Part shown: piece after piece, positions 1 to 64,000 of the stretch
Position numbering within the stretch: position 1 is the stretch's first letter
Layout of the letters: each line of letters begins with the position of its first letter
Assembly (NCBI GenBank): GCA_046290465.1
Contig: JBKAGP010000001.1
Coordinates: forward strand, 3,104,001 to 3,168,000
Source of the DNA: Planctomycetota bacterium
Lineage (GTDB): Bacteria; Planctomycetota; UBA1135; UBA2386
Reading direction: 5' to 3'
Length of the DNA: 64,000 bases
Position numbers and translations under genes: made by a program
The notes under the pieces: generated by a model
Told to the model about the DNA's origin: nothing
Database searches by the model: none
Seen by the model: the letters and a program-made list of their open reading frames with translations, nothing else

Positions 1-900
1 AACCGCGTCACGGCGCTGCGCTGGGCCGGCCTGCTGCGAGAGCTCGGCCACCGACCGCGGCTCGCGACGACCTGGCGCGGGCAGCCGTGCGACGTGCTGG
101 TCACGGTGCACGCGGTCAAGTCCGCGCAGGCCGCGATCGACGCGCGGCGCGCTCGACCCGACCTCGCGATCGTCACGCTGCTGAGCGGCACCGACATCTA
201 CCCGAAGTTCGCGCCGGACGCTCGCACCGCCGAGGCGCTGCGCTGCGCCGACGCGCTGTTGGCGCTGCAGCCGCTGGCGCTCGACGTGCTGCCCACCGAC
301 CTGCGCGAGCGGGCGCGGCCGATGATCCAGTCGGCGACCGCCGTCGACGCCCCGCGCGATCCCGGCTTTTCGGCGTGCCTCTTGGCACACCTGCGGCCGG
401 TCAAGAACCCGCTGCTCGCGGTGCGCGCCGTCGCCGCCCTGCCGCAGCGACTGGCCTGCACGCTGGCGATCGCCGGCGAACGGCTCGATCCGGACTACGG
501 GGACGAGGTCGAGCGCGCCGCCGCCACCGACGAGCGGGTCCGCCTGGTCGGTGCGCTCGACCGCCGCGACAGCAAGCGGTTGCTGGCACGGAGCACCGTG
601 TGCCTGGTGCCGTCCCGAGCCGAGGGCGGCGCCAACGTGGTCAGCGAAGCGATCGCCGCCGGCACGCCGGTGCTGTGCAGCGCGATCCCCGGCAACCTCG
701 GCCTGCTCGGCGACGACTGGCCCGGCACGTTCACCGACGACGACGTCGACGCGTGCGCGGCCCTGCTCGAGCGGACCGCGACCGACCGCGCCTTCCTTGA
801 CGACTTGTGTGCGCGCACGCGCGCGCTGCAACCGATGGTGTGCCCCGCCGCCGAACGCGAGGCCTGGCGCGTCCTGCTGGCAGATCTCGGCGTCGGCTGA
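1..900 (+). CDS. senB: Selenoneine-biosynthesis selenosugar synthase SenB-like glycosyltransferase (TIGR04348-type, GT-B fold); 5' truncated by window edge
   Basis: Frame 1 is open from base 1: NRVTALRWAGLLRELGH...DVLVTVHAVKSA...LLSGTDIY...AHLRPVKNP...SRAEGGANVVSEA...IPGNLGLLGDDWPG. These match motifs I recall for TIGR04348/SenB. Confidence 0.8.
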   Translation, partial: NRVTALRWAGLLRELGHRPRLATTWRGQPCDVLVTVHAVKSAQAAIDARRARPDLAIVTLLSGTDIYPKFAPDARTAEALRCADALLALQPLALDVLPTDLRERARPMIQSATAVDAPRDPGFSACLLAHLRPVKNPLLAVRAVAALPQRLACTLAIAGERLDPDYGDEVERAAATDERVRLVGALDRRDSKRLLARSTVCLVPSRAEGGANVVSEAIAAGTPVLCSAIPGNLGLLGDDWPGTFTDDDVDACAALLERTATDRAFLDDLCARTRALQPMVCPAAEREAWRVLLADLGVG

Positions 901-961
901 GCCCCCGTCGGGTCACTACTCCTTCCCGGCACCGTTGCCGTTCCCAAAGGAGTTCCTGCCC

Positions 962-1225
962 ATGACCACCTCGGCGTCCAGTCCCCACGCCCGCGCCTCG
1001 CTGCGCCGCCTCTCCGCTCCCCACGCGCTCGACTTCGGCGCCCGCCTGCTGCAGCAGAGCGCCGGCGGCGTGCTGACCTTCCGCGAGTTCGTCACCATCG
1101 CGCGCGAGATGGTGCGCGAACAGCCCGAGCGCACCGCGACCTACCTGGCCGCGCTGGTCGCGCTCGACATGGGCTCGAACGACGACGACCCGCCGCTGCG
1201 TTCGCCCGAACCGTCACCGAACTGA
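962..1225 (+). CDS. Small hypothetical protein (87 aa)
   Basis: AAGGAG Shine-Dalgarno upstream of ATG at 962; typical codon usage. Confidence 0.55.
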   Translation: MTTSASSPHARASLRRLSAPHALDFGARLLQQSAGGVLTFREFVTIAREMVREQPERTATYLAALVALDMGSNDDDPPLRSPEPSPN

Positions 1226-1258
1226 CGAACGTAGCGCGCCGCCGATCGGTGCATCGCG

Positions 1259-1428
1259 CTAGTGGGCAAAGCCCCGTCCGCACGCGTACACGCCGCTTCC
1301 GCGATCACGGTCGGCAGCGCGTCCACTACATGGACGCGCTCCTAGCGGGCAAAGCCCCGTCCGCACGCGTACACGCCGCTTCCGCGATCACGGTCGGCAG
1401 CGCGTCCACTACATGGACGCGCTCCTAG
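1259..1428. repeat. Two tandem copies of an 83-bp CTAG-bounded palindromic element (REP/MITE-like, family A)
   Basis: CTAG at 1259, 1342 and 1425 (83-bp period). Each unit holds AGCGCGTCCA-CTACA-TGGACGCGCT and GGGC-AAA-GCCC hairpins. Confidence 0.95.
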
Positions 1429-2873
1429 ACGATCAGGTCGCGGATCGGGTCGACGTGCTCGACGCCGACCAGCTTCTGGTCGAGGCCCGCGTGGAAGAAC
1501 GCGAGCCGGTTCGGATCGAGCCCCATCTGGTGCAGGATCGTCGCGTGCAGCTGCTTGACGTGGAAGGGCTGGTCGACGGCCTCGTTGCCGAGTTCGTCGG
1601 TCGTGCCGACCGAAACGCCGCGCTTGATGCCGCCGCCGGCCAGCCACATCGTGAAGCCCGCCGCGTTGTGGTCGCGACCGGTGCCCTTGGCGTACTCCGC
1701 CGTCGGCTGGCGGCCGAACTCGCCGCCCCAGACCACGATCGTCTCGTCGAGCAGACCGCGCTGCTTGAGGTCGGCGAGCAAACCGGCGATCGGCTTGTCG
1801 GTCGCGCCGGCGTGCTTGTTGTGGTTGTGCTCGAGGTCGCCGTGCGCGTCCCAGTTGTGGTCGTTGTGGTTGCCGCCGCTGTAGACCTGCACGAACCGCA
1901 CGCCGCGCTCGACCATGCGGCGCGCGAGCAGGCACTTGCGACCGAAGTCCTCGGTCTCCGGGTTGTCCAGGCCGTAGAGCGTCTTGGTCGCCTCGGACTC
2001 GTTGGCGATGTCGATCGCTTCGGGAGCGTGGCTCTGCATCCGGTAGGCCAGCTCGTAGCTCTGGATGCGCGCGGCCAGCGTCGTGTCCTCGCTGCGCGTC
2101 GCCAGATGGGCCTCGTTCTGCTCGCGCAGCGCGTCGAGGATGCGCCGCTGCTCCTTCGCCTGCATGCCTTCCGGAACGTCGAGATCGAGGATCGGCTCGC
2201 CGGTCGGCCGCAGCACGGTGCCCTGGTAGACCGCCGGCATGTAGCCGGAGTGCCAGTTCTTGGCGCCCGAGATCGGACCGCCGGTCTTGTCGAGCATGAC
2301 CACGAACCCCGGCAGGTTCTGGTTCTCGGTGCCGAGGCCGTAGTTGACCCAGCTGCCCAGGCACGGCGCGCCCGACAGGATGCGGCCCGAGTTCATCATC
2401 AGCATCGCCGAGCCGTGCAGCGGCGAGTCCGCGTACATGCTGTGCACGAACGCGAGGTCGTCGACGTAGCGGCCGACGTGCGGGAACAGGTCACTGACCC
2501 ACTTGCCGCTCTCGCCGTACTGCTGGAACTTCCACTTCGGCCCGACCACCCGGCCCTGGCTCTTGCTGCCGCCGCGGCCCTTGGTCTTGACGTCGATCGT
2601 CTTGCCGTCGAGCGGGTAGAGCTCCGGCTTGTAGTCGAACGTGTCGACGTGGCTCGGCCCGCCATACATGAACAGGAAGATGCAGGCCTTGGCCTTCGGC
2701 GCGTGGTGCGGCGGCTTGGGCGCCAGCGGCCCCTTGGCCGCCTCGTCGTCGCCACCGGCGAAGAAGCGATCGCGCGACAGCAGGTCGACCAGCGGCAGGC
2801 TCGCGAAGCCGCCGCCGGCCTGCCAGAGGAACTCGCGGCGCGTGCGGCCGCAGAAGAGGTTGCGAGGGTTCAT
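1425..2873 (-). CDS. DUF1501 domain protein (Tat-exported, sulfatase-like)
   Basis: TRREFL Tat motif; IFLFMYGGPSHVDTFDYKP, CLLARRMVERGVRFVQV, WDAH, WGGEFGRQP, GRDHN. Confidence 0.93.
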   Translation of the reverse strand: MNPRNLFCGRTRREFLWQAGGGFASLPLVDLLSRDRFFAGGDDEAAKGPLAPKPPHHAPKAKACIFLFMYGGPSHVDTFDYKPELYPLDGKTIDVKTKGRGGSKSQGRVVGPKWKFQQYGESGKWVSDLFPHVGRYVDDLAFVHSMYADSPLHGSAMLMMNSGRILSGAPCLGSWVNYGLGTENQNLPGFVVMLDKTGGPISGAKNWHSGYMPAVYQGTVLRPTGEPILDLDVPEGMQAKEQRRILDALREQNEAHLATRSEDTTLAARIQSYELAYRMQSHAPEAIDIANESEATKTLYGLDNPETEDFGRKCLLARRMVERGVRFVQVYSGGNHNDHNWDAHGDLEHNHNKHAGATDKPIAGLLADLKQRGLLDETIVVWGGEFGRQPTAEYAKGTGRDHNAAGFTMWLAGGGIKRGVSVGTTDELGNEAVDQPFHVKQLHATILHQMGLDPNRLAFFHAGLDQKLVGVEHVDPIRDLIV

Positions 2874-2881
2874 GGCAGGGG

Positions 2882-5572
2882 TCAGTCGAGGAACAGGAAC
2901 TCGTTGCTGTTGAGCAAGACCAGGCAGCAGCGCTGCAGCGCCTGCGCCTCGGTGCGGCCGAAGTCGCGGCAGAGGTCGGACGCCAGCACCAGCAGGCGGC
3001 GCACGTCGGTGTCGCGCGCCGGACGCTGGCTGATCAGTTCGAGGCCGCGGCGCAGGCGACCCTCCAGGTCCTTCGCTTCGCGCGTCAGCCGCTGCGCGAA
3101 CAGCTCGGCCTGCAGGTTGGCAAAGTCGCCGTTGATCATCGACAGCGCCTGCGTCGGCTGCACCGTCGCGAACCGCACCGGGCAGCTGGTGTCGGTGTCG
3201 GCACGGTCGAACGAAGCCAGCAGCGGCTCCGGCAGCGAGCGCTTGACGTGCACGAACAGGCTGCGCCGCGCGGCCTGCTCGGGCGACGAACGCCCCCATG
3301 CCGCGTCCGGCCGCGACGCCGTCGCCAGCACCGCCTTGGGCAGCGGCGGGTAGATGCTCGGGCCGCCGCGCTCGAGGTTGAGCGTGCCGTTGACCGACAG
3401 GATCGAGTCGCGCACCTCCTCGGCCGTCAGGCGGCGCCGGTCGAAGCGCCAGAAGCCGTCGTTGAGCGGGTCGTCGGCGAGCCCCTTGGCGTTGGCCTGC
3501 GACGACATCCGGTAGGTCGACGACAGCACGATCAGCCGGTGCATCGCCTTCAGGCTCTGCCCCTGCTCGAGCACTTCACAGGCGAGCCAGTCGAGCAGCT
3601 GCGGGTGCGTCGGACGGTCGCCGAGCCGGCCGAAGTCGTTCGACGAACGCACGATCCCGCGGCCGAAGTGATGCTGCCAGATCCGGTTCGCGATCACGCG
3701 CCAGGTCAGGCGGTTGTCGGGGCGGGTGATCCAGCTGGCGAGCGCGAGGCGACGGCCGCTGGTCTCCTCGGTCGGTTCCGGAGCCAGCAACTCGGCGGCG
3801 CCGAGCATCGACGGCACGCCGAGCTCGACCTGCGGTCCCTTGACGTGCACGTTGCCGCGCATGCGCACGACCGGCTGCGGCGCTTCACGCCCCTGCTCGC
3901 GCACGGCGAGCACCTCCACCGTCGCGATCGCAGGCCGTTCCAGCTCGTTGAGGCGCTCGAGCAACTCCGGGTCCTGGAAGCCGTTCTTCGACGTGATCGC
4001 GACGTCGTGCTGCAGGCACAGCAGTTCGGCCTGGGACAGCGCGCGGCTGTGGATGCGGATCTCGTCGAGGTCGCCGCGGAAGCCGCGGCCGCCGGGGCGC
4101 ATGCGGCCGACGAAGATCGAGTCCGCCGACGTCAGCGATCGCTGCGAACCGACCGCCTCCCCGACCCGCCGGCCGTCGACGTAGAGGGCGATCCTGCCGG
4201 TCTCCTTGCTGCGCGTGAACGCGACGAAGTGCCACTCGCCGTCGTGGTGGCCCGGCTCGGAGCTGACGAACGTCTCGGGATTGCCGGTACCCGCAGCGAT
4301 CACGCCGTCGCCGATCCACGAGATGCCCCAGTCGTCGACGACGCCGGGCACCTCCATGTCGACCAGGCCCGTGCCGGTGTGCCAGCGGCCGTTGCGGTTG
4401 CTGCCGCGGCCGCGCTCCTTGGAACGCACCCAGAAGCTGACGGTGAACGAATCCTCGACGCAGCGCGGCAGCACCGCGTGGTCGTCGCCATCGAACCGCA
4501 GCGCCTGGCCGGCGCGGCCCGGGATCTGCACGATCTGCCCGACCGCCTCGCCCTTCGTGCCGTGCTCGCTCGCATCGAGCAGTTCGGTCGGGCTCGCGAC
4601 GTCGCCCGAGTAGTAGGCCACCAGCGAGGAATCCGCCGGCGGGGTCTGGGCCGCGTTCGTCGACCGCACCGAGTCGGCGCACTGCCGCAGCTCGCGGCGG
4701 ATGCGTCGGCGCTGCTGTTGCCAGCGATCCATCGCCGCCTCGTAGCGCGTCTTCGCGCCGTCCTGCGGCAGCGCGCGCGCCTTCTTGTCGTACGGCGCGA
4801 TGTTCTCGAAGTAGCCGAGGAACGCGTGGTACTCCTTCTGCGGCAGCGGGTCCTTCTTGTGGTCGTGGCAGCGCGCGCAGCCCATCGAGATCGCCAGCAT
4901 CGAGCGCGCGGTCGTGTCGGCGATGCCGTCGAGGTCGTCGTAGCGGTGCTGCTCGCGATCGGTCGGCTCGTCGTCCCAGATGCCGAGCCGGTAGTAGCCG
5001 GTCGCGACGTGGTCGGCGACCTTGGCGTCCGGCAGCTCGTCGCCCGCCAGCTGGCTGGTGACGAACTTGCCGTACGGCATGTCCTGGTTGAACGCGTCGA
5101 CGACCCAGTCGCGATAGCGCCACACGAACGGCTTCTTGGAGTCGCGTTCGTAGCCGTCGGTCTCGCCGTAGCGCACCACGTCGAGCCAGTGCTGCGCCCA
5201 CTTGACGCCGTACTGCGGCGAGCTGAGCAGCCGGTCGACGACCTGCTCGTAGGCGTCGTCCGACGTGTCCGCGACGAACGCGTCGATCTCGGCCTGCGTC
5301 GGCGGCAGACCCGTCAGGTCGTAGGTGATCCGGCGCAGCAGCGTGTGGCGATCGGCTTCCTTGGCGGGCCGCAGCCCGCGGCGTTCGAGGCCGGCCAGCA
5401 CGAACGCGTCGATCGGCGAGCGCGCCCACTGCGGGTCCTGGACCTCGGGCGTCGCCGGGCGTTCGAGCGGCCGGTAGGCCCACCAGCCATCGGCGGATCC
5501 GCTCGGGTCCTGCGCGCCGGCCGTGGCGACGAACAGCGCGGGAAGCGAGCCAACGAGGATGCGACGCAGCAT
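2882..5572 (-). CDS. DUF1549/DUF1553 (PSCyt2/PSD1) planctomycete protein with LamG-like insert
   Basis: SPIDAFV, LLRRITYDLTGLPPT, WLDVVRYGET, CARCHDHK, NRIWQHHFGRGIV, PTHPQLLDWLA; LamG-like WHFVAFTR...LYVDG...GDLDEIRI. Confidence 0.93.
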   Translation of the reverse strand: MLRRILVGSLPALFVATAGAQDPSGSADGWWAYRPLERPATPEVQDPQWARSPIDAFVLAGLERRGLRPAKEADRHTLLRRITYDLTGLPPTQAEIDAFVADTSDDAYEQVVDRLLSSPQYGVKWAQHWLDVVRYGETDGYERDSKKPFVWRYRDWVVDAFNQDMPYGKFVTSQLAGDELPDAKVADHVATGYYRLGIWDDEPTDREQHRYDDLDGIADTTARSMLAISMGCARCHDHKKDPLPQKEYHAFLGYFENIAPYDKKARALPQDGAKTRYEAAMDRWQQQRRRIRRELRQCADSVRSTNAAQTPPADSSLVAYYSGDVASPTELLDASEHGTKGEAVGQIVQIPGRAGQALRFDGDDHAVLPRCVEDSFTVSFWVRSKERGRGSNRNGRWHTGTGLVDMEVPGVVDDWGISWIGDGVIAAGTGNPETFVSSEPGHHDGEWHFVAFTRSKETGRIALYVDGRRVGEAVGSQRSLTSADSIFVGRMRPGGRGFRGDLDEIRIHSRALSQAELLCLQHDVAITSKNGFQDPELLERLNELERPAIATVEVLAVREQGREAPQPVVRMRGNVHVKGPQVELGVPSMLGAAELLAPEPTEETSGRRLALASWITRPDNRLTWRVIANRIWQHHFGRGIVRSSNDFGRLGDRPTHPQLLDWLACEVLEQGQSLKAMHRLIVLSSTYRMSSQANAKGLADDPLNDGFWRFDRRRLTAEEVRDSILSVNGTLNLERGGPSIYPPLPKAVLATASRPDAAWGRSSPEQAARRSLFVHVKRSLPEPLLASFDRADTDTSCPVRFATVQPTQALSMINGDFANLQAELFAQRLTREAKDLEGRLRRGLELISQRPARDTDVRRLLVLASDLCRDFGRTEAQALQRCCLVLLNSNEFLFLD

Positions 5573-5666
5573 GGGACGCAGAGGGTAAGGAACGACACCG
5601 GACCGTGACAAGGCGCCTGCTTCGCGCGATCTCGCTGGCCGTATGCTGCTCGCGAGGAGGCCTGCC

Positions 5667-8090
5667 ATGAACCGCGCCCTGCCCGTCGCCGTCGTCCTGC
5701 TGCTCGCCGTGTTCGCCGCCGGCGGCTGGTGGTTGCTGCAACCGCCCGCCGATCTGCCGGCCCCCACTCCCGACTCCGGCCCGGCCCCCGCCGCTGCGAA
5801 CGCGCAACGCGAACACGACCGGGCCGCGAGCGTCGCGCCGGACGAGGCGCCCACCATCGAACGGGTGCGCGCGCAGGCCGAAGATGCGCACGACAACGCC
5901 GGCAACGGCCTGCTGCGCGTCGTTGCGACGTGGGACGGCGAACCGGCGCCCGGCGTGCTGGTGTCGCTGCGCTCGTCCGCGCCCGAGCACGCCTACCGGG
6001 TGCGGGAACAGAAGTTGACCAACGACGAGGGGCAGATGACGTTCGCCGACGTCGCGCCGGGCAAGTGGAGCCTGCGCTCCGACCGCGGCGATCGCCATCG
6101 CCTCGACGTCGTGCCCGGGCCGCAGGACGTCGCATTCGAACTCGATGCGGGCGTCGCGGTGCACGGCGTCGTCGCCGATCCCGAGGACCGGCCGGTGGCC
6201 GGCTCGTCGGTCTGGTTACAAACGCGCGACACCGGTTGGGCGGGCGGACGCGTGCTCACGGCGACCGACGCCGACGGCCGCTTCCGGCTCACCCACGTGC
6301 CGCCGCACCTGTCGCTCGGCGCGTTGGCCAACGGCTTCGCGCCGTCGCCGCTGGTCGACCTCGACACGGTCGACACCTCGGCTCCGCCGGCACAGGTCAC
6401 GCTGCGCCTCGCCGACCGCGGCGGCCGCATCGTCGGTGTCGTCGTCGACCAACGGGACCGCCCCGTCGCTGGCGCGCGCGTCGGCGCCGGCCGCAACGGC
6501 AGGCACCTCGACATGCGCGGCATGCGGGTCATCGAGCGCTGGTCGATCCGTTCGACGCAGACCGACCAACAGGGCCGGTTCACGCTGACCAGCATGCCGC
6601 TCGGGGAGACCCCGATCGCGTGCGCCGCCAAGGGTCACGGCATCTGGCGTTCCCGGTGCGAGGTCGTGGCAGCGAACCCGACCGAGCTGCGCATCGAACT
6701 GCAGCGCGCCGGCACGATCCACGGCACCGTCACCGACGGCGACGGCTCCCCGCTCGCCGGCGCGCTGGTGCGCGCCTACGAGAGCGAGCCCGGGCTCAGC
6801 TTCCTCGCCGGTGGCCAGATCGACTGGGACGAGATGTTCGGCTACTCCGCCGCGGTCACCGACGCCGACGGCCGCTACGAGATCGAGGAGGTCACCGCCG
6901 GCACCGCGCACGTGTTCGCACAACCCGGCGGCCGCAGCTTCTTCGACGGGCCGGTCCCGCACGCCCGCACCGAGCTCGAGGTGCCGCCTGCGGGCCGGGT
7001 CGAGTGGAGCCCCGCGGTCACCGAGGGGCGCGTCGTCGAAGGCGTCGTCTACTACCGCGACGGGCACCCGATGAAGAACGTGTTTGTCACGCTGACCGAC
7101 GAGCGCAGCGGCAAACAGCACACCCAGACCAACAACGACGAAGGCGTGTTCCGGTTCGTCAACCTAGACGACTCGAGCTACACGGCGCGCGTGCAGATGT
7201 GGGACGCGCCGAAGGACGCACCGCCGCTGCAGGCGTCGGGCCTGCGTCCAGATCGCGGCCGCGCCGAGCTGCGCGCGACGCACGACAAGCCGGTCAAGAA
7301 GGCGCCGGGCACGGTGATCGGCCGCATCGACGACCCGGGTCTGCGCATCCGCAATCCCAAGGCCGTCACGGTGACGCTGTCGTCGGCAGAGCGCTGGTTC
7401 CGCGACGGCGGCAAGATCGTCGACGGCGCGTTCCGGTTCGAGCGCGTCACGCCGTGCCGGTTCCGCCTGACGCTGATGGAGAACGAGGCCGTGCTGGCCC
7501 ACAGCGACTGGTTCGAACTCGAAGCCGGCGCGCAGCTCGACACCGGCGTGCTGCGCACGGTGCCCGGCGGCAGCGTGCGGATCTCGGCGCAGCGCGACGC
7601 GGGCGCGAACGACATCGCGCCGACGCTGTACCTGCGCCACGACGAGGCGCCGCGCAGCACCTCGGTCGCGCTCGAAGGAGACGAGGCGCTGGTCGACAAC
7701 CTCACCCCCGGCCACTACCAGGTCACCGGCTACGGCAAGGGCCTGGTCGCGATCAAGGGCGAGGTCACGGTCGAGGCCGGGCGGGTCGCGACGCTGCCGC
7801 TGCGGCTGCAGGGCGGCACGCTGACCCGGTTCTCGATCTGGGTGCCGACCGGCGAAGCGGTCGAGGACTACGTCTACCGGATCGTTACCGCCGACGGCGC
7901 CGTGTTCCGCGAGGTCCGCAGCGGCTTCGGATCGGCGCCGACGCGGCCGTTCCCGGTCGCGGTGACGATCCCGCCAGGTCGCTACACGATGGAGTTCCGG
8001 GCGCAGGAGGTGCTGGTCGGCACCGCCACGTTCACGGTCGGCCCGGAGCCGACCGAAGACCGGATCCGCATCGACCTGAAGCGCGACTGA
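5667..8090 (+). CDS. Membrane-anchored carboxypeptidase-regulatory-like repeat protein
   Basis: GAGGAGG SD; N-terminal TM; repeated G.V.D..G.PVAGA.V...TDADGRF units. Confidence 0.85.
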   Translation: MNRALPVAVVLLLAVFAAGGWWLLQPPADLPAPTPDSGPAPAAANAQREHDRAASVAPDEAPTIERVRAQAEDAHDNAGNGLLRVVATWDGEPAPGVLVSLRSSAPEHAYRVREQKLTNDEGQMTFADVAPGKWSLRSDRGDRHRLDVVPGPQDVAFELDAGVAVHGVVADPEDRPVAGSSVWLQTRDTGWAGGRVLTATDADGRFRLTHVPPHLSLGALANGFAPSPLVDLDTVDTSAPPAQVTLRLADRGGRIVGVVVDQRDRPVAGARVGAGRNGRHLDMRGMRVIERWSIRSTQTDQQGRFTLTSMPLGETPIACAAKGHGIWRSRCEVVAANPTELRIELQRAGTIHGTVTDGDGSPLAGALVRAYESEPGLSFLAGGQIDWDEMFGYSAAVTDADGRYEIEEVTAGTAHVFAQPGGRSFFDGPVPHARTELEVPPAGRVEWSPAVTEGRVVEGVVYYRDGHPMKNVFVTLTDERSGKQHTQTNNDEGVFRFVNLDDSSYTARVQMWDAPKDAPPLQASGLRPDRGRAELRATHDKPVKKAPGTVIGRIDDPGLRIRNPKAVTVTLSSAERWFRDGGKIVDGAFRFERVTPCRFRLTLMENEAVLAHSDWFELEAGAQLDTGVLRTVPGGSVRISAQRDAGANDIAPTLYLRHDEAPRSTSVALEGDEALVDNLTPGHYQVTGYGKGLVAIKGEVTVEAGRVATLPLRLQGGTLTRFSIWVPTGEAVEDYVYRIVTADGAVFREVRSGFGSAPTRPFPVAVTIPPGRYTMEFRAQEVLVGTATFTVGPEPTEDRIRIDLKRD

Positions 8091-8102
8091 CGCTGCCGCG
8101 GC

Positions 8103-10331
8103 TCACCGCGGCTCGTCCGCCGCGGCTGCGTCGCCCTCGCCGGACTCGGCGTCCTCGACGAGGCGCTTGAGCGCGACCATGCGCGGGTTGCGCGCATCGG
8201 CGCCGGCCGCCCAGGCGCGCTTCAGGCTCTCGCGCGCGTGCTCGAACTTGCCGACCGCGACTTCGGCGTAGGCCAGGTTGGCGTGCAGCTCCGGCGGCGC
8301 CCCGACGCCGGCCGAACCGGCGAGCAGTTCGCGCGCCTTCTCCGGTTCGTCGAGCGCCAGCCACGACGCACCGAGGTTGGCCGCCGTCAGCATCGTGTTG
8401 CCGAGTTCGTGCGCCCGCGTGAAGTAGCGGTGCGCGGCGAACGCGGCGCCGGCGTTCATCTCCAGCGTGCCGCGCGCGGTCAGGGCGACCACGTCCTCGC
8501 CGTTGCGCGCGATCGCCGCGTCGAGCAGCCGCCGCGCCCGCTGGCGGTGGCCGCGACGCTCGTAGAGCACACCGGCCGAGACCATCGCGTCGGTCCTGGT
8601 CGGGTGCAGTTCGAGCGCGCGCTCGAGGTCGCCGAGCGCGATCGCCACGTTGCCCTTGTCGAGCTCGGCCTGGGCCCGACGGATCAGGTGGTCGGCGAGC
8701 CCCTTGCGCGTCACGGTCATGCCCGCCTCGGCCGGCAACTCCTGCGGCGCACGGTCCGGCACGCGCACGTTCGGCGTGTCGGCAGCCTGCGCGTCGCCCT
8801 GCAACGAGCCGCCGCTCCAGTCCTCGGGGCGCGAGTGGTCGAGATGGATCGGGTTCCACTGGAAGCCGCGACGCAGCGTGACGAGGCGGTGCGCGCCCCG
8901 TTCGACCTCTTCGTCGATCCAGGTGTCGTCGAGCACGCGCGGCACCAGCACGATCATCAGCTCGACCTCGGTGCGCTCCTGGACCGTGCTCGAGAACAGC
9001 TGGCCCGCCCACGGAATGTCCATCAGGAACGGCAGGCCGGCGCGCGTCTCGGTCTTGCGCGTGCTGCGCAGGCCGCCGAGCGCGATCGCCTGGCCGTCGG
9101 CGACGCGCACCGTGGTGGTCGCGTCCCGTTCGCTGACGATCGGCACGGTGACCAGGCCGTCCGGCGTCACCGCCGTGCCGATCTGTTCGCGCACCGACGG
9201 CGTCACCGACACCGACAGCAGGCCGTCCTCTCCGATCAGCGGCAGCACCTGCAGCTGCACGCCGGTCTCGACGAACTCGACCGAGAACTGCGTCTGCGCG
9301 ACGCCGGTCGTGGTGAACACCTCGCGCACGATGTACGGCACCTGGTTGGTGACCGAGATCGACGCGGGCTGGTTGTTGAGCGTCGAGACGCGCGGACTCG
9401 ACAGCACGCGCACCTGCCCCTGCTGCTCGAGCGCGTCGACGAACACCGAGAAGTCGTTGTTGTCGAGGATGCCGAACGTGAACGCGGTGCCGCCCGACGC
9501 GGCGGTCTGCGCGACCACGGCGCCGCCCGGCGCCAGGCCGGTCTTGTTGCTGTCGAACACGTTCGGCAGCAGGCCCCAGTTGACGCCGAGGCTGTACTCG
9601 TCGTCGAGGCGCACCTCGAGCACGCGGGCCTCGAGCGACACCTGTCGGTTGGCGCGGTCGAGCGTGGTGTCGACCATCTCGCGCAGGCGGCGCACGCGGC
9701 TCGGCGAGCCCTCGACGTGCAGCGCCGACGCCGCGCGGTTGATCACCGCGGTCGCCTCTTCGCCGAGCACGGTCGGCAGGCTCTCTTCGAGGTCGTCCCA
9801 GAAGCTGCTCTGGTTGCCACCCTGCGCTCCGCCCTGCTGCGCGCCGCCCTGTGCGCCGCCCTGGCCGCCCTGCTGGTTCTGCTGCGCGGTCGCGTCGATC
9901 AGGTCGATCTTGATCGTCTCGCGGACCGTGTCCTTGATGCGCAGGAAGCTGCCGTCCCACTCGTAGGCCAGATCGAGGCTCTCGAGCAGCGCCTCGAACG
10001 CCTCCTCGACCGTCGAGCGCTTGATGTCGAACGTGCAGTCGACCGCCTGCACGTCGGGCTCGATCACCAGGTTGATGTCCGAATCCTTGAACAGCGCCAG
10101 CAGCACGTCGCCGACCGGCGTCTCGCGAGCCTGCAGCGCATCCATCGGCCGACCGACGGAGCCGTTGGTGGTCTCGAGTTCGGGCAGCGGCACGACCAGC
10201 ATCGGCTGGAACACCGGCGCCGAGGCGCCGTCCCGGTGGTCGAGGCGCGCCGGCGAGGCGCCGCCCGAGGTGTGACAGGCGGACGCGGCGACCACCGCGG
10301 CGACCGCCAGACAAGAACGCAACTTCGCCAT
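8103..10331 (-). CDS. Secretin (MshL/PilQ/GspD family) lipoprotein with C-terminal TPR region
   Basis: Lipobox AASAC; QVSLEARVLEV, VLSSPRVSTLNNQPA, ETGVQLQVLP, GLPFLMDIPWAGQLF, ELMIVLVPRV; TPR-like helices follow. Confidence 0.9.
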   Translation of the reverse strand: MAKLRSCLAVAAVVAASACHTSGGASPARLDHRDGASAPVFQPMLVVPLPELETTNGSVGRPMDALQARETPVGDVLLALFKDSDINLVIEPDVQAVDCTFDIKRSTVEEAFEALLESLDLAYEWDGSFLRIKDTVRETIKIDLIDATAQQNQQGGQGGAQGGAQQGGAQGGNQSSFWDDLEESLPTVLGEEATAVINRAASALHVEGSPSRVRRLREMVDTTLDRANRQVSLEARVLEVRLDDEYSLGVNWGLLPNVFDSNKTGLAPGGAVVAQTAASGGTAFTFGILDNNDFSVFVDALEQQGQVRVLSSPRVSTLNNQPASISVTNQVPYIVREVFTTTGVAQTQFSVEFVETGVQLQVLPLIGEDGLLSVSVTPSVREQIGTAVTPDGLVTVPIVSERDATTTVRVADGQAIALGGLRSTRKTETRAGLPFLMDIPWAGQLFSSTVQERTEVELMIVLVPRVLDDTWIDEEVERGAHRLVTLRRGFQWNPIHLDHSRPEDWSGGSLQGDAQAADTPNVRVPDRAPQELPAEAGMTVTRKGLADHLIRRAQAELDKGNVAIALGDLERALELHPTRTDAMVSAGVLYERRGHRQRARRLLDAAIARNGEDVVALTARGTLEMNAGAAFAAHRYFTRAHELGNTMLTAANLGASWLALDEPEKARELLAGSAGVGAPPELHANLAYAEVAVGKFEHARESLKRAWAAGADARNPRMVALKRLVEDAESGEGDAAAADEPR

Positions 10332-10993
10332 CACTTCCCTTCCTCCGATCCTGGTGGTTCGTTGGCGCCGACCGAGCCGGTCGCGCTCTCGCCCGACGGC
10401 CCCGCATCGCGGCTGGCCTCGAGGCGGCGCAGCTCCTGCTCCACGCGGAACTCGCGCGGCGCCGAGCCGTCGAGGTCGTAGGTCAGCGCACGGCTCTGCC
10501 AGAGCAGGCGCACCACGCCCGGTTCGATCGACAGCACCGTGCCGCCTCCGACCCGATCGCCGACGCCGACGACGACGCCGCCGAGCACCGCACGGCGCGA
10601 CCGTTCGCTGACCATCACGACCCCGAGCCGCAGCTGCGGCGGATCGTCGCCGACCCAGCGGCTGGCACGCGGCGCGACCTCGCCCGCCGGCGCGGCAGCG
10701 ACCAGCTGCGCGTCGGGCATCGCCGCGAACACGGGCCGCACCGGCTGTGCCGCGTCGTACGAGCCGTGGCGCGCGAGCAGGTCCCGCCAGACGACGTCCT
10801 CCTGCTGCACCTCGCCGTCGTCCTCGAGTTCGAGGTCGCCTTCGTCGATGCCGATCAGGCTGGCGAACTCCTTGGCGGAGTCGCCGGCGAACAGGCCGAG
10901 CGAGTTGGCGACGAAGGCGCTGCTGCCGAGCAGGATCAGCACCGCCAGCAGCGGATGCATGCCCTTCTTCCGGGTCCTGTTGCGGCGGCTCAT
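10331..10993 (-). CDS. Pilus assembly accessory protein (PilP/MshK/GspC-like)
   Basis: N-terminal TM; LRLGVVMVSERSRRAVLGGVVVGVGDRVGGGTVLSIEPGVVRL; located just upstream of the secretin. Confidence 0.6.
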   Translation of the reverse strand: MSRRNRTRKKGMHPLLAVLILLGSSAFVANSLGLFAGDSAKEFASLIGIDEGDLELEDDGEVQQEDVVWRDLLARHGSYDAAQPVRPVFAAMPDAQLVAAAPAGEVAPRASRWVGDDPPQLRLGVVMVSERSRRAVLGGVVVGVGDRVGGGTVLSIEPGVVRLLWQSRALTYDLDGSAPREFRVEQELRRLEASRDAGPSGESATGSVGANEPPGSEEGK

Positions 10994-11499
10994 CGCTGCT
11001 CTCCTTGGTGGTAGGTCGCAAGGCCGAACTCGAACGCGACCTGGTCGCCGCCGGCCGGCGTCACCCGGCCGGTCTCGAGCACCATCAGGCGCTGGCTGCG
11101 CTCGACCGCGGCGACGAAGGCCGCCACCTGGCCGGCGGTCGCATGCCCGCGGAGCAGGAACGGCTGCTTGCCCGCCTGGGCCGAACGCACCGCCTTCTGG
11201 GTGTCGAACGTCAGCCCGACCTCGTCGCCGATCACCTGCAGCTGCTGCAGCGTCTGCACGACCTCAGGCCCCTCGAGCAGCTGCCAGGCCGGCTGCCTGG
11301 ACTCCGGACGCACCGGCTGTTCGGAGCGCTGCGCCTGCTCGTAGCTCTCCTCGAGCTGCTCCAGACGCTCTCGTTCCGCCTCGAGCTGGTCCTGCAGCGA
11401 ACGTCGCGACAGATGCGCGACCCCGGCGAGGCCGCCCTGCAGCACGCCGAACGCGATCGCCGCGATCACGACGACCTTCTTGCCATCGAAGCCACTCAT
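10990..11499 (-). CDS. PilO/GspM-like inner-membrane platform protein
   Basis: TM plus coiled coil plus ferredoxin-like C-terminus; translationally coupled with neighbours. Confidence 0.6.
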   Translation of the reverse strand: MSGFDGKKVVVIAAIAFGVLQGGLAGVAHLSRRSLQDQLEAERERLEQLEESYEQAQRSEQPVRPESRQPAWQLLEGPEVVQTLQQLQVIGDEVGLTFDTQKAVRSAQAGKQPFLLRGHATAGQVAAFVAAVERSQRLMVLETGRVTPAGGDQVAFEFGLATYHQGEQR

Positions 11500-12908
11500 T
11501 GGTTCCTCCACGCGAGGCTGATCCGGAAGCGGATGTGGTTGGGCCTGCCGAGCACCTCGCTGACCTCCTCCTGGCCGCGCGCCTCGAGGTAGGGCAGCGC
11601 GTGCACCTTGTCGGTGAACTCGGCCATCGTCGCGAGCGCGAGCTGCCGCGTGCGGGCCTCGACGTGGCCCGAGACGACCACCGGGCTCTTGCTGGCGAAC
11701 TGGATCTCCTCGAGATGGAGCTCGCCGCCGCAGCTGTTGCTGATCTCGGCCAGCAGCCTGCTGATCGGCCGCCGCATCGACAACGCCCGCTGCAGCTCGG
11801 GAGCGGGCGCAGCGTCGCCGCCGTCCCGCGCGAACGACAGCTCGTCGATCTGCATCTGCAGCTCGTCGCACTGCGAGCAGACCGCATCGGCCTGGTCGCG
11901 CGCCGACAGCCACGCGGAGCCGTCGACGACCGCGCTGTAGCTGGCGATCACGCCGAGCGACGCAGCCGCCAACACCGCCGCGACGCGACCGCCGCCCATC
12001 GGCAGGCGCAGCTGCGGTGGGTCGAGCAACGACGGCAGGCGCGCGCCGTCGGCGAGCCGTTCGAGCAGCGTCGCGAGCCCCAGGCTCGGCATCGACAGCC
12101 CTTCGTCGCAGACGATCGCCGGCCCGGCACGGCGGATCTCGCCGGTCTCGTCGTTGGCCAGCATGGCGAGCGACTCGTCGTCGAGCCCGACCCGGGTGCC
12201 GACCAGCAGGTGCCGGGGCAGCGGCTGGCCGGTCTCGCGCAGCCAGTCGAGCGTGCGCGGCAGCTCCATCGCGAGCTGGGTCATCAGCGCCGCGACGTTC
12301 TGTTCGCCGCCGGCGCCGATCAGGAAGCGACGCACCTGGATCGGCGTCTGGTCGACGCACAGCACGTAGCGGGCACGTCCGCCGCTGCACTCGAGCACGG
12401 CGACCGGCTCGGTGAAGTCCGCGTCACAGGCCATCGCCATGCACGACTCCATCGTGTGCAGGCCGAGCACCTTCATGCCGTTCTCCTCGAACGCCGCAGC
12501 GAGCGGCGCCCACACCGAACGCGACAGCGCCGACGTGCCGAGCAGCATCTTGTTGCCGGCCAGCCGGCGGACCAGGCGGGTCGCGACCAGCACGTCGTCG
12601 GCCGACGGCAGATTGGTCAGGCGCAAGGCCTCGCGCGTCACGAACGACACCGCGTCCTTCGACGCCGATCGCGGCAACGTGCTCAGGAAGTGGCGGGCGC
12701 GGCGGTCCCCGATGACGACGTGCACACCTTCGGCGCCCTGCAGCATCTCGCCGGTCACGCCGCGCAGCGCGTTGCGCACGGTCTCGCGGCCGAGATCGGG
12801 CAGCGGCATGCGCAGCTGCCGCAGCAGGCGCGTGCGGTTGCCGTCGCGCGCGCCGACGACGACGTTCAGCGTGCCTTCTTCGAGTTCGAGGATCGCGTGC
12901 GTCTTCAT
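11496..12908 (-). CDS. PilM/PilN-like (GspL-like) fusion protein
   Basis: Actin-like N-terminal region, TM, coiled coil, PilN-like C-terminus (VVVSGHVEA...FRISLAW); GAGGGAG SD. Confidence 0.65.
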   Translation of the reverse strand: MKTHAILELEEGTLNVVVGARDGNRTRLLRQLRMPLPDLGRETVRNALRGVTGEMLQGAEGVHVVIGDRRARHFLSTLPRSASKDAVSFVTREALRLTNLPSADDVLVATRLVRRLAGNKMLLGTSALSRSVWAPLAAAFEENGMKVLGLHTMESCMAMACDADFTEPVAVLECSGGRARYVLCVDQTPIQVRRFLIGAGGEQNVAALMTQLAMELPRTLDWLRETGQPLPRHLLVGTRVGLDDESLAMLANDETGEIRRAGPAIVCDEGLSMPSLGLATLLERLADGARLPSLLDPPQLRLPMGGGRVAAVLAAASLGVIASYSAVVDGSAWLSARDQADAVCSQCDELQMQIDELSFARDGGDAAPAPELQRALSMRRPISRLLAEISNSCGGELHLEEIQFASKSPVVVSGHVEARTRQLALATMAEFTDKVHALPYLEARGQEEVSEVLGRPNHIRFRISLAWRNQ

Positions 12909-12915
12909 GTCTCCC

Positions 12916-13557
12916 TCAGATCGTGATGTCGTCGGCGGTGCCGAAGACCTGGTCCGGTCCGGCGCTGGCCAGCGTGTGCGTCGCCGCGGTCCACTGCAGC
13001 GTCGTGCCCCAGCCGTCGGCGTCGTAGCTGGCGCCGAGACCGATCGACGCGCGCACCGTCGGCCAGTCGCCCGCGACCGAACCACCGGACTCGATGTGCT
13101 CGGCGAGCAGTTCGACCGCGATGCGCAGCCGCATCCAGGTGCGCCGGGTCCCGGGGACCGCCGCGTGCACGCGCACGACCAGTTCTTCGTTGTTGGCGCC
13201 GTCGTCGACGCCGTTCTCGCCGAGGCTGTAGACCGTCGCGACGCCGCCGGCGACCGAGTAGCGGTACTCCTGGTTGGCGAACGCGTCGAGCACCGCGGTG
13301 TTGCGCGGTCCCGGCTGCAGGTGCACGCCGAAGAAGTCGTTGGCGGTCAGGCTGCCGGGGAACGCGGCCCGGTCGAACCAGTAGGCGTCGAGCGCCTTGC
13401 CGAGTTCGGCCAGTTCGCCGACCGCCTCCTGGCGCCGGTCCGCCTGCACGACCGCACCGGCCAACGGCACCGCGGTGCCCAGCACGATGCCGAGCACGCC
13501 GAGCACGATGATCACTTCGAGCAGCGTGAAGCCGGACTGTCGATCACATGTCGTCAT
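12916..13557 (-). CDS. Type IV pilin/pseudopilin (GspG-like)
   Basis: Prepilin site QSG|FTLLEVIIVLGVLG; two D.(F/W)..Y...S.G..G..DD motifs. Confidence 0.88.
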   Translation of the reverse strand: MTTCDRQSGFTLLEVIIVLGVLGIVLGTAVPLAGAVVQADRRQEAVGELAELGKALDAYWFDRAAFPGSLTANDFFGVHLQPGPRNTAVLDAFANQEYRYSVAGGVATVYSLGENGVDDGANNEELVVRVHAAVPGTRRTWMRLRIAVELLAEHIESGGSVAGDWPTVRASIGLGASYDADGWGTTLQWTAATHTLASAGPDQVFGTADDITI

Positions 13558-14359
13558 CGGTTCCTCCCGTGCCGTCGGCGCCGGCCGCGACGAAGCCGAC
13601 CACCGGATCCAGCAACAGCGGCGCACCGGCGCCGTCGACGGCCCGCGCGTCCTCCATCGCGAGCCGGTCCATCAGGCCACCCGCGCCGGTCAACGCGACC
13701 GGCAGCGCCGTCAGCGCGTGCACCGACGCCAGCGCCGAGACCGTCGCCGTGGCGTCGGCCATCGTCGTGCTCAGGGTCACGCGCGTCGCCGCGTCGGCAG
13801 TCCGCCAGCGGCGCTTGGCGACCGCGTAGTCGCGCATCGCGTTCCGCATCTGCACCACGTCGCCCGCCGACATCGAACCCGCGAGCCGGAACGAGCTGCG
13901 CAGCAGCACCGCGCGCAGCACGCGCAGGCGCAGGCGCTGCCGCACCCGCAGCTGGGTCTCGGCGGCGACGTCGAGCACGAGGTCGTCGGCGGTGCCGAGT
14001 TGTCGGTCGACGCCCCGGCTGCGCAGCCGCAGGTCGGTGCCGACGCGCGCGTAGTCGAGCGCTTCGCCGTGGCCGAACGGATCGCGCCGCCACGGGCCGT
14101 CGACGGCGAGCCCGGCAGCCGTCGACAGCGCGTCCAGATCGACCGGGAACGCGCCGGTGCGGCGGAATGCCGTGCGCGCCGCCGCCTGCGCGGTCTCCAG
14201 GTTGCCGACCGACAGCGCCTGGCGTTCGCGCAGCGTCGGCAGGTAGGCCTCGACGGCCAGCAGCAGGCCGACGCTGCCGATGCCGACCACGGCCAGCAGC
14301 ACGATCAGCGCGAAGCCCGGCTCATCACCGGCGGCAGCAGGGTCACGGCGGTGGTTCAC
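13544..14359 (-). CDS. Minor pilin lacking Glu5 (PilX/GspK-like N-terminus)
   Basis: GTG start overlaps the pilC stop; EPG|FALIVLLAVVGIG; DPFGHG...SRGVDRQLGTADD. Confidence 0.75.
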   Translation of the reverse strand: MNHRRDPAAAGDEPGFALIVLLAVVGIGSVGLLLAVEAYLPTLRERQALSVGNLETAQAAARTAFRRTGAFPVDLDALSTAAGLAVDGPWRRDPFGHGEALDYARVGTDLRLRSRGVDRQLGTADDLVLDVAAETQLRVRQRLRLRVLRAVLLRSSFRLAGSMSAGDVVQMRNAMRDYAVAKRRWRTADAATRVTLSTTMADATATVSALASVHALTALPVALTGAGGLMDRLAMEDARAVDGAGAPLLLDPVVGFVAAGADGTGGTDDDM

Positions 14360-15561
14360 TTGCCGATCCCCTTCATCGCCGAGTAGATGGTCATGACGAC
14401 GAGCACGGCGACGCCCCCGACCACGACGCCGAGCAGCACGGTGACCAGCGGCTCCATCAGGCCGAGCGCCTTCTTGACCGCCGCCTTGACCTCGCGGTCG
14501 TAGAGCCGCCCGAGGCGTTCGAACGTGATCGGCAGGCGGCCCGCCTCCTCGCCGACCTTGACCATGCTCATCGCGACGGGCGGCAGCACCTCCTCTTCTT
14601 CGAGCGCCTCCGCGAGCCGGGCACCGCCGAGGATCCGCTCGCGCGCGGCGTCGATGCGTTCGCGCAGGTCGGGCAGCGCGACCGCGCCGGCGCCGAGCTG
14701 CAGCGCGTTGGTCATCGTCAGGCCCGAGTTGAGCAGCACGCTGAAGGTGCGCGCGAACTGCGCGACGGCGAGCGTGCGCACGACGTTGCTGACGACCGGC
14801 AGGCCGCTCAACAGGTCGAGGAACCGCCCGACCAGCGCCGGCACGCGCATCATCCAGACGAACCCGACCGCGGCGCCGATCGACGCCAGCACGATCCACA
14901 GGATGTTGCCCGCGACGAACGAGGACGCCTCGATCAGCACCACGCTCGCGGCCGGCAGGTCGTTGCCGATCTTGCTCAGCACCTCGCCGAGGCGCGGGAT
15001 CACGAACGACAGCATGAACAGCACCATCCCGTAGCCGGCGGCGGCGACGACGGCCGGGTAGACCATCGCCTGCTTGACCGTTCCGGCGATCTCGATCTTC
15101 CACTCCAGGAAGCCGGCCATCGAGCGCAGTACCGACGGCAGGCTGCCGGACTGTTCGCCGGCGCGCACCAGCGAGCAGTAGATGCCGGGAAACGCGCGTG
15201 GGTGCGCCTCGAGCGCGTCCGACAGCATCTGCCCGGTCGCGACCCGTTCGCCGAGGTCGTCGAGCATCTCGGCGATGCGGTCGTCGTCCTCCTGGTCGGC
15301 GATCGCCTCGAACGTGCTCAGCAGCGGCACCCCGGCATCGAGCGCCTCGTGGAGCGCCTGCGTCAACAGCAGCAGCCGCCGAGGTGCCAGATGCACGTCG
15401 ACGGCCTCACGCTGCTCGCGCACCTTGTCCAGCGGGACCAGCCGCAACAACGTGCGGCCGTCACCGTGCAGCGAACTGTGCAGCGACTGTTCGTCCGGTG
15501 CCTCGAGCACCGCAGTGGACGTGCTGCCGTCCGGTTCCAGGATTGTCGAGCGGTAGCGCAT
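14356..15561 (-). CDS. pilC: Type IV pilus/T2SS platform protein PilC/GspF
   Basis: AGVPLL, LSDALEAHPRAFP, AGEQSGSL, AMVYP, VGEEAGRL, LMEPL. Confidence 0.92.
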   Translation of the reverse strand: MRYRSTILEPDGSTSTAVLEAPDEQSLHSSLHGDGRTLLRLVPLDKVREQREAVDVHLAPRRLLLLTQALHEALDAGVPLLSTFEAIADQEDDDRIAEMLDDLGERVATGQMLSDALEAHPRAFPGIYCSLVRAGEQSGSLPSVLRSMAGFLEWKIEIAGTVKQAMVYPAVVAAAGYGMVLFMLSFVIPRLGEVLSKIGNDLPAASVVLIEASSFVAGNILWIVLASIGAAVGFVWMMRVPALVGRFLDLLSGLPVVSNVVRTLAVAQFARTFSVLLNSGLTMTNALQLGAGAVALPDLRERIDAARERILGGARLAEALEEEEVLPPVAMSMVKVGEEAGRLPITFERLGRLYDREVKAAVKKALGLMEPLVTVLLGVVVGGVAVLVVMTIYSAMKGIGK

Positions 15562-15644
15562 CTGGGGGGATGCCTCCGACCACGGGAGGATGGGTTTGCG
15601 TGCGAGGCGACCGACTCTCCAGCTCGGCCACCCGCGCGCCGCGG

Positions 15645-16292
15645 CTACTGCCGCTGCGTCAGGAGCACGCCGATGTCGTCACCGGCGAGTTCGTCGGTGG
15701 CGCGGGCGCGGTAGTTGGTGTTGAAGCGACCGTCAGGACCGGCGGAGACGACCCAGACGCGCTTGTAGTTGGTCGCGTCGGTGCGCCAGCCGCTCAGCAC
15801 GTTGATGACGTAGGGACGACCCCACGGATCGACCGGCGTCGAACCGGCGACGTACGGACCGCGCCAGCGCATGTTGCCGGTCGAGGCGTACGCGCCGCTG
15901 GTCGAGCCCTGCGGCTGGTTGACCAGCAGGTGGTTGTCCAGCTGGTCGCCGCGCTGCGCGTTGCGCGCCCACGCGCTCCACCGGTGGTTGTTGCTCCACG
16001 GGTTCGACGTCAGCGCCGGCCCGGTGTAGAGCGTGTAGAGGTAGTTGTTGGTGCCCGAGCTGTTGCGCGCCGGGTAGACGCCGACGTCCTTGTACATCTT
16101 GCCGACCGCGGCCATCACGACCTTGATCTCGGCTTCGGCGCGCGCACGACGGCCGTCCTCCATGTAGCTGCTCAGCATCGGCACCGCGATGCCGGTCAGC
16201 AGCAGGACGACGGAGAGCACAACGATGACTTCGACGAGCGTGAAACCGCCTTGGAGAGCGCGGCGGTCGACGTTGCTTGCAGTCCTGGTCAT
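15645..16292 (-). CDS. Major pilin/pseudopilin (GspG-like)
   Basis: QGG|FTLVEVIVVLSVV; WRGPYV...DPWGRPYVI...SAGPDG...GDDI. Confidence 0.9.
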   Translation of the reverse strand: MTRTASNVDRRALQGGFTLVEVIVVLSVVLLLTGIAVPMLSSYMEDGRRARAEAEIKVVMAAVGKMYKDVGVYPARNSSGTNNYLYTLYTGPALTSNPWSNNHRWSAWARNAQRGDQLDNHLLVNQPQGSTSGAYASTGNMRWRGPYVAGSTPVDPWGRPYVINVLSGWRTDATNYKRVWVVSAGPDGRFNTNYRARATDELAGDDIGVLLTQRQ

Positions 16293-16409
16293 GCCCAGCG
16301 CATCGGCGTCTCCCGGCCCGAAAACTTAGGCCACCGGACGGATTCCTCGTGTTCGCCCCTACGCACATTGCGGCTCACGTGCCGATCCAGCCGATGCCGA
16401 TGCACGCAC

Positions 16410-18083
16410 ATGGTCCGATCCGGGGACGATCCGCTCGACGTGCTGTCCGCAACCGAGGACGACGACCGCCAGTTCCTCGAAGCCGCGCTGAAGAAGGGCG
16501 AGGGCAGCGAGGCGGCAACGATCGAAGGCCTCGTCAGCAAGGGCATGATCTCGCTCGAGCGGGCCTACCGGATCTGGGCCGAGATGCTCGGACTGAGCTT
16601 CCACGGGCTCGAGGAGCACACGCTCGACCACCGGCTGCGCCACCGCCTGCCGGTCGACCTGGCGCTGCGCCACCACGCGGTCGTCGTCGCCGAGGACGAC
16701 GGCATCCTCTCGGTCGCGCTGAAGAACCCGTTCGAGCTGCTGGCGATCGACGAGATCCAGGAGGTCACCGGCATGCCCGTCGAGGTCGTGCTGTCGACGC
16801 CAACCGCGATCGCTGCGGCTCTGGACCGCGTGCAGAAGGGGTCGTCGGGGATCGAGGGCCTGATCCAGCGCCTGCTCAAGTCCGAGATCGACAGCGCCAA
16901 CGTCGACGCCGACAAGCTGCGCACGCTGGTCGGTGACGACGCCGTGATCCAGCTGGTCGACCACCTGATCGAGGAGGGCATGCGTGCCCGCGCCAGCGAC
17001 ATCCACATCGAGCCGCAGCGCGACGGCCTGCGCGTGCGGATCCGCGTCGACGGCGACCTCGACACGCTCTACATGCTGCCGGCCGGCCTGCACCGCGCGG
17101 TCGTCGCGCGGGTCAAGGTGTCGTCGGGCATGGACATCGGCGAGAGCCGCAAGCCGCAGGACGGCCGCATCGGGGTCAGCGACAAGGTCGAACTGCGCGT
17201 ATCGGTGCTGCCGAGCGTGCTCGGCGAGAAGGCGGTCATGCGCGTGCTCGACCGTTCGGGCATCACGCTCGATCCGGCCAAGCTCGGCATGACGCAGCAC
17301 AACCTCGACCTGTTCCGTCGCGGCTTCACCGCGCCGAACGGGATCGTGCTGCTGACCGGCCCGACCGGCTCGGGCAAGACCACGACGCTCTACACCGCGA
17401 TGGCCGAGCTCAACCAGCCCGACACCAACCTGGTGACCGTCGAGGACCCGGTCGAGTACGAGCTGTCGGGCACCACCCAGGTCCAGGTCGACGTCAAGGC
17501 CGAGCGCACGTTCGCCAGCGCGCTGCGCGCGATCCTGCGCCAGGACCCCGACATCTGCATGGTCGGCGAAATCCGCGACGCCGAGACCGCGTCGATCGCG
17601 GTGCAGGCGGCGCTGACCGGCCACCTCGTGCTGAGCACGCTGCACACCAACGACGCGCTGTCGACGATCCACCGGCTGTGCGACATGGGGGTCGCCCCCT
17701 ACCTGCTCGGCCCCGCGCTGCGCTGCGTGGTCGGCCAGCGCCTGGTGCCGAGGATCTGCGGCGAGTGCGCCGAACCCGCCTCGCCCGAGCCGACCGTTCG
17801 CCAGGAGTTCGGCCTGGGCCCGGACGAAGGCCACGGCTTCCGCCAGGGCGCCGGCTGCCAGGCCTGCCGCGGTCGCGGCAAGCGCGGCCGCGTCGCGATC
17901 CACGAAGTGCTCTACGTCAGCCCCGCACTCGCCTCCGCCATCAGCCGCGCCGCCTCCGAAGACGACCTGCAACGCCTCGCCGACGAAGCCGGTTACGTCC
18001 GCATGATGCAGGACGGCCTCGACAAGGCCCAACAAGGCCTCGTCACCCTAGAAGACGTCCTAGCCGTAGCCCGCTCCGACTGA
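16410..18083 (+). CDS. pilB: Pilus assembly ATPase PilB/GspE
   Basis: ASDIHIEP, PQDGRI, Walker A GPTGSGKTTT, TVEDPVEY, LRQDPD, TGHLVLSTLHTND, tetracysteine motif. Confidence 0.93.
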   Translation: MVRSGDDPLDVLSATEDDDRQFLEAALKKGEGSEAATIEGLVSKGMISLERAYRIWAEMLGLSFHGLEEHTLDHRLRHRLPVDLALRHHAVVVAEDDGILSVALKNPFELLAIDEIQEVTGMPVEVVLSTPTAIAAALDRVQKGSSGIEGLIQRLLKSEIDSANVDADKLRTLVGDDAVIQLVDHLIEEGMRARASDIHIEPQRDGLRVRIRVDGDLDTLYMLPAGLHRAVVARVKVSSGMDIGESRKPQDGRIGVSDKVELRVSVLPSVLGEKAVMRVLDRSGITLDPAKLGMTQHNLDLFRRGFTAPNGIVLLTGPTGSGKTTTLYTAMAELNQPDTNLVTVEDPVEYELSGTTQVQVDVKAERTFASALRAILRQDPDICMVGEIRDAETASIAVQAALTGHLVLSTLHTNDALSTIHRLCDMGVAPYLLGPALRCVVGQRLVPRICGECAEPASPEPTVRQEFGLGPDEGHGFRQGAGCQACRGRGKRGRVAIHEVLYVSPALASAISRAASEDDLQRLADEAGYVRMMQDGLDKAQQGLVTLEDVLAVARSD

Positions 18084-18170
18084 CACCGCATACCGAACCG
18101 GGTTCATGTTGCGCCACTTGGGCGCGCATACCGAACCCGGTTCAAGCTGCGCCCCGGTTCACGTTGCGCC
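18083..18170. repeat. Intergenic repeat family B (gcataccgaaccgggttca.gttgcgcc), local degenerate tandem copies
   Basis: 18083-18119 matches 43583-43619 at 36/37 bases; further partial copies at ~18126-18170. Confidence 0.85.
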
Positions 18171-18249
18171 ATTGCTGCGAACGCGCCAGCTGGGCCGGGT
18201 CAGCTTCATCGGGCCGCGCAGCGTAGCGGCGACGCGCCCGCCGCGCCGC

Positions 18250-18588
18250 TCAGGAGCTCCGCTTCGCCGCGTTCGCCTCGAACTGCTCGCGCGCCCGCCC
18301 CTTCTCCAGGCGGTAGCGACGCCGCCGCGTCGGCCACAAGAACATTACCAGCGCTACGCCGCCCACCCACAGCAGCGGTTCGAGGAAGTCGCGCGTGATG
18401 CCGTAGCCGGTCGCGTAGAACACCAGCAGGACCAGCAGCACGCCGATGCGTTCTTGCGTCACGAGGTGCCTGCGGTCGTTCGTGCGCATGCTGCCAGCCG
18501 GCGGCAGCGAATCCCCCTGCGACCGGTAGCGCCGATTGAACGGCTGCGCCGGCTTCGGGGTCTGTGGCTCGATCGGCTGATGGGACAT
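18250..18588 (-). CDS. Small two-TM hypothetical membrane protein
   Basis: Two hydrophobic segments; GGAG upstream. Confidence 0.6.
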   Translation of the reverse strand: MSHQPIEPQTPKPAQPFNRRYRSQGDSLPPAGSMRTNDRRHLVTQERIGVLLVLLVFYATGYGITRDFLEPLLWVGGVALVMFLWPTRRRRYRLEKGRAREQFEANAAKRSS

Positions 18589-18679
18589 CTGCTCGGCTCC
18601 TCTCTGCTGGATGATACCGCCTGGGGCAGGCGCGGTTACCGCCGCCGCCCCGGGGTATTGGCAGATTGGCGCCGCAGCG

Positions 18680-21298
18680 TCACTTCGCGACGAAGTTCAC
18701 CAGCTTGTTGGGCACGAAGATCTCCTTGACCACGTTCTTGCCCTCGAGCCACTTCGCCGCGGCCTCGCGCGCCGCCGCCAGCGCGTCGTCCTTGGCGCAG
18801 CCGTTCGGCAGCTTGACGCGCGCGCGCACCTTGCCGAGCACCTGCACGACCACCTCGACTTCGTCGTCGACCAGCAGCTTCTCGTCGACGCCCGGCCACC
18901 TGGCATGGCTCAGCGAACCCTCGCCGCCGAGGCGCTGCCACAGCTCCTCGCCCAGGTGCGGCGCGAACGGCTGCAGGATCTGCACGAACCGCAGCAGCTG
19001 GTCGCGCGACAGCTTGTCGACGTTCTTGGTCGCCTCGTTGACGAAGATCATCATCGCCGCGATCGCCGTGTTGAACGCCATGCGCTCGATGTCGCCGGTG
19101 ACCTTGTGCACCGTGCGGTGCAGCTGCTTCTCGAGGTCCGCGTCGCCGTCGCGATTGGTCGCCAGCCACGCGTGCACCTGGCCCTTCTCGGCGAACTCCG
19201 GCACACACAGGCGCCAGACCCGCTGCAGGAAGCGATGCACGCCGGGCACGTCCTTCGGGTTCCACGGCTTGCTGTCCGCGAGCGGCCCCATGTACATCTC
19301 GTAGAGCCGCAGCGTGTCGGCGCCGAACTCCGACACCACGTCGTCCGGGTTGACGACGTTGCCGTAGCGCTTCGACATCTTGGTGACCGTCTGCGTCAGC
19401 TTCTCGCCGGTCTCGGCATGCACGACGTCGTCGCCGTCGACCCTGGTATTGGCCGTCGGCACGATCGCGCCGCGAGCGTCCTGATAGGCGAACGCCTGGA
19501 TCATGCCCTGGTTGTAGAGCTTGTGGAACGGCTCGACGCACGACACGTGGCCCTCGTCATGCAGCACCTTGGTCCAGAAGCGCGAATACAGCAGGTGGCC
19601 GACCGCGTGCTCGGTGCCGCCGACGTAGAGGTCGACCGGCAGCCAGTAGTCGCTCGCCGCCTTGCTGCAGAACTCCTGGTCGTTCTTCGGATCGCAGAAC
19701 CGCAGGAAGTACCAGCTCGAGCCGGCAGCCCCCGGCATCGTGTTGATCTCACGCTTCGCCGGCCGCCCTTGCGCGTCGGTCGTGTCGACCCAGTCGGTCG
19801 CACGGATCAGCGGCGACTCCGGCTGCCCGCCCGGCTTGAAGTCGTCCATGTCCGGCAGCGTCACCGGCAACTGGTCGTCGGCGACCAGCGCGACGCCGTC
19901 GTCGGTGTGCAGCACCGGGAACGGCTCACCCCAGTAGCGCTGACGGCTGAACAGCCAGTCGCGGATCTTGTAGGTGATCTTGGCCTCGCCGCGCCCCTCG
20001 GCCACCAGCCAGTCGATGATCGCGCGCTTGCCGTCGGCCATCGACAGGCCGGCCAGCGCGATCTTGCCGTCGTGCGTCCGGCAGTGCTCGGCATACGGCA
20101 CCTCGTCGGTGCAGACCTCGTCGCCCGCCGCGATGCGCGCGTCGCGTTCGGCGTCGTCGCTGCTCGGCGCGAAGATGCCCGGGATCTCGATCTCGAACTT
20201 CTGCGCAAACTCGAAGTCGCGCTCGTCGCCGGCGGGCACCGCCATGATCGCGCCGGTGCCGTAGCTGACGATCACGTAGTCGGCGATCCAGATCGGGATG
20301 CGGCCCTTGGGGTCGTCCTCGGCGAACAGCGGGTTGTGCGCGTAGGCGCCGGTCCAGACACCGCTCTTGTCCTTGGCCAGATCGGTGCGCTCGAGTTCGC
20401 TCTTGGCCGCCGCGGCCTTGACGTAGTCGTCGACGGCCTGCCGCTGCCCCTCGGTCGTGATCTTCGCGACCAGCGCGTGCTCGGGTGCCAGCACCATGAA
20501 CGACGCGCCGAACAGCGTGTCCGGTCGCGTCGTGAACACGCGCAGGCGCTCGTCATGGCCGTCGACGTCGAACTCGATCTCGGCGCCTTCGCTCTTGCCG
20601 ATCCACTCGCGCTGCATCGTCTTGAGCGACTCGGACCAGTCCAGGCCGTCGAGATCCTGCAGCAGGCGCTCGGCGTACTCGGTGATCTTGAGCACCCACT
20701 GGCGCAGCGGCCGACGCTCGCACGGGTGGTCGCCGCGTTCGCTGCGGCCGTTGATGACCTCGTCGTTGGCGAGCACCGTGCCGAGCGCTTCACACCACCA
20801 GACCGGCGCGCTGGACTCGTAGGCGAGGCCGCGCTCGTGCAGCTTCTTGAAGATCCACTGCGTCCACTTGAAGTAGTCGGGATCGCATGTGCCGACCTCG
20901 CGATCCCAGTCGTAGCTGAAGCCGAGCGTCTGCAGCTGACGCCGGAACGTCTCGATGTTCGCGGCCGTGGTCTTCGACGGGTGCGTGTTGGTCTGGATCG
21001 CGTACTGCTCGGCCGGCAGGCCAAACGCGTCCCACCCCATCGGGTGCAGCACGTTGTGGCCGGTCGCCCGCTTGTAGCGCGACACGATGTCGGTCGCGGT
21101 GTAGCCCTCGGGGTGGCCGACGTGCAGGCCGGCCGCCGACGGATACGGAAACATGTCGAGCGCGTAGAACTTCGGCTGCTGCGGGTCGAAGTCCGGGTCA
21201 CCCGGGTTCTTGGCGCGGAACGTCTTGTTCTCGCTCCAGAACTGCTGCCACTTGGGTTCGATGGCGGCCGGGTCGTACGTCTGCTTCTGCTCGGTCAT
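18680..21298 (-). CDS. leuS: Leucine--tRNA ligase
   Basis: LDMFPYPSAAGLHVGH (HIGH), FTTRPDT editing motif, GTGAIMAVPAGDERD, DWLFSRQRYWG, KMSKR. Confidence 0.98.
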   Translation of the reverse strand: MTEQKQTYDPAAIEPKWQQFWSENKTFRAKNPGDPDFDPQQPKFYALDMFPYPSAAGLHVGHPEGYTATDIVSRYKRATGHNVLHPMGWDAFGLPAEQYAIQTNTHPSKTTAANIETFRRQLQTLGFSYDWDREVGTCDPDYFKWTQWIFKKLHERGLAYESSAPVWWCEALGTVLANDEVINGRSERGDHPCERRPLRQWVLKITEYAERLLQDLDGLDWSESLKTMQREWIGKSEGAEIEFDVDGHDERLRVFTTRPDTLFGASFMVLAPEHALVAKITTEGQRQAVDDYVKAAAAKSELERTDLAKDKSGVWTGAYAHNPLFAEDDPKGRIPIWIADYVIVSYGTGAIMAVPAGDERDFEFAQKFEIEIPGIFAPSSDDAERDARIAAGDEVCTDEVPYAEHCRTHDGKIALAGLSMADGKRAIIDWLVAEGRGEAKITYKIRDWLFSRQRYWGEPFPVLHTDDGVALVADDQLPVTLPDMDDFKPGGQPESPLIRATDWVDTTDAQGRPAKREINTMPGAAGSSWYFLRFCDPKNDQEFCSKAASDYWLPVDLYVGGTEHAVGHLLYSRFWTKVLHDEGHVSCVEPFHKLYNQGMIQAFAYQDARGAIVPTANTRVDGDDVVHAETGEKLTQTVTKMSKRYGNVVNPDDVVSEFGADTLRLYEMYMGPLADSKPWNPKDVPGVHRFLQRVWRLCVPEFAEKGQVHAWLATNRDGDADLEKQLHRTVHKVTGDIERMAFNTAIAAMMIFVNEATKNVDKLSRDQLLRFVQILQPFAPHLGEELWQRLGGEGSLSHARWPGVDEKLLVDDEVEVVVQVLGKVRARVKLPNGCAKDDALAAAREAAAKWLEGKNVVKEIFVPNKLVNFVAK

Positions 21299-21381
21299 GG
21301 CTGTCTGAGGGCGAAGCAGTATGCCGGGCGCGGCGGAGCTGCGCATGCGCGAATCGGGCGATGTCGCCCGTCGGCGCGCCG

Positions 21382-21467
21382 CTAGGAGCGCGTCCATGTA
21401 GTGGACGCGCTGCCAACCGTGATCGCGGAAGCGGCGTGTACGCCGGCGGACGGGGCTTTGCCCGCTA
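21382..21467. repeat. Third, inverted copy of the 83-bp family A element
   Basis: Reverse complement of the 1342-1428 unit with about 3 internal mismatches; its CTA end forms the TAG stop of the FG-GAP gene. Confidence 0.95.
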
Positions 21468-22595
21468 CTGCCGCAGCACCTGGACCACGCCGACGAACTG
21501 CGGCCGGGCCACCCGCCGGTGCCGCTCCGACAACCGCTCGTTCAGCTCGCGCGGCGCCCTGGCCCATTCCTGCAGCTCCTCGCGCCACTGCTGGCGGCGC
21601 GCCATCGCGTCCGGATCGTCGAGCGGCGGCCGGGTGCGGTTGAGTTCGGTCAGCAAGTCGTGCACGACGTCGAGCATCCGCCTGGCGGCACGCAGCTGCT
21701 GGCGTTCGGCAGCGAGCACGGCGTCGGACAGCTCGAGCTTGGGGACGCGCCGGTGGTTGCCGAGCAGCACATCGGGACGGCCGTCACCGTCCCAGTCGGC
21801 AGCCGCGATCCGCAGCGGCACGTTGGGCGCGTCGAGTTCGGCGACGCGACGCGGCTGCAGGCGGCCGCCATCACGCTGCAGAACGTGCACGCCGTCGCGG
21901 TCCTGCGTCAGCAGATCGAGGTCGCCATCGCCGTCCCAGTCGACCGCCGCAAAGCCGCGGCTGGTCGCGCCGATCCGCACCGCCTCGGCCTGAAAGCCGC
22001 CGGCGACGCCGCGGTGCAGCACCAGCGCGGGGGTCGAGACGAGCAGGTCGCGCACGCCGTCGCCGTCCCAGTCGAGCAGTTCGACGGCGCCGCGCGAGCC
22101 GTCGCGGGGCAGCGACCGGCCGTCGGGCGCGCGCAGTTCGGTGCGGGTTGCAAAGCTGCCGGCGCCGTCATTGGCAAACCACACCGGCAGCGCGTTGACG
22201 CCGATGCCGCCGAGGCCGGCGCACAGCGTCAGCAGGTCGAGGTCGCCGTCGCGGTCGACGTCGACGAGCCGCGGCTCGCAGGCGTTCTCGCAGGTGGGGC
22301 CGGCCTCGATGCTGAGCGGGCGCGCCGCTGCGAATCGTCGCGGCTGCCGCGACAGGCCGCGACGGAGGTCGAAGCGGCCGTTGCGCCCGACCACCAGGTC
22401 CTCGATCCCGTCGCCGTCGACGTCGCCGAGCGCGACCGAGATGCGGTAGTCGTCGCCGACGTCGATCGCGGTCGGGGTCGATACCGTTGGGGATTGGCCC
22501 GTCGGGGTTTGGCCCTTCGGCGTTTGGGCCGTCGCGGTCGGCGCGATGGCGATGGCGAACAGGCAGACGGGTGCGGTCCAGGCGGGCCGGTTCAT
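21465..22595 (-). CDS. Secreted FG-GAP/VCBS repeat protein
   Basis: Signal peptide; five D.DGDG..DL repeats. Confidence 0.88.
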   Translation of the reverse strand: MNRPAWTAPVCLFAIAIAPTATAQTPKGQTPTGQSPTVSTPTAIDVGDDYRISVALGDVDGDGIEDLVVGRNGRFDLRRGLSRQPRRFAAARPLSIEAGPTCENACEPRLVDVDRDGDLDLLTLCAGLGGIGVNALPVWFANDGAGSFATRTELRAPDGRSLPRDGSRGAVELLDWDGDGVRDLLVSTPALVLHRGVAGGFQAEAVRIGATSRGFAAVDWDGDGDLDLLTQDRDGVHVLQRDGGRLQPRRVAELDAPNVPLRIAAADWDGDGRPDVLLGNHRRVPKLELSDAVLAAERQQLRAARRMLDVVHDLLTELNRTRPPLDDPDAMARRQQWREELQEWARAPRELNERLSERHRRVARPQFVGVVQVLRQ

Positions 22596-22695
22596 GAGAC
22601 GTTCCTTCCAAGGATGAGGCCGGCCCCGAACGGATCGGGACCCGCGGATCGGGGACGCGGCCGGAACGCGACGCGCCCCGCGGAACTCCGCGATC

Positions 22696-23247
22696 CTACA
22701 GCCAACCGTTCGCGACGGCTTCGCCGACGATCGAACGCACGGTGTCCTCGACCATTCCGGTCATGCCGACCCCGGCGAACGGCAGGGCGAACACGAACAC
22801 CCAGCCGACCCACGTCGAGATCTCGACGTGGCGGTCGATCGCGCCGAGTCGCGTGCCGTTCGCGTCGAGCACGACCGCATGCACGTCGAACTCGTGGTGG
22901 GCCCGCGCCGGCAGCACGCCGAGCGTCAGCGCGCACATCACCATGAACGTGCGGGTCGTCGGCAGCGACTGGCGCTGGTGCTGGATCTCCAGGCGCAGGG
23001 TCCGCTGGGCCGTCTCGGCCTCCGGCGCGGCGACGAACGCAAACCTGCCCGACTCCGTCAACGTGCGCCGGATGACCTGCTGCCAGCCGCGGTCGAACTT
23101 GTCGGGCAGCCCCTGGACCGAGACCGCGAGGCCGTGCGACGGCTCGACGGTCGCGGGCGGCCACGCGTCGAGATACGGCAGTTCGCCGGATTCGAACGAG
23201 GCACAGGCCGGGAGCAGGCAGAGCAACCACAGGGTTATGCTTCGCAT
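22696..23247 (-). CDS. Hypothetical lipoprotein with TM segments
   Basis: MRSITLWLLCLLPAC lipobox-like; hydrophobic LTLGVLP and WVGWVFVF. Confidence 0.7.
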   Translation of the reverse strand: MRSITLWLLCLLPACASFESGELPYLDAWPPATVEPSHGLAVSVQGLPDKFDRGWQQVIRRTLTESGRFAFVAAPEAETAQRTLRLEIQHQRQSLPTTRTFMVMCALTLGVLPARAHHEFDVHAVVLDANGTRLGAIDRHVEISTWVGWVFVFALPFAGVGMTGMVEDTVRSIVGEAVANGWL

Positions 23248-23272
23248 GTCGAATACCTCACAACACAAACCG

Positions 23273-23980
23273 ATGGAACAACGACACATGGAGACCGAGA
23301 TCACGAAGGTCCGGCGAATGCTGAAGCTGTCGCTGATTGGAATCGTCCTAGCTTGGGCAACCTGCCTTCCGCTGACCAACTATCTCGCCACCGAACCGGG
23401 GCAGGTTGGCGACACTTTCGGTTCTGTCAACTCTCTCTTCACGGGTCTGGCATTAGCCGGCGTCGTAGCCGCCATCGGCTTCCAGTCAGTCGAGCTACGC
23501 GCTCTCCGAAGGTCCCAGAAGGATGCCGAGCAAGCTCAAGCAGACGCTCACAGGCTCCTCACCTCCATGGCCGAAGCCATGGTTCACGCGAAAGAAGCAG
23601 ACGTCCTGATGCACTGCAATCATCGCTACGCCGACGTTTGGGCATCTCAATTCCAGCCGAACTCGGCACAGGGCTACTGGGACCGCTTCCTGAACTTGCA
23701 GTTCGATCAGTTCACGCACTATCGAGCCGGGCTGATTCCCGACATCGTCTGGCACTATTGGATCAAGTGCCGCTACCAGGACTACCGCAACGAGAACTTC
23801 AAGGTCAACGACATGACGTATCGCCAAGCCTGGGAACAAGCGGAGCAAAGGTGGACCGACTCCGACTTCCTACGCTACTTCCGCATCGTTCACGAGAACG
23901 AAGACCCTGAAGCGGTCGACCGCCAAGCTAGCCAGCTGATCGGGCCGCGACTTGCCCGGTTGGCGATGCGCACGTTCTAG
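23273..23980 (+). CDS. Membrane protein with putative abortive-infection-family-like N-terminus; atypical composition
   Basis: GQVGDTFGSVNSLFTGLALAGV...Q..EL motif; visibly lower GC. Start may be 23288. Confidence 0.6.
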   Translation: MEQRHMETEITKVRRMLKLSLIGIVLAWATCLPLTNYLATEPGQVGDTFGSVNSLFTGLALAGVVAAIGFQSVELRALRRSQKDAEQAQADAHRLLTSMAEAMVHAKEADVLMHCNHRYADVWASQFQPNSAQGYWDRFLNLQFDQFTHYRAGLIPDIVWHYWIKCRYQDYRNENFKVNDMTYRQAWEQAEQRWTDSDFLRYFRIVHENEDPEAVDRQASQLIGPRLARLAMRTF

Positions 23981-24020
23981 GCAACTCGCAATCGCCGCCA
24001 CCGCCCGCGAAACTGGCCGC

Positions 24021-24311
24021 ATGCGCTTCCCGAACGACACGGCCTTCCACATGAAGATGGCCGCGCTGGTGATCGTCTCGCTGTTCGTCGAACACAACGC
24101 GAAGTCGTGGCTGCCCAACTGGTCGTCGCCGCAGATCGGCGTGATCACGTTCGTGCTCGGGCTCGCCTGGGTGACGCTGTTCGCGGCGCACCACGCGCAG
24201 GCGATGCAGGAGCGCATCCGCGTGCTCGAGGACAAGCTCGAGCGCACCAACCAGCTGGCCGAGATGCTCGCCGACGAGACCCGCGGTCGCCGTTCGCTGC
24301 CGCCGATGTGA
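24021..24311 (+). CDS. Small membrane protein with coiled coil
   Basis: Two hydrophobic segments then QERIRVLEDKL. Confidence 0.55.
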   Translation: MRFPNDTAFHMKMAALVIVSLFVEHNAKSWLPNWSSPQIGVITFVLGLAWVTLFAAHHAQAMQERIRVLEDKLERTNQLAEMLADETRGRRSLPPM

Positions 24312-24313
24312 TC

Positions 24314-24357
24314 GGTCCGTTCGGTAGGATTTCGTCCCGGAACCAGACTTACGGACC
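24314..24357. repeat. Intergenic repeat family C (44 bp)
   Basis: Inverted near-copy at 34610-34653 sharing tttcgtcccggaaccagacttacgga; this copy has GGTCCGT/ACGGACC ends. Confidence 0.85.
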
Positions 24358-24396
24358 GCAACCAGTCCTTTCGACCGAACCAGATGTTCCGACCGG

Positions 24397-25257
24397 TCAG
24401 GCAGTCGGGAGGAGCGTGGTCAGGAAGTCGGCGAAGCGCTGGGGGGCGCCGTCGCCATGGAGCACGAACAGTTCGGGTTCGATCAGTTCGACCTCCATCA
24501 GGATGGCGCCGCGCTCGGTCGGCACCAGGTCGATGCGCGCGTAGTCGGCGGGCTCGGGCAGCAGCCGCAGCACGTCGCGCGCCACCTGCAGGTGATCGGC
24601 GGTCGGTTCGAACGGGGCGGTCGTACCGCCGTGCTCGGCGTGGATCAGGATCGAGCCCTGCCTGGCGCGCTTGATGGCGGCGTGGGAGAACGTGTCGCCG
24701 ACGAACGTCAGCGATGCCTCGCCGACCGTGCGGATCTCCGGCACCAGCGGCTGCACCAGGCCGTCGCAGCCGAGCCTGCCCGCCGCGGCGGCGAGGCCGG
24801 CGGGATCGTCGCGGCGCACGATCGACAGCCCGCTGGCGCCGGCGCCGAACACCGGCTTGACGACCGCCTCGTCGAGGCCGAGCTCGGCCATCGCCGCGTC
24901 GATCTGCTCGGCAGCGGGCGACACCAGCCGCGTCGGTGCGAGCGGCGCGCCGCGCTCGGCGAGATCGAGCAGGTAGGTCTTGCGCGCGTTCCATCGCATC
25001 AGCGACGGCCGGTTGACCACGCGCGCCGCGACGCCCTCGAGTCGATCGAGCCACGCCAGGAACGCGTCGGGCGTCTGCGCGTAGTCCCAGGTCGAACGCA
25101 CCGCGACCAGGTCGCACTGTTCGAACGGCGCGAACGGCCCGTTCCACGGCGCCGCCACCACCTCGACGCCCGACGCCTCGATCGCCGCCGCGATCGGCGC
25201 GTCGTCCGGCTGCAGCGCCGGCATCTCGAGGCAGGTCGCGAACGCGATTCTGGTCAT
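24397..25257 (-). CDS. RimK/glutathione-synthetase-like ATP-grasp protein
   Basis: RSTWDY, WNARKTYL, VVKPVFGAG, YARIDL, MEVELIEPELF. Confidence 0.88.
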   Translation of the reverse strand: MTRIAFATCLEMPALQPDDAPIAAAIEASGVEVVAAPWNGPFAPFEQCDLVAVRSTWDYAQTPDAFLAWLDRLEGVAARVVNRPSLMRWNARKTYLLDLAERGAPLAPTRLVSPAAEQIDAAMAELGLDEAVVKPVFGAGASGLSIVRRDDPAGLAAAAGRLGCDGLVQPLVPEIRTVGEASLTFVGDTFSHAAIKRARQGSILIHAEHGGTTAPFEPTADHLQVARDVLRLLPEPADYARIDLVPTERGAILMEVELIEPELFVLHGDGAPQRFADFLTTLLPTA

Positions 25258-25266
25258 GCTCGCAGG

Positions 25267-25881
25267 CTACCGCACGCCGTGGTAGCGCAGCACGTAGGCA
25301 GGCGGCACGTTGCGCAGCACCGGCCCGATGCGCTCGAAGCCCTCGAAGTGCTCCTCCATGCGCGCGCGGAACCGCCGCGCGGCCTTCATCCGGTAGGCGT
25401 GCACGTACTGGAACGTGCGGAAGTCGCAGTCGCTGTCGCGCAACGCCCAGACCAGTCCGTCGACGACCGAGTCCTGCACCGGCGCCGGCAGGCTCGCGAA
25501 CGGCAGGCCCGAGATGATGCGCGCCGGCCGCGGCAGGTCGCGTTCGGCGAGGATCTGCTGCACGTCGCCGGCCGACCCACAGTGGAACTGCATGCCGGGG
25601 AAGCGCGCCGCCAGCAGGTCACAGAACGACGCCTCGAGCTCGATGCCGAGGTAGCGCGCGCCGAACGGCAGCCGTTCGTGGATGACCGACGTCATCGGGC
25701 CGGTGCCGGGGCCGTATTCGACGACGAGGTCGCCGTCCCCGAGCTGCGACAGGTCGCCGACCAACGCGCGCGACAGGAATCGCGAACTCGGCAGCACCGC
25801 GCCGACCGAGGTCGGGTTCTTCAGGAAGTTGCCGAAGAAGCCGAGCCCGTCGCGCACCGGGCGCTTCTTCGGTGCATCCAT
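25267..25881 (-). CDS. Class I SAM methyltransferase, PmtA/OlsG lipid N-methyltransferase family
   Basis: KNPTSVGAVLPSSRFL, VEYGPGTG, IISGLPF, TFQY, RNVPPA. Confidence 0.85.
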   Translation of the reverse strand: MDAPKKRPVRDGLGFFGNFLKNPTSVGAVLPSSRFLSRALVGDLSQLGDGDLVVEYGPGTGPMTSVIHERLPFGARYLGIELEASFCDLLAARFPGMQFHCGSAGDVQQILAERDLPRPARIISGLPFASLPAPVQDSVVDGLVWALRDSDCDFRTFQYVHAYRMKAARRFRARMEEHFEGFERIGPVLRNVPPAYVLRYHGVR

Positions 25882-25935
25882 CGACGGTTCGATCTCTCGC
25901 GAAGGGTCCAAGCGCACCAGCGTGCCGCCTCCGGC

Positions 25936-26235
25936 TCAGTCCGTCAACGCGTCGCCGACGACCGCGACCTTGCCGGCGCGCACCCGCGCGCAGCAGAGCA
26001 GTCGGCAGTCGTCGCCGACGCCCATGCGATCGAGGGTGCCGCGCTCGTCCTCACCGGCCGGCTCGAGCGCGTCGTCGGCCGCGTCGACGCGGTGCGCGTC
26101 CGTGCCGCACATGCCGCGCGTGCAGCCGGTCATGATCTCGACGCCGGCCATCTCGGCGGCGGCGAGCAACGTGGTGCCGGGCTCCACGAACACGGTCTTG
26201 TCGGCTTCGGCGAAGTGCACCTCGACGAGGTTCAT
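25936..26235 (-). CDS. 2Fe-2S ferredoxin-like protein with a Cys-to-Asp variant motif
   Basis: GTTLLAAAEMAGV, CTRGMCGTD, CRLLCC. Confidence 0.82.
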   Translation of the reverse strand: MNLVEVHFAEADKTVFVEPGTTLLAAAEMAGVEIMTGCTRGMCGTDAHRVDAADDALEPAGEDERGTLDRMGVGDDCRLLCCARVRAGKVAVVGDALTD

Positions 26236-26317
26236 GCCCCAAGGGCTTACGGTCCGCGCCGCCGGGATCAAGCTCGGACTGGCGCAGCAGCGGCCGAGCC
26301 CCCAACATCGCGCCACC

Positions 26318-28147
26318 ATGCAGCTCGAGTTCCTCGACTGGGCGATCATCGCCGGCTACTTCGCCGTTGCCCTCGGCATCGGCGTGTTCTTCTACCGCCG
26401 CGCCGGCTCGAGCTTCGTCGAGTACTTCGCGTCGGGCCGCAGCCTGCCGTGGTGGATCGCCGGCACGTCGATGGTCGCAACCACGTTCGCGGCCGACACC
26501 CCGCTCGCGGTGACCGGCCTGATCGCCAAGCACGGCCTGGCCGGCAACTGGTTCTGGTGGGCGTGGGCGTTCGGCGGGATGTTGACCGTGTTCGTGTTCG
26601 CGCGGCTGTGGCGGCGCGCCGAGGTGCTGACCGACGTCGAACTGATCGAGCTGCGCTACTCCGGCCCCGCCGCGGCGTTCCTGCGCGGGTTCCGCGGCTT
26701 CTACATCGCGGTCGTGATGAACTCGATCGTGATCGGCTGGGTGACCAAGGCGATGGCGCAGGTGCTGCAGCAGACGGTGCTGTTCGACGAGGCGGCGACC
26801 GCGGACCCCGGCGACGGCACCGGCCTGATGCTGATCGCGATCATGCTCGCGATCACCGGCGTCTACTCGATCCTCTCCGGCCTGTGGGGCGTCGCGATCA
26901 CCGACATGATCCAGTTCGTGCTGGCGATGGGCGGCTGCATCGGCCTCGCCGTCGTCGCGATCTCGCACCTCGGCGGCGTCGACGAACTGCAGGTACAGCT
27001 CGCCAAGGTCTACGAAGGCGACGGCGATCCGCTCGCGTTCCTGCCCGACTTCGGCGAGGGCGGCGCCGCGATTCCGCTCGGCATCTTCCTGGTGCTGGTG
27101 TTGTCGCAGTGGTGGGCGACCTGGTATCCGGGCTCCGAGCCCGGCGGCGGCGGCTACATCGTGCAGCGCATGGCCTCGTGCAAGGACGAGGGCCACGCCG
27201 TCAAGGCGACGCTGTTCTTCCAGCTGGCGCACTACTGCCTGCGGCCGTGGCCGTGGATCCTGGTCGCGTTCGTCGCGATCGCGCTGCACCCGGAGCTGCG
27301 CGCCGAAGGCGCCGACGCCGGCGCCGGCTACCCGATGATGATCCGCGAACTGGCCCCCACCGGCCTGCGCGGCCTGCTGCTGGTGACGTTCGCGGCGGCG
27401 TTCATGTCGACGATCTCGACGCAGATGAACTGGGGCGCCAGCTACCTGGTCAACGACGTCTACAAGCGCTTCGTCGCGCCGGACGCCAGCGACCGACAGC
27501 TGATGGTCGCCTCGCGCATCGCCTCGGGCATCGTGCTGCTGCTCGGCGGCGGCGTCGCGTGGTGGATGCTGACCTACGGCATCTCGGTCGACCAGGCGTG
27601 GGCGTTCCTGGCGGCGCTCGGCGCCGGCGTCGGCGCGGTGTTCATCCTGCGCTGGTTCTGGTGGCGCATCAACGTCTGGAGCGAGATCACCGCGATGGTC
27701 GGCTCGCTGCTGCTGTTCGCGATCTTCACGTGGCTGCAGGCGACGCCCGACGGCGCGAGCGAGGCCCGCTGGCCGGCGCTGGCGGCGCTCGCCGACGAGT
27801 ATCGCGCGCTGATCGTCGCCAGCGGCACGCTGGTGCTGTGGCTGCTCGCCACGCTGCTGACCAGGCCGACCGAACCGGAGCACCTGACGGCCTTCTACCG
27901 CAAGGTCCGCCCCGACGGCCCCGGCTGGGGACCGATCGCGGCACGCGCGCCCGAGGTCCGGCCGGACGGCGCGCTCGGCCGCGGCGTGCTCTGCGCCGTG
28001 ATCGGCACCGCGATCGTCTGGCTGTCGCTGCCCGGCGTCGGCGCGCTGATCTTCGGCGACTACCTGCTGGGCGTCACGCTGCTCGCGGCGGCCTTGGCGT
28101 GTGGCTTCGTGCTGCTCAAGCTCGCGCCGCGCAACCTCGCGGCGTGA
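26318..28147 (+). CDS. Sodium:solute symporter family protein
   Basis: YFASGRSLPWWIAGTSMVATTFAADTP, AAFMSTIST; many TM helices. Confidence 0.92.
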   Translation: MQLEFLDWAIIAGYFAVALGIGVFFYRRAGSSFVEYFASGRSLPWWIAGTSMVATTFAADTPLAVTGLIAKHGLAGNWFWWAWAFGGMLTVFVFARLWRRAEVLTDVELIELRYSGPAAAFLRGFRGFYIAVVMNSIVIGWVTKAMAQVLQQTVLFDEAATADPGDGTGLMLIAIMLAITGVYSILSGLWGVAITDMIQFVLAMGGCIGLAVVAISHLGGVDELQVQLAKVYEGDGDPLAFLPDFGEGGAAIPLGIFLVLVLSQWWATWYPGSEPGGGGYIVQRMASCKDEGHAVKATLFFQLAHYCLRPWPWILVAFVAIALHPELRAEGADAGAGYPMMIRELAPTGLRGLLLVTFAAAFMSTISTQMNWGASYLVNDVYKRFVAPDASDRQLMVASRIASGIVLLLGGGVAWWMLTYGISVDQAWAFLAALGAGVGAVFILRWFWWRINVWSEITAMVGSLLLFAIFTWLQATPDGASEARWPALAALADEYRALIVASGTLVLWLLATLLTRPTEPEHLTAFYRKVRPDGPGWGPIAARAPEVRPDGALGRGVLCAVIGTAIVWLSLPGVGALIFGDYLLGVTLLAAALACGFVLLKLAPRNLAA

Positions 28148-29350
28148 TCACCTGCCCACAGCGGGCTTGCGGTAGCGCGTGATCGCAAACCCGATCGGCG
28201 CCGGGCCGGGGTCGTTGCCGCGCTGGTTGAAGCGGTGCGCGCCCTTCCGGGAGCCGAGCGCGACCAGCTCGAAGCGGACCAGATCGCGCTTGCGGTCGTC
28301 GTAGAGGCCCTCGCCGTACAGCTGCGCAGTGATCGACCGCTCGCCGTCGTCCATCGCCACCTCGCCCCCGTAGACGACCGTCGTCATGCCCTTCTGGCTG
28401 GGGCCGCGGCGCATCGTCAGCGAAGCCTTGCGCACGTGCTCGGCCTTCCACGTCGAGGCCTGGCCGCGCACGTTGTCGATCAGCATCTCACGCGCGAGCC
28501 TGGTCACGAACTTGGCGTCGACCGGTTGCGGCTTCGACGACTTCGCCGGCACCAGCGCGCGCCAGTCGTCGACGGCCTGCCAGTTCTCGTTCCACGCCCA
28601 CTTGGTGAACGCCATCCACCCGGCCTTCAGGTGCGTGTCCTTGTCGAACCGGCACTGCTCGCCCTCGCCGCGCGGCAGGTCGCGCGAGTGCACGCGCAGC
28701 ACGAACTCCTGGCCGTCGAGCCGCGCCGGCAGCGTCGTGACGACCTTGGGCACCGGCTCGTTGGCGTAGCCCTTGTCCTTGCGCAGCTTCTCCCAACGCT
28801 CGAGCGCGCGCTCGAGGCGCTCGACGATGTCGTCGGGGAAGCCGCTCGCGGCGAACCGTCCCTCGAGATACTCGCCGTCGGGCCCGATCATGTAGAGGCC
28901 CTGCTTGGTGCCCGGATGGTTCCAGTCGCCCTTCGGCATCGCCTCGCCGAAGCGCTTGAAGAACTGGTGCTCCGGCCGGTCCTGCACGCGCTTCAGGTTC
29001 CACTCGTCCTCCGGGTAGAGCATGTAGACCTCGTCGGCGACGGTGACGAAGTTGCGGCTCAGCTCGGCGATCTTCGGGTCGGACCAGACCAACTGTCGGC
29101 CCCGCACACCGTTGTTTCAGGTGCACCCGAGCGGGTGCCCGTTCATCGTCCAGAACAGGATCGGACGGCCGAGCCGACGCGCCTCCTGCACCGCCGGCCA
29201 CAGCGCGTTGCGCCAGCCGATCTCGCGGTAGCTCTCCTCGTGCGCGGCCGGCTGCACGAACGTCAGCCACTCGCGGAAGTTGTCGGCGTCGGGTCGCGGC
29301 GGGTCCTGCGGAGCCAGGAGCGCCAGGAAGGCCAGGCTGGTCGTCAGCAT
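28148..29350 (-). CDS. Putative selenoprotein A (thioredoxin-like, CxU; Sec at TGA 29119-29117), ~400 aa, probably secreted
   Basis: ORFs 29117..29569 and 28148..29107 share a frame, joined as WTMNGHPLGCT-TGA-NNGVRGR. The paralog at 37503 has the same join and a SECIS-like hairpin follows. Alternative start 29362. Confidence 0.85.
29080..29104 (-). promoter_or_regulatory. SECIS-like hairpin of selenoprotein A
   Basis: GGGCC-GAC[AGUUG]GUC-U-GGUCC with a bulged U; loop starts 22 nt after UGA, G at loop position 2. Confidence 0.7.
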
Positions 29351-29373
29351 GGCCGCGATCATAGCGGCCGCAG

Positions 29374-30249
29374 CTACTGCACGACCTCGAGCAACTCGAC
29401 ATCCAGCTGGTAGATGTCGACGCAGTAGCCGTCGATGTGGGTCTCCTTCACCGAGAGGCGGCCGACCAGCTTGATCGGCTCGAACTGGTAGTCGACGCGG
29501 CGGCCCTCGGCCATCCGGCAGCGCACGATGCCGTGCACGTCGGGCGGCGTGCCGTAGCAGCACGACCACAGCGAGCTGACCAGCAGGAACTCACGCATGT
29601 CCTCGACCTCGTCGAGCGGCAGCATGAAGCCGAGCATCAGCACCTGCAGGCCGTCGAGCGCGCGCACGGCGTCCGGTGCGCCGATGAGACCTTCGGTGTA
29701 CTTCCAGCCGCTCAGTTCGTCGAACGGCAGCACCCGGTCGACCCCGGCGATCTTGCCGTTGGCGATCATCTCCTGCAGCTTCTTCTCGGCCGCCAGCATC
29801 GCCTCCGCAGAACGCATCGCAGCGAGGTCGGCCGGATCGGTACCCTTGGGCAGTTCGCGGCCGTCGGGGTTGTTGCCGCCGGGATTGCTGCCGCCAGGAT
29901 CACCGCCGGCCGGCCGCAGCGGCCCGTCGACGCCGTTCGGCCCACCGACACCATCCGGCGCCTGCGCGACCTCGCGATCACCTGGCGGCGCATCGCCACC
30001 GGAGTCGGCGCGGTTCAGCCGCCACGCCAGCACCGTGACCCCGAGGCCGAGCAGCAGCACCGCGGCGACCAGCATCCGGTAGGCGCTGGCCGACGACCCG
30101 GTGGGCGTCGCCCGCTCCGGCCCGGCCGCGACGCGGGCCAGGATCCGCTCGGCGCGATCCGGAGGCGACGCGCGCTCGGCGAGTTCGTCGAAGGCGTGGT
30201 CGAAGTGTCGCTGCTCGACCGACTCTGGCTCGTGCTGCTGATCCGTCAT
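29374..30249 (-). CDS. Putative anti-sigma factor with periplasmic DUF3299-like domain
   Basis: Coupled to the ECF gene; single TM; ALDGLQVLMLGFMLPLD...EFLLV...SCCYGTPP. Confidence 0.75.
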   Translation of the reverse strand: MTDQQHEPESVEQRHFDHAFDELAERASPPDRAERILARVAAGPERATPTGSSASAYRMLVAAVLLLGLGVTVLAWRLNRADSGGDAPPGDREVAQAPDGVGGPNGVDGPLRPAGGDPGGSNPGGNNPDGRELPKGTDPADLAAMRSAEAMLAAEKKLQEMIANGKIAGVDRVLPFDELSGWKYTEGLIGAPDAVRALDGLQVLMLGFMLPLDEVEDMREFLLVSSLWSCCYGTPPDVHGIVRCRMAEGRRVDYQFEPIKLVGRLSVKETHIDGYCVDIYQLDVELLEVVQ

Positions 30250-30836
30250 GACGACTCCTGTTGCATCCTCCGCTGCACGCATTCGCGCAGCGCCTTGCGC
30301 GCGCGCGACAGCAGCGACTTGATCCCGTTGGCGCCGATGCCGAGGCGGCCGGCGACCTCGCTGCACGACGCGCCGTCGAGGTGGTGCCACTGCACCGCAT
30401 CGCGCATGCGACCGTCGAGCCGGTCTACGCAGCGCCGCAGCAGCTCGATCCGTTCGTCCTCGAGCGCGCTGGCGTCGTCCCGCAGGTATTCGTCGACCTC
30501 CTCGAGCCACTGCACGGTCGGCGGCTCGCGCCGGCTGCGGCGCCGCGCGCCGAGCAGCAGGTTGCGGGCGGTGCCGCGCAGGTAGGCGGCGACATCGACG
30601 ATGCGCTCGCCCGACAGCAGCCGTTCGGCCGCGATCACGAACGCATCCTGCATCAGGTCGTCGGCCTCGTGCGGGTCGGCGCCGAGCAGCCGCAGGTAGC
30701 GCCAGACCATGCGCTGGTGCGCCCGCACCAGGGCGGCGAAGTCGGCCATCACGCCGCTCGCGGCCGGGCCGGGCGCGGGGCGCTCGCTGCGTTCGATTGG
30801 CTGCACGGCGGGCATCGTCTCCGCTGGTGCCCGCAC
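30246..30836 (-). CDS. ECF sigma-70 factor (start uncertain)
   Basis: EADDLMQDAF (region 2), LRRCVDRL...EVAGRLG...IKSLLSRARKALREC (region 4). Confidence 0.9.
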   Translation of the reverse strand: MRAPAETMPAVQPIERSERPAPGPAASGVMADFAALVRAHQRMVWRYLRLLGADPHEADDLMQDAFVIAAERLLSGERIVDVAAYLRGTARNLLLGARRRSRREPPTVQWLEEVDEYLRDDASALEDERIELLRRCVDRLDGRMRDAVQWHHLDGASCSEVAGRLGIGANGIKSLLSRARKALRECVQRRMQQESS

Positions 30837-30876
30837 CCGGGTCCGCGGGTGCAGGATTCTGCAGAAAAGCCGGGCG

Positions 30877-31863
30877 CTACAGGAACAGCCGGTGCTGCCG
30901 GAAGCGCTCCTGGATGCCTGCGTCGCCGTCGACGACGCGCGGCCGGATGCCGCCGCAGATCTGGATCAGGCGCTCGGCCAGCGCGCGAACGGCCAAGGAC
31001 GTCGGCGCTTCGGGCTCGGTGACGACCAGCGGCAGCTGGCCGAGGCGATGCTGCATGACCGAATCGTCGTCCGGCACCTCGCCGAGGTAGCGAAGCTCGA
31101 CCCCGACGTTCTGGTTGGCGACCTCGGTCAGCCGCTGGAACGCCATCTCGCCGCGGCCCGGCGTGCTGACGCGGTTGACGACGATCAGGAAGCGGGCGTC
31201 CTGCTTGATCTGGGCGATGCACTTGATGACCGCGTAGGCGTCGACCAGCGCCGCGATCTCGGGCTGCGTGACCAGCACGATCCAGTCCGCGCCGAGCATC
31301 GACAGCACCGTCGCCGGCGCGATGCCGGCGCCGAGGTCGAGCAGCAGCGCATCCTCCTGGCCGGCCAGCGCGCCGAGTTCGCGCGCGAACGCGGTCAGGT
31401 CCTTGTCGCTCGGGTTGGCCATGCGGCGCACGCCGGACGCACCGGGCAGCAGCCGCGGCCCGCACGGCGTCTGGATCAGCACCTGGTCGAGCGTGCACTG
31501 GCCGGCGAGCAGCTGCTGCAGGGTCAGCGTCGGCTTGACGCCGAGCAGCAGGTGGTCGCAGGCGAGGCCGAAGTCGCAGTCGACCAGCACGGTCTTGCGT
31601 TCGGCTCGGTGCAGCAGCACCGCCAGCGACGTCGCCAGGAACGACTTGCCGGTGCCGCCCTTGCCGCTGGCGATCGCGATCGAGGTGGCTTCCTCGCGGG
31701 GTGCGGGCGGGGCGCGCAGGCCTTCGAGCAGACGGCCGAACAGGCCCTTGCCGCGCGGGCCGAGCGCGGAGCCGAGCCCGCCCTTCTTGCGAGGCGCGCC
31801 GCGTCCCTTCTGGCCGTCGACCGCCGCACCGTCGGCGATCTGTCCGTTGCCCGCTCCGTCCAT
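30877..31863 (-). CDS. MinD/FlhG-like ParA-family ATPase
   Basis: IAIASGKGGTGKS, VDCDFGLA, LLDLGAGI, ALVDAYAVIK. Confidence 0.88.
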   Translation of the reverse strand: MDGAGNGQIADGAAVDGQKGRGAPRKKGGLGSALGPRGKGLFGRLLEGLRAPPAPREEATSIAIASGKGGTGKSFLATSLAVLLHRAERKTVLVDCDFGLACDHLLLGVKPTLTLQQLLAGQCTLDQVLIQTPCGPRLLPGASGVRRMANPSDKDLTAFARELGALAGQEDALLLDLGAGIAPATVLSMLGADWIVLVTQPEIAALVDAYAVIKCIAQIKQDARFLIVVNRVSTPGRGEMAFQRLTEVANQNVGVELRYLGEVPDDDSVMQHRLGQLPLVVTEPEAPTSLAVRALAERLIQICGGIRPRVVDGDAGIQERFRQHRLFL

Positions 31864-31966
31864 GATGTATGAGAACGACCCCCCACGGGTCGGCGCGTCC
31901 GACCACGCGCTCGGCCAGTTTCGCAGATCCGCCGAAAAAGGGCAGGCCCTTTCTCGGGACCGGCGG

Positions 31967-33337
31967 CTATTCCGGCAGCAGTTCGCGCGCGTAGCGGATC
32001 GGCACGCCGAGGTTGTTGCCGTCGAAGTTGCGCTGGATGGCGAAGTTGACGGCGATCACGTCGCCCGAACCGCTGAACACCGGGCCGCCCGAGCCGCCGC
32101 TGGTGGTCGCCGCGTCGTAGGCGATCAGGTGGTCCTCGACATTGCTGACGACGCCCTCGGTGATCACCGGCGCGATCTCCCCGGCGGCCGCCAGCTGCGC
32201 GATCGCCTCGGTCATGGTGGCTGCCGACTTGCGCAGCCGTTCGAGGGTCTCGCTGTTGGCGCGCGCCAACAGCGCCGCCAGGCCCGTCGGGTAGCCGACC
32301 ACGATCGCGCGTTCGTCCTCGCCCTCGGTGCCGTCGCTGCGCAGCGGCAGCACCGGGATGCCCTTGGCCTCCGCCGGCTGGATGCGCAGCATCGCGACGT
32401 CGAAGTCGTCGCTGCGGCGCCGGATGGTCTTCTGCGCGACGTCCATCGGGCGATGCCGCGGGAACGTCACCGTCAGCTCGGTGAACACCGGCTTCGCACC
32501 GATCTCGAGCAGCGGCTGGATCGCCGGCTCCTCGGTCCACGGCAGCGCCACGTGACGGTTGGTCACGATGTAACCCTGCTCGCTGACCAGGAAGCCCGAG
32601 CCGGTGTACTCGCTCACCCACGGCTCGCCGGCGCGCGGCTCGAACCACGAACCGTCGCTCATCTCGAGCTGGTAGATGCCGTGGATCAGGCAGACGCCGC
32701 GCGACAAGTTCTTCTGGATGTCGCGCACGACCTCGTTGGCCTTGATCAGCCGGTCGATCTGCTCCTGGTACTCGGCGCGCATCTGGTCGACCTCCTCGCG
32801 CGTCACGCGATCGGCGGTCAACCGTTGCTCGGCCTTGCTCAGCTCGCTCCCGAGCCACCACCACAACAGCAGCGCGACCGCGGCGAACAGCAGCGGGAAG
32901 CCGACCTTGAGCGTCGGCGTCGCCTGCGTCAGCAGGTCGCTGGTCAGGGTGCGCGTCGCCGTCGCGGTGCCGCTGTGCCTGGCGACCTCGGCGGCGTCGT
33001 AGAGCATGCGACGCACCGGCTTGCAGACCGCGCCGACCGGCACGTAGACGCGGAAGCGCGCCATCGGCCCGCCGGGGCCGAACTCGATCAGGTCGCCGTC
33101 CTTGAGGATGATCTCCTCGACCTCACTGCCGTTGACGAACGTCTGGCCGTCGACGCGGCGCAGGTGGAACTTGCACTCGTCCTGCTGCCACTCGACGCGC
33201 GCGTGTTCGTCGGCGACCAGCGCGTGGGTCAGCGCCACCTCGTTGCTCGGCGTCCGGCCGATGCGCACCACGGGCTGCTTGTAGGTGATCGTGCGACCAC
33301 GCAGCGGTCCGGAAAGGTGCAGCAATTGTGCGCGCAT
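31967..33337 (-). CDS. FHA domain - TM - trypsin-like serine protease
   Basis: IGRTPSN...EHA...TFVNG...LKDGDLIEFG (FHA); GSGF, TNRHV, DVAML, GGSGGP triad motifs. Confidence 0.88.
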   Translation of the reverse strand: MRAQLLHLSGPLRGRTITYKQPVVRIGRTPSNEVALTHALVADEHARVEWQQDECKFHLRRVDGQTFVNGSEVEEIILKDGDLIEFGPGGPMARFRVYVPVGAVCKPVRRMLYDAAEVARHSGTATATRTLTSDLLTQATPTLKVGFPLLFAAVALLLWWWLGSELSKAEQRLTADRVTREEVDQMRAEYQEQIDRLIKANEVVRDIQKNLSRGVCLIHGIYQLEMSDGSWFEPRAGEPWVSEYTGSGFLVSEQGYIVTNRHVALPWTEEPAIQPLLEIGAKPVFTELTVTFPRHRPMDVAQKTIRRRSDDFDVAMLRIQPAEAKGIPVLPLRSDGTEGEDERAIVVGYPTGLAALLARANSETLERLRKSAATMTEAIAQLAAAGEIAPVITEGVVSNVEDHLIAYDAATTSGGSGGPVFSGSGDVIAVNFAIQRNFDGNNLGVPIRYARELLPE

Positions 33338-33355
33338 CGACGCACCATAGTCCGG

Positions 33356-34117
33356 GTGTCCGACTCCGCCAATCCACACGTTCTGGTCGAGGTCTGCGTC
33401 GAGTCGGTCGCCGGCGCCTACGCGGCCGTCGTCGGCGGGGCCGAACGGATCGAGCTGTGTTCCAGCCTGGCGGAAGGCGGGCTGACCCCCAGCGCCGGGC
33501 TCTGCCAGGCGGTCGCGGCGGCGGTGCAGGTGCCGGTGTTCGCGATGATCCGACCGCGGGCCGGCGACTTCCTCTACGACGGCACCGAGGTCGACGTGAT
33601 GTGCCGGGACCTGGAGGCGCTGCGAGAGGCCGGTGCGGCCGGGTTCGTGGTCGGTGCGCTGACCGCGGACGGCCAGGTCGACCGCCGGCGGATGACCGAG
33701 TTCGTCGACCTCGCCGAAGGCCTGCCGGTGACGTTCCACCGCGCGTTCGACGTCTGCCGGGATGCCGACGAGGCGATCGACGTGCTGTGCGAACTCGGGG
33801 TCGCGCGGCTGCTGACGTCCGGGATGAAGGCGGCGGCCCCCGACGGCAAGCGCGAGATCCGCGCAGCGGTCGCGCGCGCCGGGGATCGGCTGACGGTGAT
33901 GGCCGGCGCCGGCGTGCGCGACGACAACGTCGTGCGGCTGGTCGAGGTGACGGGCGTTCGCGAGGTGCACCTGTCGGCCGCGGGCCAGCGCAAGAGCCGG
34001 ATGGCGTTCCGCCGCGACGGCGTGCCGATGGGCACGGCCAGCCAGGACGAATACCACGTGCGCACCACCGAGGAGGCGGTGGTCGCGCGGGTCGTCGCCG
34101 CGCTGCGGAATCGGTGA
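33356..34117 (+). CDS. cutC: Copper homeostasis protein CutC
   Basis: EVCVES, GAERIELCSSLAEGGLTPS, MIRPRAGDFLY, TFHRAFD, RLLTSG. Confidence 0.93.
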   Translation: MSDSANPHVLVEVCVESVAGAYAAVVGGAERIELCSSLAEGGLTPSAGLCQAVAAAVQVPVFAMIRPRAGDFLYDGTEVDVMCRDLEALREAGAAGFVVGALTADGQVDRRRMTEFVDLAEGLPVTFHRAFDVCRDADEAIDVLCELGVARLLTSGMKAAAPDGKREIRAAVARAGDRLTVMAGAGVRDDNVVRLVEVTGVREVHLSAAGQRKSRMAFRRDGVPMGTASQDEYHVRTTEEAVVARVVAALRNR

Positions 34118-34137
34118 AGCCGCGATACGATGCGCGC

Positions 34138-34608
34138 ATGAGCACGGCGTCGCACCCGCTCCTCGACTCGATCTCCACGCTTCTGGAGACGTCCCCCACT
34201 CCGTGGGACGACGTGCTCGCGGAGCTCACCCGTTACTTCGACTGCCCGGTCGGCACCGTGCACACGCTCGACGACGGCGACGGCATGCTGCACCTCGAAG
34301 CGCAGCGCGGCCTGCCGCCGCCGGTGCTCGGCAAGGTGCAGGTGATCCCGATCGGCAAGGGCATGGCCGGCATCGCCGCCGAGCGCAAGGAGCCGGTGCA
34401 GGTCTGCAACCTGCAGACCGACGACAGCGGCGTCGCGCGCCCCGGCGCCAAGATGACGCAGATGGAGGGCTCGCTGGCCGCACCGATGATCCGCGACGGC
34501 GCCGTCCGCGGCGTGCTCGGCGTCGCCAAACCCAGCGCCTACGACTTCACCCGCGAGGAAACCTCCCTCCTCCTCGCCGTCGGCGCCCTGCTGGCCGAAC
34601 GCACCTGA
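34138..34608 (+). CDS. Stand-alone GAF domain protein
   Basis: IPIGKGMAGIAA...VCNLQTD...SLAAPM...GVLGV. Confidence 0.85.
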   Translation: MSTASHPLLDSISTLLETSPTPWDDVLAELTRYFDCPVGTVHTLDDGDGMLHLEAQRGLPPPVLGKVQVIPIGKGMAGIAAERKEPVQVCNLQTDDSGVARPGAKMTQMEGSLAAPMIRDGAVRGVLGVAKPSAYDFTREETSLLLAVGALLAERT

Positions 34609-34609
34609 C

Positions 34610-34653
34610 GTTCCGTAAGTCTGGTTCCGGGACGAAAACCTACAAACCGGACC
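34610..34653. repeat. Second, inverted copy of repeat family C
   Basis: Reverse complement resembles 24314-24357 with about 5 mismatches. Confidence 0.85.
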
Positions 34654-34728
34654 TTGGGATGCGGCGAGCGGTCTCGCTGGGGATGGGAGCCGCCGATGCG
34701 GCCTCCGACCCACGAACCCCACGATCCC

Positions 34729-37029
34729 ATGATCCCCCAGCAGTCCCTGCGCCGGCTCGCCGGCGCGTCCGTCCTCCTCACCACCCTGGCCGTCGGCCAA
34801 CAGCCGCAGCTGACCCAGACGAGCCCGCCGCAGCACGATCCGGTCGTGCCGATCCACACGGCGGCCGACGACGAAGGCCACGCCTACGGCATCTGGGGTG
34901 CGGGCCCCGGCTACAAGATCTCGTTCCACGACGGTGCGACGCTGGTGCCCTATCTCGGCAAGGCCTACCCGCACAACCAGCCGTGGACGTGGCGCACGAC
35001 CTCGGTGCGGCTCGGCGGCGTCGAACTGGCGACGCAGGCGCCGCGGCTCAGCTACGGCGGCGTGCTGGCCAGCTACGACCTCGGCGGCGTGACCGAAGCG
35101 TGGGAACTGCGCCCCGACGGCGCCGAGCAGACGTTCGTCATCGACCAGCGGCCGGCGGCCGGCGAACTGGTCGTGCAGGGCGTCGTGCAGTCGATGCTGC
35201 AGGCCGACGCCGCCACTGCCGCGCACCAGCCGCTCTCGTTCCGTGACGGCGACGGGCTCGAACTAGTCCGCTACGGCACAGCGATCGCGATCGACGCCAA
35301 CGGCCAGCAGCGCGCGATGACCACCAGCCACCGAGACGGCACCATCACGCTGCGCCTCGACGCCGCCTGGCTCGAGACCGCCGCGTTCCCGCTGGTCGTC
35401 GACCCGCTGGTCGGCCCCGGCACCAACGTGACCGGCAACACCCGCTACGAGGTCGACGTCGTGCGCTGCGCCGAGACCAGCGTCGAACCCAACTGGGTCG
35501 CCTACTCGGTCTACGCCTCGCTCGGGGACGCCGACGTCTACACCCGCCGCTGGAACGACGACGGCACGATCGGCTCGGTGCCGTTCACCGACGTCACGTC
35601 GTCGTGGTCGACCAACGACCCCGCAGCCGCCTACAACGCCAGCGCCAACAGCGCGGTGTTCGTGTTCGACCGCAGCTTCCCGAGCAGCAGCACGCGCCGC
35701 ATCCGCGCCCACCGCCACCTGCGCAGCGACTACGTCAGCAACACCACCTACGACGTGTTGCCGTCGACGGACAACGCCTGGCGCTCGGACGTCGGCGGCA
35801 CCCGCTACAACCAGGCCGGCGACCTCGTGATGGTCGTCTACCAGCAAGAACCCAACAACGGTGGCGGCTTCCAGTCGACTTCGGGGACGGACGTGTTCGC
35901 GATCCCCTACAACGCCGTGACCGGCGCGTTCGGCAGCCCGATCGGCGTCGGCACGGCGCAGTTCTCCGACAACGAACGGCCGTCGATCAACCAGGTCTCG
36001 ACCAGCTTCGGGCCGACCGCCAACTGGCTGGTCTGCTACCAGAGCCGCAACAACCTGATCATCGGCCCCAACCCCAACAACGACGACTGGGACCTGAGCG
36101 TGCGCGAGGTCGACAGCAACGGCGGCGTCAACGGCTTCCTCACGATCGACGGCGGCAACGGGGACCACAAGTTCGCGCCGCAGATCGCCGGCGCCAGCGG
36201 TCGCTACCTGGTCGCCTACGTCACCAGCCCGATCTCGGCGAGCACGCCGTTCGGACGGATCGGCCACCAGATCCGCACCATGCGCGTCGACTGGCCGGCG
36301 CTGTCCGGAGCCGGCGTGACCCCGCATCCGTCGCGGCTGCTGGTCTCGAGCCCGTCCGCCACCCGCGAACTCGGCAGCCTCGCGTTCGATCGCAACAGCT
36401 ACAGCCACTGGGCGCTGCTCGACCGCAACGCCGGCAGCGGCGACCTCAGCATGCGCCTGGTCGGCTACACCGGCAGGCTGCTGCGTTCGGAGCTGGTGTT
36501 CAACGCCAGCAGCACCCAGCTCGGCGTGCTCGGCGGCCTGTCGTTCGACGCCTTCGACGACGAGTTCGCGATCGCCTACGCCTACAACCAGAACGGCAGC
36601 GACGTGACCACCATCGACCGCTTCCAGTATCCGTTCGTGTTCAGCCCGTCGACCGCCGGCACCGCCTGCAGCCCCGCCAGCATCTCGTGGTTCGGCTCGC
36701 AGCAGATCGGCAGCGAACTGAGCGGCGTCGCCGTCGACGGCGCGGCGTTCGACTCCATCCACATTGCGGCACTGGCGACCGCACCGGCGAGCGCGGTGCT
36801 GTTCGGCGTGCCGCCGATCCAGAACGGCTGCTGGCTGCTGGTCGCCAACGCCGGCCCGGACTACCTCGGCCTGTTGGACGTGCGCGTCGGTGCCAACGCC
36901 TCATGGGAGCTGCCGCTGCCCGAGTTCCTGTCGGCCGACACCTACTACGTGCAGGGCTGGCACACGGTCGGCGGCGGCAACTTCGACTTCGTCAGCACGC
37001 AGCGCCTGGCGGTGCCGACGATCAAGTAG
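34729..37029 (+). CDS. Large secreted beta-rich hypothetical protein
   Basis: Signal peptide; N-terminal domain ending AFPLVVDPL; Ser/Thr/Asn-rich beta repeats. Confidence 0.8.
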   Translation: MIPQQSLRRLAGASVLLTTLAVGQQPQLTQTSPPQHDPVVPIHTAADDEGHAYGIWGAGPGYKISFHDGATLVPYLGKAYPHNQPWTWRTTSVRLGGVELATQAPRLSYGGVLASYDLGGVTEAWELRPDGAEQTFVIDQRPAAGELVVQGVVQSMLQADAATAAHQPLSFRDGDGLELVRYGTAIAIDANGQQRAMTTSHRDGTITLRLDAAWLETAAFPLVVDPLVGPGTNVTGNTRYEVDVVRCAETSVEPNWVAYSVYASLGDADVYTRRWNDDGTIGSVPFTDVTSSWSTNDPAAAYNASANSAVFVFDRSFPSSSTRRIRAHRHLRSDYVSNTTYDVLPSTDNAWRSDVGGTRYNQAGDLVMVVYQQEPNNGGGFQSTSGTDVFAIPYNAVTGAFGSPIGVGTAQFSDNERPSINQVSTSFGPTANWLVCYQSRNNLIIGPNPNNDDWDLSVREVDSNGGVNGFLTIDGGNGDHKFAPQIAGASGRYLVAYVTSPISASTPFGRIGHQIRTMRVDWPALSGAGVTPHPSRLLVSSPSATRELGSLAFDRNSYSHWALLDRNAGSGDLSMRLVGYTGRLLRSELVFNASSTQLGVLGGLSFDAFDDEFAIAYAYNQNGSDVTTIDRFQYPFVFSPSTAGTACSPASISWFGSQQIGSELSGVAVDGAAFDSIHIAALATAPASAVLFGVPPIQNGCWLLVANAGPDYLGLLDVRVGANASWELPLPEFLSADTYYVQGWHTVGGGNFDFVSTQRLAVPTIK

Positions 37030-37096
37030 ACCGCCGTGCCGCGCCGTGACGTGCTTGGTGCGTTCGCGCCGAGCACGTCTGGCATCGTCGCCGACG

Positions 37097-37470
37097 ATGC
37101 TCGGCTCGATCGCGATCATCTCGCTGCTGGTCGGCGGCATCGGCATCATGAACGTCATGCTCGCGACGTCACCGAGCGCACTCGCGAGATCGGCATCCGG
37201 CGCGCGCTCGGCGCGCGTCGCAGCAGCATCGTGTGGCAGTTCTTGATCGAGACGATCGTGCTCCGCTCGATCGGCGGCCTGCTCGGCGTGCTGTTCGGCG
37301 TCGGCATCCCGGCGATCATCACCCTGCTCAGCGGCAACCTGACGATCGTGCTCGCGCACCACGTCGCGCTCGCCGCCGGCATCTCGATCGCCGTCGGCCT
37401 GTTGTTCGGCCTCTATCCGGCGTGGCGGGCGGCGTGCATGGATCCCGTCGAAGCCCTGCGACACGAGTAG
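37097..37470 (+). pseudogene. Truncated, frameshifted MacB/FtsX-type ABC permease C-terminus
   Basis: [16 protein letters not shown] in one frame, [16 protein letters not shown]...[18 protein letters not shown] in another. 1-nt loss near 37167; no N-terminal part. Confidence 0.85.
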
Positions 37471-37502
37471 CTGCGCATCGGTCGCGGTATCCTGGGCGGA
37501 CC

Positions 37503-38663
37503 ATGCGCGCCCTCCCCGTGGCCTTCGTGCTGTCGTCGCTGGCGATCTCCGCGACGGCGCAGTCTCCCCAACTCGACCAGGCCCGATTCACCAAGCTGCA
37601 CCGACAGCTGCGCCCCGACCCCGACGCGATCTGGCGCAGCATCCCGTGGCGCATCGACCTGCTCGCCGCCCAGCGCGAGGCAGCCGAACAACGCAAGCCG
37701 CTGTTCGTCTGGGCCATGGACGGCCACCCGCTCGGCTGCACCTGAAACAACGGCGTGATCGACCGTGTGTCGACGTTCGCCAACCAGGAGATGGCCACGA
37801 TGCTGCGCACGCAGTTCGTGCCGGTCGCGATCGACCAGGCCTACGAGCGCCGGCAGCAGGACGCCGAAGGCGAGTTCTACCGCAAGTTCGCCGGGCAGGG
37901 TCCCCGCGGCGACTTCGCAGGAACGACCCAGGGGTTCTACGTGGCGACGGCGGCAGGAGACCTGCTGCTCTACAACAACAACCGCGACCCCGCGAAGGTG
38001 CTTCGCCTGGCGAAACGAGCGCGCGAGCGGTTTGCCGCGAGCCCGGCGGCGAAGGCCGAGGTCGCGTCGATCGACCACGGCCGCGTCGACGCGCGCTACG
38101 CCGTCACCCCGCCCAGCGGCGGCCTGGTCGTCCGGGTGCACGGCAAGGTGCTCGGCGGCTACGCCCCCACGGACGAACCGTTCCAGAAGGCGATGCAGCA
38201 GGCCTTGTCCCGCGACAACCTCTGGATCACGCAGGAAGAACGACAGGCGCTGCTCCGCGGCGAGCTACCGGATGCACTGATGCGTCGCCTCGCGCGCTAC
38301 CACCTCGTCGACGGGACGCGCGGCGAACCACCGATGTGGCGAGCGGACGAGGTCTTGACCCTCGACGTGCATCGCAAGGGCGACCGCGTCTCGGGTCGCA
38401 TACGCCTGGGCACCAAGGACGGCAAGCGTGGCTACGAGGCCTCCTTGCTGGGCTTCGTCGCGACCGAGGGCGAACGCGTCACGCGCTTCGACCTGGTCGT
38501 CGACGGTACGTTCCACGGCGAAGGCCGCTACACGCGAGGCGCCCCGGAAGGAGCGTTCCCATTCGCCGTCGCGTTCTCGCTGGCAGACGGCAGCGATGTC
38601 GCCGACGCGATCCCGCCACAGGGCTCACGCGGCTGGGTCGACGGTTACCTGAAGGCGCGCTGA
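37503..38663 (+). CDS. Putative selenoprotein B (thioredoxin-like, CxU; Sec at TGA 37743-37745), 386 aa, probably secreted
   Basis: ORFs 37233..37745 and 37755..38663 share a frame, joined as WAMDGHPLGCT-TGA-NNGVIDR. Signal peptide present; homologous to selenoprotein A on both sides of the TGA. Confidence 0.87.
37752..37781 (+). promoter_or_regulatory. SECIS-like hairpin of selenoprotein B
   Basis: GGCG..UCGAC[CGUGU]GUCGA..CGCC; loop starts 18 nt after UGA, G at loop position 2. Confidence 0.72.
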
Positions 38664-38681
38664 CCGGGCGTCGACGCGCCC

Positions 38682-39992
38682 CTACGCGTCGAACCCCTTC
38701 CGCGCCTCGATGTCGAGCAGCTCGTTCGCACCATCGTGATCGGTCCGCATCGTCGTCGGGTTCCAACGGATGCGCTGGCCGCGCGCGGCGCGGTAGGCGA
38801 CGTTGGCGAGCAGCACGTGCTCGGTCAGCGGCACCGCATACGAGAACGTGCAGGTCGGCTGCGACCGGCGCGCGCAGCATTCGAGCCACTCCTTGTAGTG
38901 GCCCGGCGACGACTCGATCGTCTTCGGCGGCGCGACCCATTCCTTGGCGCGCGCCTCCGGGCCGATCTGGTGCTTGCTGTAATCACTGATCAGCCACCCC
39001 TCGTCGCCGAGGAACAGTACCCCGTTGCGCCACTGCTCGAGGCCGCGCGCCTGCAGCTTCTCGGTCGGCCGGTCGCCGGTCGCGTGCCAGTGCAGCGTCA
39101 GCCCCGGGCGATCGCCGCGCGGGCCGAACTCGTATTCACAGTGCAGCGCGTCGGGTGCGCATTCGGGATCCGGCTCGGGGCCGTTCGCGACCAGCGACTT
39201 CGGCGCGTCGAGGTCGAGCGCCCAGAACGCCAGGTCGGTGAAGTGGCAGCTCATGTCGGCCGTCGTGCCGCCGCCGAACGCCCAGTAGCGACGCCAGCCG
39301 GCCGGGTGGTATCCCTTGGAATAGCTGCGCTCTCGGGCCGGACCGAGCCACTGGTCCCACTCCAGGTGCTCCGGCGCCTCGCCGGCCTCCGGCAGCTGCC
39401 TGGCCGACCAGTTGGTGCCGTTGACGAACACGACCACCTCGCGCACCGTGCCGACCGCACCGGCGCGCACCGCCTCGACGACGCGACGGTAGTTCTCGTT
39501 GGCGTGGATCTGCGTGCCCATCTGGGTCACCGCCCCATTGGCCTGCGCGGCGATCAACAGGCGCCGCGCCTGCGCGACCGTCTGCGTCAGCGGCTTCTCG
39601 CAGTAGACGTCGAGGCCGTGCTGCAGCGCGAGCATCGCCGGGTGGTAGTGTGTGTGGTCGGGCGTGCTGATCACGACGCCGTCGAGTTCCTTGCACTTTG
39701 CCGCGTCCTCGAGGATCTCGCGATAGTCGCTGCAGGTGTGCGCGTCCGGGAACTTCTCGGCCGCCTTCTTCAGATGGTTGGCGTCGATGTCACACAGCAC
39801 CCGGATGTCCTGGTCCTTGACGCCGTTGAGGTTCGCGCCGCCGCGCCCCGCCACGCCGATCACCATCAGCTTCGCCTGGTCGCGCGGGTCGCGCGCGGCG
39901 CGACGACGGAACGGGCTCGTGACCGCGGGAAGCGCGAGGCTCGAGGTCGCCGCAGCGGCGGCCCCGAGGAACGTACGACGAGTCGAAGGCAT
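38682..39992 (-). CDS. Tat-exported Gfo/Idh/MocA oxidoreductase
   Basis: TRRTFL; IGVAGRG, STPDHTH, YCEKPL, QMGTQ. Confidence 0.92.
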   Translation of the reverse strand: MPSTRRTFLGAAAAATSSLALPAVTSPFRRRAARDPRDQAKLMVIGVAGRGGANLNGVKDQDIRVLCDIDANHLKKAAEKFPDAHTCSDYREILEDAAKCKELDGVVISTPDHTHYHPAMLALQHGLDVYCEKPLTQTVAQARRLLIAAQANGAVTQMGTQIHANENYRRVVEAVRAGAVGTVREVVVFVNGTNWSARQLPEAGEAPEHLEWDQWLGPARERSYSKGYHPAGWRRYWAFGGGTTADMSCHFTDLAFWALDLDAPKSLVANGPEPDPECAPDALHCEYEFGPRGDRPGLTLHWHATGDRPTEKLQARGLEQWRNGVLFLGDEGWLISDYSKHQIGPEARAKEWVAPPKTIESSPGHYKEWLECCARRSQPTCTFSYAVPLTEHVLLANVAYRAARGQRIRWNPTTMRTDHDGANELLDIEARKGFDA

Positions 39993-40069
39993 GGCGCGGA
40001 TCATCGCGGATCCGACAAAAGCAGAACAGGGGGCTCGCGATTGCGCCCCGGCGTCCGGATCATCGAGGC

Positions 40070-40531
40070 ATGACGCAGAGCCTGCAGCAGCGCTACGCCC
40101 CGAACAACGCATGCTTCGGGTGCGGCCCGGCGAACGGTGACGGGCTGCGCATCGAGAGCTTCGTCGACGGCGACGAGGTCGTCTGCGAGTGGCAACCGGC
40201 GGCGATGCACCAGGCGTTTCCCGGCGTGCTCAACGGCGGCATCATCGGCACGCTGCTCGACTGCCACTGCAACTGGGCGGCCGCCTACCACCTGATGCTG
40301 GCGCAGGGCGTCGACGCGCCGCCGTGCACGGTGACGGCCGAGTACGGCATCAAGCTGCGTCGGCCGACGCCGGTCGACGCCCCGATCAAGCTGCGCGCAT
40401 CGCTGGCCGAACTCGACGGCAACAAGGCGCGCATCACCGGCACCCTCAGCGCCAACGGCCGCGTCACGGCCACCTGTGACGGCCTGTTCGTCGCCGTCGA
40501 GGACGGCCACCCCGCGTTCCACCGCTGGTAA
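40070..40531 (+). CDS. PaaI-family hotdog thioesterase
   Basis: CFGCGPAN..GL, PGVLNGGIIGTLLD, LRRPTP. Confidence 0.88.
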   Translation: MTQSLQQRYAPNNACFGCGPANGDGLRIESFVDGDEVVCEWQPAAMHQAFPGVLNGGIIGTLLDCHCNWAAAYHLMLAQGVDAPPCTVTAEYGIKLRRPTPVDAPIKLRASLAELDGNKARITGTLSANGRVTATCDGLFVAVEDGHPAFHRW

Positions 40532-40533
40532 CG

Positions 40534-42357
40534 ATGCTGATCGCCACCCTGACGTCGCTGCTGCTGATCGCGGGCACGGCACCCCAGCAGCCGCAGGCCG
40601 TGGGCACGGCCGAACGGATCTGCGCGCGCTTCGACGGCTTCGACATGGATCGCGACGGGCGGGTCGAGATCCGGCGTGCCCACGTCGTGCACGAAGCCGG
40701 CGACGCGGGGCCGCGGGCGCTGGTGCTGGTCGAGCCACGCCTGTGGCAGACGGGGGAGGGCCAGCGCGACCTGCGTCCGGCCGTGCGCCGGCTGGTCGAC
40801 GATCTCGCCGCCGAAGGCCACCGCGCCGCGGCGATCACGATCGACCTCGCCTTGCACGAGCGGCACCAGGACGGCCGCTACCTGCTGGCGATGCGGGAGC
40901 TGCTGCGCGCGTTCGCGGCCGACGGCGAGCTGCGCGCCGCGCTGCTGTTCGGACACTTCCCCGATGCGCTGCTGGTGCGCACCTGCAACTGGCGCAAGCG
41001 CGAGACCGTGACGCTGCGGCGCGGCACGAAGTCGGCGCAGACCTACGAAAAGGCGCACCTGCTGCGACGCGTGCCCGAACCGGTCGCCGACCGCGCCGAC
41101 CTGGTGCTCGCCGACCTCGACGGGCACTGGGAGGACGTCTACGTGCAGCCGCGCACGGCGCTGCCGCGAACGCACGTCGTGTTCGACGGTCCGATCCCGG
41201 CGCGCGGTGGCGTCTGCCGCGACCATGCGCGTGGCACCGGCACGTTCGCCGACTTCTTCCACGTGCAGGACGGCACGCTGTCGCTGCGCGAGACCTCCGA
41301 CGGCCTGGTCGCCGACCTCGACGACCGCGCCGGCGGCGGCGAGTGCAGCGAGGCCGATCGCAGCCGCCCCAACGTGATCGCGCGGCCCGACATCCTGGTC
41401 TCTCGCATCGACGCGCGCGGCACCGCGATGGCGGTCGACCCGGAGCTGACCGGCGTCGACGGCAACGGGCTGCTCGATGCCGACGGTCGCCCGCGCGCGG
41501 TCGCGTTCGCCGCCGGCAAGCCGCCGAGCTGGCGACGCATCTGGCGCTTCGACCCGGCGCTCGAACGGCAGCTGTTGGCCGAGTACCTCGACCGCAACCA
41601 CGCCTTCCGCACCGGCACCGCGGCGACCGCGTGGCGGCCGTCGTCGCTGGCCTGTGACCTGCCGTCGGGCTATCGCAACCTGGCGCGCGCCGACGATGCG
41701 TGGCTGCCGAAGGTCGCCGACCGCTCGGACCTGCGCGGCCGCACGACGCTCGTCGACGCCGCCAACTGGTTCGCGTTCCCGGCGGTGCTGCGCACGATCC
41801 GCGCCCACAGCGACCCGTGGGGCGCCGTCTTCCGCAAGCAGGGCGTCGGCGAACTGCACCAGCGGATCGGCGGCCCGGCCTGGAGCTGGTCGGCCAGCGA
41901 GGATCGGCTGGTCCCGTCGCTCCACGCGCCGTGCCGCGGCGGAAAACTCGACTGGCACCTGCTGCACACCTTGTGGCGCAACGGCGCCGTCGCCGCGGCG
42001 CCGAGCATCTACCTGCACACCGGCTGCCGCGGCATCTCGCCGCCCGACGCGCGCAAGCGTGCGTTTGACCATCCGGGCTACGGCCGCATGCAGGGCGGAG
42101 AAGCGGTGCTGCTGTTCGGCAACGGCGTCGCGCTGGTCGGGCGCGCCAAGGTCTTCTACGACGAGCCGCGCGGGTTCGCGGAGACCCTCGGAGCCGGCGG
42201 GACCGTCGGCGACGCCTGGGCGCGCTACTACGAACTCGAGTCCAGTGCGGCGAGCTGGGGCCGGGTCGGCGGCGACATCGGGCGCAAGCGCAGCTACTTC
42301 TGGAGCGTGCTCGGCGACGCCACGCTGCGGCTCCGGCCGAGCGGGCGCGGCCGCTGA
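40534..42357 (+). CDS. Secreted hypothetical protein, possibly peptidase C25 (gingipain)-like
   Basis: Signal peptide; ALLFGHFP, RAHS, HTGC, TVGDAW, VLGDATL. Confidence 0.6.
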   Translation: MLIATLTSLLLIAGTAPQQPQAVGTAERICARFDGFDMDRDGRVEIRRAHVVHEAGDAGPRALVLVEPRLWQTGEGQRDLRPAVRRLVDDLAAEGHRAAAITIDLALHERHQDGRYLLAMRELLRAFAADGELRAALLFGHFPDALLVRTCNWRKRETVTLRRGTKSAQTYEKAHLLRRVPEPVADRADLVLADLDGHWEDVYVQPRTALPRTHVVFDGPIPARGGVCRDHARGTGTFADFFHVQDGTLSLRETSDGLVADLDDRAGGGECSEADRSRPNVIARPDILVSRIDARGTAMAVDPELTGVDGNGLLDADGRPRAVAFAAGKPPSWRRIWRFDPALERQLLAEYLDRNHAFRTGTAATAWRPSSLACDLPSGYRNLARADDAWLPKVADRSDLRGRTTLVDAANWFAFPAVLRTIRAHSDPWGAVFRKQGVGELHQRIGGPAWSWSASEDRLVPSLHAPCRGGKLDWHLLHTLWRNGAVAAAPSIYLHTGCRGISPPDARKRAFDHPGYGRMQGGEAVLLFGNGVALVGRAKVFYDEPRGFAETLGAGGTVGDAWARYYELESSAASWGRVGGDIGRKRSYFWSVLGDATLRLRPSGRGR

Positions 42358-42378
42358 CGGCTGCGACTTCGGGGCCGC

Positions 42379-42407
42379 TTGGCAGCCCGCTCACGTCCGC
42401 TTAGCAT
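42379..42407 (+). promoter_or_regulatory. Sigma70-like promoter TTGGCA-N17-TAGCAT
   Basis: -35 at 42379-42384, -10 at 42402-42407, 7 nt before a long RNA stem. Confidence 0.6.
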
Positions 42408-42414
42408 TCTCGCT

Positions 42415-42560
42415 CCCGATGTGACGGTCCTGACGCCGGTTCGCCGGCGTATCGAAGCGGTCTCCCTTGCACTGCATCGGCGGGGCTGAGGTTTCTGGTT
42501 GCTGCAGCGGTGTGTGCCGCTGCGGTTTGTGTCGAGCCCCGGGGCCGCCGTCACATCGGG
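42415..42560 (+). ncRNA. Unclassified structured RNA or 5' leader (~146 nt)
   Basis: Perfect 13-bp closing stem 42415-42427/42548-42560, UUCG hairpin 42433-42450, nested stems with G-U pairs on the plus strand. Confidence 0.55.
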
Positions 42561-42572
42561 TCTCATCGCCCC

Positions 42573-43577
42573 ATGAGCTCCGCGTCGCTGCCGGCCTCTC
42601 CCCCTTCACTCGAACGGATCCAGCTGGCGCGCCGCACGCTGCTGACGCGCGTGCGCGAGACGCCGGCGTGGCAGTGGCAGGGCCACCGCATCGAGGCGGC
42701 GGCGCCGAAGGGCGCGACCATCTGGAACAAGCTCGAACTGTTCCAGCACGCCGGCTCCTTCAAGGCGCGCGGCGTGATGCTGCGCATGCTCGACCTCGAC
42801 GACGACGCACGCAGCCGCGGCGTCACCGCCGTCAGCGCCGGCAACCACGCGATGGCGGTCGCCCACGTCGCCCGGGCGCTCGGCTCGCACGCCAAGGTCG
42901 TGATGCCGAGCAACGCCAACCCGGCGCGCGTCGCCGCCTGCAGGGCGCTCGGCGCCGAGATCGAGCAGCTCGACGACATCGCACAGGCGTTCGCGCGGGT
43001 CGAGGAGATCGAACGGACCGAGGGGCGCACGTTCGTGCACCCGTTCGAGGGCGAGCACATGGCGCTCGGCGCCGGCACGCTGGGCTTCGAGTTCTTGCGT
43101 CAGGTCGGCCAGCTCGACGCGCTGATCGTACCGATCGGCGGCGGCGGTCTGGCCGCCGGCGTCGCCAACGCAGTCAAGCAGCTGCAGCCGCGGTGCCGGG
43201 TCATCGGGGTCGAGCCCGAAGGCGCTGACTCGATGCACCGCAGCTTCGCGGCCGGCTCCCCGCAGCGCATCGACCGCGTCGCGACGATCGCCGACAGCCT
43301 CGGCGCGCCGATGGCGATGCCCTACTCGTTCGCGCTGTGCCAACGGTTCGTCGACCAGCTGGTCAAGGTCGACGACGACGCCCTGTGCCGCGCGATGTGG
43401 CTGCTGTTCACCGACGCCAAGCTCGCCGTCGAACCCGCCGGCGCCGCGACCACCGCCGCAATGCTGCAGCTCGGCGACGAACTCGCCGACCAGCGCATCG
43501 GCCTGATCATCTGCGGCGCCAACATCGACGAGCAGACCTTCGCCGACTGCCTGCACCGCGGCGCCCCCAACCCCTGA
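42573..43577 (+). CDS. PLP-dependent threonine/serine dehydratase family protein
   Basis: KLELFQHAGSFKARG, SAGNHA, HPFE, PIGGGGL, VEPAGA. Confidence 0.92.
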   Translation: MSSASLPASPPSLERIQLARRTLLTRVRETPAWQWQGHRIEAAAPKGATIWNKLELFQHAGSFKARGVMLRMLDLDDDARSRGVTAVSAGNHAMAVAHVARALGSHAKVVMPSNANPARVAACRALGAEIEQLDDIAQAFARVEEIERTEGRTFVHPFEGEHMALGAGTLGFEFLRQVGQLDALIVPIGGGGLAAGVANAVKQLQPRCRVIGVEPEGADSMHRSFAAGSPQRIDRVATIADSLGAPMAMPYSFALCQRFVDQLVKVDDDALCRAMWLLFTDAKLAVEPAGAATTAAMLQLGDELADQRIGLIICGANIDEQTFADCLHRGAPNP

Positions 43578-43582
43578 CCCAA

Positions 43583-43619
43583 ACACCGCATACCGAACCG
43601 GGTTCAAGTTGCGCCACTT
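43583..43619. repeat. Second copy of repeat family B
   Basis: acaccgcataccgaaccgggttcaagttgcgccactt; between convergent genes, as at 18083. Confidence 0.85.
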
Positions 43620-43658
43620 CGGCCGGAGCCCGCTGCCGCCGCCCCGGGTCGAGAACGG

Positions 43659-49907
<6,249 letters not shown>

Positions 49908-50016
49908 GGCGAGCTGGGGGTCCTTCGGATCGATCGAGTCCTTGCTATCGACCGTAGGCGCACAAGCTACGCGCCCCCCGCCAAGAATGCGATGGCACCG
50001 ACCGTTGGCCGACGCC

Positions 50017-53000
50017 TCAGCGAACGTGCGGAACGCCGACGTCCCGATGGGACGCACGATCGGCGGTCACGTCGAGCGCGAGCCGGTAGCGACGGCCGGC
50101 CTCGCTGACGGCGGTGACCTCGACGCGGCCGAGCGGCAGCAGGGCCGGCACGCGGTAGATGCCTTCGATCGCCGCGACCTTCTGCTCGAATACGATCTCG
50201 CCGTTGCCGAGCCGCGCCTGCACCTGCAGCGCCGTCTGGTCGCCGTCGCCGGCGAACGTCAGCGCACAGATCCGGCCGACCCGCACGTCGATCGTCAGGT
50301 GCCGGCTCGCACCGGCCGTGACCGAGACCTCGGCCTCGGGGATCACCAGTTCGTCGCCAGGCGGGCCGCCGACCACGTAGACGCCGGCCGGCACCCGCGT
50401 GACGACGACCTCGTCGCCGTCGATCGCATAGTCGACGTCTTTCGTGGTCAGGTAGCGATCGCCGGTGCGCAGCCACGGCATCGGCGGCCGCGCGGTCCAC
50501 GGCCGACCGTCCGGACGTCGGTAGCGGATCCGCAGCGTCGCCTCGCGCGCCAGCACGACGTCGCCGAGGTCGAGCTGCTGCCCCTCCTGGAGTTCGACGT
50601 CGCGATGCAGCGTCACCCGGCCGGCCGCGCCCAGGCGCAGCCGGTGCCGACCCGCCCCCAGTTCGACGAACTCGAACGTGCCGTCGGCGCCGACGCCCGG
50701 CTCCTCGAACACCGGCGAGTCCGGCATCATCCCCCACGCATCCCGCACCGGCTGCCCCTGGCCGTCGACCACCCGCCCGCGCACCAGCGCGCCCGGCAAC
50801 CGCTCGGCCGGCACCGTCAGCGTCGCCAGCTGCCCAGGCGTGGCCCGGACCGTCGCCACCGGCGCATCGTGCACGTCGGCCTCGTCGCGATGCAGGCGCA
50901 CCGTGTGCTCCGACCCCGCGACTCCCCACAGCGACGCCTGCCCCGTGTCCCGCACCTTCGCCGTGCGCACGCCGGCCGAGGTGTCGACCGCGACGACCCA
51001 ACCGACCAGCGAACGGCCGCTCGACGTCTGCACCGCGACGCGCAGCGGCGGCAGGTCGTCGAGCACGAGGTCGACGCGCATCTCGAGGCCGTCGCGTCCT
51101 TCGAAGCTGCGGCTGACCTTCTCCCGCGTCGCGTTGCGCATCGCAGCGAGTTCGAACGGGCGGTCCTCGACTCCTTCGAAGCGGAACGAACCGTCGGCGC
51201 CCGACAGCAGCGGCATCGACGTTCCATCGCCGTAGGTCAACCAGACGTAGAGGCCGCTGCGCGGCGCGCCGTCGCTGCCGCGCACGTAGCCGTAGAGGGC
51301 CGCGCGACGCCGCACCACCAGCGCGACCTGCGCCGTCGCACCGCCACGCACGTCCGCCAGCGCATTGGCCGGCGCGTCCGGCAGTTGGCGCGCGACGCAG
51401 GAGTGCAGACCCTCGGGCAGACCGTCGATCCGGAACCGCCCGTCGCCATCGCTGAAGGCGATCGCCGGCAAGCGTGGCCCGATCAACGTGCCGTCCGCAT
51501 CCCTTCGCAGTCGATCGACCTGGTCCTGCACGGCGACGGCAACGCCCGCCAACGGATTGCCGTCCTGGTCGGTGACCCGCCCGGCGATCGCTCCGGGAGC
51601 GCTGCCGAGCCGCAGCACGATCTCGCCGTCGCCGAGCTGCTGGACGGGGTGGGACTCGGAGGCGACGAAGCCGGGCTTGCGCGCGGCCACGTATTCTTCG
51701 AGCGGGGCGTGGTGCAGCGAGAACCGCCCCTGCTGGTCGCTGCGCGCAGCCAGCCGCACCAGGTGCGGCGGCCGCGAGTAGTCGCCGACCCGGTTGCCGA
51801 CCCACAGCTCGGCGCCCGCGACGGCCGCGCCGCGCGCGTCGACGACGCGGCCGCGGACCTCACCGCCGAGCGTGACGTGGATTTCGACGCTCTGCCGGCC
51901 GCCGCCCTCGATCGTGCACGCGCGAGGTTCGCCGAGCCGGAGGCCACCGGCATACACCGCGAAGCGCCAGACCCCGACCGCGAGGTCGTCGAACGCGACC
52001 GCGCCGTCGTCGTCGGTGCTCGCGCGCAGCAGGCGGCCGTCGAGCGGACCGTCGCCGCGTTCGCCCTGCCACGCCTCCACCAGCACGCCGACCATCGCGA
52101 CGCCGCTGCCGGCCATCGAGACGACCTCGGTGAGCATCGGCCCCACCACGTGCGCCCGATCGGCGCGAACCACGACCCGCGCGCCACCGACCGCGGCCCC
52201 GACCTCGTCGCGCACCGCCTCGGCCGCACCGGGCGCCGTCGCATCGCCGCCCGCATGCCGCAGCGCATCGTCGCCATCGAGGTCGCCGCGCGCGGTGGCC
52301 ACCTCGGCCGCGTCGTCGCCGCCCGGCGCGACCGCGTCGTCCGGCGGCGTCACCGCCCACCAGACCAACAGCGCCGCCGCCAACGCACAGATCCCCAGCA
52401 ACACCTTCTTCATCGCGAGCCCTCCGAACGTCACCGCGCCGACGGTCGCCGTCGCCGCAGCCTGTGCCGCGGCTGCGGCCATCACCTTCGCCTTGACCGC
52501 GGCCAGCCCGCGTGGCGCCAGCGCGGCCACCGCGAGGGTCCAGACCGACGCCGGCAGCACGCGCCGCAGCGCAGCCAGCCCACGATGGATCCGCATGCGC
52601 ACGGTGCCCGGCGCCGCGCCGACCACCTCGGCGATCTCCGCCGGCTGCAGGCCGTGCTGCAGCTGCAGCAGCAGCGCCTGCCGCTGCTCGTCCGGCAGCG
52701 CGTCGACGTGCGTTCGCAGCTGCGCGACCAGGTCGCGCCGCTCGGCCTCGTCGCCGGCCGCAGCGACCAGGTCGTCGGGCAGACCGGCGCCGCGCCGCCG
52801 CCCTTCGCGGCGACGCAGGTTGTTGGCCTCGCCGGTCAGGATGCCGGACAGCCAGGCCGACACCGTGCCGTCCGCTTCGAACGTCGCGGCCTTGCGCATC
52901 GCGACCACGAACGTCGCCTGCAGCGCGTCCTCGGCGTCGGCGGCGTTGCCGGTCAGATGCATCGCCACCCGCAGCAACTCTGGCGACACCGCGTCGAACA

Positions 53001-53067
53001 GCCGCCCGAGCGCGTCCAGGTCACCCTGGTCGCGGTAGCGGAGGAACGAGGCGGTGCGCGGATCCAT
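50017..53067 (-). CDS. ECF sigma factor fused via TM to carboxypeptidase-regulatory-like repeats
   Basis: DAEDALQATF, WLSGI, AEIAEVVG..GTVRMRIHRGL; TM; repeated G.V.D..G.P..G units. Confidence 0.88.
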   Translation of the reverse strand: MDPRTASFLRYRDQGDLDALGRLFDAVSPELLRVAMHLTGNAADAEDALQATFVVAMRKAATFEADGTVSAWLSGILTGEANNLRRREGRRRGAGLPDDLVAAAGDEAERRDLVAQLRTHVDALPDEQRQALLLQLQHGLQPAEIAEVVGAAPGTVRMRIHRGLAALRRVLPASVWTLAVAALAPRGLAAVKAKVMAAAAAQAAATATVGAVTFGGLAMKKVLLGICALAAALLVWWAVTPPDDAVAPGGDDAAEVATARGDLDGDDALRHAGGDATAPGAAEAVRDEVGAAVGGARVVVRADRAHVVGPMLTEVVSMAGSGVAMVGVLVEAWQGERGDGPLDGRLLRASTDDDGAVAFDDLAVGVWRFAVYAGGLRLGEPRACTIEGGGRQSVEIHVTLGGEVRGRVVDARGAAVAGAELWVGNRVGDYSRPPHLVRLAARSDQQGRFSLHHAPLEEYVAARKPGFVASESHPVQQLGDGEIVLRLGSAPGAIAGRVTDQDGNPLAGVAVAVQDQVDRLRRDADGTLIGPRLPAIAFSDGDGRFRIDGLPEGLHSCVARQLPDAPANALADVRGGATAQVALVVRRRAALYGYVRGSDGAPRSGLYVWLTYGDGTSMPLLSGADGSFRFEGVEDRPFELAAMRNATREKVSRSFEGRDGLEMRVDLVLDDLPPLRVAVQTSSGRSLVGWVVAVDTSAGVRTAKVRDTGQASLWGVAGSEHTVRLHRDEADVHDAPVATVRATPGQLATLTVPAERLPGALVRGRVVDGQGQPVRDAWGMMPDSPVFEEPGVGADGTFEFVELGAGRHRLRLGAAGRVTLHRDVELQEGQQLDLGDVVLAREATLRIRYRRPDGRPWTARPPMPWLRTGDRYLTTKDVDYAIDGDEVVVTRVPAGVYVVGGPPGDELVIPEAEVSVTAGASRHLTIDVRVGRICALTFAGDGDQTALQVQARLGNGEIVFEQKVAAIEGIYRVPALLPLGRVEVTAVSEAGRRYRLALDVTADRASHRDVGVPHVR

Positions 53068-53298
53068 CGCTACGGTTCGTTCCGAGCGGCCGCGCGCGTC
53101 ACCGCGATCGCAGGTTTTTTCGCACCCTGGCCGAGATCACGCGTTCGTCGCACGTCGTCCGCGCTGCCGGCGCGCCAGCCGTTCGCCCGTCGCCCGAAGC
53201 CGAGCGCCCCCGCCATCGGCGACCGGTTCGGCCCCGTTCTGCACGCCGCGGCCCCCAGCACGAGGCAGATCGAACGGCACGACACCATCCCGACCAGT

Positions 53299-54213
53299 CT
53301 ATCCGTCGACCGCGACGATCCACGCCGCGCGCTCGTCGCTGGCGGCGCGCGCGCTCGCCTCGATCCGCTTGTGCGCCGCCTCGGCGGCCCACAGCGCCGT
53401 GCGCAGCTGCTCGATCGTCGCGGTGACGTCGTCGGTCGCCTGGTGGATGCGGCGATGCACGTACAGGTCGTGCGGCATCCGGTCGAACACCATGCCGGCG
53501 AGGTCGTGACCGTTGGGGAACGTGATCCGCTGCATCACGGCCGCCTGCGCGTGCAGCTCCTCCCCCATCCGTTCGAGCTTGCGCCCAGCGGCCTGCAGGT
53601 GCCGTTCGGCGTCCGCCAGGACCGGCACGCGGCCGGTGGCGACCACCCCACCGATCACGTCGGCGCCGAGCGCCTGCCGCGCCCGCTGCAGGCACTGCTT
53701 GGCGACCAGCAGCTCGCCCTCGGCATCGCGACCGAGCTGCACGGTCCTCGCCAACAGCGTGCGCTCCTCCTCGAGCGCGAACAGCCGGGCCGACGACTGC
53801 TCCAGCCGTTCTGCCAGTTCGCCGCCGCGCTCCCGCAACTCGACCTCGCGCGCGGCGAGCAGCTCCGCGAACGTCGCCGACGCATCGGCCAGCGCCTGCA
53901 CCTCCGCCGTCGCCCGATCGCGCGCACGCTCGAGCCCCGGGATCTCGTCGTCGGCCGCATCGTGCTTCGCACGCGCTTCGGCGAGATCGGCCTCGAGCTG
54001 CGCCCGCTGGCCACCACCGCCGAATGCCGCCCGCAACCGGCTCAGCGGCCCCGACGCTGCCTCGAGCCGCTCGGCGAGCGTGCCGACCTCACGCCGCCAC
54101 CGCGCCGCCAGCTGCTGCTTGTGCTCGAGGTCCCGCTCGGCCCGTTCGAGTTCCTGCCTCGCAGCGAGGTACTGCTGCCGTCGCGCGTGCGCCGCCGCGA
54201 GTTCACCGTTCAC
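53299..54213 (-). CDS. Coiled-coil hypothetical protein
   Basis: GAGGAGG SD before GTG at 54213; heptad-rich. Confidence 0.7.
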   Translation of the reverse strand: MNGELAAAHARRQQYLAARQELERAERDLEHKQQLAARWRREVGTLAERLEAASGPLSRLRAAFGGGGQRAQLEADLAEARAKHDAADDEIPGLERARDRATAEVQALADASATFAELLAAREVELRERGGELAERLEQSSARLFALEEERTLLARTVQLGRDAEGELLVAKQCLQRARQALGADVIGGVVATGRVPVLADAERHLQAAGRKLERMGEELHAQAAVMQRITFPNGHDLAGMVFDRMPHDLYVHRRIHQATDDVTATIEQLRTALWAAEAAHKRIEASARAASDERAAWIVAVDG

Positions 54214-54232
54214 CGCGCCTCCTCGAGCTCCA

Positions 54233-55300
54233 TCACCCCTCCCCGCAGTTCTGCAGCGCCGGAACCACCGCATCCTCGCGCGTCAGCTCGCGCGAGCGGC
54301 CCTCGTCGAAGCGGTCGTCGAACACCTCGTCGACCTTCGCGAACAGGTCCTCGGGCTGCCGCACGCGCACCAGCTGCTCGCGCGCCCAGACCGGCTCCGG
54401 GTGGTACTGCGCATACTTGATCACGTGCATGCGGACCGGCGGCAGCGCCCTGCGTTCGTCGCGGTAGAACGGCACCGCAAGCTGCCAGTGCCGCGCGATC
54501 GCGGCCCGTTGCTGTGCGCAGGTCGGCCGCAGCGGCATGCGGCCGTCGGCGAGGTCGCGCACCTGCTGGAACACGAACGGGTTGCCGATGCAGCCGCGCG
54601 CGACCGTGACCCCGTCGACGCCGGTCGCCTCGATCATGTCGAGCACGTCGTAGGCCGAGAACAGGTCGCCGCTGCCGAGCAGCGTGAACGCGCCGACGTG
54701 CCGTTTGACCTTGGCCAGGAACTCCCAGCGGCTGGGACCGATGTACTTCTGCTGCACGGTTCGCGGGTGCACGGTGGCGGCGCAGAGCCCCCGTTCGATG
54801 CCGCCCTCGAGGATTTCCCAGAAGCGCTTCTCGGCGTCGGGCGAGTCGTCGCTGCCGCGCCGCATCTTGACCGACACCGGCGCGTCCCCCTGCACCGACT
54901 GCACCACCGAATCGATGATCCGCAGCGCGGTCTCGGTGTCCTGCAGCAGCCAACCGCCGCGCCGGCGACCGAGCACCTTGTTGACCGGACAACCGAAGTT
55001 GATGTCGACGACGTCGTAACCGGCCTTGACCAGCTCACGCGCCGCATCGCCGAACGTCTCCGGCTGGCTGCCCATCAGCTGACCACCGACCGGATGGTCG
55101 TATTCCGGCACCGACAGGATGCGCCGCTGCAGCTTGCCCTTCTGCAGCACCAGCGAGTCCAGCACGACCTCGTTGATCGCATAGGTCGCACCGTGCTCCC
55201 GCGCCACCGCGCGCATCGCCAGGTCCGAATAGCCACTCAGCGCGGCCTGCACGGCAGGCAGCCCGACCTCGACGTCACCGATGTGCAGCGTGCGCTTCAC
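54233..55300 (-). CDS. dus: tRNA-dihydrouridine synthase
   Basis: QLMGS, DINFGCPVNKV, VKMRRG, TVHPRT, GSGD, ARGCIGNP. Confidence 0.93.
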   Translation of the reverse strand: MKRTLHIGDVEVGLPAVQAALSGYSDLAMRAVAREHGATYAINEVVLDSLVLQKGKLQRRILSVPEYDHPVGGQLMGSQPETFGDAARELVKAGYDVVDINFGCPVNKVLGRRRGGWLLQDTETALRIIDSVVQSVQGDAPVSVKMRRGSDDSPDAEKRFWEILEGGIERGLCAATVHPRTVQQKYIGPSRWEFLAKVKRHVGAFTLLGSGDLFSAYDVLDMIEATGVDGVTVARGCIGNPFVFQQVRDLADGRMPLRPTCAQQRAAIARHWQLAVPFYRDERRALPPVRMHVIKYAQYHPEPVWAREQLVRVRQPEDLFAKVDEVFDDRFDEGRSRELTREDAVVPALQNCGEG

Positions 55301-55318
55301 GCGCGACAGCGTGCCCGA

Positions 55319-56458
55319 TCAGCGGGCGGGCGGCCAGGGGGCCGCCTCGAACTCCCGCAGCCGAGCCCCGAACACCGCCTCGTCGTGCACACACCCCGCC
55401 GCGCGCGCCAGCTCCGCGCACCGCAGGTAGTGGTCGCGGTCGCGCGCCAGGTCCTCGCGGTTGATCAGCAGGAAGTTGTCCTGCTGGCCGTTGAGCCAGG
55501 CGAGGAACGCGAGGCCAGCCTTGTAGTGCTGCGTCGGCGCCTGGAACACGAACTGCCCGAGCTGCTCGCAGCGCTCCATGCGCTCGGTGAAGCCCTGTCG
55601 GTCGCCGGCCTGCAGCGACCCCAGCGCCGCCTGGGTCGGTCTGGCGATCGCGTCGAGGATGCCGAGCAGCGCGTGGCTGAAGTCTCCGAGCGCGACCTCG
55701 CGATCGCCGATCATCGTCGTGCGCGTCGGCGGCTCGCCGTCGCCGAGCATCAGCTGGCCGAAGTGGAAGTCGTCGCCGGTCAGCACGATCTGTTCGTACT
55801 CGAGCCGTTCGCGGCGCACGCGCTCCTCGAACGCCCGGTCGAGCAGTGACAGCTTGCAGCCGCGCACCACGGACGGATCGATCGCCATGATCTTCTCGAA
55901 GCTGCGGCCCGGGAAGTAGCCCTTCAGCGACGCCAGGAACATCGGACCGAGCCAGTGCAGGAACACCGGGCCGCGCACCTCGCGGATGATCGCCTCGTAG
56001 ACCTCGACGAACTCGCGCTCGTCGGCGCGCTGTTCGCACAGCCAGGGCATCGGCAGGATCACCGGGATGCCGCCGTGCGACGTGATGTAGGCACACTGTT
56101 CGACTACCGCGTCGATCAGGTGGCTGTGTCGCTCGATGCGCGGCAGCTGGTCGGTGCCGGCGCCGGCGCAGAAGCCGTTGGGCAGCGCCAGCGCGCCGGT
56201 CTCGGCGATCAGCCGGCGTGCCGACGGCCAGCCGAGGAAGAACCGCTGCGCGGTGTCCATCGCCTCGGCGATGCCGATGCCGCACGCGTCCATGTCGCGA
56301 CGCAGCTGCATCGTCGCCGGCCAGTCGATGTGCCGTTCGATCTCGGCCGCGTCGCCGGGCGTCGCGAGCGTGTGGTCGAGATCGCGGTACTCGGGCAGCA
56401 GCACGACGTGCAGGGCACCGTAGCACAGTCGGAAGGCGGGGGCGCGATCGGAAGCCAT
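55319..56458 (-). CDS. DUF993 family (DHDPS-like TIM barrel) protein
   Basis: IDWPAT, AEAMDTAQR, GAGTDQL, LHWLGPMF, KLSLLD, TGDDF, SHALLGI, YKAGLAFLAWLNG. Confidence 0.85.
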   Translation of the reverse strand: MASDRAPAFRLCYGALHVVLLPEYRDLDHTLATPGDAAEIERHIDWPATMQLRRDMDACGIGIAEAMDTAQRFFLGWPSARRLIAETGALALPNGFCAGAGTDQLPRIERHSHLIDAVVEQCAYITSHGGIPVILPMPWLCEQRADEREFVEVYEAIIREVRGPVFLHWLGPMFLASLKGYFPGRSFEKIMAIDPSVVRGCKLSLLDRAFEERVRRERLEYEQIVLTGDDFHFGQLMLGDGEPPTRTTMIGDREVALGDFSHALLGILDAIARPTQAALGSLQAGDRQGFTERMERCEQLGQFVFQAPTQHYKAGLAFLAWLNGQQDNFLLINREDLARDRDHYLRCAELARAAGCVHDEAVFGARLREFEAAPWPPAR

Positions 56459-56598
56459 GCCCGCAGTCGAACGGCACGGCAGCCGCGACGCAACGGTTGC
56501 GTCGGCTGCATCGAACGGGCAGAAGGCACCGATGGCAGCGGCAGCACCGATCCCGCACCTGCGGGCGTGCGCGGCGTGATAGACTTCTGCTGCGCAGC

Positions 56599-57126
56599 AT
56601 GTCCGACGAGACCAGGCCAGAGAGCGGCGAGCTGCCCGAGGACGTCTACGACGAGCTTCGGGGGATCGCACAGCAGCTGATGCGGAACCAGCGTCAGCCC
56701 GACACCATGCAGGCGACTGCCCTGGTGCACGAGGCCTATCTGCGGCTGCTCAAGTCGCCACCGCGCGAAGAGGTGCGCAACCGCGTCGCCGTGCTGGCGC
56801 ACACCATGCGCAACGTGCTGGTCGACCGCGCCCGCGCCCGCAACGCCGACCGCCGCGGCGGCGGCAAGCGACCGATCACGTTCAACTCGGAGCTGGTCGG
56901 CGGCCGGAGCGACTCCGAACTCGAGGTGCTCGCCGTGCACGACGCGCTCGAAGAGCTGGCCAAGGTCGACGAGGAGCTGGCGCGGTTGGCCGAGCTGCGC
57001 ATCTTCGGCGGGCTGCAGGAGCGCGAGATCGCGGCCGCGCTCGAGACCTCGCTGCGCACCGTCGAGCGGCGCTGGCGGCTGGCGCGGGCCTGGCTGCAGC
57101 GCGCCCTCGGGTCGCCCGGTGAGTAG
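56599..57126 (+). CDS. ECF sigma factor, TIGR02999/ECF43-like
   Basis: VYDELRGIA, TMQATALVHEAYLRL, MRNVLVDRAR, RTVERRWRLARAWL. Confidence 0.92.
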   Translation: MSDETRPESGELPEDVYDELRGIAQQLMRNQRQPDTMQATALVHEAYLRLLKSPPREEVRNRVAVLAHTMRNVLVDRARARNADRRGGGKRPITFNSELVGGRSDSELEVLAVHDALEELAKVDEELARLAELRIFGGLQEREIAAALETSLRTVERRWRLARAWLQRALGSPGE

Positions 57127-59695
57127 CGCCGCCGATCCGCAGCGGTTCCGCCGCGTGCAGGAGCTGTTCGACCAAGCGCTCGACCTGAACGCCGACGAAC
57201 GCACCGCGTTCTTGCAGCGCGCGTGCGGCGACGACGACGCGCTGCTCGAAGAGGTGCGATCGCTGCTGGCCGCGGACGACGCTCCCGACTGGACCGCCTC
57301 CGAGACGACCCAGGCGTTTGCCACGTCGTGGTCGTTGCCGGCGGGCGCGCGCATCGGTTCGTTCACGATCGTGCGCAGCATCGGCGAGGGCGGCATGGGC
57401 GCGGTCTACGAGGCGACCCAGGAACGGCCGCAGCGCACCGTGGCGCTGAAGACGCTGCGCGCCGGCTCCGACTCGGCGAAGTCGCGGCGGCGGTTCGAGT
57501 ACGAGTCCGAGCTGCTCGGCCGGCTGCAGCACCCCGGGATCGCGCAGATCTACGAGGCAGGCACCTTCCACGACGGCGACCGCGAGGTGCCGTTCCTGGC
57601 GATGGAGATGCTCGCCGACGCGCGCGACCTCGACCACCACGTCGCCGCGCGCCAGCTGCCGGCGACCGAGATCCTGCGCCTGTTCGCCGACGTCTGTGAC
57701 GCCGTGCAGCACGCGCACCAGCACGGCATCGTGCACCGTGACCTGAAGCCGTCCAACCTGCTCGTCGACCAGGACGGCCGCGTCAAGGTGATCGACTTCG
57801 GCATCGCGCTGGCGCTCGACACCGACGAGGTCCGCCGCACGCTGCGCACCGAGACCGGCGTCATCCTCGGCACGCTGGCCTACATGAGCCCCGAGCAGCT
57901 GGCCCCCGACGGCGGCTCGCCCGACGCGCGCACCGACGTCTACTCGCTCGGCGTGCTGATGTTCCAGCTGCTGACCGGGCGCCTGCCGCACGACCTCGAC
58001 ACGCTGCCGGTGCCGACGGCACTGGCGGTGATCGCCGAACGCGACCTGCCGCGGCTGGCCCTCTACGGCCTGCGCGGCCAGGAGCCGGTGCAGCGCGAGC
58101 TCGACTGGATCCTGCAGAAGGCGACCGAACGCGACGTCGCCATGCGCTACCAGACGGTGGCCGAGCTCGGGGCCGACGTGCGCCGCTTCCTCGACGACAA
58201 GCCGCTCGAGGTCGGGCCGCCGTCGACCTCCTACCGGCTGCGCAAGTTCGTGCGCCGGCACCGGACCGCGGTGCTCGGCGCCGCGCTGACGCTGATCGCG
58301 CTGGTCGCCGGCACCATCGCGACCGCGATCGGCTGGCACCGCGCGGTGCTCGCCGAGCAGGTCGCCGACGCCAAGCGGCTCGAGCTCGAGCAGGTGACGT
58401 TCGGGTTCTGGCAGACGACGCAGATGACCGCGCGCATCGACCAGATCAAGAGCGGCGGCATCTCGCCGGAGATGCGCGACCAGCTCGACGACGTCGCGGC
58501 GCGGCTCGACGCGGCCACCATCGAGGACCCGTTGATCGAGGCCGCGCTGCGGACGCGGCTGGCCAAGACCTTCCACGAGTTCGGCGAGGGCGCCGAGTCC
58601 AGCAGGCAGTTCCAGCGCGTCATCGCGCTGACCGAAGGGCGCGACGAGATGCCCGAGGTCCGGGTCGAGGCGCTGACGCAGTACGGCACCGTGCTGGTCA
58701 CCGGGGGCAAGGTCGAACAGGGCATCCGGCTGCTCGAGGAGGCGGTGGCGCTGTCCGAACGCAACCCGGGGCAGTTCCGCGATCCGCCGGCGACGCCGCG
58801 TTCGCGGATCGCCTACGCCTACCACCAGCTCGGTCGCTATGCCGACGCGCGCGACACCTACGACGCGGTGCTGCGCGAGCTGGCCGCGCTGCCGGACGGC
58901 GCCGCGCAACCCAAGCTCAAGCTGCAGGCGCTGCAGGGTCGCGGCAACGCGCGCCGCGCGCTCGGCGATCACGACGGCGGCCTCGCCGACATCCAGGCAG
59001 CGCTGACCTGGGCCGAGCAGAAGCTGGGCCTGCGCGACCACCGCACGCTGAGTGCGCGTTCGGACCTGGCCGTGCTGCTGCTGCAGGACAAGGCCAAGGC
59101 GCCGCAGGCCGAGGTGCTGCTGCGCGACGTCGCCGAATCGCGGCGCGACCTGCTCGGGCCGACCCACCAGAGCACGATCATCCCGGTGCTCAACCTGGCG
59201 TTCGCGCTGCACCGGCAGCACAAGTTCGCGGAGTCCGAGGCGATGTGCAGCGAGTACCTCGAGGCTGCGCGCGCCGCCGGCGAGACCAGCTCGACGCCGC
59301 TGCTGAAGCTGCGGTTCAACCTCGGCGTCGCGCAGATGATGCGCAAGCCGTCGCACCGCGCGGCGGCCGAGCGCACGTTCGCCGACCTGATGACCGACGG
59401 CGCCGACGTGCTGCCGCAGGACAACTGGATGCTGTTCGCGTTCCGCACGCGCTTCGGGATGTGCCGCGCCCAGGCCGGCGCCGAGGCCATCGACGATCCC
59501 GCCGAACGTCGCCGCTGCCTCGAAGAGGCGCGCGCCGAACTCGAACCCGCGCTGGCCGGCCTCGAGAAGACCCTCGGCCCCGACAACCGCCAGACCCGCG
59601 AAGCCGCCGGCGCACTGCTCCAGGTCCTCGACCACCTCGACGCCCCCGAAGCCGCCACCGCCCTCGCCACCCGCCTCAACCTGCAACGAAAGTAG
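57119..59695 (+). CDS. Membrane Ser/Thr protein kinase with TPR-like C-terminus
   Basis: GEGGMGAVY, VALK, HRDLKPSN, DFG, YMSPEQ, DVYSLG; TM; overlaps the ECF stop. Confidence 0.95.
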   Translation: MSSAADPQRFRRVQELFDQALDLNADERTAFLQRACGDDDALLEEVRSLLAADDAPDWTASETTQAFATSWSLPAGARIGSFTIVRSIGEGGMGAVYEATQERPQRTVALKTLRAGSDSAKSRRRFEYESELLGRLQHPGIAQIYEAGTFHDGDREVPFLAMEMLADARDLDHHVAARQLPATEILRLFADVCDAVQHAHQHGIVHRDLKPSNLLVDQDGRVKVIDFGIALALDTDEVRRTLRTETGVILGTLAYMSPEQLAPDGGSPDARTDVYSLGVLMFQLLTGRLPHDLDTLPVPTALAVIAERDLPRLALYGLRGQEPVQRELDWILQKATERDVAMRYQTVAELGADVRRFLDDKPLEVGPPSTSYRLRKFVRRHRTAVLGAALTLIALVAGTIATAIGWHRAVLAEQVADAKRLELEQVTFGFWQTTQMTARIDQIKSGGISPEMRDQLDDVAARLDAATIEDPLIEAALRTRLAKTFHEFGEGAESSRQFQRVIALTEGRDEMPEVRVEALTQYGTVLVTGGKVEQGIRLLEEAVALSERNPGQFRDPPATPRSRIAYAYHQLGRYADARDTYDAVLRELAALPDGAAQPKLKLQALQGRGNARRALGDHDGGLADIQAALTWAEQKLGLRDHRTLSARSDLAVLLLQDKAKAPQAEVLLRDVAESRRDLLGPTHQSTIIPVLNLAFALHRQHKFAESEAMCSEYLEAARAAGETSSTPLLKLRFNLGVAQMMRKPSHRAAAERTFADLMTDGADVLPQDNWMLFAFRTRFGMCRAQAGAEAIDDPAERRRCLEEARAELEPALAGLEKTLGPDNRQTREAAGALLQVLDHLDAPEAATALATRLNLQRK

Positions 59696-59715
59696 CGGTA
59701 CGGTACCTGGTTCAT

Positions 59716-59760
59716 CCTGCAACCCGCAGGCGACGAACGGTCCCTCCGCCCCCGTTCGTC
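59716..59760. terminator. Paired hairpins between convergent genes (possible terminator)
   Basis: CCTGC/GCAGG at 59716-59730 and GACGAACGG/CCGTTCGTC at 59732-59760; no U-tract. Confidence 0.4.
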
Positions 59761-61078
59761 AGGCGAAGCGCGCGACCATCGACACGATGATGACGAGCAT
59801 CGCGACGAACAGACCGCCGGTGGCCAGCAGGCCGGCCAGGCCGGTCTGGCGGTCGGCACCGAGGTAGCCCTTGCTGCGCTGCAGCAGCAGGAAGCCGACG
59901 TAGGCGATCGGCAGCATGGCACCGCAGATGATCGTCGTCGGGATCGCCAGGTAGACCGCGAGGTCGCCCCAGAACACCGGCGCCAGGAAGCCCGGCACCG
60001 GCAGCAGCATGCACAGGCGCTGCCGCAGCGAACCGAACGGCAGGCCGAACCACTCCATCGCGACGAAGCCGCAGCAGACCATGTGCAGCGTGATCGTGCT
60101 CAGCGCCATCGCGAGCATGCCGAGGTCGAAGATCAGCGTGCCGGCGACCGGCCCGACGACGTCCCCGAGCACGCCCGCCATCTTGCCGACGGCCGCCGAC
60201 TTGGACACGTCGACGTCGCCGAGCGTGTTGGCCGCCGCGATCACCATCAGCGAGCTCGCCAGCGCGTATGGCACCAGCATGCCGGCGAACAGGTCGAACC
60301 GCGCCAGCCCGCGGTGCTCGCGACCCCAGCCGCGCGCCAGCAGGCTGTAGGGGTAGAGCAGCAGCATGTTGATGCCGACCGCCGCGGCGATGCCGGCGAC
60401 GGCGAGGTCGATGCTGCGGAAGCCGTTGCGATCCTCCGGCAGGTTCGGGATGAAGCCCTTGGCGACGCCGGCCCAATCGGTCTCGGTATTGAGCAGCACC
60501 CACAGCAGCATCACGACGATGCCCCATACGGTGTACTTGAGGAAGCTCTCGTAGACGCGCACCAGCCGCGGGCTCTTGCCGTACATCGTCGACAGCAGCA
60601 CCGCCCAGATCAGCACGAACGTGCTGGCCGCCATCTTCGGCACGCCTTCGAGACCGAGGGTGTCGGCCGCATCGACCAGCGACGCCGCCGCGAGGTTGTA
60701 CTGCGGGAAATGCCAGACGATCGACGCGACCATCGCCGCGATCGCGAAGCCCCACGCGAGCGCCGGGTGCGTGTGCCGCGCCATCGCCGGCAGCACGCGC
60801 TCGCCGGTCGACAGCGTCTGGTGCGACACCGCCCCCATCGCCAGGATGCCGAGCAGCATGCCGATCGGCGCGACCCACAGCAGGTCGTAGCCGAACACCG
60901 CGCCGGCGAACAGGCTGCTGGCGGCGGTGCCGCTGCCGAGCGTCATCGCGCTCTGCAGGTAGCCGGGCCCGATGAACTTCAGGTAGCCGCCCCACCGCTG
61001 CAGGCGCGGCGCGCCGTCGAGGTTGGCGAGCACCTGCTTCTCGGCCGCGAGCTTCTGGGGATCGGGCGGCGCCGCCAT
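59759..61078 (-). CDS. Nramp-like divalent metal cation transporter family protein
   Basis: GPGYLQSAMTLGSG, GYDLLWV, AAVGINM; about 11 TM segments. Confidence 0.8.
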   Translation of the reverse strand: MAAPPDPQKLAAEKQVLANLDGAPRLQRWGGYLKFIGPGYLQSAMTLGSGTAASSLFAGAVFGYDLLWVAPIGMLLGILAMGAVSHQTLSTGERVLPAMARHTHPALAWGFAIAAMVASIVWHFPQYNLAAASLVDAADTLGLEGVPKMAASTFVLIWAVLLSTMYGKSPRLVRVYESFLKYTVWGIVVMLLWVLLNTETDWAGVAKGFIPNLPEDRNGFRSIDLAVAGIAAAVGINMLLLYPYSLLARGWGREHRGLARFDLFAGMLVPYALASSLMVIAAANTLGDVDVSKSAAVGKMAGVLGDVVGPVAGTLIFDLGMLAMALSTITLHMVCCGFVAMEWFGLPFGSLRQRLCMLLPVPGFLAPVFWGDLAVYLAIPTTIICGAMLPIAYVGFLLLQRSKGYLGADRQTGLAGLLATGGLFVAMLVIIVSMVARFA

Positions 61079-61137
61079 CCGCAGCCCCTGCCTGACCTGA
61101 TCGAGATCGCCGCCGTGTTGCTCGTTCACTGGATGCG

Positions 61138-62568
61138 TCACCTGGCGCCGTCGCGCAGTTCCTTGACCTTCTTGGCTTCGGGCATCGCCTTGTAGAACGG
61201 GTCGAGCGGGAAGCAGCCGCTGATCATGCCGTTGCGCGGGCCCGTGGTGCAATCGCTGAACGTGCGGCAGATGCGCTTGCGCTGCACGTCGTTGCCGGCG
61301 AGCACGTCGCGCGGCAGATCGGGGTAGCTCAGCAGCATGCGACCGAGGCCGACGAAGTCGACGTGGCCGCTGCGCACCTCGTGCTGGCCGCAGTGCGCCA
61401 GCCACTCCTGCAGGTAGGTGTAGCCGGTGCCGACGAACTTGAGCGCCGGCGCCGCCTGCTTGGCCGCGCGCACCGCGTCGAGGTGCACCTTGACGAACGA
61501 CAGCGGATCCGCCGGCGGCTGGTAGCCGTCGCTCGGCGGGTAGGCCGCCGGCCGCTGCAGGTGCGGGTTGTAGTAGGGCGAGCCGAGCGTCACGTTGACC
61601 AGCTCGATGCCGAGCTGCTGGTAGCGCTGCAGCAGCTCGAACGGCTCGGCCAGATCGAACGTCGCCGGGTCGTGCTGGTCGACGCCGAAGCCGTGCAGGT
61701 AGGGCCGTTCGCTGGCCATCGGCCGGCCCAGCCGCGTGTCAGGGTCCTTCTCGAACGGCACCAGATCCGCGAGCGACAGCCGCACGCCGACGTGCAGCCC
61801 GGGGCACTCGCTGCGGATGCCCGCGACGATGCGCTCGAACAGCCGGGTGCGGCCGGCGAGGTCGCCGCCGTAGCTGCCCGGTCGCTGGCGCGCGCCGAGC
61901 AGCTCGTGCAGCAGGTAGCCGTGGCACGACTTGACGTCGACGAAGTCGAAACCGGCCTGCTGCGCGAGCCCGGCGGACTTGACGTAGTTGTCGCCGATCG
62001 CTTCGAGTTCGCCGTCGCTCAGCACGTGCGCGTCGGCGGTGTGCGGATACTTGCTGCCGAGCTGCGGGTGGCGGTGCGCGACCAGCGGCGCCGGCGGACC
62101 GTCCGGCCGCGAGAACCGGCCACTGTGCGTCAGCTGCAGGCCGACGAACTGGTCGGCGGCCGCCATGCCGGCCTCGGCCGCTCCCTCGCGCAGCGACGCC
62201 AGCAGCTGCCGCATCGTCTCGCCCGCGTCGACGCCCGGATCGAGGTAGAGCTGGCGATCGTTGGCGCGCCCGTCGCGCTGCACGGCGAACGCCTCGCCGC
62301 CCCAGACCAGCGACGCGCCGCTCCGCCCGAAGTTGCGCCAGCGCCGCAGCGTCAGTTCGGTCGCGCGGCCGTCCGGCGTCCCGTCCCAGCCCTCCATCGG
62401 ATGGCACGCGAAGCGGTTGCCGAGCTCGCGGCCGTGCACCGTGATCGGCTGGCCGAGCGGACCGTTGGACTCGACCTGCTCGTCGATCGCCCAGTCGGCG
62501 TCGATGGTCCTCAGGTGGGCCGCGAAGTCGGACGCGGACCGGAAGTGGCCGGGAGCTTGGAAGCGCAC
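61138..62568 (-). CDS. NADH:flavin oxidoreductase (OYE-like)
   Basis: NRFACHPMEGWDG, LQLTHSGR, GFDFVDVKSCHGYL, GLGRM. Confidence 0.9.
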   Translation of the reverse strand: MRFQAPGHFRSASDFAAHLRTIDADWAIDEQVESNGPLGQPITVHGRELGNRFACHPMEGWDGTPDGRATELTLRRWRNFGRSGASLVWGGEAFAVQRDGRANDRQLYLDPGVDAGETMRQLLASLREGAAEAGMAAADQFVGLQLTHSGRFSRPDGPPAPLVAHRHPQLGSKYPHTADAHVLSDGELEAIGDNYVKSAGLAQQAGFDFVDVKSCHGYLLHELLGARQRPGSYGGDLAGRTRLFERIVAGIRSECPGLHVGVRLSLADLVPFEKDPDTRLGRPMASERPYLHGFGVDQHDPATFDLAEPFELLQRYQQLGIELVNVTLGSPYYNPHLQRPAAYPPSDGYQPPADPLSFVKVHLDAVRAAKQAAPALKFVGTGYTYLQEWLAHCGQHEVRSGHVDFVGLGRMLLSYPDLPRDVLAGNDVQRKRICRTFSDCTTGPRNGMISGCFPLDPFYKAMPEAKKVKELRDGAR

Positions 62569-62734
62569 GGGGAGAATGTCGGCAGGCGCGGGCGAGGTTG
62601 CAAGCGATCCGCCAGCTCCCCTCCGCGCCTTGCCCGCCCGCCGCCGCCGCCGACGTGTGCCGGTCCGCGATGCGAGCTACACTGGCAGCCCTCGCCGCTG
62701 CCCCTCGCGCGAGAACCACCCCTTCGAGCATGCG

Positions 62735-63190
62735 ATGATCCGTCCGTTCCTCGTGCTCGCCACCGCGTGGACCCTGTCCGCCTGTGGTGCGCCTCCCAAG
62801 CCCGAACGGCCGCTGTCGACGGCCGAGCCGGCCTCCCCGCCGACCGCGGTCGAAGCGACCCCGACGCGCGTGCGCGCCGCCTGCCCGCGGCTGGTCGGCA
62901 CCGTCACGCACGCCAACCGCCGCGTCTGCATGGTCCGCGTCGACGACAACCCCGACGGCGCCAGCGCCGAACGGATCGAGGCGGGGCTGCCGGCCTGGGT
63001 CGTGATCCGGCGCGACGGCAAGGAGGTCGCGCGCGTGCAGGCCGTCGCCTACGAACCGCTGGTCGACGCGCTGCTGTGCCAGCTCGGCCCGCGGCCACCG
63101 GAGTTGCGCATCGGCGACCGGGCGGAGACCACCCGCACGGTGCAGGCGGTCGAGCAGTTCGGCTGGCGCACCGACCGCGAGCAGCCGTAG
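62735..63190 (+). CDS. Hypothetical lipoprotein
   Basis: MIRPFLVLATAWTLSAC lipobox. Confidence 0.7.
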   Translation: MIRPFLVLATAWTLSACGAPPKPERPLSTAEPASPPTAVEATPTRVRAACPRLVGTVTHANRRVCMVRVDDNPDGASAERIEAGLPAWVVIRRDGKEVARVQAVAYEPLVDALLCQLGPRPPELRIGDRAETTRTVQAVEQFGWRTDREQP

Positions 63191-63194
63191 CGCG

Positions 63195-63998
63195 TCACGC
63201 CTGTGCTGCCGGCACCATCTCGACGCCGAAGTCGTCGATCGGGGTGCCGTAGCCGACGCAGTCCAGCGCTGAGCCGATCCGGGCGACGCCGCCGGAGATG
63301 CGCAGCGTCACCGAGCCGTCGCCGAAGCTGCGGTAGAGGTCGCCGTGCTCTCGCCGGGCGCGCCGCTGCAGGTCGGCCGGCAGATGGTCGAGCCCGCGGA
63401 AGTAGTGGTGGCCGTTGCGCTCGACGTGCGGCAGCCCGAGCACGCTGCCGGTCACCAGGTCCTGCTGCAGCGCGAGCACGCCGACGTTGGTCAGGTCCTC
63501 GCCGCTCTGGAACAGGCCGTCGTGGCGACGGCAGACGCCGAAGTTGGCGAGCGCGCGGAACACGCCCTTGCAGTTCTTGACCGAGACGCCGCGGTAGCCG
63601 AGTTCGCGCGCCCGCTGGAACGACTGCGGCGTCGCGTCGGCCTCGTCGATGATCAGCGGCGCGAACCGGCCAACGCGCGCGACCGCGCGGTGCCGGTCCG
63701 GGTCGAAGGTGACCGCGCGCGCCAGCGGTTGCTCGATCCAGACCAGCCGCTCGAGCAAGCGCGCGCCGAGCGGCTCGCCGGCGACCGACTCGAGCAGTTG
63801 CGCGATCGCGTCCAGGTCGGAGTACTGTTCGTTGCCGTCCAGGCTGAAGCCCGGCAGGTCGCCACGCTCGTCGAAGAACCGCGCCAGCTCGAGCAGCCGT
63901 TCGCGGTCGCGGTCGACGCCGGCGCCGATCTTGACCTTGAACCAGGACAGGCCGTAGATGTCGAGGTCGTCCTCGAGGGTCTGCGGCAGGCCGTCGTT
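63195..63998 (-). CDS. Enolase-superfamily (mandelate racemase/MLE-like) protein; 5' truncated by window edge
   Basis: Frame open to the edge: DGLPQTL..WFKVKI (KxK), LDGNEQY, IEQP, IDEAD, KNCKG, EDLTN, ERNGHHY. Confidence 0.85.
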   Translation of the reverse strand, partial: NDGLPQTLEDDLDIYGLSWFKVKIGAGVDRDRERLLELARFFDERGDLPGFSLDGNEQYSDLDAIAQLLESVAGEPLGARLLERLVWIEQPLARAVTFDPDRHRAVARVGRFAPLIIDEADATPQSFQRARELGYRGVSVKNCKGVFRALANFGVCRRHDGLFQSGEDLTNVGVLALQQDLVTGSVLGLPHVERNGHHYFRGLDHLPADLQRRARREHGDLYRSFGDGSVTLRISGGVARIGSALDCVGYGTPIDDFGVEMVPAAQA

Positions 63999-64000
63999 GC

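Follow-up and report, generated by a model that had tools for sequence, protein, structure and literature searches.

A probable selenoprotein family with a conserved in-frame TGA and a thioredoxin-fold domain in Planctomycetota and Armatimonadota

The gene, its neighbours and its paralog

The minus strand of the window (the whole 64,000-nt stretch of DNA that was analysed) holds a single reading frame that runs from ATG 29350 (or ATG 29362) through an in-frame TGA at 29119-29117 and on to the stop TGA at 28150-28148. The sequence therefore bears out the frame described in a first-pass annotation, which had it open through the TGA down to 28148. Around the in-frame TGA the minus strand reads ...RPILFWTMNGHPLGCT-TGA(29119-29117)-NNGVRGRQLVWSDP..., and the whole gene (28148..29362, minus strand) is delimited by the frame itself, by alignment with a paralog across the TGA and by contigs from related strains. 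The predicted product has 404 aa with selenocysteine (Sec, U) at residue 82 if translated from ATG 29362, from which all residue numbers given here are counted, or 400 aa with Sec78 if translated from ATG 29350. On sequence grounds the start is probably ATG 29350, as previously proposed, because ATG 29362 reads AAG in contigs of near-identical strains (runs X4 and X6), in which ATG 29350 is kept. Upstream on the same strand lie an ECF-type sigma-70 factor gene at the head of the gene row (30246..30836, minus strand; Pfam Sigma70_r2 and r4_2) and a DUF3299-domain gene (29374..30243, minus strand; Pfam PF11736, E 5.8e-10), whose stop falls 11 nt before ATG 29362.

The paralog is found on the plus strand (37503..38663), with its predicted Sec codon TGA at 37743-37745 and its stop TGA at 38661-38663. 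The alignment of both read-through products that had been suggested as a check gives a full-length match (29% identity, E 5e-29), running from residue 1 to about residue 395 on both sides of the TGA, which occupies the same aligned position in the two proteins. A 17-mer that had been noted as identical in the two genes, TGCACCTGAAACAACGG, is present at two places in the window and no others, 29109-29125 (minus strand) and 37737-37753 (plus strand); the number expected by chance is 0 (100 shuffles). Its identity at the nucleotide level is largely a consequence of amino-acid conservation and GC-rich codon use. The accompanying remark that the flanking residues have diverged strongly is true of the proteins overall, but not of the immediate flanks of the TGA, where W.M.GHPLGCTUNNGV is conserved at the protein level. 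Likewise, the proposed expansion of the family in this genome amounts to two copies only, whereas other Planctomycetota genomes have up to 7 matches each in a phylum-wide sample.

Conservation and decoding of the in-frame TGA

The TGA (29117..29119, minus strand) is present in the Sec column of 53/53 mapped homolog segments (50 distinct), taken from Planctomycetota and Armatimonadota loci, which supports the purifying selection on the UGA that had been inferred from the two paralogs. Across genomes of the same GTDB family, 91 of the 92 matches that span residue 82 have an in-frame TGA (99 rows in all), and in 251 genomes sampled across the phylum 119 of the 123 site-spanning matches have one (131 rows). 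Mapping to the exact Sec column applies to the 53 fetched segments and not to these family- and phylum-level matches, and the phylum-search profile, being built from Sec forms, is biased towards finding Sec forms. The 26 stop-free full-length homologs most often carry Cys at this column (9 sequences), followed by Ser (7), Asp (3), Ala (2), Gly (2) and one each of Arg, Asn and Tyr. UGA is thus conserved among homologs and paired with Cys in 9 of the 26 stop-free ones.

Conserved coding sequence flanks the UGA on both sides. In a 49-sequence alignment (A1), residues W71, M73, G75, H76, P77, L78, T81, U82, N84, G85 and R89 are invariant, and P38, W50 and P67 are further invariant positions upstream of the TGA. 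The predicted active-site motif, G75-H-P-L-G-C-T-U-N-N-G85 (29108..29140, minus strand), directly follows strand beta-1 (W71.M73), and the family motif can be written W.MNGHPLGCTUNNG. Cys80 is found in 45/49 aligned members and is replaced by Gln80 in the other four (Q-T-U instead of C-T-U), so that the CxU signature proposed earlier describes most members but is not universal. Between strains, the TGA bases are unchanged in contigs of 4 runs, each belonging to a different study, and where the long contigs differ nearby, the change is at a synonymous third position (T81 ACC>ACA, G75 GGG>GGC, R62 CGT>CGG). One short contig of run X6 (186 nt), which has 9 differences over 68 nt, was set aside as coming from another organism or a paralog.

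The source genome encodes the full machinery for selenocysteine. It has a tRNA-Sec with anticodon TCA (72.8 bits), selA (453.1 bits), selB (353.7 bits) and selD (352.1 bits), all above curated cut-offs, and its selD itself carries an in-frame TGA. More widely, selA is present in 85/91 family genomes and in 31/31 of the high-quality ones. Based on sequence comparison and structural modelling, we consider it highly probable (roughly 0.9) that TGA 29119-29117 encodes selenocysteine by Sec recoding, with the genome's own SelA/SelB/SelD/tRNA-Sec system as the apparatus that would carry it out. The locus is then most likely a single gene whose product, an exported selenoprotein of about 400 aa, has two domains. 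The first-pass selenoprotein reading draws support from the Sec machinery, from Cys at the site in stop-free homologs and from the position of the site on helix 1 of a thioredoxin fold (see below); its term 'read-through' is apt in that the TGA appears to be translated, but the process would be Sec recoding and not generic read-through.

Gene callers divide the locus at the TGA, and one could suppose that it does contain two separate genes, a small N-terminal peptide ending at the UGA and a 319-aa protein begun at GTG 29107-29105 (minus strand; ORF 28148..29107), since exactly these products are called. The best 120 database homologs are also truncated 'hypothetical proteins' of 281-329 aa (with one 690-aa fusion) that cover 69-79% of the query, and the databases hold split halves, namely C-terminal ORFs of about 310 aa and N-terminal ORFs that end at residue 81 (P0159, P0190 and P0224 among them). 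Such halves are the usual trace of a misannotated selenoprotein (PMC13188914, section 6). Two genes are very improbable here, however, as the TGA has strand beta-1 of a thioredoxin fold on one side and helix 1 of the same fold on the other (model pLDDT 91), so that a split at this point would halve the fold, and the frame is preserved across the TGA in all 53 segments, while stop-free homologs, with Cys at the site in 9/26, are contiguous. In addition, GTG 29107 is the codon of Val86 within the conserved NNGV, and homologs have GTC, GTT, GTG or ATT there, so a start at this position is not conserved. The statistical weakness of the SECIS evidence, described below, counts in favour of two genes.

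A second alternative is that a suppressor tRNA or near-cognate read-through places a standard amino acid at the TGA, whether Trp, Cys or Gly, and a W does stand at the site in one database fragment (P0225). The simplest account of this W is that the gene was called with a TGA=Trp code. We give decoding as a standard amino acid very little credence, given that both paralogs terminate at TGA, which is therefore a working stop in the source genome, that the genome has a complete Sec system, and that in stop-free relatives the partner residue in this column is Cys and not Trp. A chance nonsense codon, due to a pseudogene or to an error of assembly, for which the presence of a stop codon is the one argument, is for practical purposes refuted by the conservation data, as the TGA is conserved over two phyla and in contigs of 4 independent runs, neighbouring changes are synonymous and a second paralog has the same feature.

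With selenocysteine as the preferred reading, recoding would presumably be directed by a hairpin within 40 nt after the UGA. A candidate SECIS hairpin lies at 29081..29102 (minus strand), GGGCCGAC-AGUUG-GUC(u)GGUCC, with 22 nt from the UGA to the apical loop and G then U at loop positions 2-3. Its folding energy is -9.5 kcal/mol (z -1.92; 8/200 shuffles fold equally well). The paralog has a candidate of its own, UCGAC-CGUGU-GUCGA, at 37759-37773. Candidate hairpins of the family fall into four classes, with an AGUUG loop, a GGUC tetraloop, a GGUCG/GUC loop and a CGUGN loop. The window candidate has most of the features of a bacterial SECIS (bSECIS) as set out in PMC13188914 (Fig. 2 legend). 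In a strict bSECIS scan, 32/50 sequences pass; the favoured window hairpin, with its 3-bp upper stem and bulged U, fails the 4-bp rule, and all that passes in the window gene is one poor hairpin with a spacing of 35. RNAalifold on 49 sequences found no shared consensus structure and no covariation support, dinucleotide-shuffle z-scores in 66-nt windows are not significant, and an Rfam search of 28950-29250 returned chance-level rows only. Folding energy after the UGA is also not below that of synonymous-codon shuffles (mean z -0.42; window gene +0.50), and we therefore do not claim a SECIS as proven. Codon choice adds a further observation, as the 11 conserved columns at residues 83-99 have a codon entropy of 0.84 bits versus 1.24 (sd 0.45) for 81 columns elsewhere, with 9/10 columns after the UGA below the mean for the same amino acid. 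By this measure, synonymous sites just after the UGA are more conserved than elsewhere.

Domain architecture, relatives and annotation status

The protein begins with a hydrophobic N-terminus (MLTTSLAFLALLAP; 29309..29350, minus strand) that, as read off the sequence, is a probable export signal. Homologs have classic signal-like N-termini, such as MSKLLLLALLSFPAAALAQ and MRALPVAFVLSSLAISATAQ, and export is probable for the family; the copy in this window has no basic n-region, which makes its own export less certain. The first domain, of residues about 43-196 (28775..29236, minus strand), spans the TGA and is predicted to adopt a thioredoxin fold (AF2 model, pLDDT 91.1, pTM 0.88). Its best VIA-align match is 3f9u_B (Z 12.8, rmsd 1.9, 108 aligned), further matches are DsbH, DsbD-gamma, AGR3 and 7tkv, and Foldseek agrees. 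In the model strand beta-1 precedes the TGA and helix 1 follows it, placing Sec82 at the N-terminus of helix 1, the position of the redox residue in this fold. The active site is C-T-U, or Q-T-U in 4 members, in place of C-x-x-C. The second domain, of residues 203-404 (28151..28756, minus strand), is beta-rich in a separate AF2 model (pLDDT 89.5) and has the conserved motifs RDLPR, WAWN.NW, DNVRGQ and FNQR. Among solved structures, VIA-align reached a best Z of 7.6 (NspA, outer-membrane beta-barrels) with none at Z >= 8, and Foldseek gave no match at E <= 0.001, its streptavidin and START-domain rows being at noise level; a fold name is therefore withheld for this domain.

By structure, the closest known proteins are the DsbD-gamma/DsbH/Thioredoxin_7 oxidoreductases (PDB 3f9u, 2ju5, 1vrs and 7tkv; Z 12.8 to 9.1, Foldseek E 4e-4 to 1e-2). 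These share the redox residue at the N-terminus of helix 1 and an extracytoplasmic location, which is predicted for the present family, but they have C-x-x-C where it has C-x-U, and they lack its extra C-terminal domain of 200 aa. The corresponding Pfam families PF13899 and PF03190 show only weak matches below the gathering score, in 12/49 and 2/49 members respectively (best E for PF13899 0.0033), and PF13899 does not match the window protein.

Among selenoproteins, the VPGUxxT family (NF041382/NF041383), which is the 'hypothetical protein OS_HP5' in Table 1 of PMC13188914, is similar in that it looks exported, opens with a Thioredoxin_7-like domain and has its Sec immediately ahead of helix 1. 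Its models are the only selenoprotein models that give a signal, a weak one around Sec in 7/49 and 5/49 members (best E 0.0064 and 0.00055). Members score 14-20 bits (best 19.7) and the paralog 14.2, far from the cut-offs of 350/275 bits, and the window protein has no match. The source genome does carry a true VPGUxxT member (349 bits), whose second domain is MsrA-like with a second Sec (GMSUFWEGE), in place of which the present family has its beta-rich domain, for which no clear relative turned up; the motifs also differ, VPG-U-x-x-C/T as opposed to G-C-T-U-N-N-G. With hhalign, the alignment to the VPGUxxT selenoprotein has a probability of 2.3% and is limited to the thioredoxin region. Here U82 falls on the second Cys of U-x-x-C and not on its Sec, which makes the exact catalytic register less certain. 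The Trx7/PDZ domain-containing selenoprotein (NF041199, listed in Table 1 of PMC13188914) is likewise of Thioredoxin_7 type, of metagenomic origin and apparently secreted, but it has a CxxU motif and a PDZ domain, and its model has no match at E <= 10 in the 49 members. The rare C-x-U spacing is shared with a thioredoxin-like protein of Pfam Thioredoxin_3, as far as its table entry goes; PF13192 has no match at E <= 10 in the same members. Glycine reductase selenoprotein A (GrdA, PF04723) was rejected as a relative, with no Pfam match and a CxU instead of a CxxU motif, and the name 'selenoprotein A' in the first-pass annotation is accordingly inappropriate in the glycine-reductase sense.

The family is found in 82/251 sampled Planctomycetota genomes (64/198 genera) and in Armatimonadota MAGs, and a representative library contains 1192 family clusters at E <= 0.001. 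The window protein has 0 Pfam matches at E <= 10, NCBIfam holds no significant match for its family, and a PDB sequence search with the family profile gave 0 matches. The ORF called under translation table 11 is placed in ESM Atlas 'hypothetical protein' clusters that have no Pfam family. The 2026 table of 119 selenoprotein families does not include the present family, and the motifs GHPLGCT, NGHPLG and CTUNNG are missing from the supplements of the GOS paper, whose 'GOS_A' is a different protein. By the catalogues checked, the family appears uncatalogued as a selenoprotein. Thioredoxin-fold selenoproteins are already known as a kind; this apparently uncatalogued family is nevertheless not rare, and recognising it would correct hundreds of gene models and would give two poorly studied phyla a further, common selenoprotein. 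It may also serve as a test case for why a family is nearly all Sec, for C-x-U chemistry in a thioredoxin fold and for the diversity of bacterial SECIS elements within one family.

Possible functions

The protein is probably an exported selenol oxidoreductase. After export, the selenolate would attack an oxidised substrate, for instance a disulfide, a sulfenate or a peroxide, which the C-terminal beta domain probably holds in place. Cys80 would then resolve the Se-S or Se-O intermediate in 45/49 members, and an external thiol would do so in the four with Gln80. A DsbD/CcdA-type membrane transporter could account for re-reduction; the genome encodes one, at a site not linked to the selenoprotein gene. 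Glutathione peroxidase (PF00255) has no match at E <= 10 in the 49 members, a result with which peroxidase-like chemistry would still be compatible. An operon-based function was dropped for lack of a recurring partner: in tblastn searches with three neighbours over 52 loci, the sigma/DUF3299 context recurs at only one other locus (L049, same genus), and Pfam annotation of 30 flanking ORFs at 13 other loci found no recurring neighbour.

A different hypothesis takes the selenoprotein to be a sensor of redox state or of a ligand instead of a thiol-disulfide enzyme; its signal would go to the ECF sigma factor and the DUF3299 protein, whose adjacent genes precede its own on the same strand. In Ser/Thr kinases (P0160 and P0170, and by alignment also P0169, P0200 and P0209) the two-domain module makes up the C-terminal part, and in P0261 (by alignment also in P0265 and P0266) it comes after FecR anti-sigma domains. 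We hold a sensor to be unlikely, both because the sigma/DUF3299 context is so seldom repeated and no other partner recurs, and because the redox residue is lost in most fused forms, which have Ser, Asp, Ala, Gly or Tyr at the site and are therefore little informative on the Sec forms. A more elaborate proposal, slightly more doubtful again, would make the family a near-obligate Sec module acting as an extracytoplasmic redox sensor or relay. The stand-alone Sec forms, catalytic or sensing, would be original and the kinase- and FecR-fused forms derived sensors. In this window the Sec form would inform the ECF sigma factor and the DUF3299 protein of the oxidant or selenium status of the periplasm. 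If true, envelope stress would here be sensed by means of selenium, a role assigned to no selenoprotein in the 2026 catalogue.

A probable selenocysteine codon and its conservation

The minus-strand frame of the gene runs from ATG 29362 to a TGA stop at 28150-28148, with a sole interruption at the in-frame TGA at 29119-29117, which lies between ...GHPLGCT and NNGVRGRQLVWSDP... and, with numbering from ATG 29362, would encode selenocysteine (Sec) at residue 82. The first-pass annotation had described this frame as open to 28148 and read the gene as a selenoprotein; the observation is correct, and we agree that the gene in all likelihood encodes a genuine selenoprotein that has been misannotated. 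When relatives from genome collections were translated with TGA as U and each mapped to residue 82, TGA occupied that column in 53/53 mapped segments (50 distinct proteins). In the 91 genomes that share its GTDB family, TGA is present in 91 of 99 match rows, and 7 of the 8 rows without it stop short of residue 82. A profile derived from Sec forms was also run on 251 sampled Planctomycetota genomes of 80% completeness or more; 82 of them have a match at E <= 1e-10, and 119 of 131 rows contain a TGA, with only 4 of the other 12 spanning the site; the family and phylum-sample counts record a TGA present in the row, not every one placed in the Sec column. Positions 29117-29119 are also unchanged in independent DNA, namely contigs of four runs from four studies, in which the long-contig differences from the window are synonymous third positions at T81, G75 and R62, and one run's contig carries L6V.

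HMMER, run exhaustively over 1.84 billion representatives, gave 1192 matches at E <= 0.001, stop-free homologs among them. The best 150 of the 1192 form three groups: C-terminal ORFs starting just past the TGA, N-terminal ORFs ending at residue 81, and stop-free full-length proteins. In 26 of the last group that were aligned, the Sec-column residue is Cys (9), Ser (7), Asp (3), Ala (2), Gly (2), Arg (1), Asn (1) or Tyr (1). Two fragments have W and R at this column in an otherwise Sec-type motif; the simplest account of the W is that the gene was called with TGA read as Trp.

The start codon is most likely a second ATG at 29350, as the first-pass annotation had placed it, since contigs from two independent runs have AAG in place of ATG 29362 (window 29360-29362); the homologs in our 49-sequence family alignment also line up from the Met of ATG 29350. 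A paralog sharing the TGA site had likewise been proposed, and the two read-through products indeed align end to end across both TGA flanks (29% identity, E 5e-29). This paralog lies at 37503-38663 on the plus strand, with its in-frame TGA at 37743-37745, and the window has exactly two copies of the 17-mer TGCACCTGAAACAACGG, one in the gene and one at 37737-37753 (plus), where none is expected by chance. The suggested expansion of the family in this genome stands insofar as a second copy exists, but the whole genome holds these two copies only. Some genomes do show local expansion of the family: tandem pairs in which both members have a TGA are found elsewhere (locus L043, 2789-4027 and 4213-5505; another genome, G191:C42:50058-52272).

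Decoding machinery and candidate SECIS hairpins

The genome, a single 6.59-Mb contig, encodes tRNA-Sec (5914319-5914413; 72.8 bits against a cut-off of 47, anticodon TCA), selB (575812-577683; 353.7 bits), selA (453.1 bits) and selD (352.1 bits). The last has an in-frame TGA of its own and adjoins selA on the same strand (G000:C1:1309619-1311945), with selB and tRNA-Sec away from this pair. As selA is present in 85/91 genomes of the GTDB family and in 31/31 high-quality ones, the Sec trait is general in the lineage, leaving no contrast within it. Homologs from Armatimonadota MAGs (Fimbriimonadaceae and Chthonomonas; L027-L042) share 51-57% identity with the window protein, far above the 29% of the in-genome paralog, which suggests transfer of a selenoprotein gene between the two phyla.

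The published bacterial selenocysteine insertion (SECIS) model, as summarized in a figure legend, has a loop of 3-9 nt with G in its two leading positions, an upper stem of 4-16 bp, a spacing of 16-37 nt and an MFE <= -7.5 kcal/mol (PMC13188914, Fig. 2 legend). The candidate hairpin of the window gene, GGGCCGAC-AGUUG-GUC(u)GGUCC (29102-29081, minus), has a predicted energy of -9.5 kcal/mol at a spacing of 22 nt, with an upper stem of 3 bp followed by a bulged U, and was equalled in 8/200 shuffles. Four candidate classes are seen among homologs: AGUUG loops (spacing 22), a GGUC tetraloop on a GGUCU/AGACC stem (spacing 31), GGUCG or GUC loops (spacing 22-23), and CGUGN loops (spacing 18), the last including the paralog. 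Because only 32/50 sequences pass a strict bacterial-SECIS scan, RNAalifold found no consensus structure over the homologs, folding energy showed no excess over synonymous-codon shuffles (mean z -0.42; window gene +0.50) and an Rfam search returned nothing, we consider the element no more than a plausible candidate and the weak link of the selenoprotein case. Conserved columns have a codon entropy of 0.84 bits within residues 83-99 versus 1.24 elsewhere, with 9/10 columns in that stretch under their own same-amino-acid mean, which counts in favour of some RNA-level constraint after the UGA.

Fold and relation to known selenoproteins

An AlphaFold2 model built on the 49-sequence alignment (pLDDT 91.1, pTM 0.88) has strand beta-1 at residues 68-73, Sec82 immediately before helix 83-90, and the other thioredoxin elements to about residue 196. 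In a VIA-align comparison with 48,161 chains, 3f9u_B ranked first (Z 12.8, rmsd 1.9, 108 aligned), followed by Thermus thioredoxin, AGR3, 3ira, DsbH, 7tkv and DsbD-gamma, and Foldseek was concordant. Given this arrangement and these thioredoxin-fold matches, the TGA in the model lies inside one fold, at the position classical for the redox residue. The last 200 residues, modelled separately (pLDDT 89.5), have no clear solved relative (best VIA-align Z 7.6; none by Foldseek at E <= 0.001), and searching PDB sequences with the profile gave no match.

The protein belongs to a kind already known, the thioredoxin-fold selenoproteins; unusual in its family are the C-x-U spacing, the near-exclusive use of Sec and the second domain lacking a clear solved relative. 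Pfam gives no match to it even at E <= 10, and among the 49 members detects weak Thioredoxin_7 in 12 (best E 0.0033) and weak Thioredox_DsbH in 2. The only NCBIfam models to respond are those for VPGUxxT thioredoxin-like selenoproteins, which match 7 and 5 of the 49 members over the 70 residues around Sec, scoring 14-20 bits where the cut-offs are 275-350. The same genome encodes a VPGUxxT type-2 selenoprotein of 357 aa (G000:C1:4807037-4807906, minus; L073 1399..2472; 349 bits), which appears from its two in-frame TGAs, one in VPGUSTC and one in the MsrA-like active-site motif GMSUFWEGE, to be a double selenoprotein. The two are distant relatives at most: profile comparison gives a probability of 2.3%, in the thioredoxin region only, and their second domains are unlike, that of the VPGUxxT protein being MsrA-like with the second Sec.

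The family is large and absent from the selenoprotein catalogues checked. The best 120 relatives in databases bear either no name or 'hypothetical protein', lack a Pfam family and reach 69-79% query coverage, and ESM Atlas clusters are also 'hypothetical protein'. A 2026 review lists 119 selenoprotein families, whose CxU entries are the rhodanese form, UshA-like, ferredoxin-thioredoxin reductase and Thioredoxin_3 'Sec.1' (PMC13188914, Table 1), and no CxU entry there fits the window protein. Full-text literature searches did not find a description of the family, and its motif is absent from the supplements of the GOS paper; the BSepDB paper, in its accessible text, builds on known selenoprotein lists.

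Gene context, fusions and proposed function

Directly upstream of the gene, on the same strand (29374-30836, minus), lie genes for an ECF sigma factor and for a protein whose DUF3299 domain is preceded by a long N-terminal extension; these two may be a sigma/anti-sigma-like pair. The gene is convergent with a sodium:solute symporter gene. Among the other loci fetched, the sigma/DUF3299 pair is seen again in just one, from the same genus, and flanking genes in 13 other loci have nothing in common. The whole two-domain module also forms the C-terminal part of Ser/Thr kinases (database proteins P0160, P0169, P0170, P0200 and P0209) and follows the FecR domains of FecR-type anti-sigma proteins (P0261, P0265 and P0266), presumably as their extracytoplasmic part, mostly with Ser, Asp, Ala, Gly or Tyr replacing Sec/Cys.

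From the gene context, these fused relatives, homolog N-termini that look like export signals, and a DsbD/CcdA-type transporter encoded elsewhere in the genome, we infer an exported selenol oxidoreductase. Sec82 would serve as the nucleophile, Cys80 (45/49 members) or an external thiol (in the four Gln80 members) as the resolving partner, and the beta domain as the substrate-holding part; we put forward this mechanism, with its thiol/disulfide or peroxide-reducing reading, as a tentative proposal that is somewhat more doubtful than probable. One relative has a beta-lactamase domain at its C-terminus. In one same-genus genome, the ortholog P0022 (L045 295-2694, minus, the same as L023) continues in frame, with no stop between, into a beta-lactamase domain (PF00144) to give about 800 aa, through a genuine fusion or through loss of the stop.

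Follow-up and report, generated by a model that had tools for sequence, protein, structure and literature searches.

Two Interrupted Genes in One Window

Gene A lies on the forward strand at positions 37503..38663 of the window (the whole 64,000-nucleotide stretch of planctomycete DNA analyzed here) and, when an internal UGA is read through at residue 81, encodes a predicted selenoprotein of 386 residues followed by a TGA stop. ORF analysis agrees with the preliminary description, which had reported two same-frame ORFs separated by a single codon: the frame runs from the ATG at 37503 to 38663, and the TGA at 37743..37745 (+) is its sole interruption. Judging from the frame and the homolog alignment, this codon would be read as selenocysteine (Sec) at residue 81, within C79-T80-U81; its context is ...KPLFVWAMDGHPLGCT-U-NNGVIDR, with the motif GHPLGCT-U-NNGV, and the homologs of gene A align across residues 1-386 with one in-frame TGA. 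By eye, the N-terminus (MRALPVAFVLSSLAISATAQ) resembles a signal peptide, probably of the Sec type and comprising residues 1-19 (37503..37559, +; A-T-A, then Q); hydrophobic N-termini recur among the homologs, and the pLDDT of the structural model drops over this region (66, 63). The table-11 ORF that follows the TGA starts at the GTG of NNGV (37755) and has no hydrophobic N-terminus, in keeping with the earlier statement that the downstream ORF lacks a signal peptide.

A second member of the same family, paralog B, was recognized by BLASTP on the minus strand at 28148..29362, where its frame extends from an ATG at 29362 to a stop at 28148-28150 and encodes 404 residues plus the TGA stop. Its internal UGA (29117..29119, -), located by pattern search and alignment, would likewise be read as selenocysteine within GHPLGCT-U-NNGV. 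A degenerate DNA pattern for GCT-TGA-NNG occurs at two sites in the 64-kb window (none expected from 100 shuffles), the second of which, at 29109-29128 on the minus strand, falls within paralog B; the same gene was also the second own-genome match in a six-frame search, with one TGA. The two proteins share 29% identity over their whole length (BLASTP E 1e-28), so the homology past the TGA that had been proposed for the pair is upheld. They have the 12 residues GHPLGCT-U-NNGV in common, with TGA at the same column, and the earlier claim of an identical 12-codon context therefore stands for the amino acids and the TGA but not for the nucleotides, 3 of 36 bases differing by eye.

The TGA of gene A is spanned, with zero differing letters, by contigs of two public sequencing runs (X2 and X6), which bear different organism labels; the assembly may have been made from X2. 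A metatranscriptome run (X1) contained one near-identical contig of 232 nt, covering 37982-38213, and otherwise short and poor fragments; as no X1 contig spans the UGA of gene A, these contigs are not evidence of transcription or read-through.

Predicted Fold and Domain Organization

The AlphaFold model of the gene A protein, built on a 46-sequence alignment, has a pLDDT of 93.4 and a pTM of 0.89, and it contains a thioredoxin-fold domain at residues 40-181 (37620..38045, +) that is also delimited by structure matches. In VIA-align, this domain matched 3f9u with a Z of 12.9 (rmsd 2.8, 118 aligned residues), AGR3 (3ph9) with a Z of 12.0, and DsbH (2ju5) with a Z of 10.6; 29 chains reached Z >= 8, almost all of the top 50 were thioredoxin-fold proteins, and Foldseek returned 3f9u at E 6.6e-4. 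Sec81 falls between a strand (67-72) and a helix (82-89), and it is placed by the model at the N-terminus of the first thioredoxin-fold helix, the position of the attacking Cys of CxxC. The thioredoxin-like character proposed earlier is accordingly borne out, with Sec at the active-site position of the modeled fold, although when C79-T80-U81-N-N-G was examined for a CxxC or CxxS motif, neither Cys nor Ser was found at +3.

The remainder of the protein forms a beta-rich domain at residues 196-386 (38088..38660, +), which reached a pLDDT of 94.1 when modeled alone. It gave no Foldseek match in the PDB at E <= 0.001, no Pfam match, and a best VIA-align Z of 6.3, to beta-barrels and porins, which lies below the tool's meaningful level. 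A search of the family profile against PDB sequences produced chance-level rows only (a viral fusion glycoprotein at E 0.02-0.03 and 3ira at E 0.6).

Homologs and the Residue at the UGA Column

When 401 sampled genomes of the phylum were searched in six frames at a match threshold of E <= 1e-10, the gene A family was found in 121 of them. Across identities from 60% to under 30%, an in-frame TGA was present in all but five of the matches listed, beyond which there were 19 more. An alignment was prepared from 51 read-through sequences at 50 loci, and among the 50 sequences that cover the Sec column there are 46 with TGA, two with Cys (L052, C-N-C; L054, Q-A-C), one with Asp (L051), and one with an insertion (L053). 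The preliminary description had named separate occurrence of the two halves as contrary evidence; at the 46 loci inspected, both halves stand in one frame. At one locus (L043, G108:C42:50031-52275), two family members lie in tandem on one strand, each with TGA at the Sec column.

Protein databases present the family differently. A word-indexed search with the read-through protein gave 1203 matches, and 119 of the best 120 are proteins of 285-305 aa that cover 74-78% of the query and start just past the UGA; the sole long protein among them (P0009) has W at the Sec column and is read as a code-4 gene call. As had been supposed, annotation has split the family: among the best matches listed, the Sec forms are truncated and are either termed "hypothetical protein" or unnamed, which implies that selenoproteome counts for Planctomycetota are too low. 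A profile search of 1.84 billion cluster representatives found 4092 at E <= 0.001 and 2667 at E <= 1e-10, making this a large family. Of the best 150 profile matches, 25 are full length, the other 125 beginning only past the Sec column; when the full-length proteins were anchored by eye on GHPLG, ten had Cys at the column, while the other 15 had A, D, E, G, N, R, S, or Y and still kept the fold-wide conserved residues.

The expectation that homologs would carry TGA or Cys at this column is thus correct for nearly all of the 50 aligned sequences but does not extend to the wider full-length set, in which 15 of 25 have another residue. The proposed CxU motif needs a similar qualification: Sec is usually, but not always, preceded at a distance of two residues by Cys, and since Ala replaces Cys79 in two Sec forms (L035 and L050), a Cys-Sec couple cannot be universal.

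These data also bear on the reading in which the UGA is a true stop, whether between two genes, within a pseudogene, or under another genetic code. Gene callers treat the codon as a stop, as the predominance of the downstream piece alone among the best database matches shows. Termination here would, however, separate the first strand of the thioredoxin fold from its first helix, the codon is kept over the full range of identities in more than 100 genomes, and the Cys forms are continuous. With regard to another genetic code, TGA terminates gene A, paralog B, and many neighboring high-GC3 ORFs and is therefore a normal stop in this genome. A true stop at the internal codon is, on this evidence, extremely improbable.

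A pattern search of genome contigs, which carried C at the Sec column and so could find only Cys forms, returned three MAG contig loci from Gemmatimonadota (L071, L072, and L073, the genome of L072, G402, being flagged unpublished), all with GHPLGCT-C-NNG. The Gemmatimonadota genomes with the Cys form contain selA. In a Gemmatimonadota sample, the family was found in 1 of 201 genomes, namely the center genome alone, which indicates a mainly planctomycetal family. The Gemmatimonadota Cys forms look like the outcome of a recent transfer accompanied by a Sec-to-Cys switch.

A Small Hairpin Downstream of the UGA

A SECIS-like hairpin of gene A was delimited at 37752..37781 (+) by minimum free energy (MFE) folding and covariation in 33 homologs. 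Counted from the U of the UGA, it has a lower stem at nt 10-13/36-39, an upper stem at nt 17-21/27-31, and the loop CGUGU at nt 22-26, and it is the MFE structure of both the first 48 and the first 75 nt (-12.3 kcal/mol). The corresponding SECIS-like hairpin of paralog B, obtained by MFE folding, occupies nt 18-39 (29081..29102, -) and has 8 bp, one bulged U, and the loop AGUUG; the MFE of the sub-window nt 15-41 is -11.1 kcal/mol, and the explicit structure scores -9.5. The SECIS element of E. coli fdhF has G23 and U24 in its loop and a bulged U17. Both hairpins resemble elements of this type in being short, in lying within the coding sequence right after the UGA, and in having a G and a U in a small apical loop, and paralog B additionally shares the single bulged U; in contrast, the stem sequence of the gene A family hairpin is unrelated to that of fdhF.

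The hairpin common to 33 A-type sequences consists of a stem at nt 16-21/27-32 and the loop C22-G23-U24-G25-C26. In an ungapped alignment, 83.9% of the cells are paired, as compared with 71.6 +/- 1.7 in a shuffle control in which 0 of 500 shuffles reached the observed value, a control that ignores kinship and that related sequences can beat without any structure. Sliding the pairing partners lowered the paired fraction to 17-34%, a comparison that favors the hairpin because its structure was derived from the same sequences. Both-side changes occur in all six pairs, and the cleanest signal is the covariation of pair 18:30 (GC in 18 sequences, CG in 6, and UA in 6), which joins the third base of a Leu codon to that of a Ser codon, so that the bases covary while the amino acids are unchanged. 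Among 46 sequences, 29 use CGT for the Arg in the loop, whereas CGT accounts for 222 of the 2204 Arg codons in the remainder of these genes.

Other measures are less favorable. In the B-type subgroup (14 sequences), in which the hairpin lies 4 nt further downstream than in A-type sequences, 89% of the cells are paired but there is almost no covariation, and 155 of 500 shuffles reach the observed value. Folding of the 70 nt after each UGA gave energies no better than those of shuffles (z +1.34 and +0.98). The hairpin of the gene A family is small and is supported by sequence comparison, not by folding energy; moreover, as it overlaps the conserved residues L-D-R-x-S, part of the conservation is at the protein level. 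Three close Gemmatimonadota Cys forms retain 5-6 of the 6 pairs, two of them with the loop CGU changed to CGC, and distant non-Sec forms retain 1-3. The synonymous-site covariation provides a clean SECIS example from a phylum in which SECIS models have been little tested.

Selenocysteine Machinery

The source genome, a single contig of 6.59 Mb, contains the complete set of components for which the preliminary description had recommended a check. The tRNA-Sec scored 72.8 bits (cut-off 47) and was called by ARAGORN as tRNA-SeC with the anticodon TCA, and selA (453.1 bits), selB (353.7 bits), and selD (352.1 bits) all exceeded their cut-offs. The selD gene itself contains one in-frame TGA, in the context ...SSAG-U-AAKLPPG (G000:C1:1309619-1311945, locus L018), and adjoins selA on the same strand. 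It is followed by a hairpin with a 9-bp stem and the loop CGGGC at nt 30-34 after the UGA, 8 nt further downstream than the A-type hairpin; this loop is a variant that is also found in the gene A family.

Of the 401 sampled genomes of the phylum, 290 contain selA; among the 121 with the family, a comparison by eye counted 117. The four family genomes without selA comprise two whose forms have no stop (G142 and G303) and two with TGA forms (G246 and G336) whose completeness is only 84% and 67%, respectively.

A hairpin just past a stop codon can in general stimulate read-through, and on these grounds the UGA might be decoded by a near-cognate tRNA as an ordinary amino acid (Trp, Cys, Arg, or Gly) instead of Sec. 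Such decoding would leave several observations without an explanation, namely that the family tracks selA, that the alternative residue in homologs is mostly Cys, that the loop resembles that of selD in the same genome, and that the codon sits at the active site of a thioredoxin fold; it is accordingly regarded as very improbable. The UGA of gene A and that of paralog B very probably encode Sec. The decoding mechanism of the family is canonical, and the understanding of Sec decoding is unchanged by it.

Relation to Known Families

Pfam-A and NCBIfam were scanned with gene A at E <= 1. In Pfam, gene A gave sub-threshold matches only, to Thioredoxin_7 (PF13899, 17.8 bits) and Thioredox_DsbH (PF03190, 13.8 bits), against a gathering cut-off of 27 bits. 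The wider group to which these models point, which encompasses Thioredoxin_7, DsbD C-terminal-like, DsbH, and AGR-ERp18 proteins (PDB 3f9u, 2ju5, 3ph9, 1sen, and 7tkv), shares with gene A an exported or secretory-pathway thioredoxin fold and an active residue at the N-terminus of the first helix; gene A differs in having C-x-U followed by N-N-G in place of CxxC or CxxS, in its Sec, and in its extra 190-residue beta domain.

In NCBIfam release 20, the only match at E <= 1 was NF041383 (14.2 bits against a cut-off of 275, E 0.026), which is also the only selenoprotein model to give any match to gene A. This model describes VPGUxxT type 2 ("OS_HP5" in the 2026 catalogue), which is, like the gene A family, a thioredoxin-like selenoprotein family with no assigned function. 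Membership of gene A was rejected on account of the score and of the motif, GCT-U-NNG taking the place of the absent VPGUxxT.

Further selenoproteins with a CxU motif are given in Table 1 of a 2026 review, namely rhodanese-like form 3 (NF041203), UshA-like (NF041198), ferredoxin-thioredoxin reductase (NF041072), and thioredoxin-like Sec.1 (PF13192) (PMC13188914). Their Cys-Sec spacing is the same as in gene A, but their folds or sizes differ, as judged by the table names only, and none of the four models matched gene A at E <= 1. None of the 119 selenoprotein families in that table has the architecture or motif of gene A, and none of its NCBIfam, TIGR, or Pfam models scored above cut-off, families with only cd or PTHR models being outside the scan (PMC13188914). 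Planctomycetes are not mentioned in the accessible portions of the deep-Sep (PMC12013277) and BSepDB (PMC13326102) papers, and the accessible part of another source lists, in its Table S9, one "hypothetical" Sec candidate in a planctomycete, under IMG genes 2643311185/2643311186, that may or may not belong to the gene A family (PMC4807772). A literature search on selenoproteins and Planctomycetota found no description of the family.

The preliminary description had not recognized the protein among named bacterial selenoprotein families, and the absence of both an above-threshold Pfam or NCBIfam match and a fitting entry among the catalogued families supports that assessment. This is a real, widespread selenoprotein family that has been missed by annotation, was not found in the catalogues examined, and still lacks a model in Pfam or NCBIfam. 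The known repertoire is extended by a thioredoxin fold whose attacking position is occupied by a C-x-U site, together with a beta domain that has no clear solved relative.

Proposed Mechanism and Possible Roles

Taken as a whole, genes A and B very probably encode two-domain selenoproteins that are predicted to be exported and for which a redox mechanism is proposed, the UGA of each being decoded via SelB and tRNA-Sec under the direction of a small hairpin. Each would be one intact gene in which SelB and tRNA-Sec convert the internal UGA into selenocysteine, directed by a hairpin that begins approximately 16-20 nt past the UGA. The product, a predicted N-terminal thioredoxin fold joined to a C-terminal beta domain, would be exported through its signal peptide, whereupon the selenolate of Sec81 may attack an oxidized extracytoplasmic substrate such as a disulfide, a sulfenic acid, or a peroxide. 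Cys79 could then resolve the adduct to give a Cys79-Sec81 selenenylsulfide, and the beta domain might provide substrate or ligand binding. The likeliest role of the Sec forms would be that of an exported selenol/thiol oxidoreductase; given Sec, the prospects of an oxidoreductase role are put at about even.

A different role is indicated by the non-Sec relatives. Among the 25 full-length representatives, five are fused to Ser/Thr kinases (P0123, P0126, P0128, P0146, and P0226) and three to FecR (P0232, P0236, and P0255); in these fusions the whole two-domain family module, in a Cys or non-redox version, forms the C-terminal end. The N-termini of the FecR-type fusions resemble, by eye, anti-sigma factors. 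The fusion of non-Sec relatives to kinases and FecR anti-sigma factors suggests a role in sensing or binding and points to a testable link between the fold and envelope signaling. On this basis, the module could be mainly an extracytoplasmic sensor or ligand-binding domain and not a turnover enzyme, the Sec forms being free-standing redox or ligand sensors whose reactivity is tuned by Sec. The C-terminal placement of the module in the fusions is consistent with such a role, as are the loss of Sec or Cys in 15 of the 25 representatives with retention of the fold-wide conserved residues, the protein kinase genes that lie upstream on the opposite strand in two loci, and the ECF sigma factor gene near paralog B. 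The fusions seen are, however, all Cys or non-redox forms, none with TGA, and no signaling partner is conserved beside the Sec forms; in addition, the retention in most members of a costly Sec at the attacking position of the thioredoxin fold argues for chemistry at that position. That the module is chiefly a sensor is possible but rather doubtful, and for the Sec forms themselves a redox or ligand sensor role, given Sec, is judged equally doubtful.

The two roles may also coexist. An uncatalogued extracytoplasmic module composed of a [C/S/T]-x-[U/C] thioredoxin fold and a new beta domain might be employed by Planctomycetes in two ways, as a free selenoenzyme and as a sensor head on Ser/Thr kinases and FecR anti-sigma factors, a proposal that is put forward tentatively and considered unlikely. 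Were it true, the Sec forms would use selenium to sense or scavenge a particular oxidant, metal, or sulfur/selenium species in the periplasm, and the commonness of the family in the phylum would help to explain why most genomes have kept the Sec machinery.

Gene Neighborhood

Pfam searches of the three longest upstream ORFs at 43 loci (120 ORFs) revealed no conserved neighbor, the neighbors in the window had no BLAST match among all 245 flank ORFs, and nothing consistent emerged when upstream ORFs from the B-type subgroup were scanned against Pfam with relaxed settings. All-against-all clustering of the flanks showed synteny among close relatives only. As no neighbor is conserved beyond close relatives, the context gives no handle on the substrate. 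Neither the DUF3299 and ECF sigma genes beside paralog B nor the FtsX fragment preceding gene A is conserved, and all were rejected as partners.

The ORF just upstream of gene A (37036-37470, +; 144 aa) contains only the last segment of an FtsX/MacB-type permease, its N-terminal part being of low complexity and rich in Arg and His. It follows, in the same frame, the TAG that ends a 791-aa ORF (34654-37029, +) with no family match, and its appearance is that of a leftover permease fragment, not of a functional ABC partner. Directly upstream of paralog B, and in the same orientation, the region 29377-30836 (-) carries genes for an ECF-type sigma-70 factor and for a DUF3299 protein (E 8e-10); because the two longest ORFs in this region overlap, the DUF3299 start is probably further downstream than that of the longest ORF. 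Lastly, an FG-GAP repeat protein is encoded in the window at 21468-22595 (-), and FG-GAP/ASPIC proteins appear among the planctomycete selenoprotein candidates in the accessible part of a published Table S9 (PMC4807772).

Follow-up and report, generated by a model that had tools for sequence, protein, structure and literature searches.

The in-frame UGA codons of two genes in the window, a stretch of 64,000 nucleotides of a Planctomycetota genome, are each followed by a hairpin that is very probably a canonical bacterial SECIS element. SelB is predicted to bind each hairpin through the GU of its loop, with the UGA read as selenocysteine (Sec) in two paralogous thioredoxin-fold proteins. We directly observed the hairpins and their excess over what synonymous recoding yields, compensatory pairing in one of their positions (register 1), their loss from most homologs that lack Sec, and a Sec machinery in the genome. 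From the established biology of Sec insertion, SelB would bind the loop GU and the in-frame UGA upstream would be decoded as Sec. The features are as follows.

37503..38663, plus strand: gene B, 386 aa, a predicted exported thioredoxin-fold selenoprotein (signal peptide judged by eye alone) with Sec81 in GHPLGCT-U-NNG; the ORF is open through one TGA
37743..37745, plus strand: in-frame UGA of gene B, predicted Sec codon; the ORF is open across the TGA, and the letters are identical in contigs of runs X2 and X6
37752..37781, plus strand: whole predicted hairpin of gene B including a lower GGCG/CGCC helix (RNAfold)
37759..37773, plus strand: upper SECIS hairpin of gene B, UCGAC[CGUGU]GUCGA, register 1; loop 37764-37768, with G at +20 and U at +21 as in E. 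coli fdhF (RNAfold, covariation, RNAalifold)
28148..29350, minus strand: gene A, a 400-aa paralog of gene B with Sec78 in GHPLGCT-U-NNG
29117..29119, minus strand: in-frame UGA of gene A, predicted Sec codon (read from the sequence)
29081..29102, minus strand: predicted SECIS of gene A, GGGCCGAC[AGUUG]GUC-U-GGUCC, register 2; loop 29094-29090, with G at +24 (RNAfold, synonymous codon biases)

Genes A and B share 27.6% identity over 398 aa (E 5e-23), a relationship absent from the sequence-only reading that first drew attention to them, and are the only two family copies in the genome. Two split 'hypothetical' genes are each likely to be a single selenoprotein. The UGA and hairpin of gene B showed no differences in contigs of two public runs, X2 and X6, of which X2 is possibly the source sample. 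The one RNA run had no piece spanning the UGA and says nothing on expression. Upstream of gene A lie a DUF3299 protein, an ECF sigma factor, a ParA/MinD ATPase and an FHA-trypsin protein (window 29374-34057, minus strand). Gene B is preceded by a short piece of an FtsX C-terminus, possibly the remnant of a gene (37036-37470, plus strand).

The hairpins are present as first described, with a GAC/GUC stem closing a 5-nt loop that carries GU, and they do lie in different codon phases. The loop starts 18 nt past the UGA in gene B, where the TGA is followed by AACAAC GGCG TGA TCGAC [CGTGT] GTCGA CGTT CGCC, and 22 nt past it in gene A. RNAfold, proposed as a check on both regions, returned both hairpins at -11.1 kcal/mol (37746-37781 for gene B), that of gene A making up 89% of the ensemble. 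These energies did not rise above those of dinucleotide shuffles, either on the short stretches (z = -0.14 for B, -1.88 for A) or on 58-nt stretches (z = +0.64 and +0.09). In a 70% GC genome, where folding of single sequences does no better than shuffles, comparative evidence is needed. The lower GGCG/CGCC helix of gene B was not recovered across orthologs, RNAalifold retaining just the five upper pairs. With the peptide fixed, 20,000 synonymous recodings gave the exact motif in 1.75% of cases for B and in 0.15% for A; since these same two sites had served to define the motif, the percentages are upper bounds on the surprise. An Rfam search over 28900-38000 gave three chance-level matches, none at either hairpin site.

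It could be argued that the hairpins are by-products of a conserved protein encoded in GC-rich DNA and that the UGA genuinely ends translation or undergoes read-through by another mechanism. The folding z-scores near zero would fit, as would the finding that the peptide of gene A gives some NGU hairpin in 42% of its synonymous recodings. Gene callers also split the family genes, 119 of the best 120 database matches covering just 74-78% of the query. We nevertheless regard this explanation as extremely improbable, given the family-wide excess of hairpins over the synonymous null and the covariation in register 1 (both described below), a TGA fixed where 16 of 54 full-length homologs have Cys, and the co-occurrence of the family with SelB.

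For the family-wide comparison a hairpin was called on an N-G-[G/U] loop, and the null kept each peptide and resampled its codons over 300 rounds. Of 157 Sec sites, 139 had a hairpin call where recoding gave 18.5±3.9 (maximum 35), counts that, like all family counts here, are inflated by kinship, related sequences not being independent. When spacing was left free there were 133 calls against 27.2±4.5. Among 2,289 in-frame control windows from the same genes the hairpin rate was 1.1%, or 6.2% with free spacing. The remaining 18 of the 157 Sec sites had no hairpin call. The 157 comprise 156 TGA sites and gene A.

Covariation across orthologs, which had been put forward as a further check, was clear in the register of gene B and slight in that of gene A. 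In register 1 (61 sites, with CGT at codon +7) 83.6% of cells were paired, against 67.7% when shuffled. Two-sided changes were found in 67 cells, against 24 in the shuffles; none of 500 shuffles was as high, and slid controls stood at 27-40%. RNAalifold, unaided, recovered the same five pairs. Codon usage, in classes set by the peptide alone, shows the same pattern: Arg7 is the rare codon CGT in 58 of the 65 register-1-type peptides, those in which the next residue is not R or Q (8.6% background), and the codon after it begins with G in 64 of the 65. Ser9 is TCN in 108 of 108 cases, never AGY. In register 2 there was little two-sided covariation (pairing 72.8% against 73.2% shuffled, and 81.5% against 80.3%), and RNAalifold did not recover a register-2 consensus, returning instead a different, weak three-pair helix at -0.6 kcal/mol.

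Homologs without Sec have mostly lost the hairpin. It was kept in 2 of the 12 for which DNA was available, a count from which one locus (L260), misaligned by one codon and with CGA at the Sec position, was excluded. Among Cys forms it was kept in 2 of 7 (L174, titled Gemmatimonadaceae, and L194), so that the hairpin is conserved in UGA-containing orthologs (139 of 157) and not equally in Cys forms, although the loss is incomplete. The synonymous null, the register-1 covariation and this loss together bear out the earlier suggestion of constraint at the level of RNA: the constraint on the hairpins is RNA-level. Scans for the Cys pattern gave 31 loci, of which five were true homologs; two weak HMM matches (12-13 bits) and 24 loci with no match were dropped. 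These Cys forms from outside the phylum are L166, L174 and L180 (Gemmatimonadota titles), L192 and L194, and the hairpin in two of them suggests a recent conversion of Sec to Cys. L260 itself encodes Arg at the Sec position and has an intact hairpin, which points to a recent loss or a sequence error.

The family is large. A profile of the Sec-bearing domain matched in 127 of 401 phylum genomes. Besides the genome studied here, the RNA-binding domain of SelB was found in 118 of the 126 family-positive genomes, compared with 282 of 400 overall. The eight family-positive genomes without SelB comprise two with Ser forms (G179 and G337), one with a marginal match and five with TGA copies in draft assemblies. 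At the Sec column, 158 unique aligned sites gave 156 TGA, one TGT and one GAC; these sites (from L005-L164) are the best-ranked family matches, not all of them, and the query was built from Sec members. In the 54 full-length database proteins covering this position, the residue is Cys in 16 and Ser in 13. The named database homologs are from Planctomycetota. Two database proteins (P0011 and P0128) show Trp at the Sec position, probably a TGA translated under code 4 by the gene caller. A wider superfamily of divergent thioredoxin-fold genes (L246-L263, in G142, G265, G369 and G395) has C-U at the same column and Arg at +7, with up to nine matches per genome and a register-1 hairpin in many.

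The Sec-bearing domain is predicted to adopt a thioredoxin fold (AlphaFold2 pLDDT 94.4), and the top Foldseek and VIA matches were all to thioredoxin folds. The matches are of the DsbH, Thioredoxin_7 and AGR type (PDB 3f9u, 3ph9, 2ju5 and 7tkv), with a VIA Z of 12.6 and rmsd of 3.6 over 123 aligned residues and a Foldseek E of 3.5e-4. On the predicted model, exported thioredoxin domains of this type share the fold, but the family has C-T-U where they have CxxC, and identity is 11-18%. Sec insertion would give a predicted exported thiol or selenol redox protein with a C-T-U site. Matches to NCBIfam 20.0 and Pfam stayed below the curated cut-offs (NF041383 at 14.2 bits against 275, PF13899 at 17.8 against 27), gene A having no match. 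A PDB sequence search returned AGR2 alone, at E 1.6. The family may resemble eukaryotic selenoprotein N (SELENON); a word-limited search with a profile of 19 divergent members gave 37 matches, none named selenoprotein N. On comparison by description, no entry in Table 1 of PMC13188914 could be matched to the family; the table includes a CxU thioredoxin-like entry, WP_232817751.1. Candidate selenoproteins from Planctomycetes, hypotheticals among them, are given in PMC4807772. A literature search that covered open-access papers and passages of BSepDB produced no paper on the A/B family.

The stems of genes A and B are at non-homologous positions. In gene B, Asp6 (GAC) pairs with a G and the TC of Ser9; in gene A, the CGA of Arg7 and a C pair with Val10 (GTC). 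Within the stretch that encodes R-S-V-W-S-D, GTC occurs at +24, +28 and +33, and the hairpin could likely re-form one step downstream as a result of these repeats. A G at +24 is present at 144 of the 157 sites, where register 1 uses it in the closing pair and register 2 as the loop G. Fourteen sites satisfy both registers, and members that fold both ways around this shared G would offer a plausible route for switching from one to the other.

Codon choice in the 92 peptides in which Arg7 is followed by R or Q fits register 2. Arg7 is purine-ending in 78 of them (36% background), Val10 is GTC in 81 of 84 (49% background), and AGA or AGG is used in 20 of 92 (4.6% background). Loop positions 1 and 4 of register 2 also change together, with G/C in R-S peptides (50 of 78) and A/U in Q-V/L/F/M peptides (13 of 78). 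It might be proposed that the gene B hairpin is a true SECIS and that the RR/RQ genes, gene A included, use a weaker hairpin that keeps the loop G at +20, with no sliding at all. Register-1 pairing does partly persist in these peptides (53-85 of 92 for each pair), and the failure of RNAalifold to find register 2 and the few two-sided changes in that register also speak for this proposal. We consider it unlikely. The synonymous biases at +21, +30 and +19 fit register-2 pairs only, gene A in register 1 would form only three pairs, two of them G-U, where its register-2 hairpin dominates the ensemble, and the co-change of loop positions 1 and 4 also argues for register 2.

A third register, with the loop GGUC 31 nt past the UGA, is tentative. 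It was seen in eight sequences of one clade, all with the rare Ser codon TCA, and the V-W-S-D peptide gives a register-3-like hairpin in 18-42% of recodings.

Register switching was also examined on a quick protein tree built without the residues that encode the SECIS (156 rows, 135 columns). On this tree the registers, which were defined after the data had been seen, need 11 changes where the minimum possible is two. Well-supported branches force at least three changes for register 1 and at least four for register 2. An AU test on the 119 unambiguous rows, run with no mixture model, rejected a single register-1 clade (p 0.0094). Gene A falls in a supported group of 11 together with the eight sequences whose best hairpin is 31 nt out. 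It is likely that the position of the hairpin has switched several times within the family.

We lean towards a broader reading, in which this is a large, uncatalogued and almost purely Sec-using Planctomycetota family whose SECIS has repeatedly slid between discrete registers (18, 22 and perhaps 31 nt) along GTC words, by way of sequences that fold both ways. The sliding would have forced amino-acid choices, restricting position +8 to residues with GNN codons in register 1 and setting R-S against Q-V/L/F in register 2. If this is true, the family is a natural mutational library for the spacing tolerance of SelB, and a case of an RNA signal steering protein evolution. The switches, if real, would make it straightforward to ask how much displacement of a SECIS SelB can tolerate. 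A search of the open-access literature found no paper on register switching inside a family.

The sequence-only reading had gone further, proposing that the two sites, with the GAC/GUC stem they share, reveal a SECIS consensus specific to the lineage, with which more selenoproteins could be mined. A GAC[NGUNN]GUC consensus demanded by the local SelB is, we judge, highly improbable. It has in its favour that no other single form is as frequent in the family as the exact motif, found at 64 of 157 sites (32 in each register) against 1.5 expected. Outside the family the stem is absent: it occurs at none of the 19 other known-family Sec sites of the genome and at none of 21 SelD Sec sites from other genomes of the phylum. 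The suggested comparison with the SECIS of selD therefore went against the proposal, the genome's own SelD also lacking the stem, and the FdhA of this genome has no in-frame stop and so no fdh SECIS to compare. Even within the family the stem triplets swap by compensation in register 1 (GGC/GTC, GAT/ATC and AGC/GCT). What survives of the shared architecture is the NGU loop, which recurs on a stem at 14 of the 19 Sec sites; among the other coding-flanked TGAs 3 of 63 have it, and among random TGAs 9%. The GAC/GUC stem common to A and B is a habit of the family and no code for recognition.

The motif fared no better as a mining tool. It follows 31 of the 102,602 TGA triplets in the genome; 29 of these matches are not coding-flanked, the other two are A and B, and no new gene emerged. 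A covariance model of register 1 found family homologs only, Cys forms included, and found them by sequence. A rule requiring complementary bases around the loop GU (N1-GU-N1') was devised after the sites of this genome had been viewed, and held at 13 of the 19 there, at 4 of the 21 held-out SelD sites (8 of 21 if GG is allowed) and at 12 of 25 further family Sec sites. The looser NGU loop was present at 11 of the 21 SelD Sec sites and in none of four true Cys SelD, a comparison that leaves out another 'Cys' row, which proved a false match to the pattern, and the 5 of 30 loci that were not parsed.

The hairpins agree with what is known of bacterial SECIS elements. The bSECISearch consensus, as given in the Fig. 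2A legend of PMC13188914, has an apical loop of 3-9 nt, an upper stem of 4-16 bp and an MFE of -7.5 kcal/mol or lower; base 1 or 2 of the loop is a G with G or U after it, and the distance to the UGA is 16-37 nt. Both hairpins agree with every item of this legend: the upper stem is 5 bp in B and 8 bp with one bulge in A, both fold at -11.1 kcal/mol, and the loops CGUGU (B) and AGUUG (A) lie 18 and 22 nt out within the coding region. The premise that bacterial SECIS elements sit just 3' of the UGA with a G early in the loop matches this published model and E. coli fdhF. In E. coli fdhF, fdnG and fdoG (NC_000913.3) the loop has G at +20 and U at +21, the exact offset of gene B; G23 and U24 of the E. 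coli SECIS are named as conserved in PMC8659212. The 5-nt NGUNN loops of E. coli (GGUCU and AGUCU) also occur in register 2 of the family, but the E. coli stem is unrelated (GCA/UGC) and the loop of gene A is 4 nt further out. According to PMC4605307, SelB binds the hairpin through WHD3-4 and a hinge accommodates differences in spacing. In the model of PMC13188914 (N1-G-[G/U]-N-N2) the base that opens the loop forms a pair with one further along; here, both in the genome and across the family, complementarity is frequent between loop positions 1 and 4 (CGUG, GGUC, AGUU, UGUA), though as a tendency only, few SelD sites of the phylum sharing it. As far as these sources describe it, the NGUNN loop is a general bacterial consensus and not a new lineage-specific code.

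The host genome encodes tRNA-Sec, SelA, SelB (found by its SelB wing) and a SelD with its own in-frame TGA. A codon-model scan found 87 TGAs with coding sequence on both sides. The 19 known-family Sec sites were assigned by Pfam or NCBIfam matches across the TGA (15), as SelD (one) or by eye as TlpA paralogs (three), and two of the 19 lie outside the 87. An NGU loop combined with two-sided coding potential picks up the majority of the genome's Sec sites and points to several others.

The genome appears rich in selenoproteins, with about 27 candidate Sec sites, of TlpA/Prx/AhpC, MsrA, deiodinase-like, SelL-like, AhpD, rhodanese, HMA-like and SelD types. Four read-through candidates with clean SECIS-type hairpins had no Pfam or NCBIfam match: L264 (G000:C1:4743133, plus strand), L267 (1516015 and 1516270, plus), L270 (3355753, minus) and L283 (5453431, minus). 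L267 contains a pair of in-frame UGAs with a separate hairpin for each, and L264 aligns with divergent relatives of the A/B family. Two FG-GAP repeat proteins with W-U-C motifs (L266, at G000:C1:3756620, plus strand, and G000:C1:5536341, minus) carry near-identical TCCAC[AGTTC]GTGGA hairpins; a planctomycete FG-GAP selenoprotein candidate is listed in Table S9 of PMC4807772. The loop rule picked out further candidate TGAs at G000:C1:2991886 (minus), 148912 (plus), 1490290 (plus), 3935042 (plus), 3975429 (minus) and 216014 (plus), among them an HMA-like GMT-U-GGC site and two identical S-U-S-C repeats.
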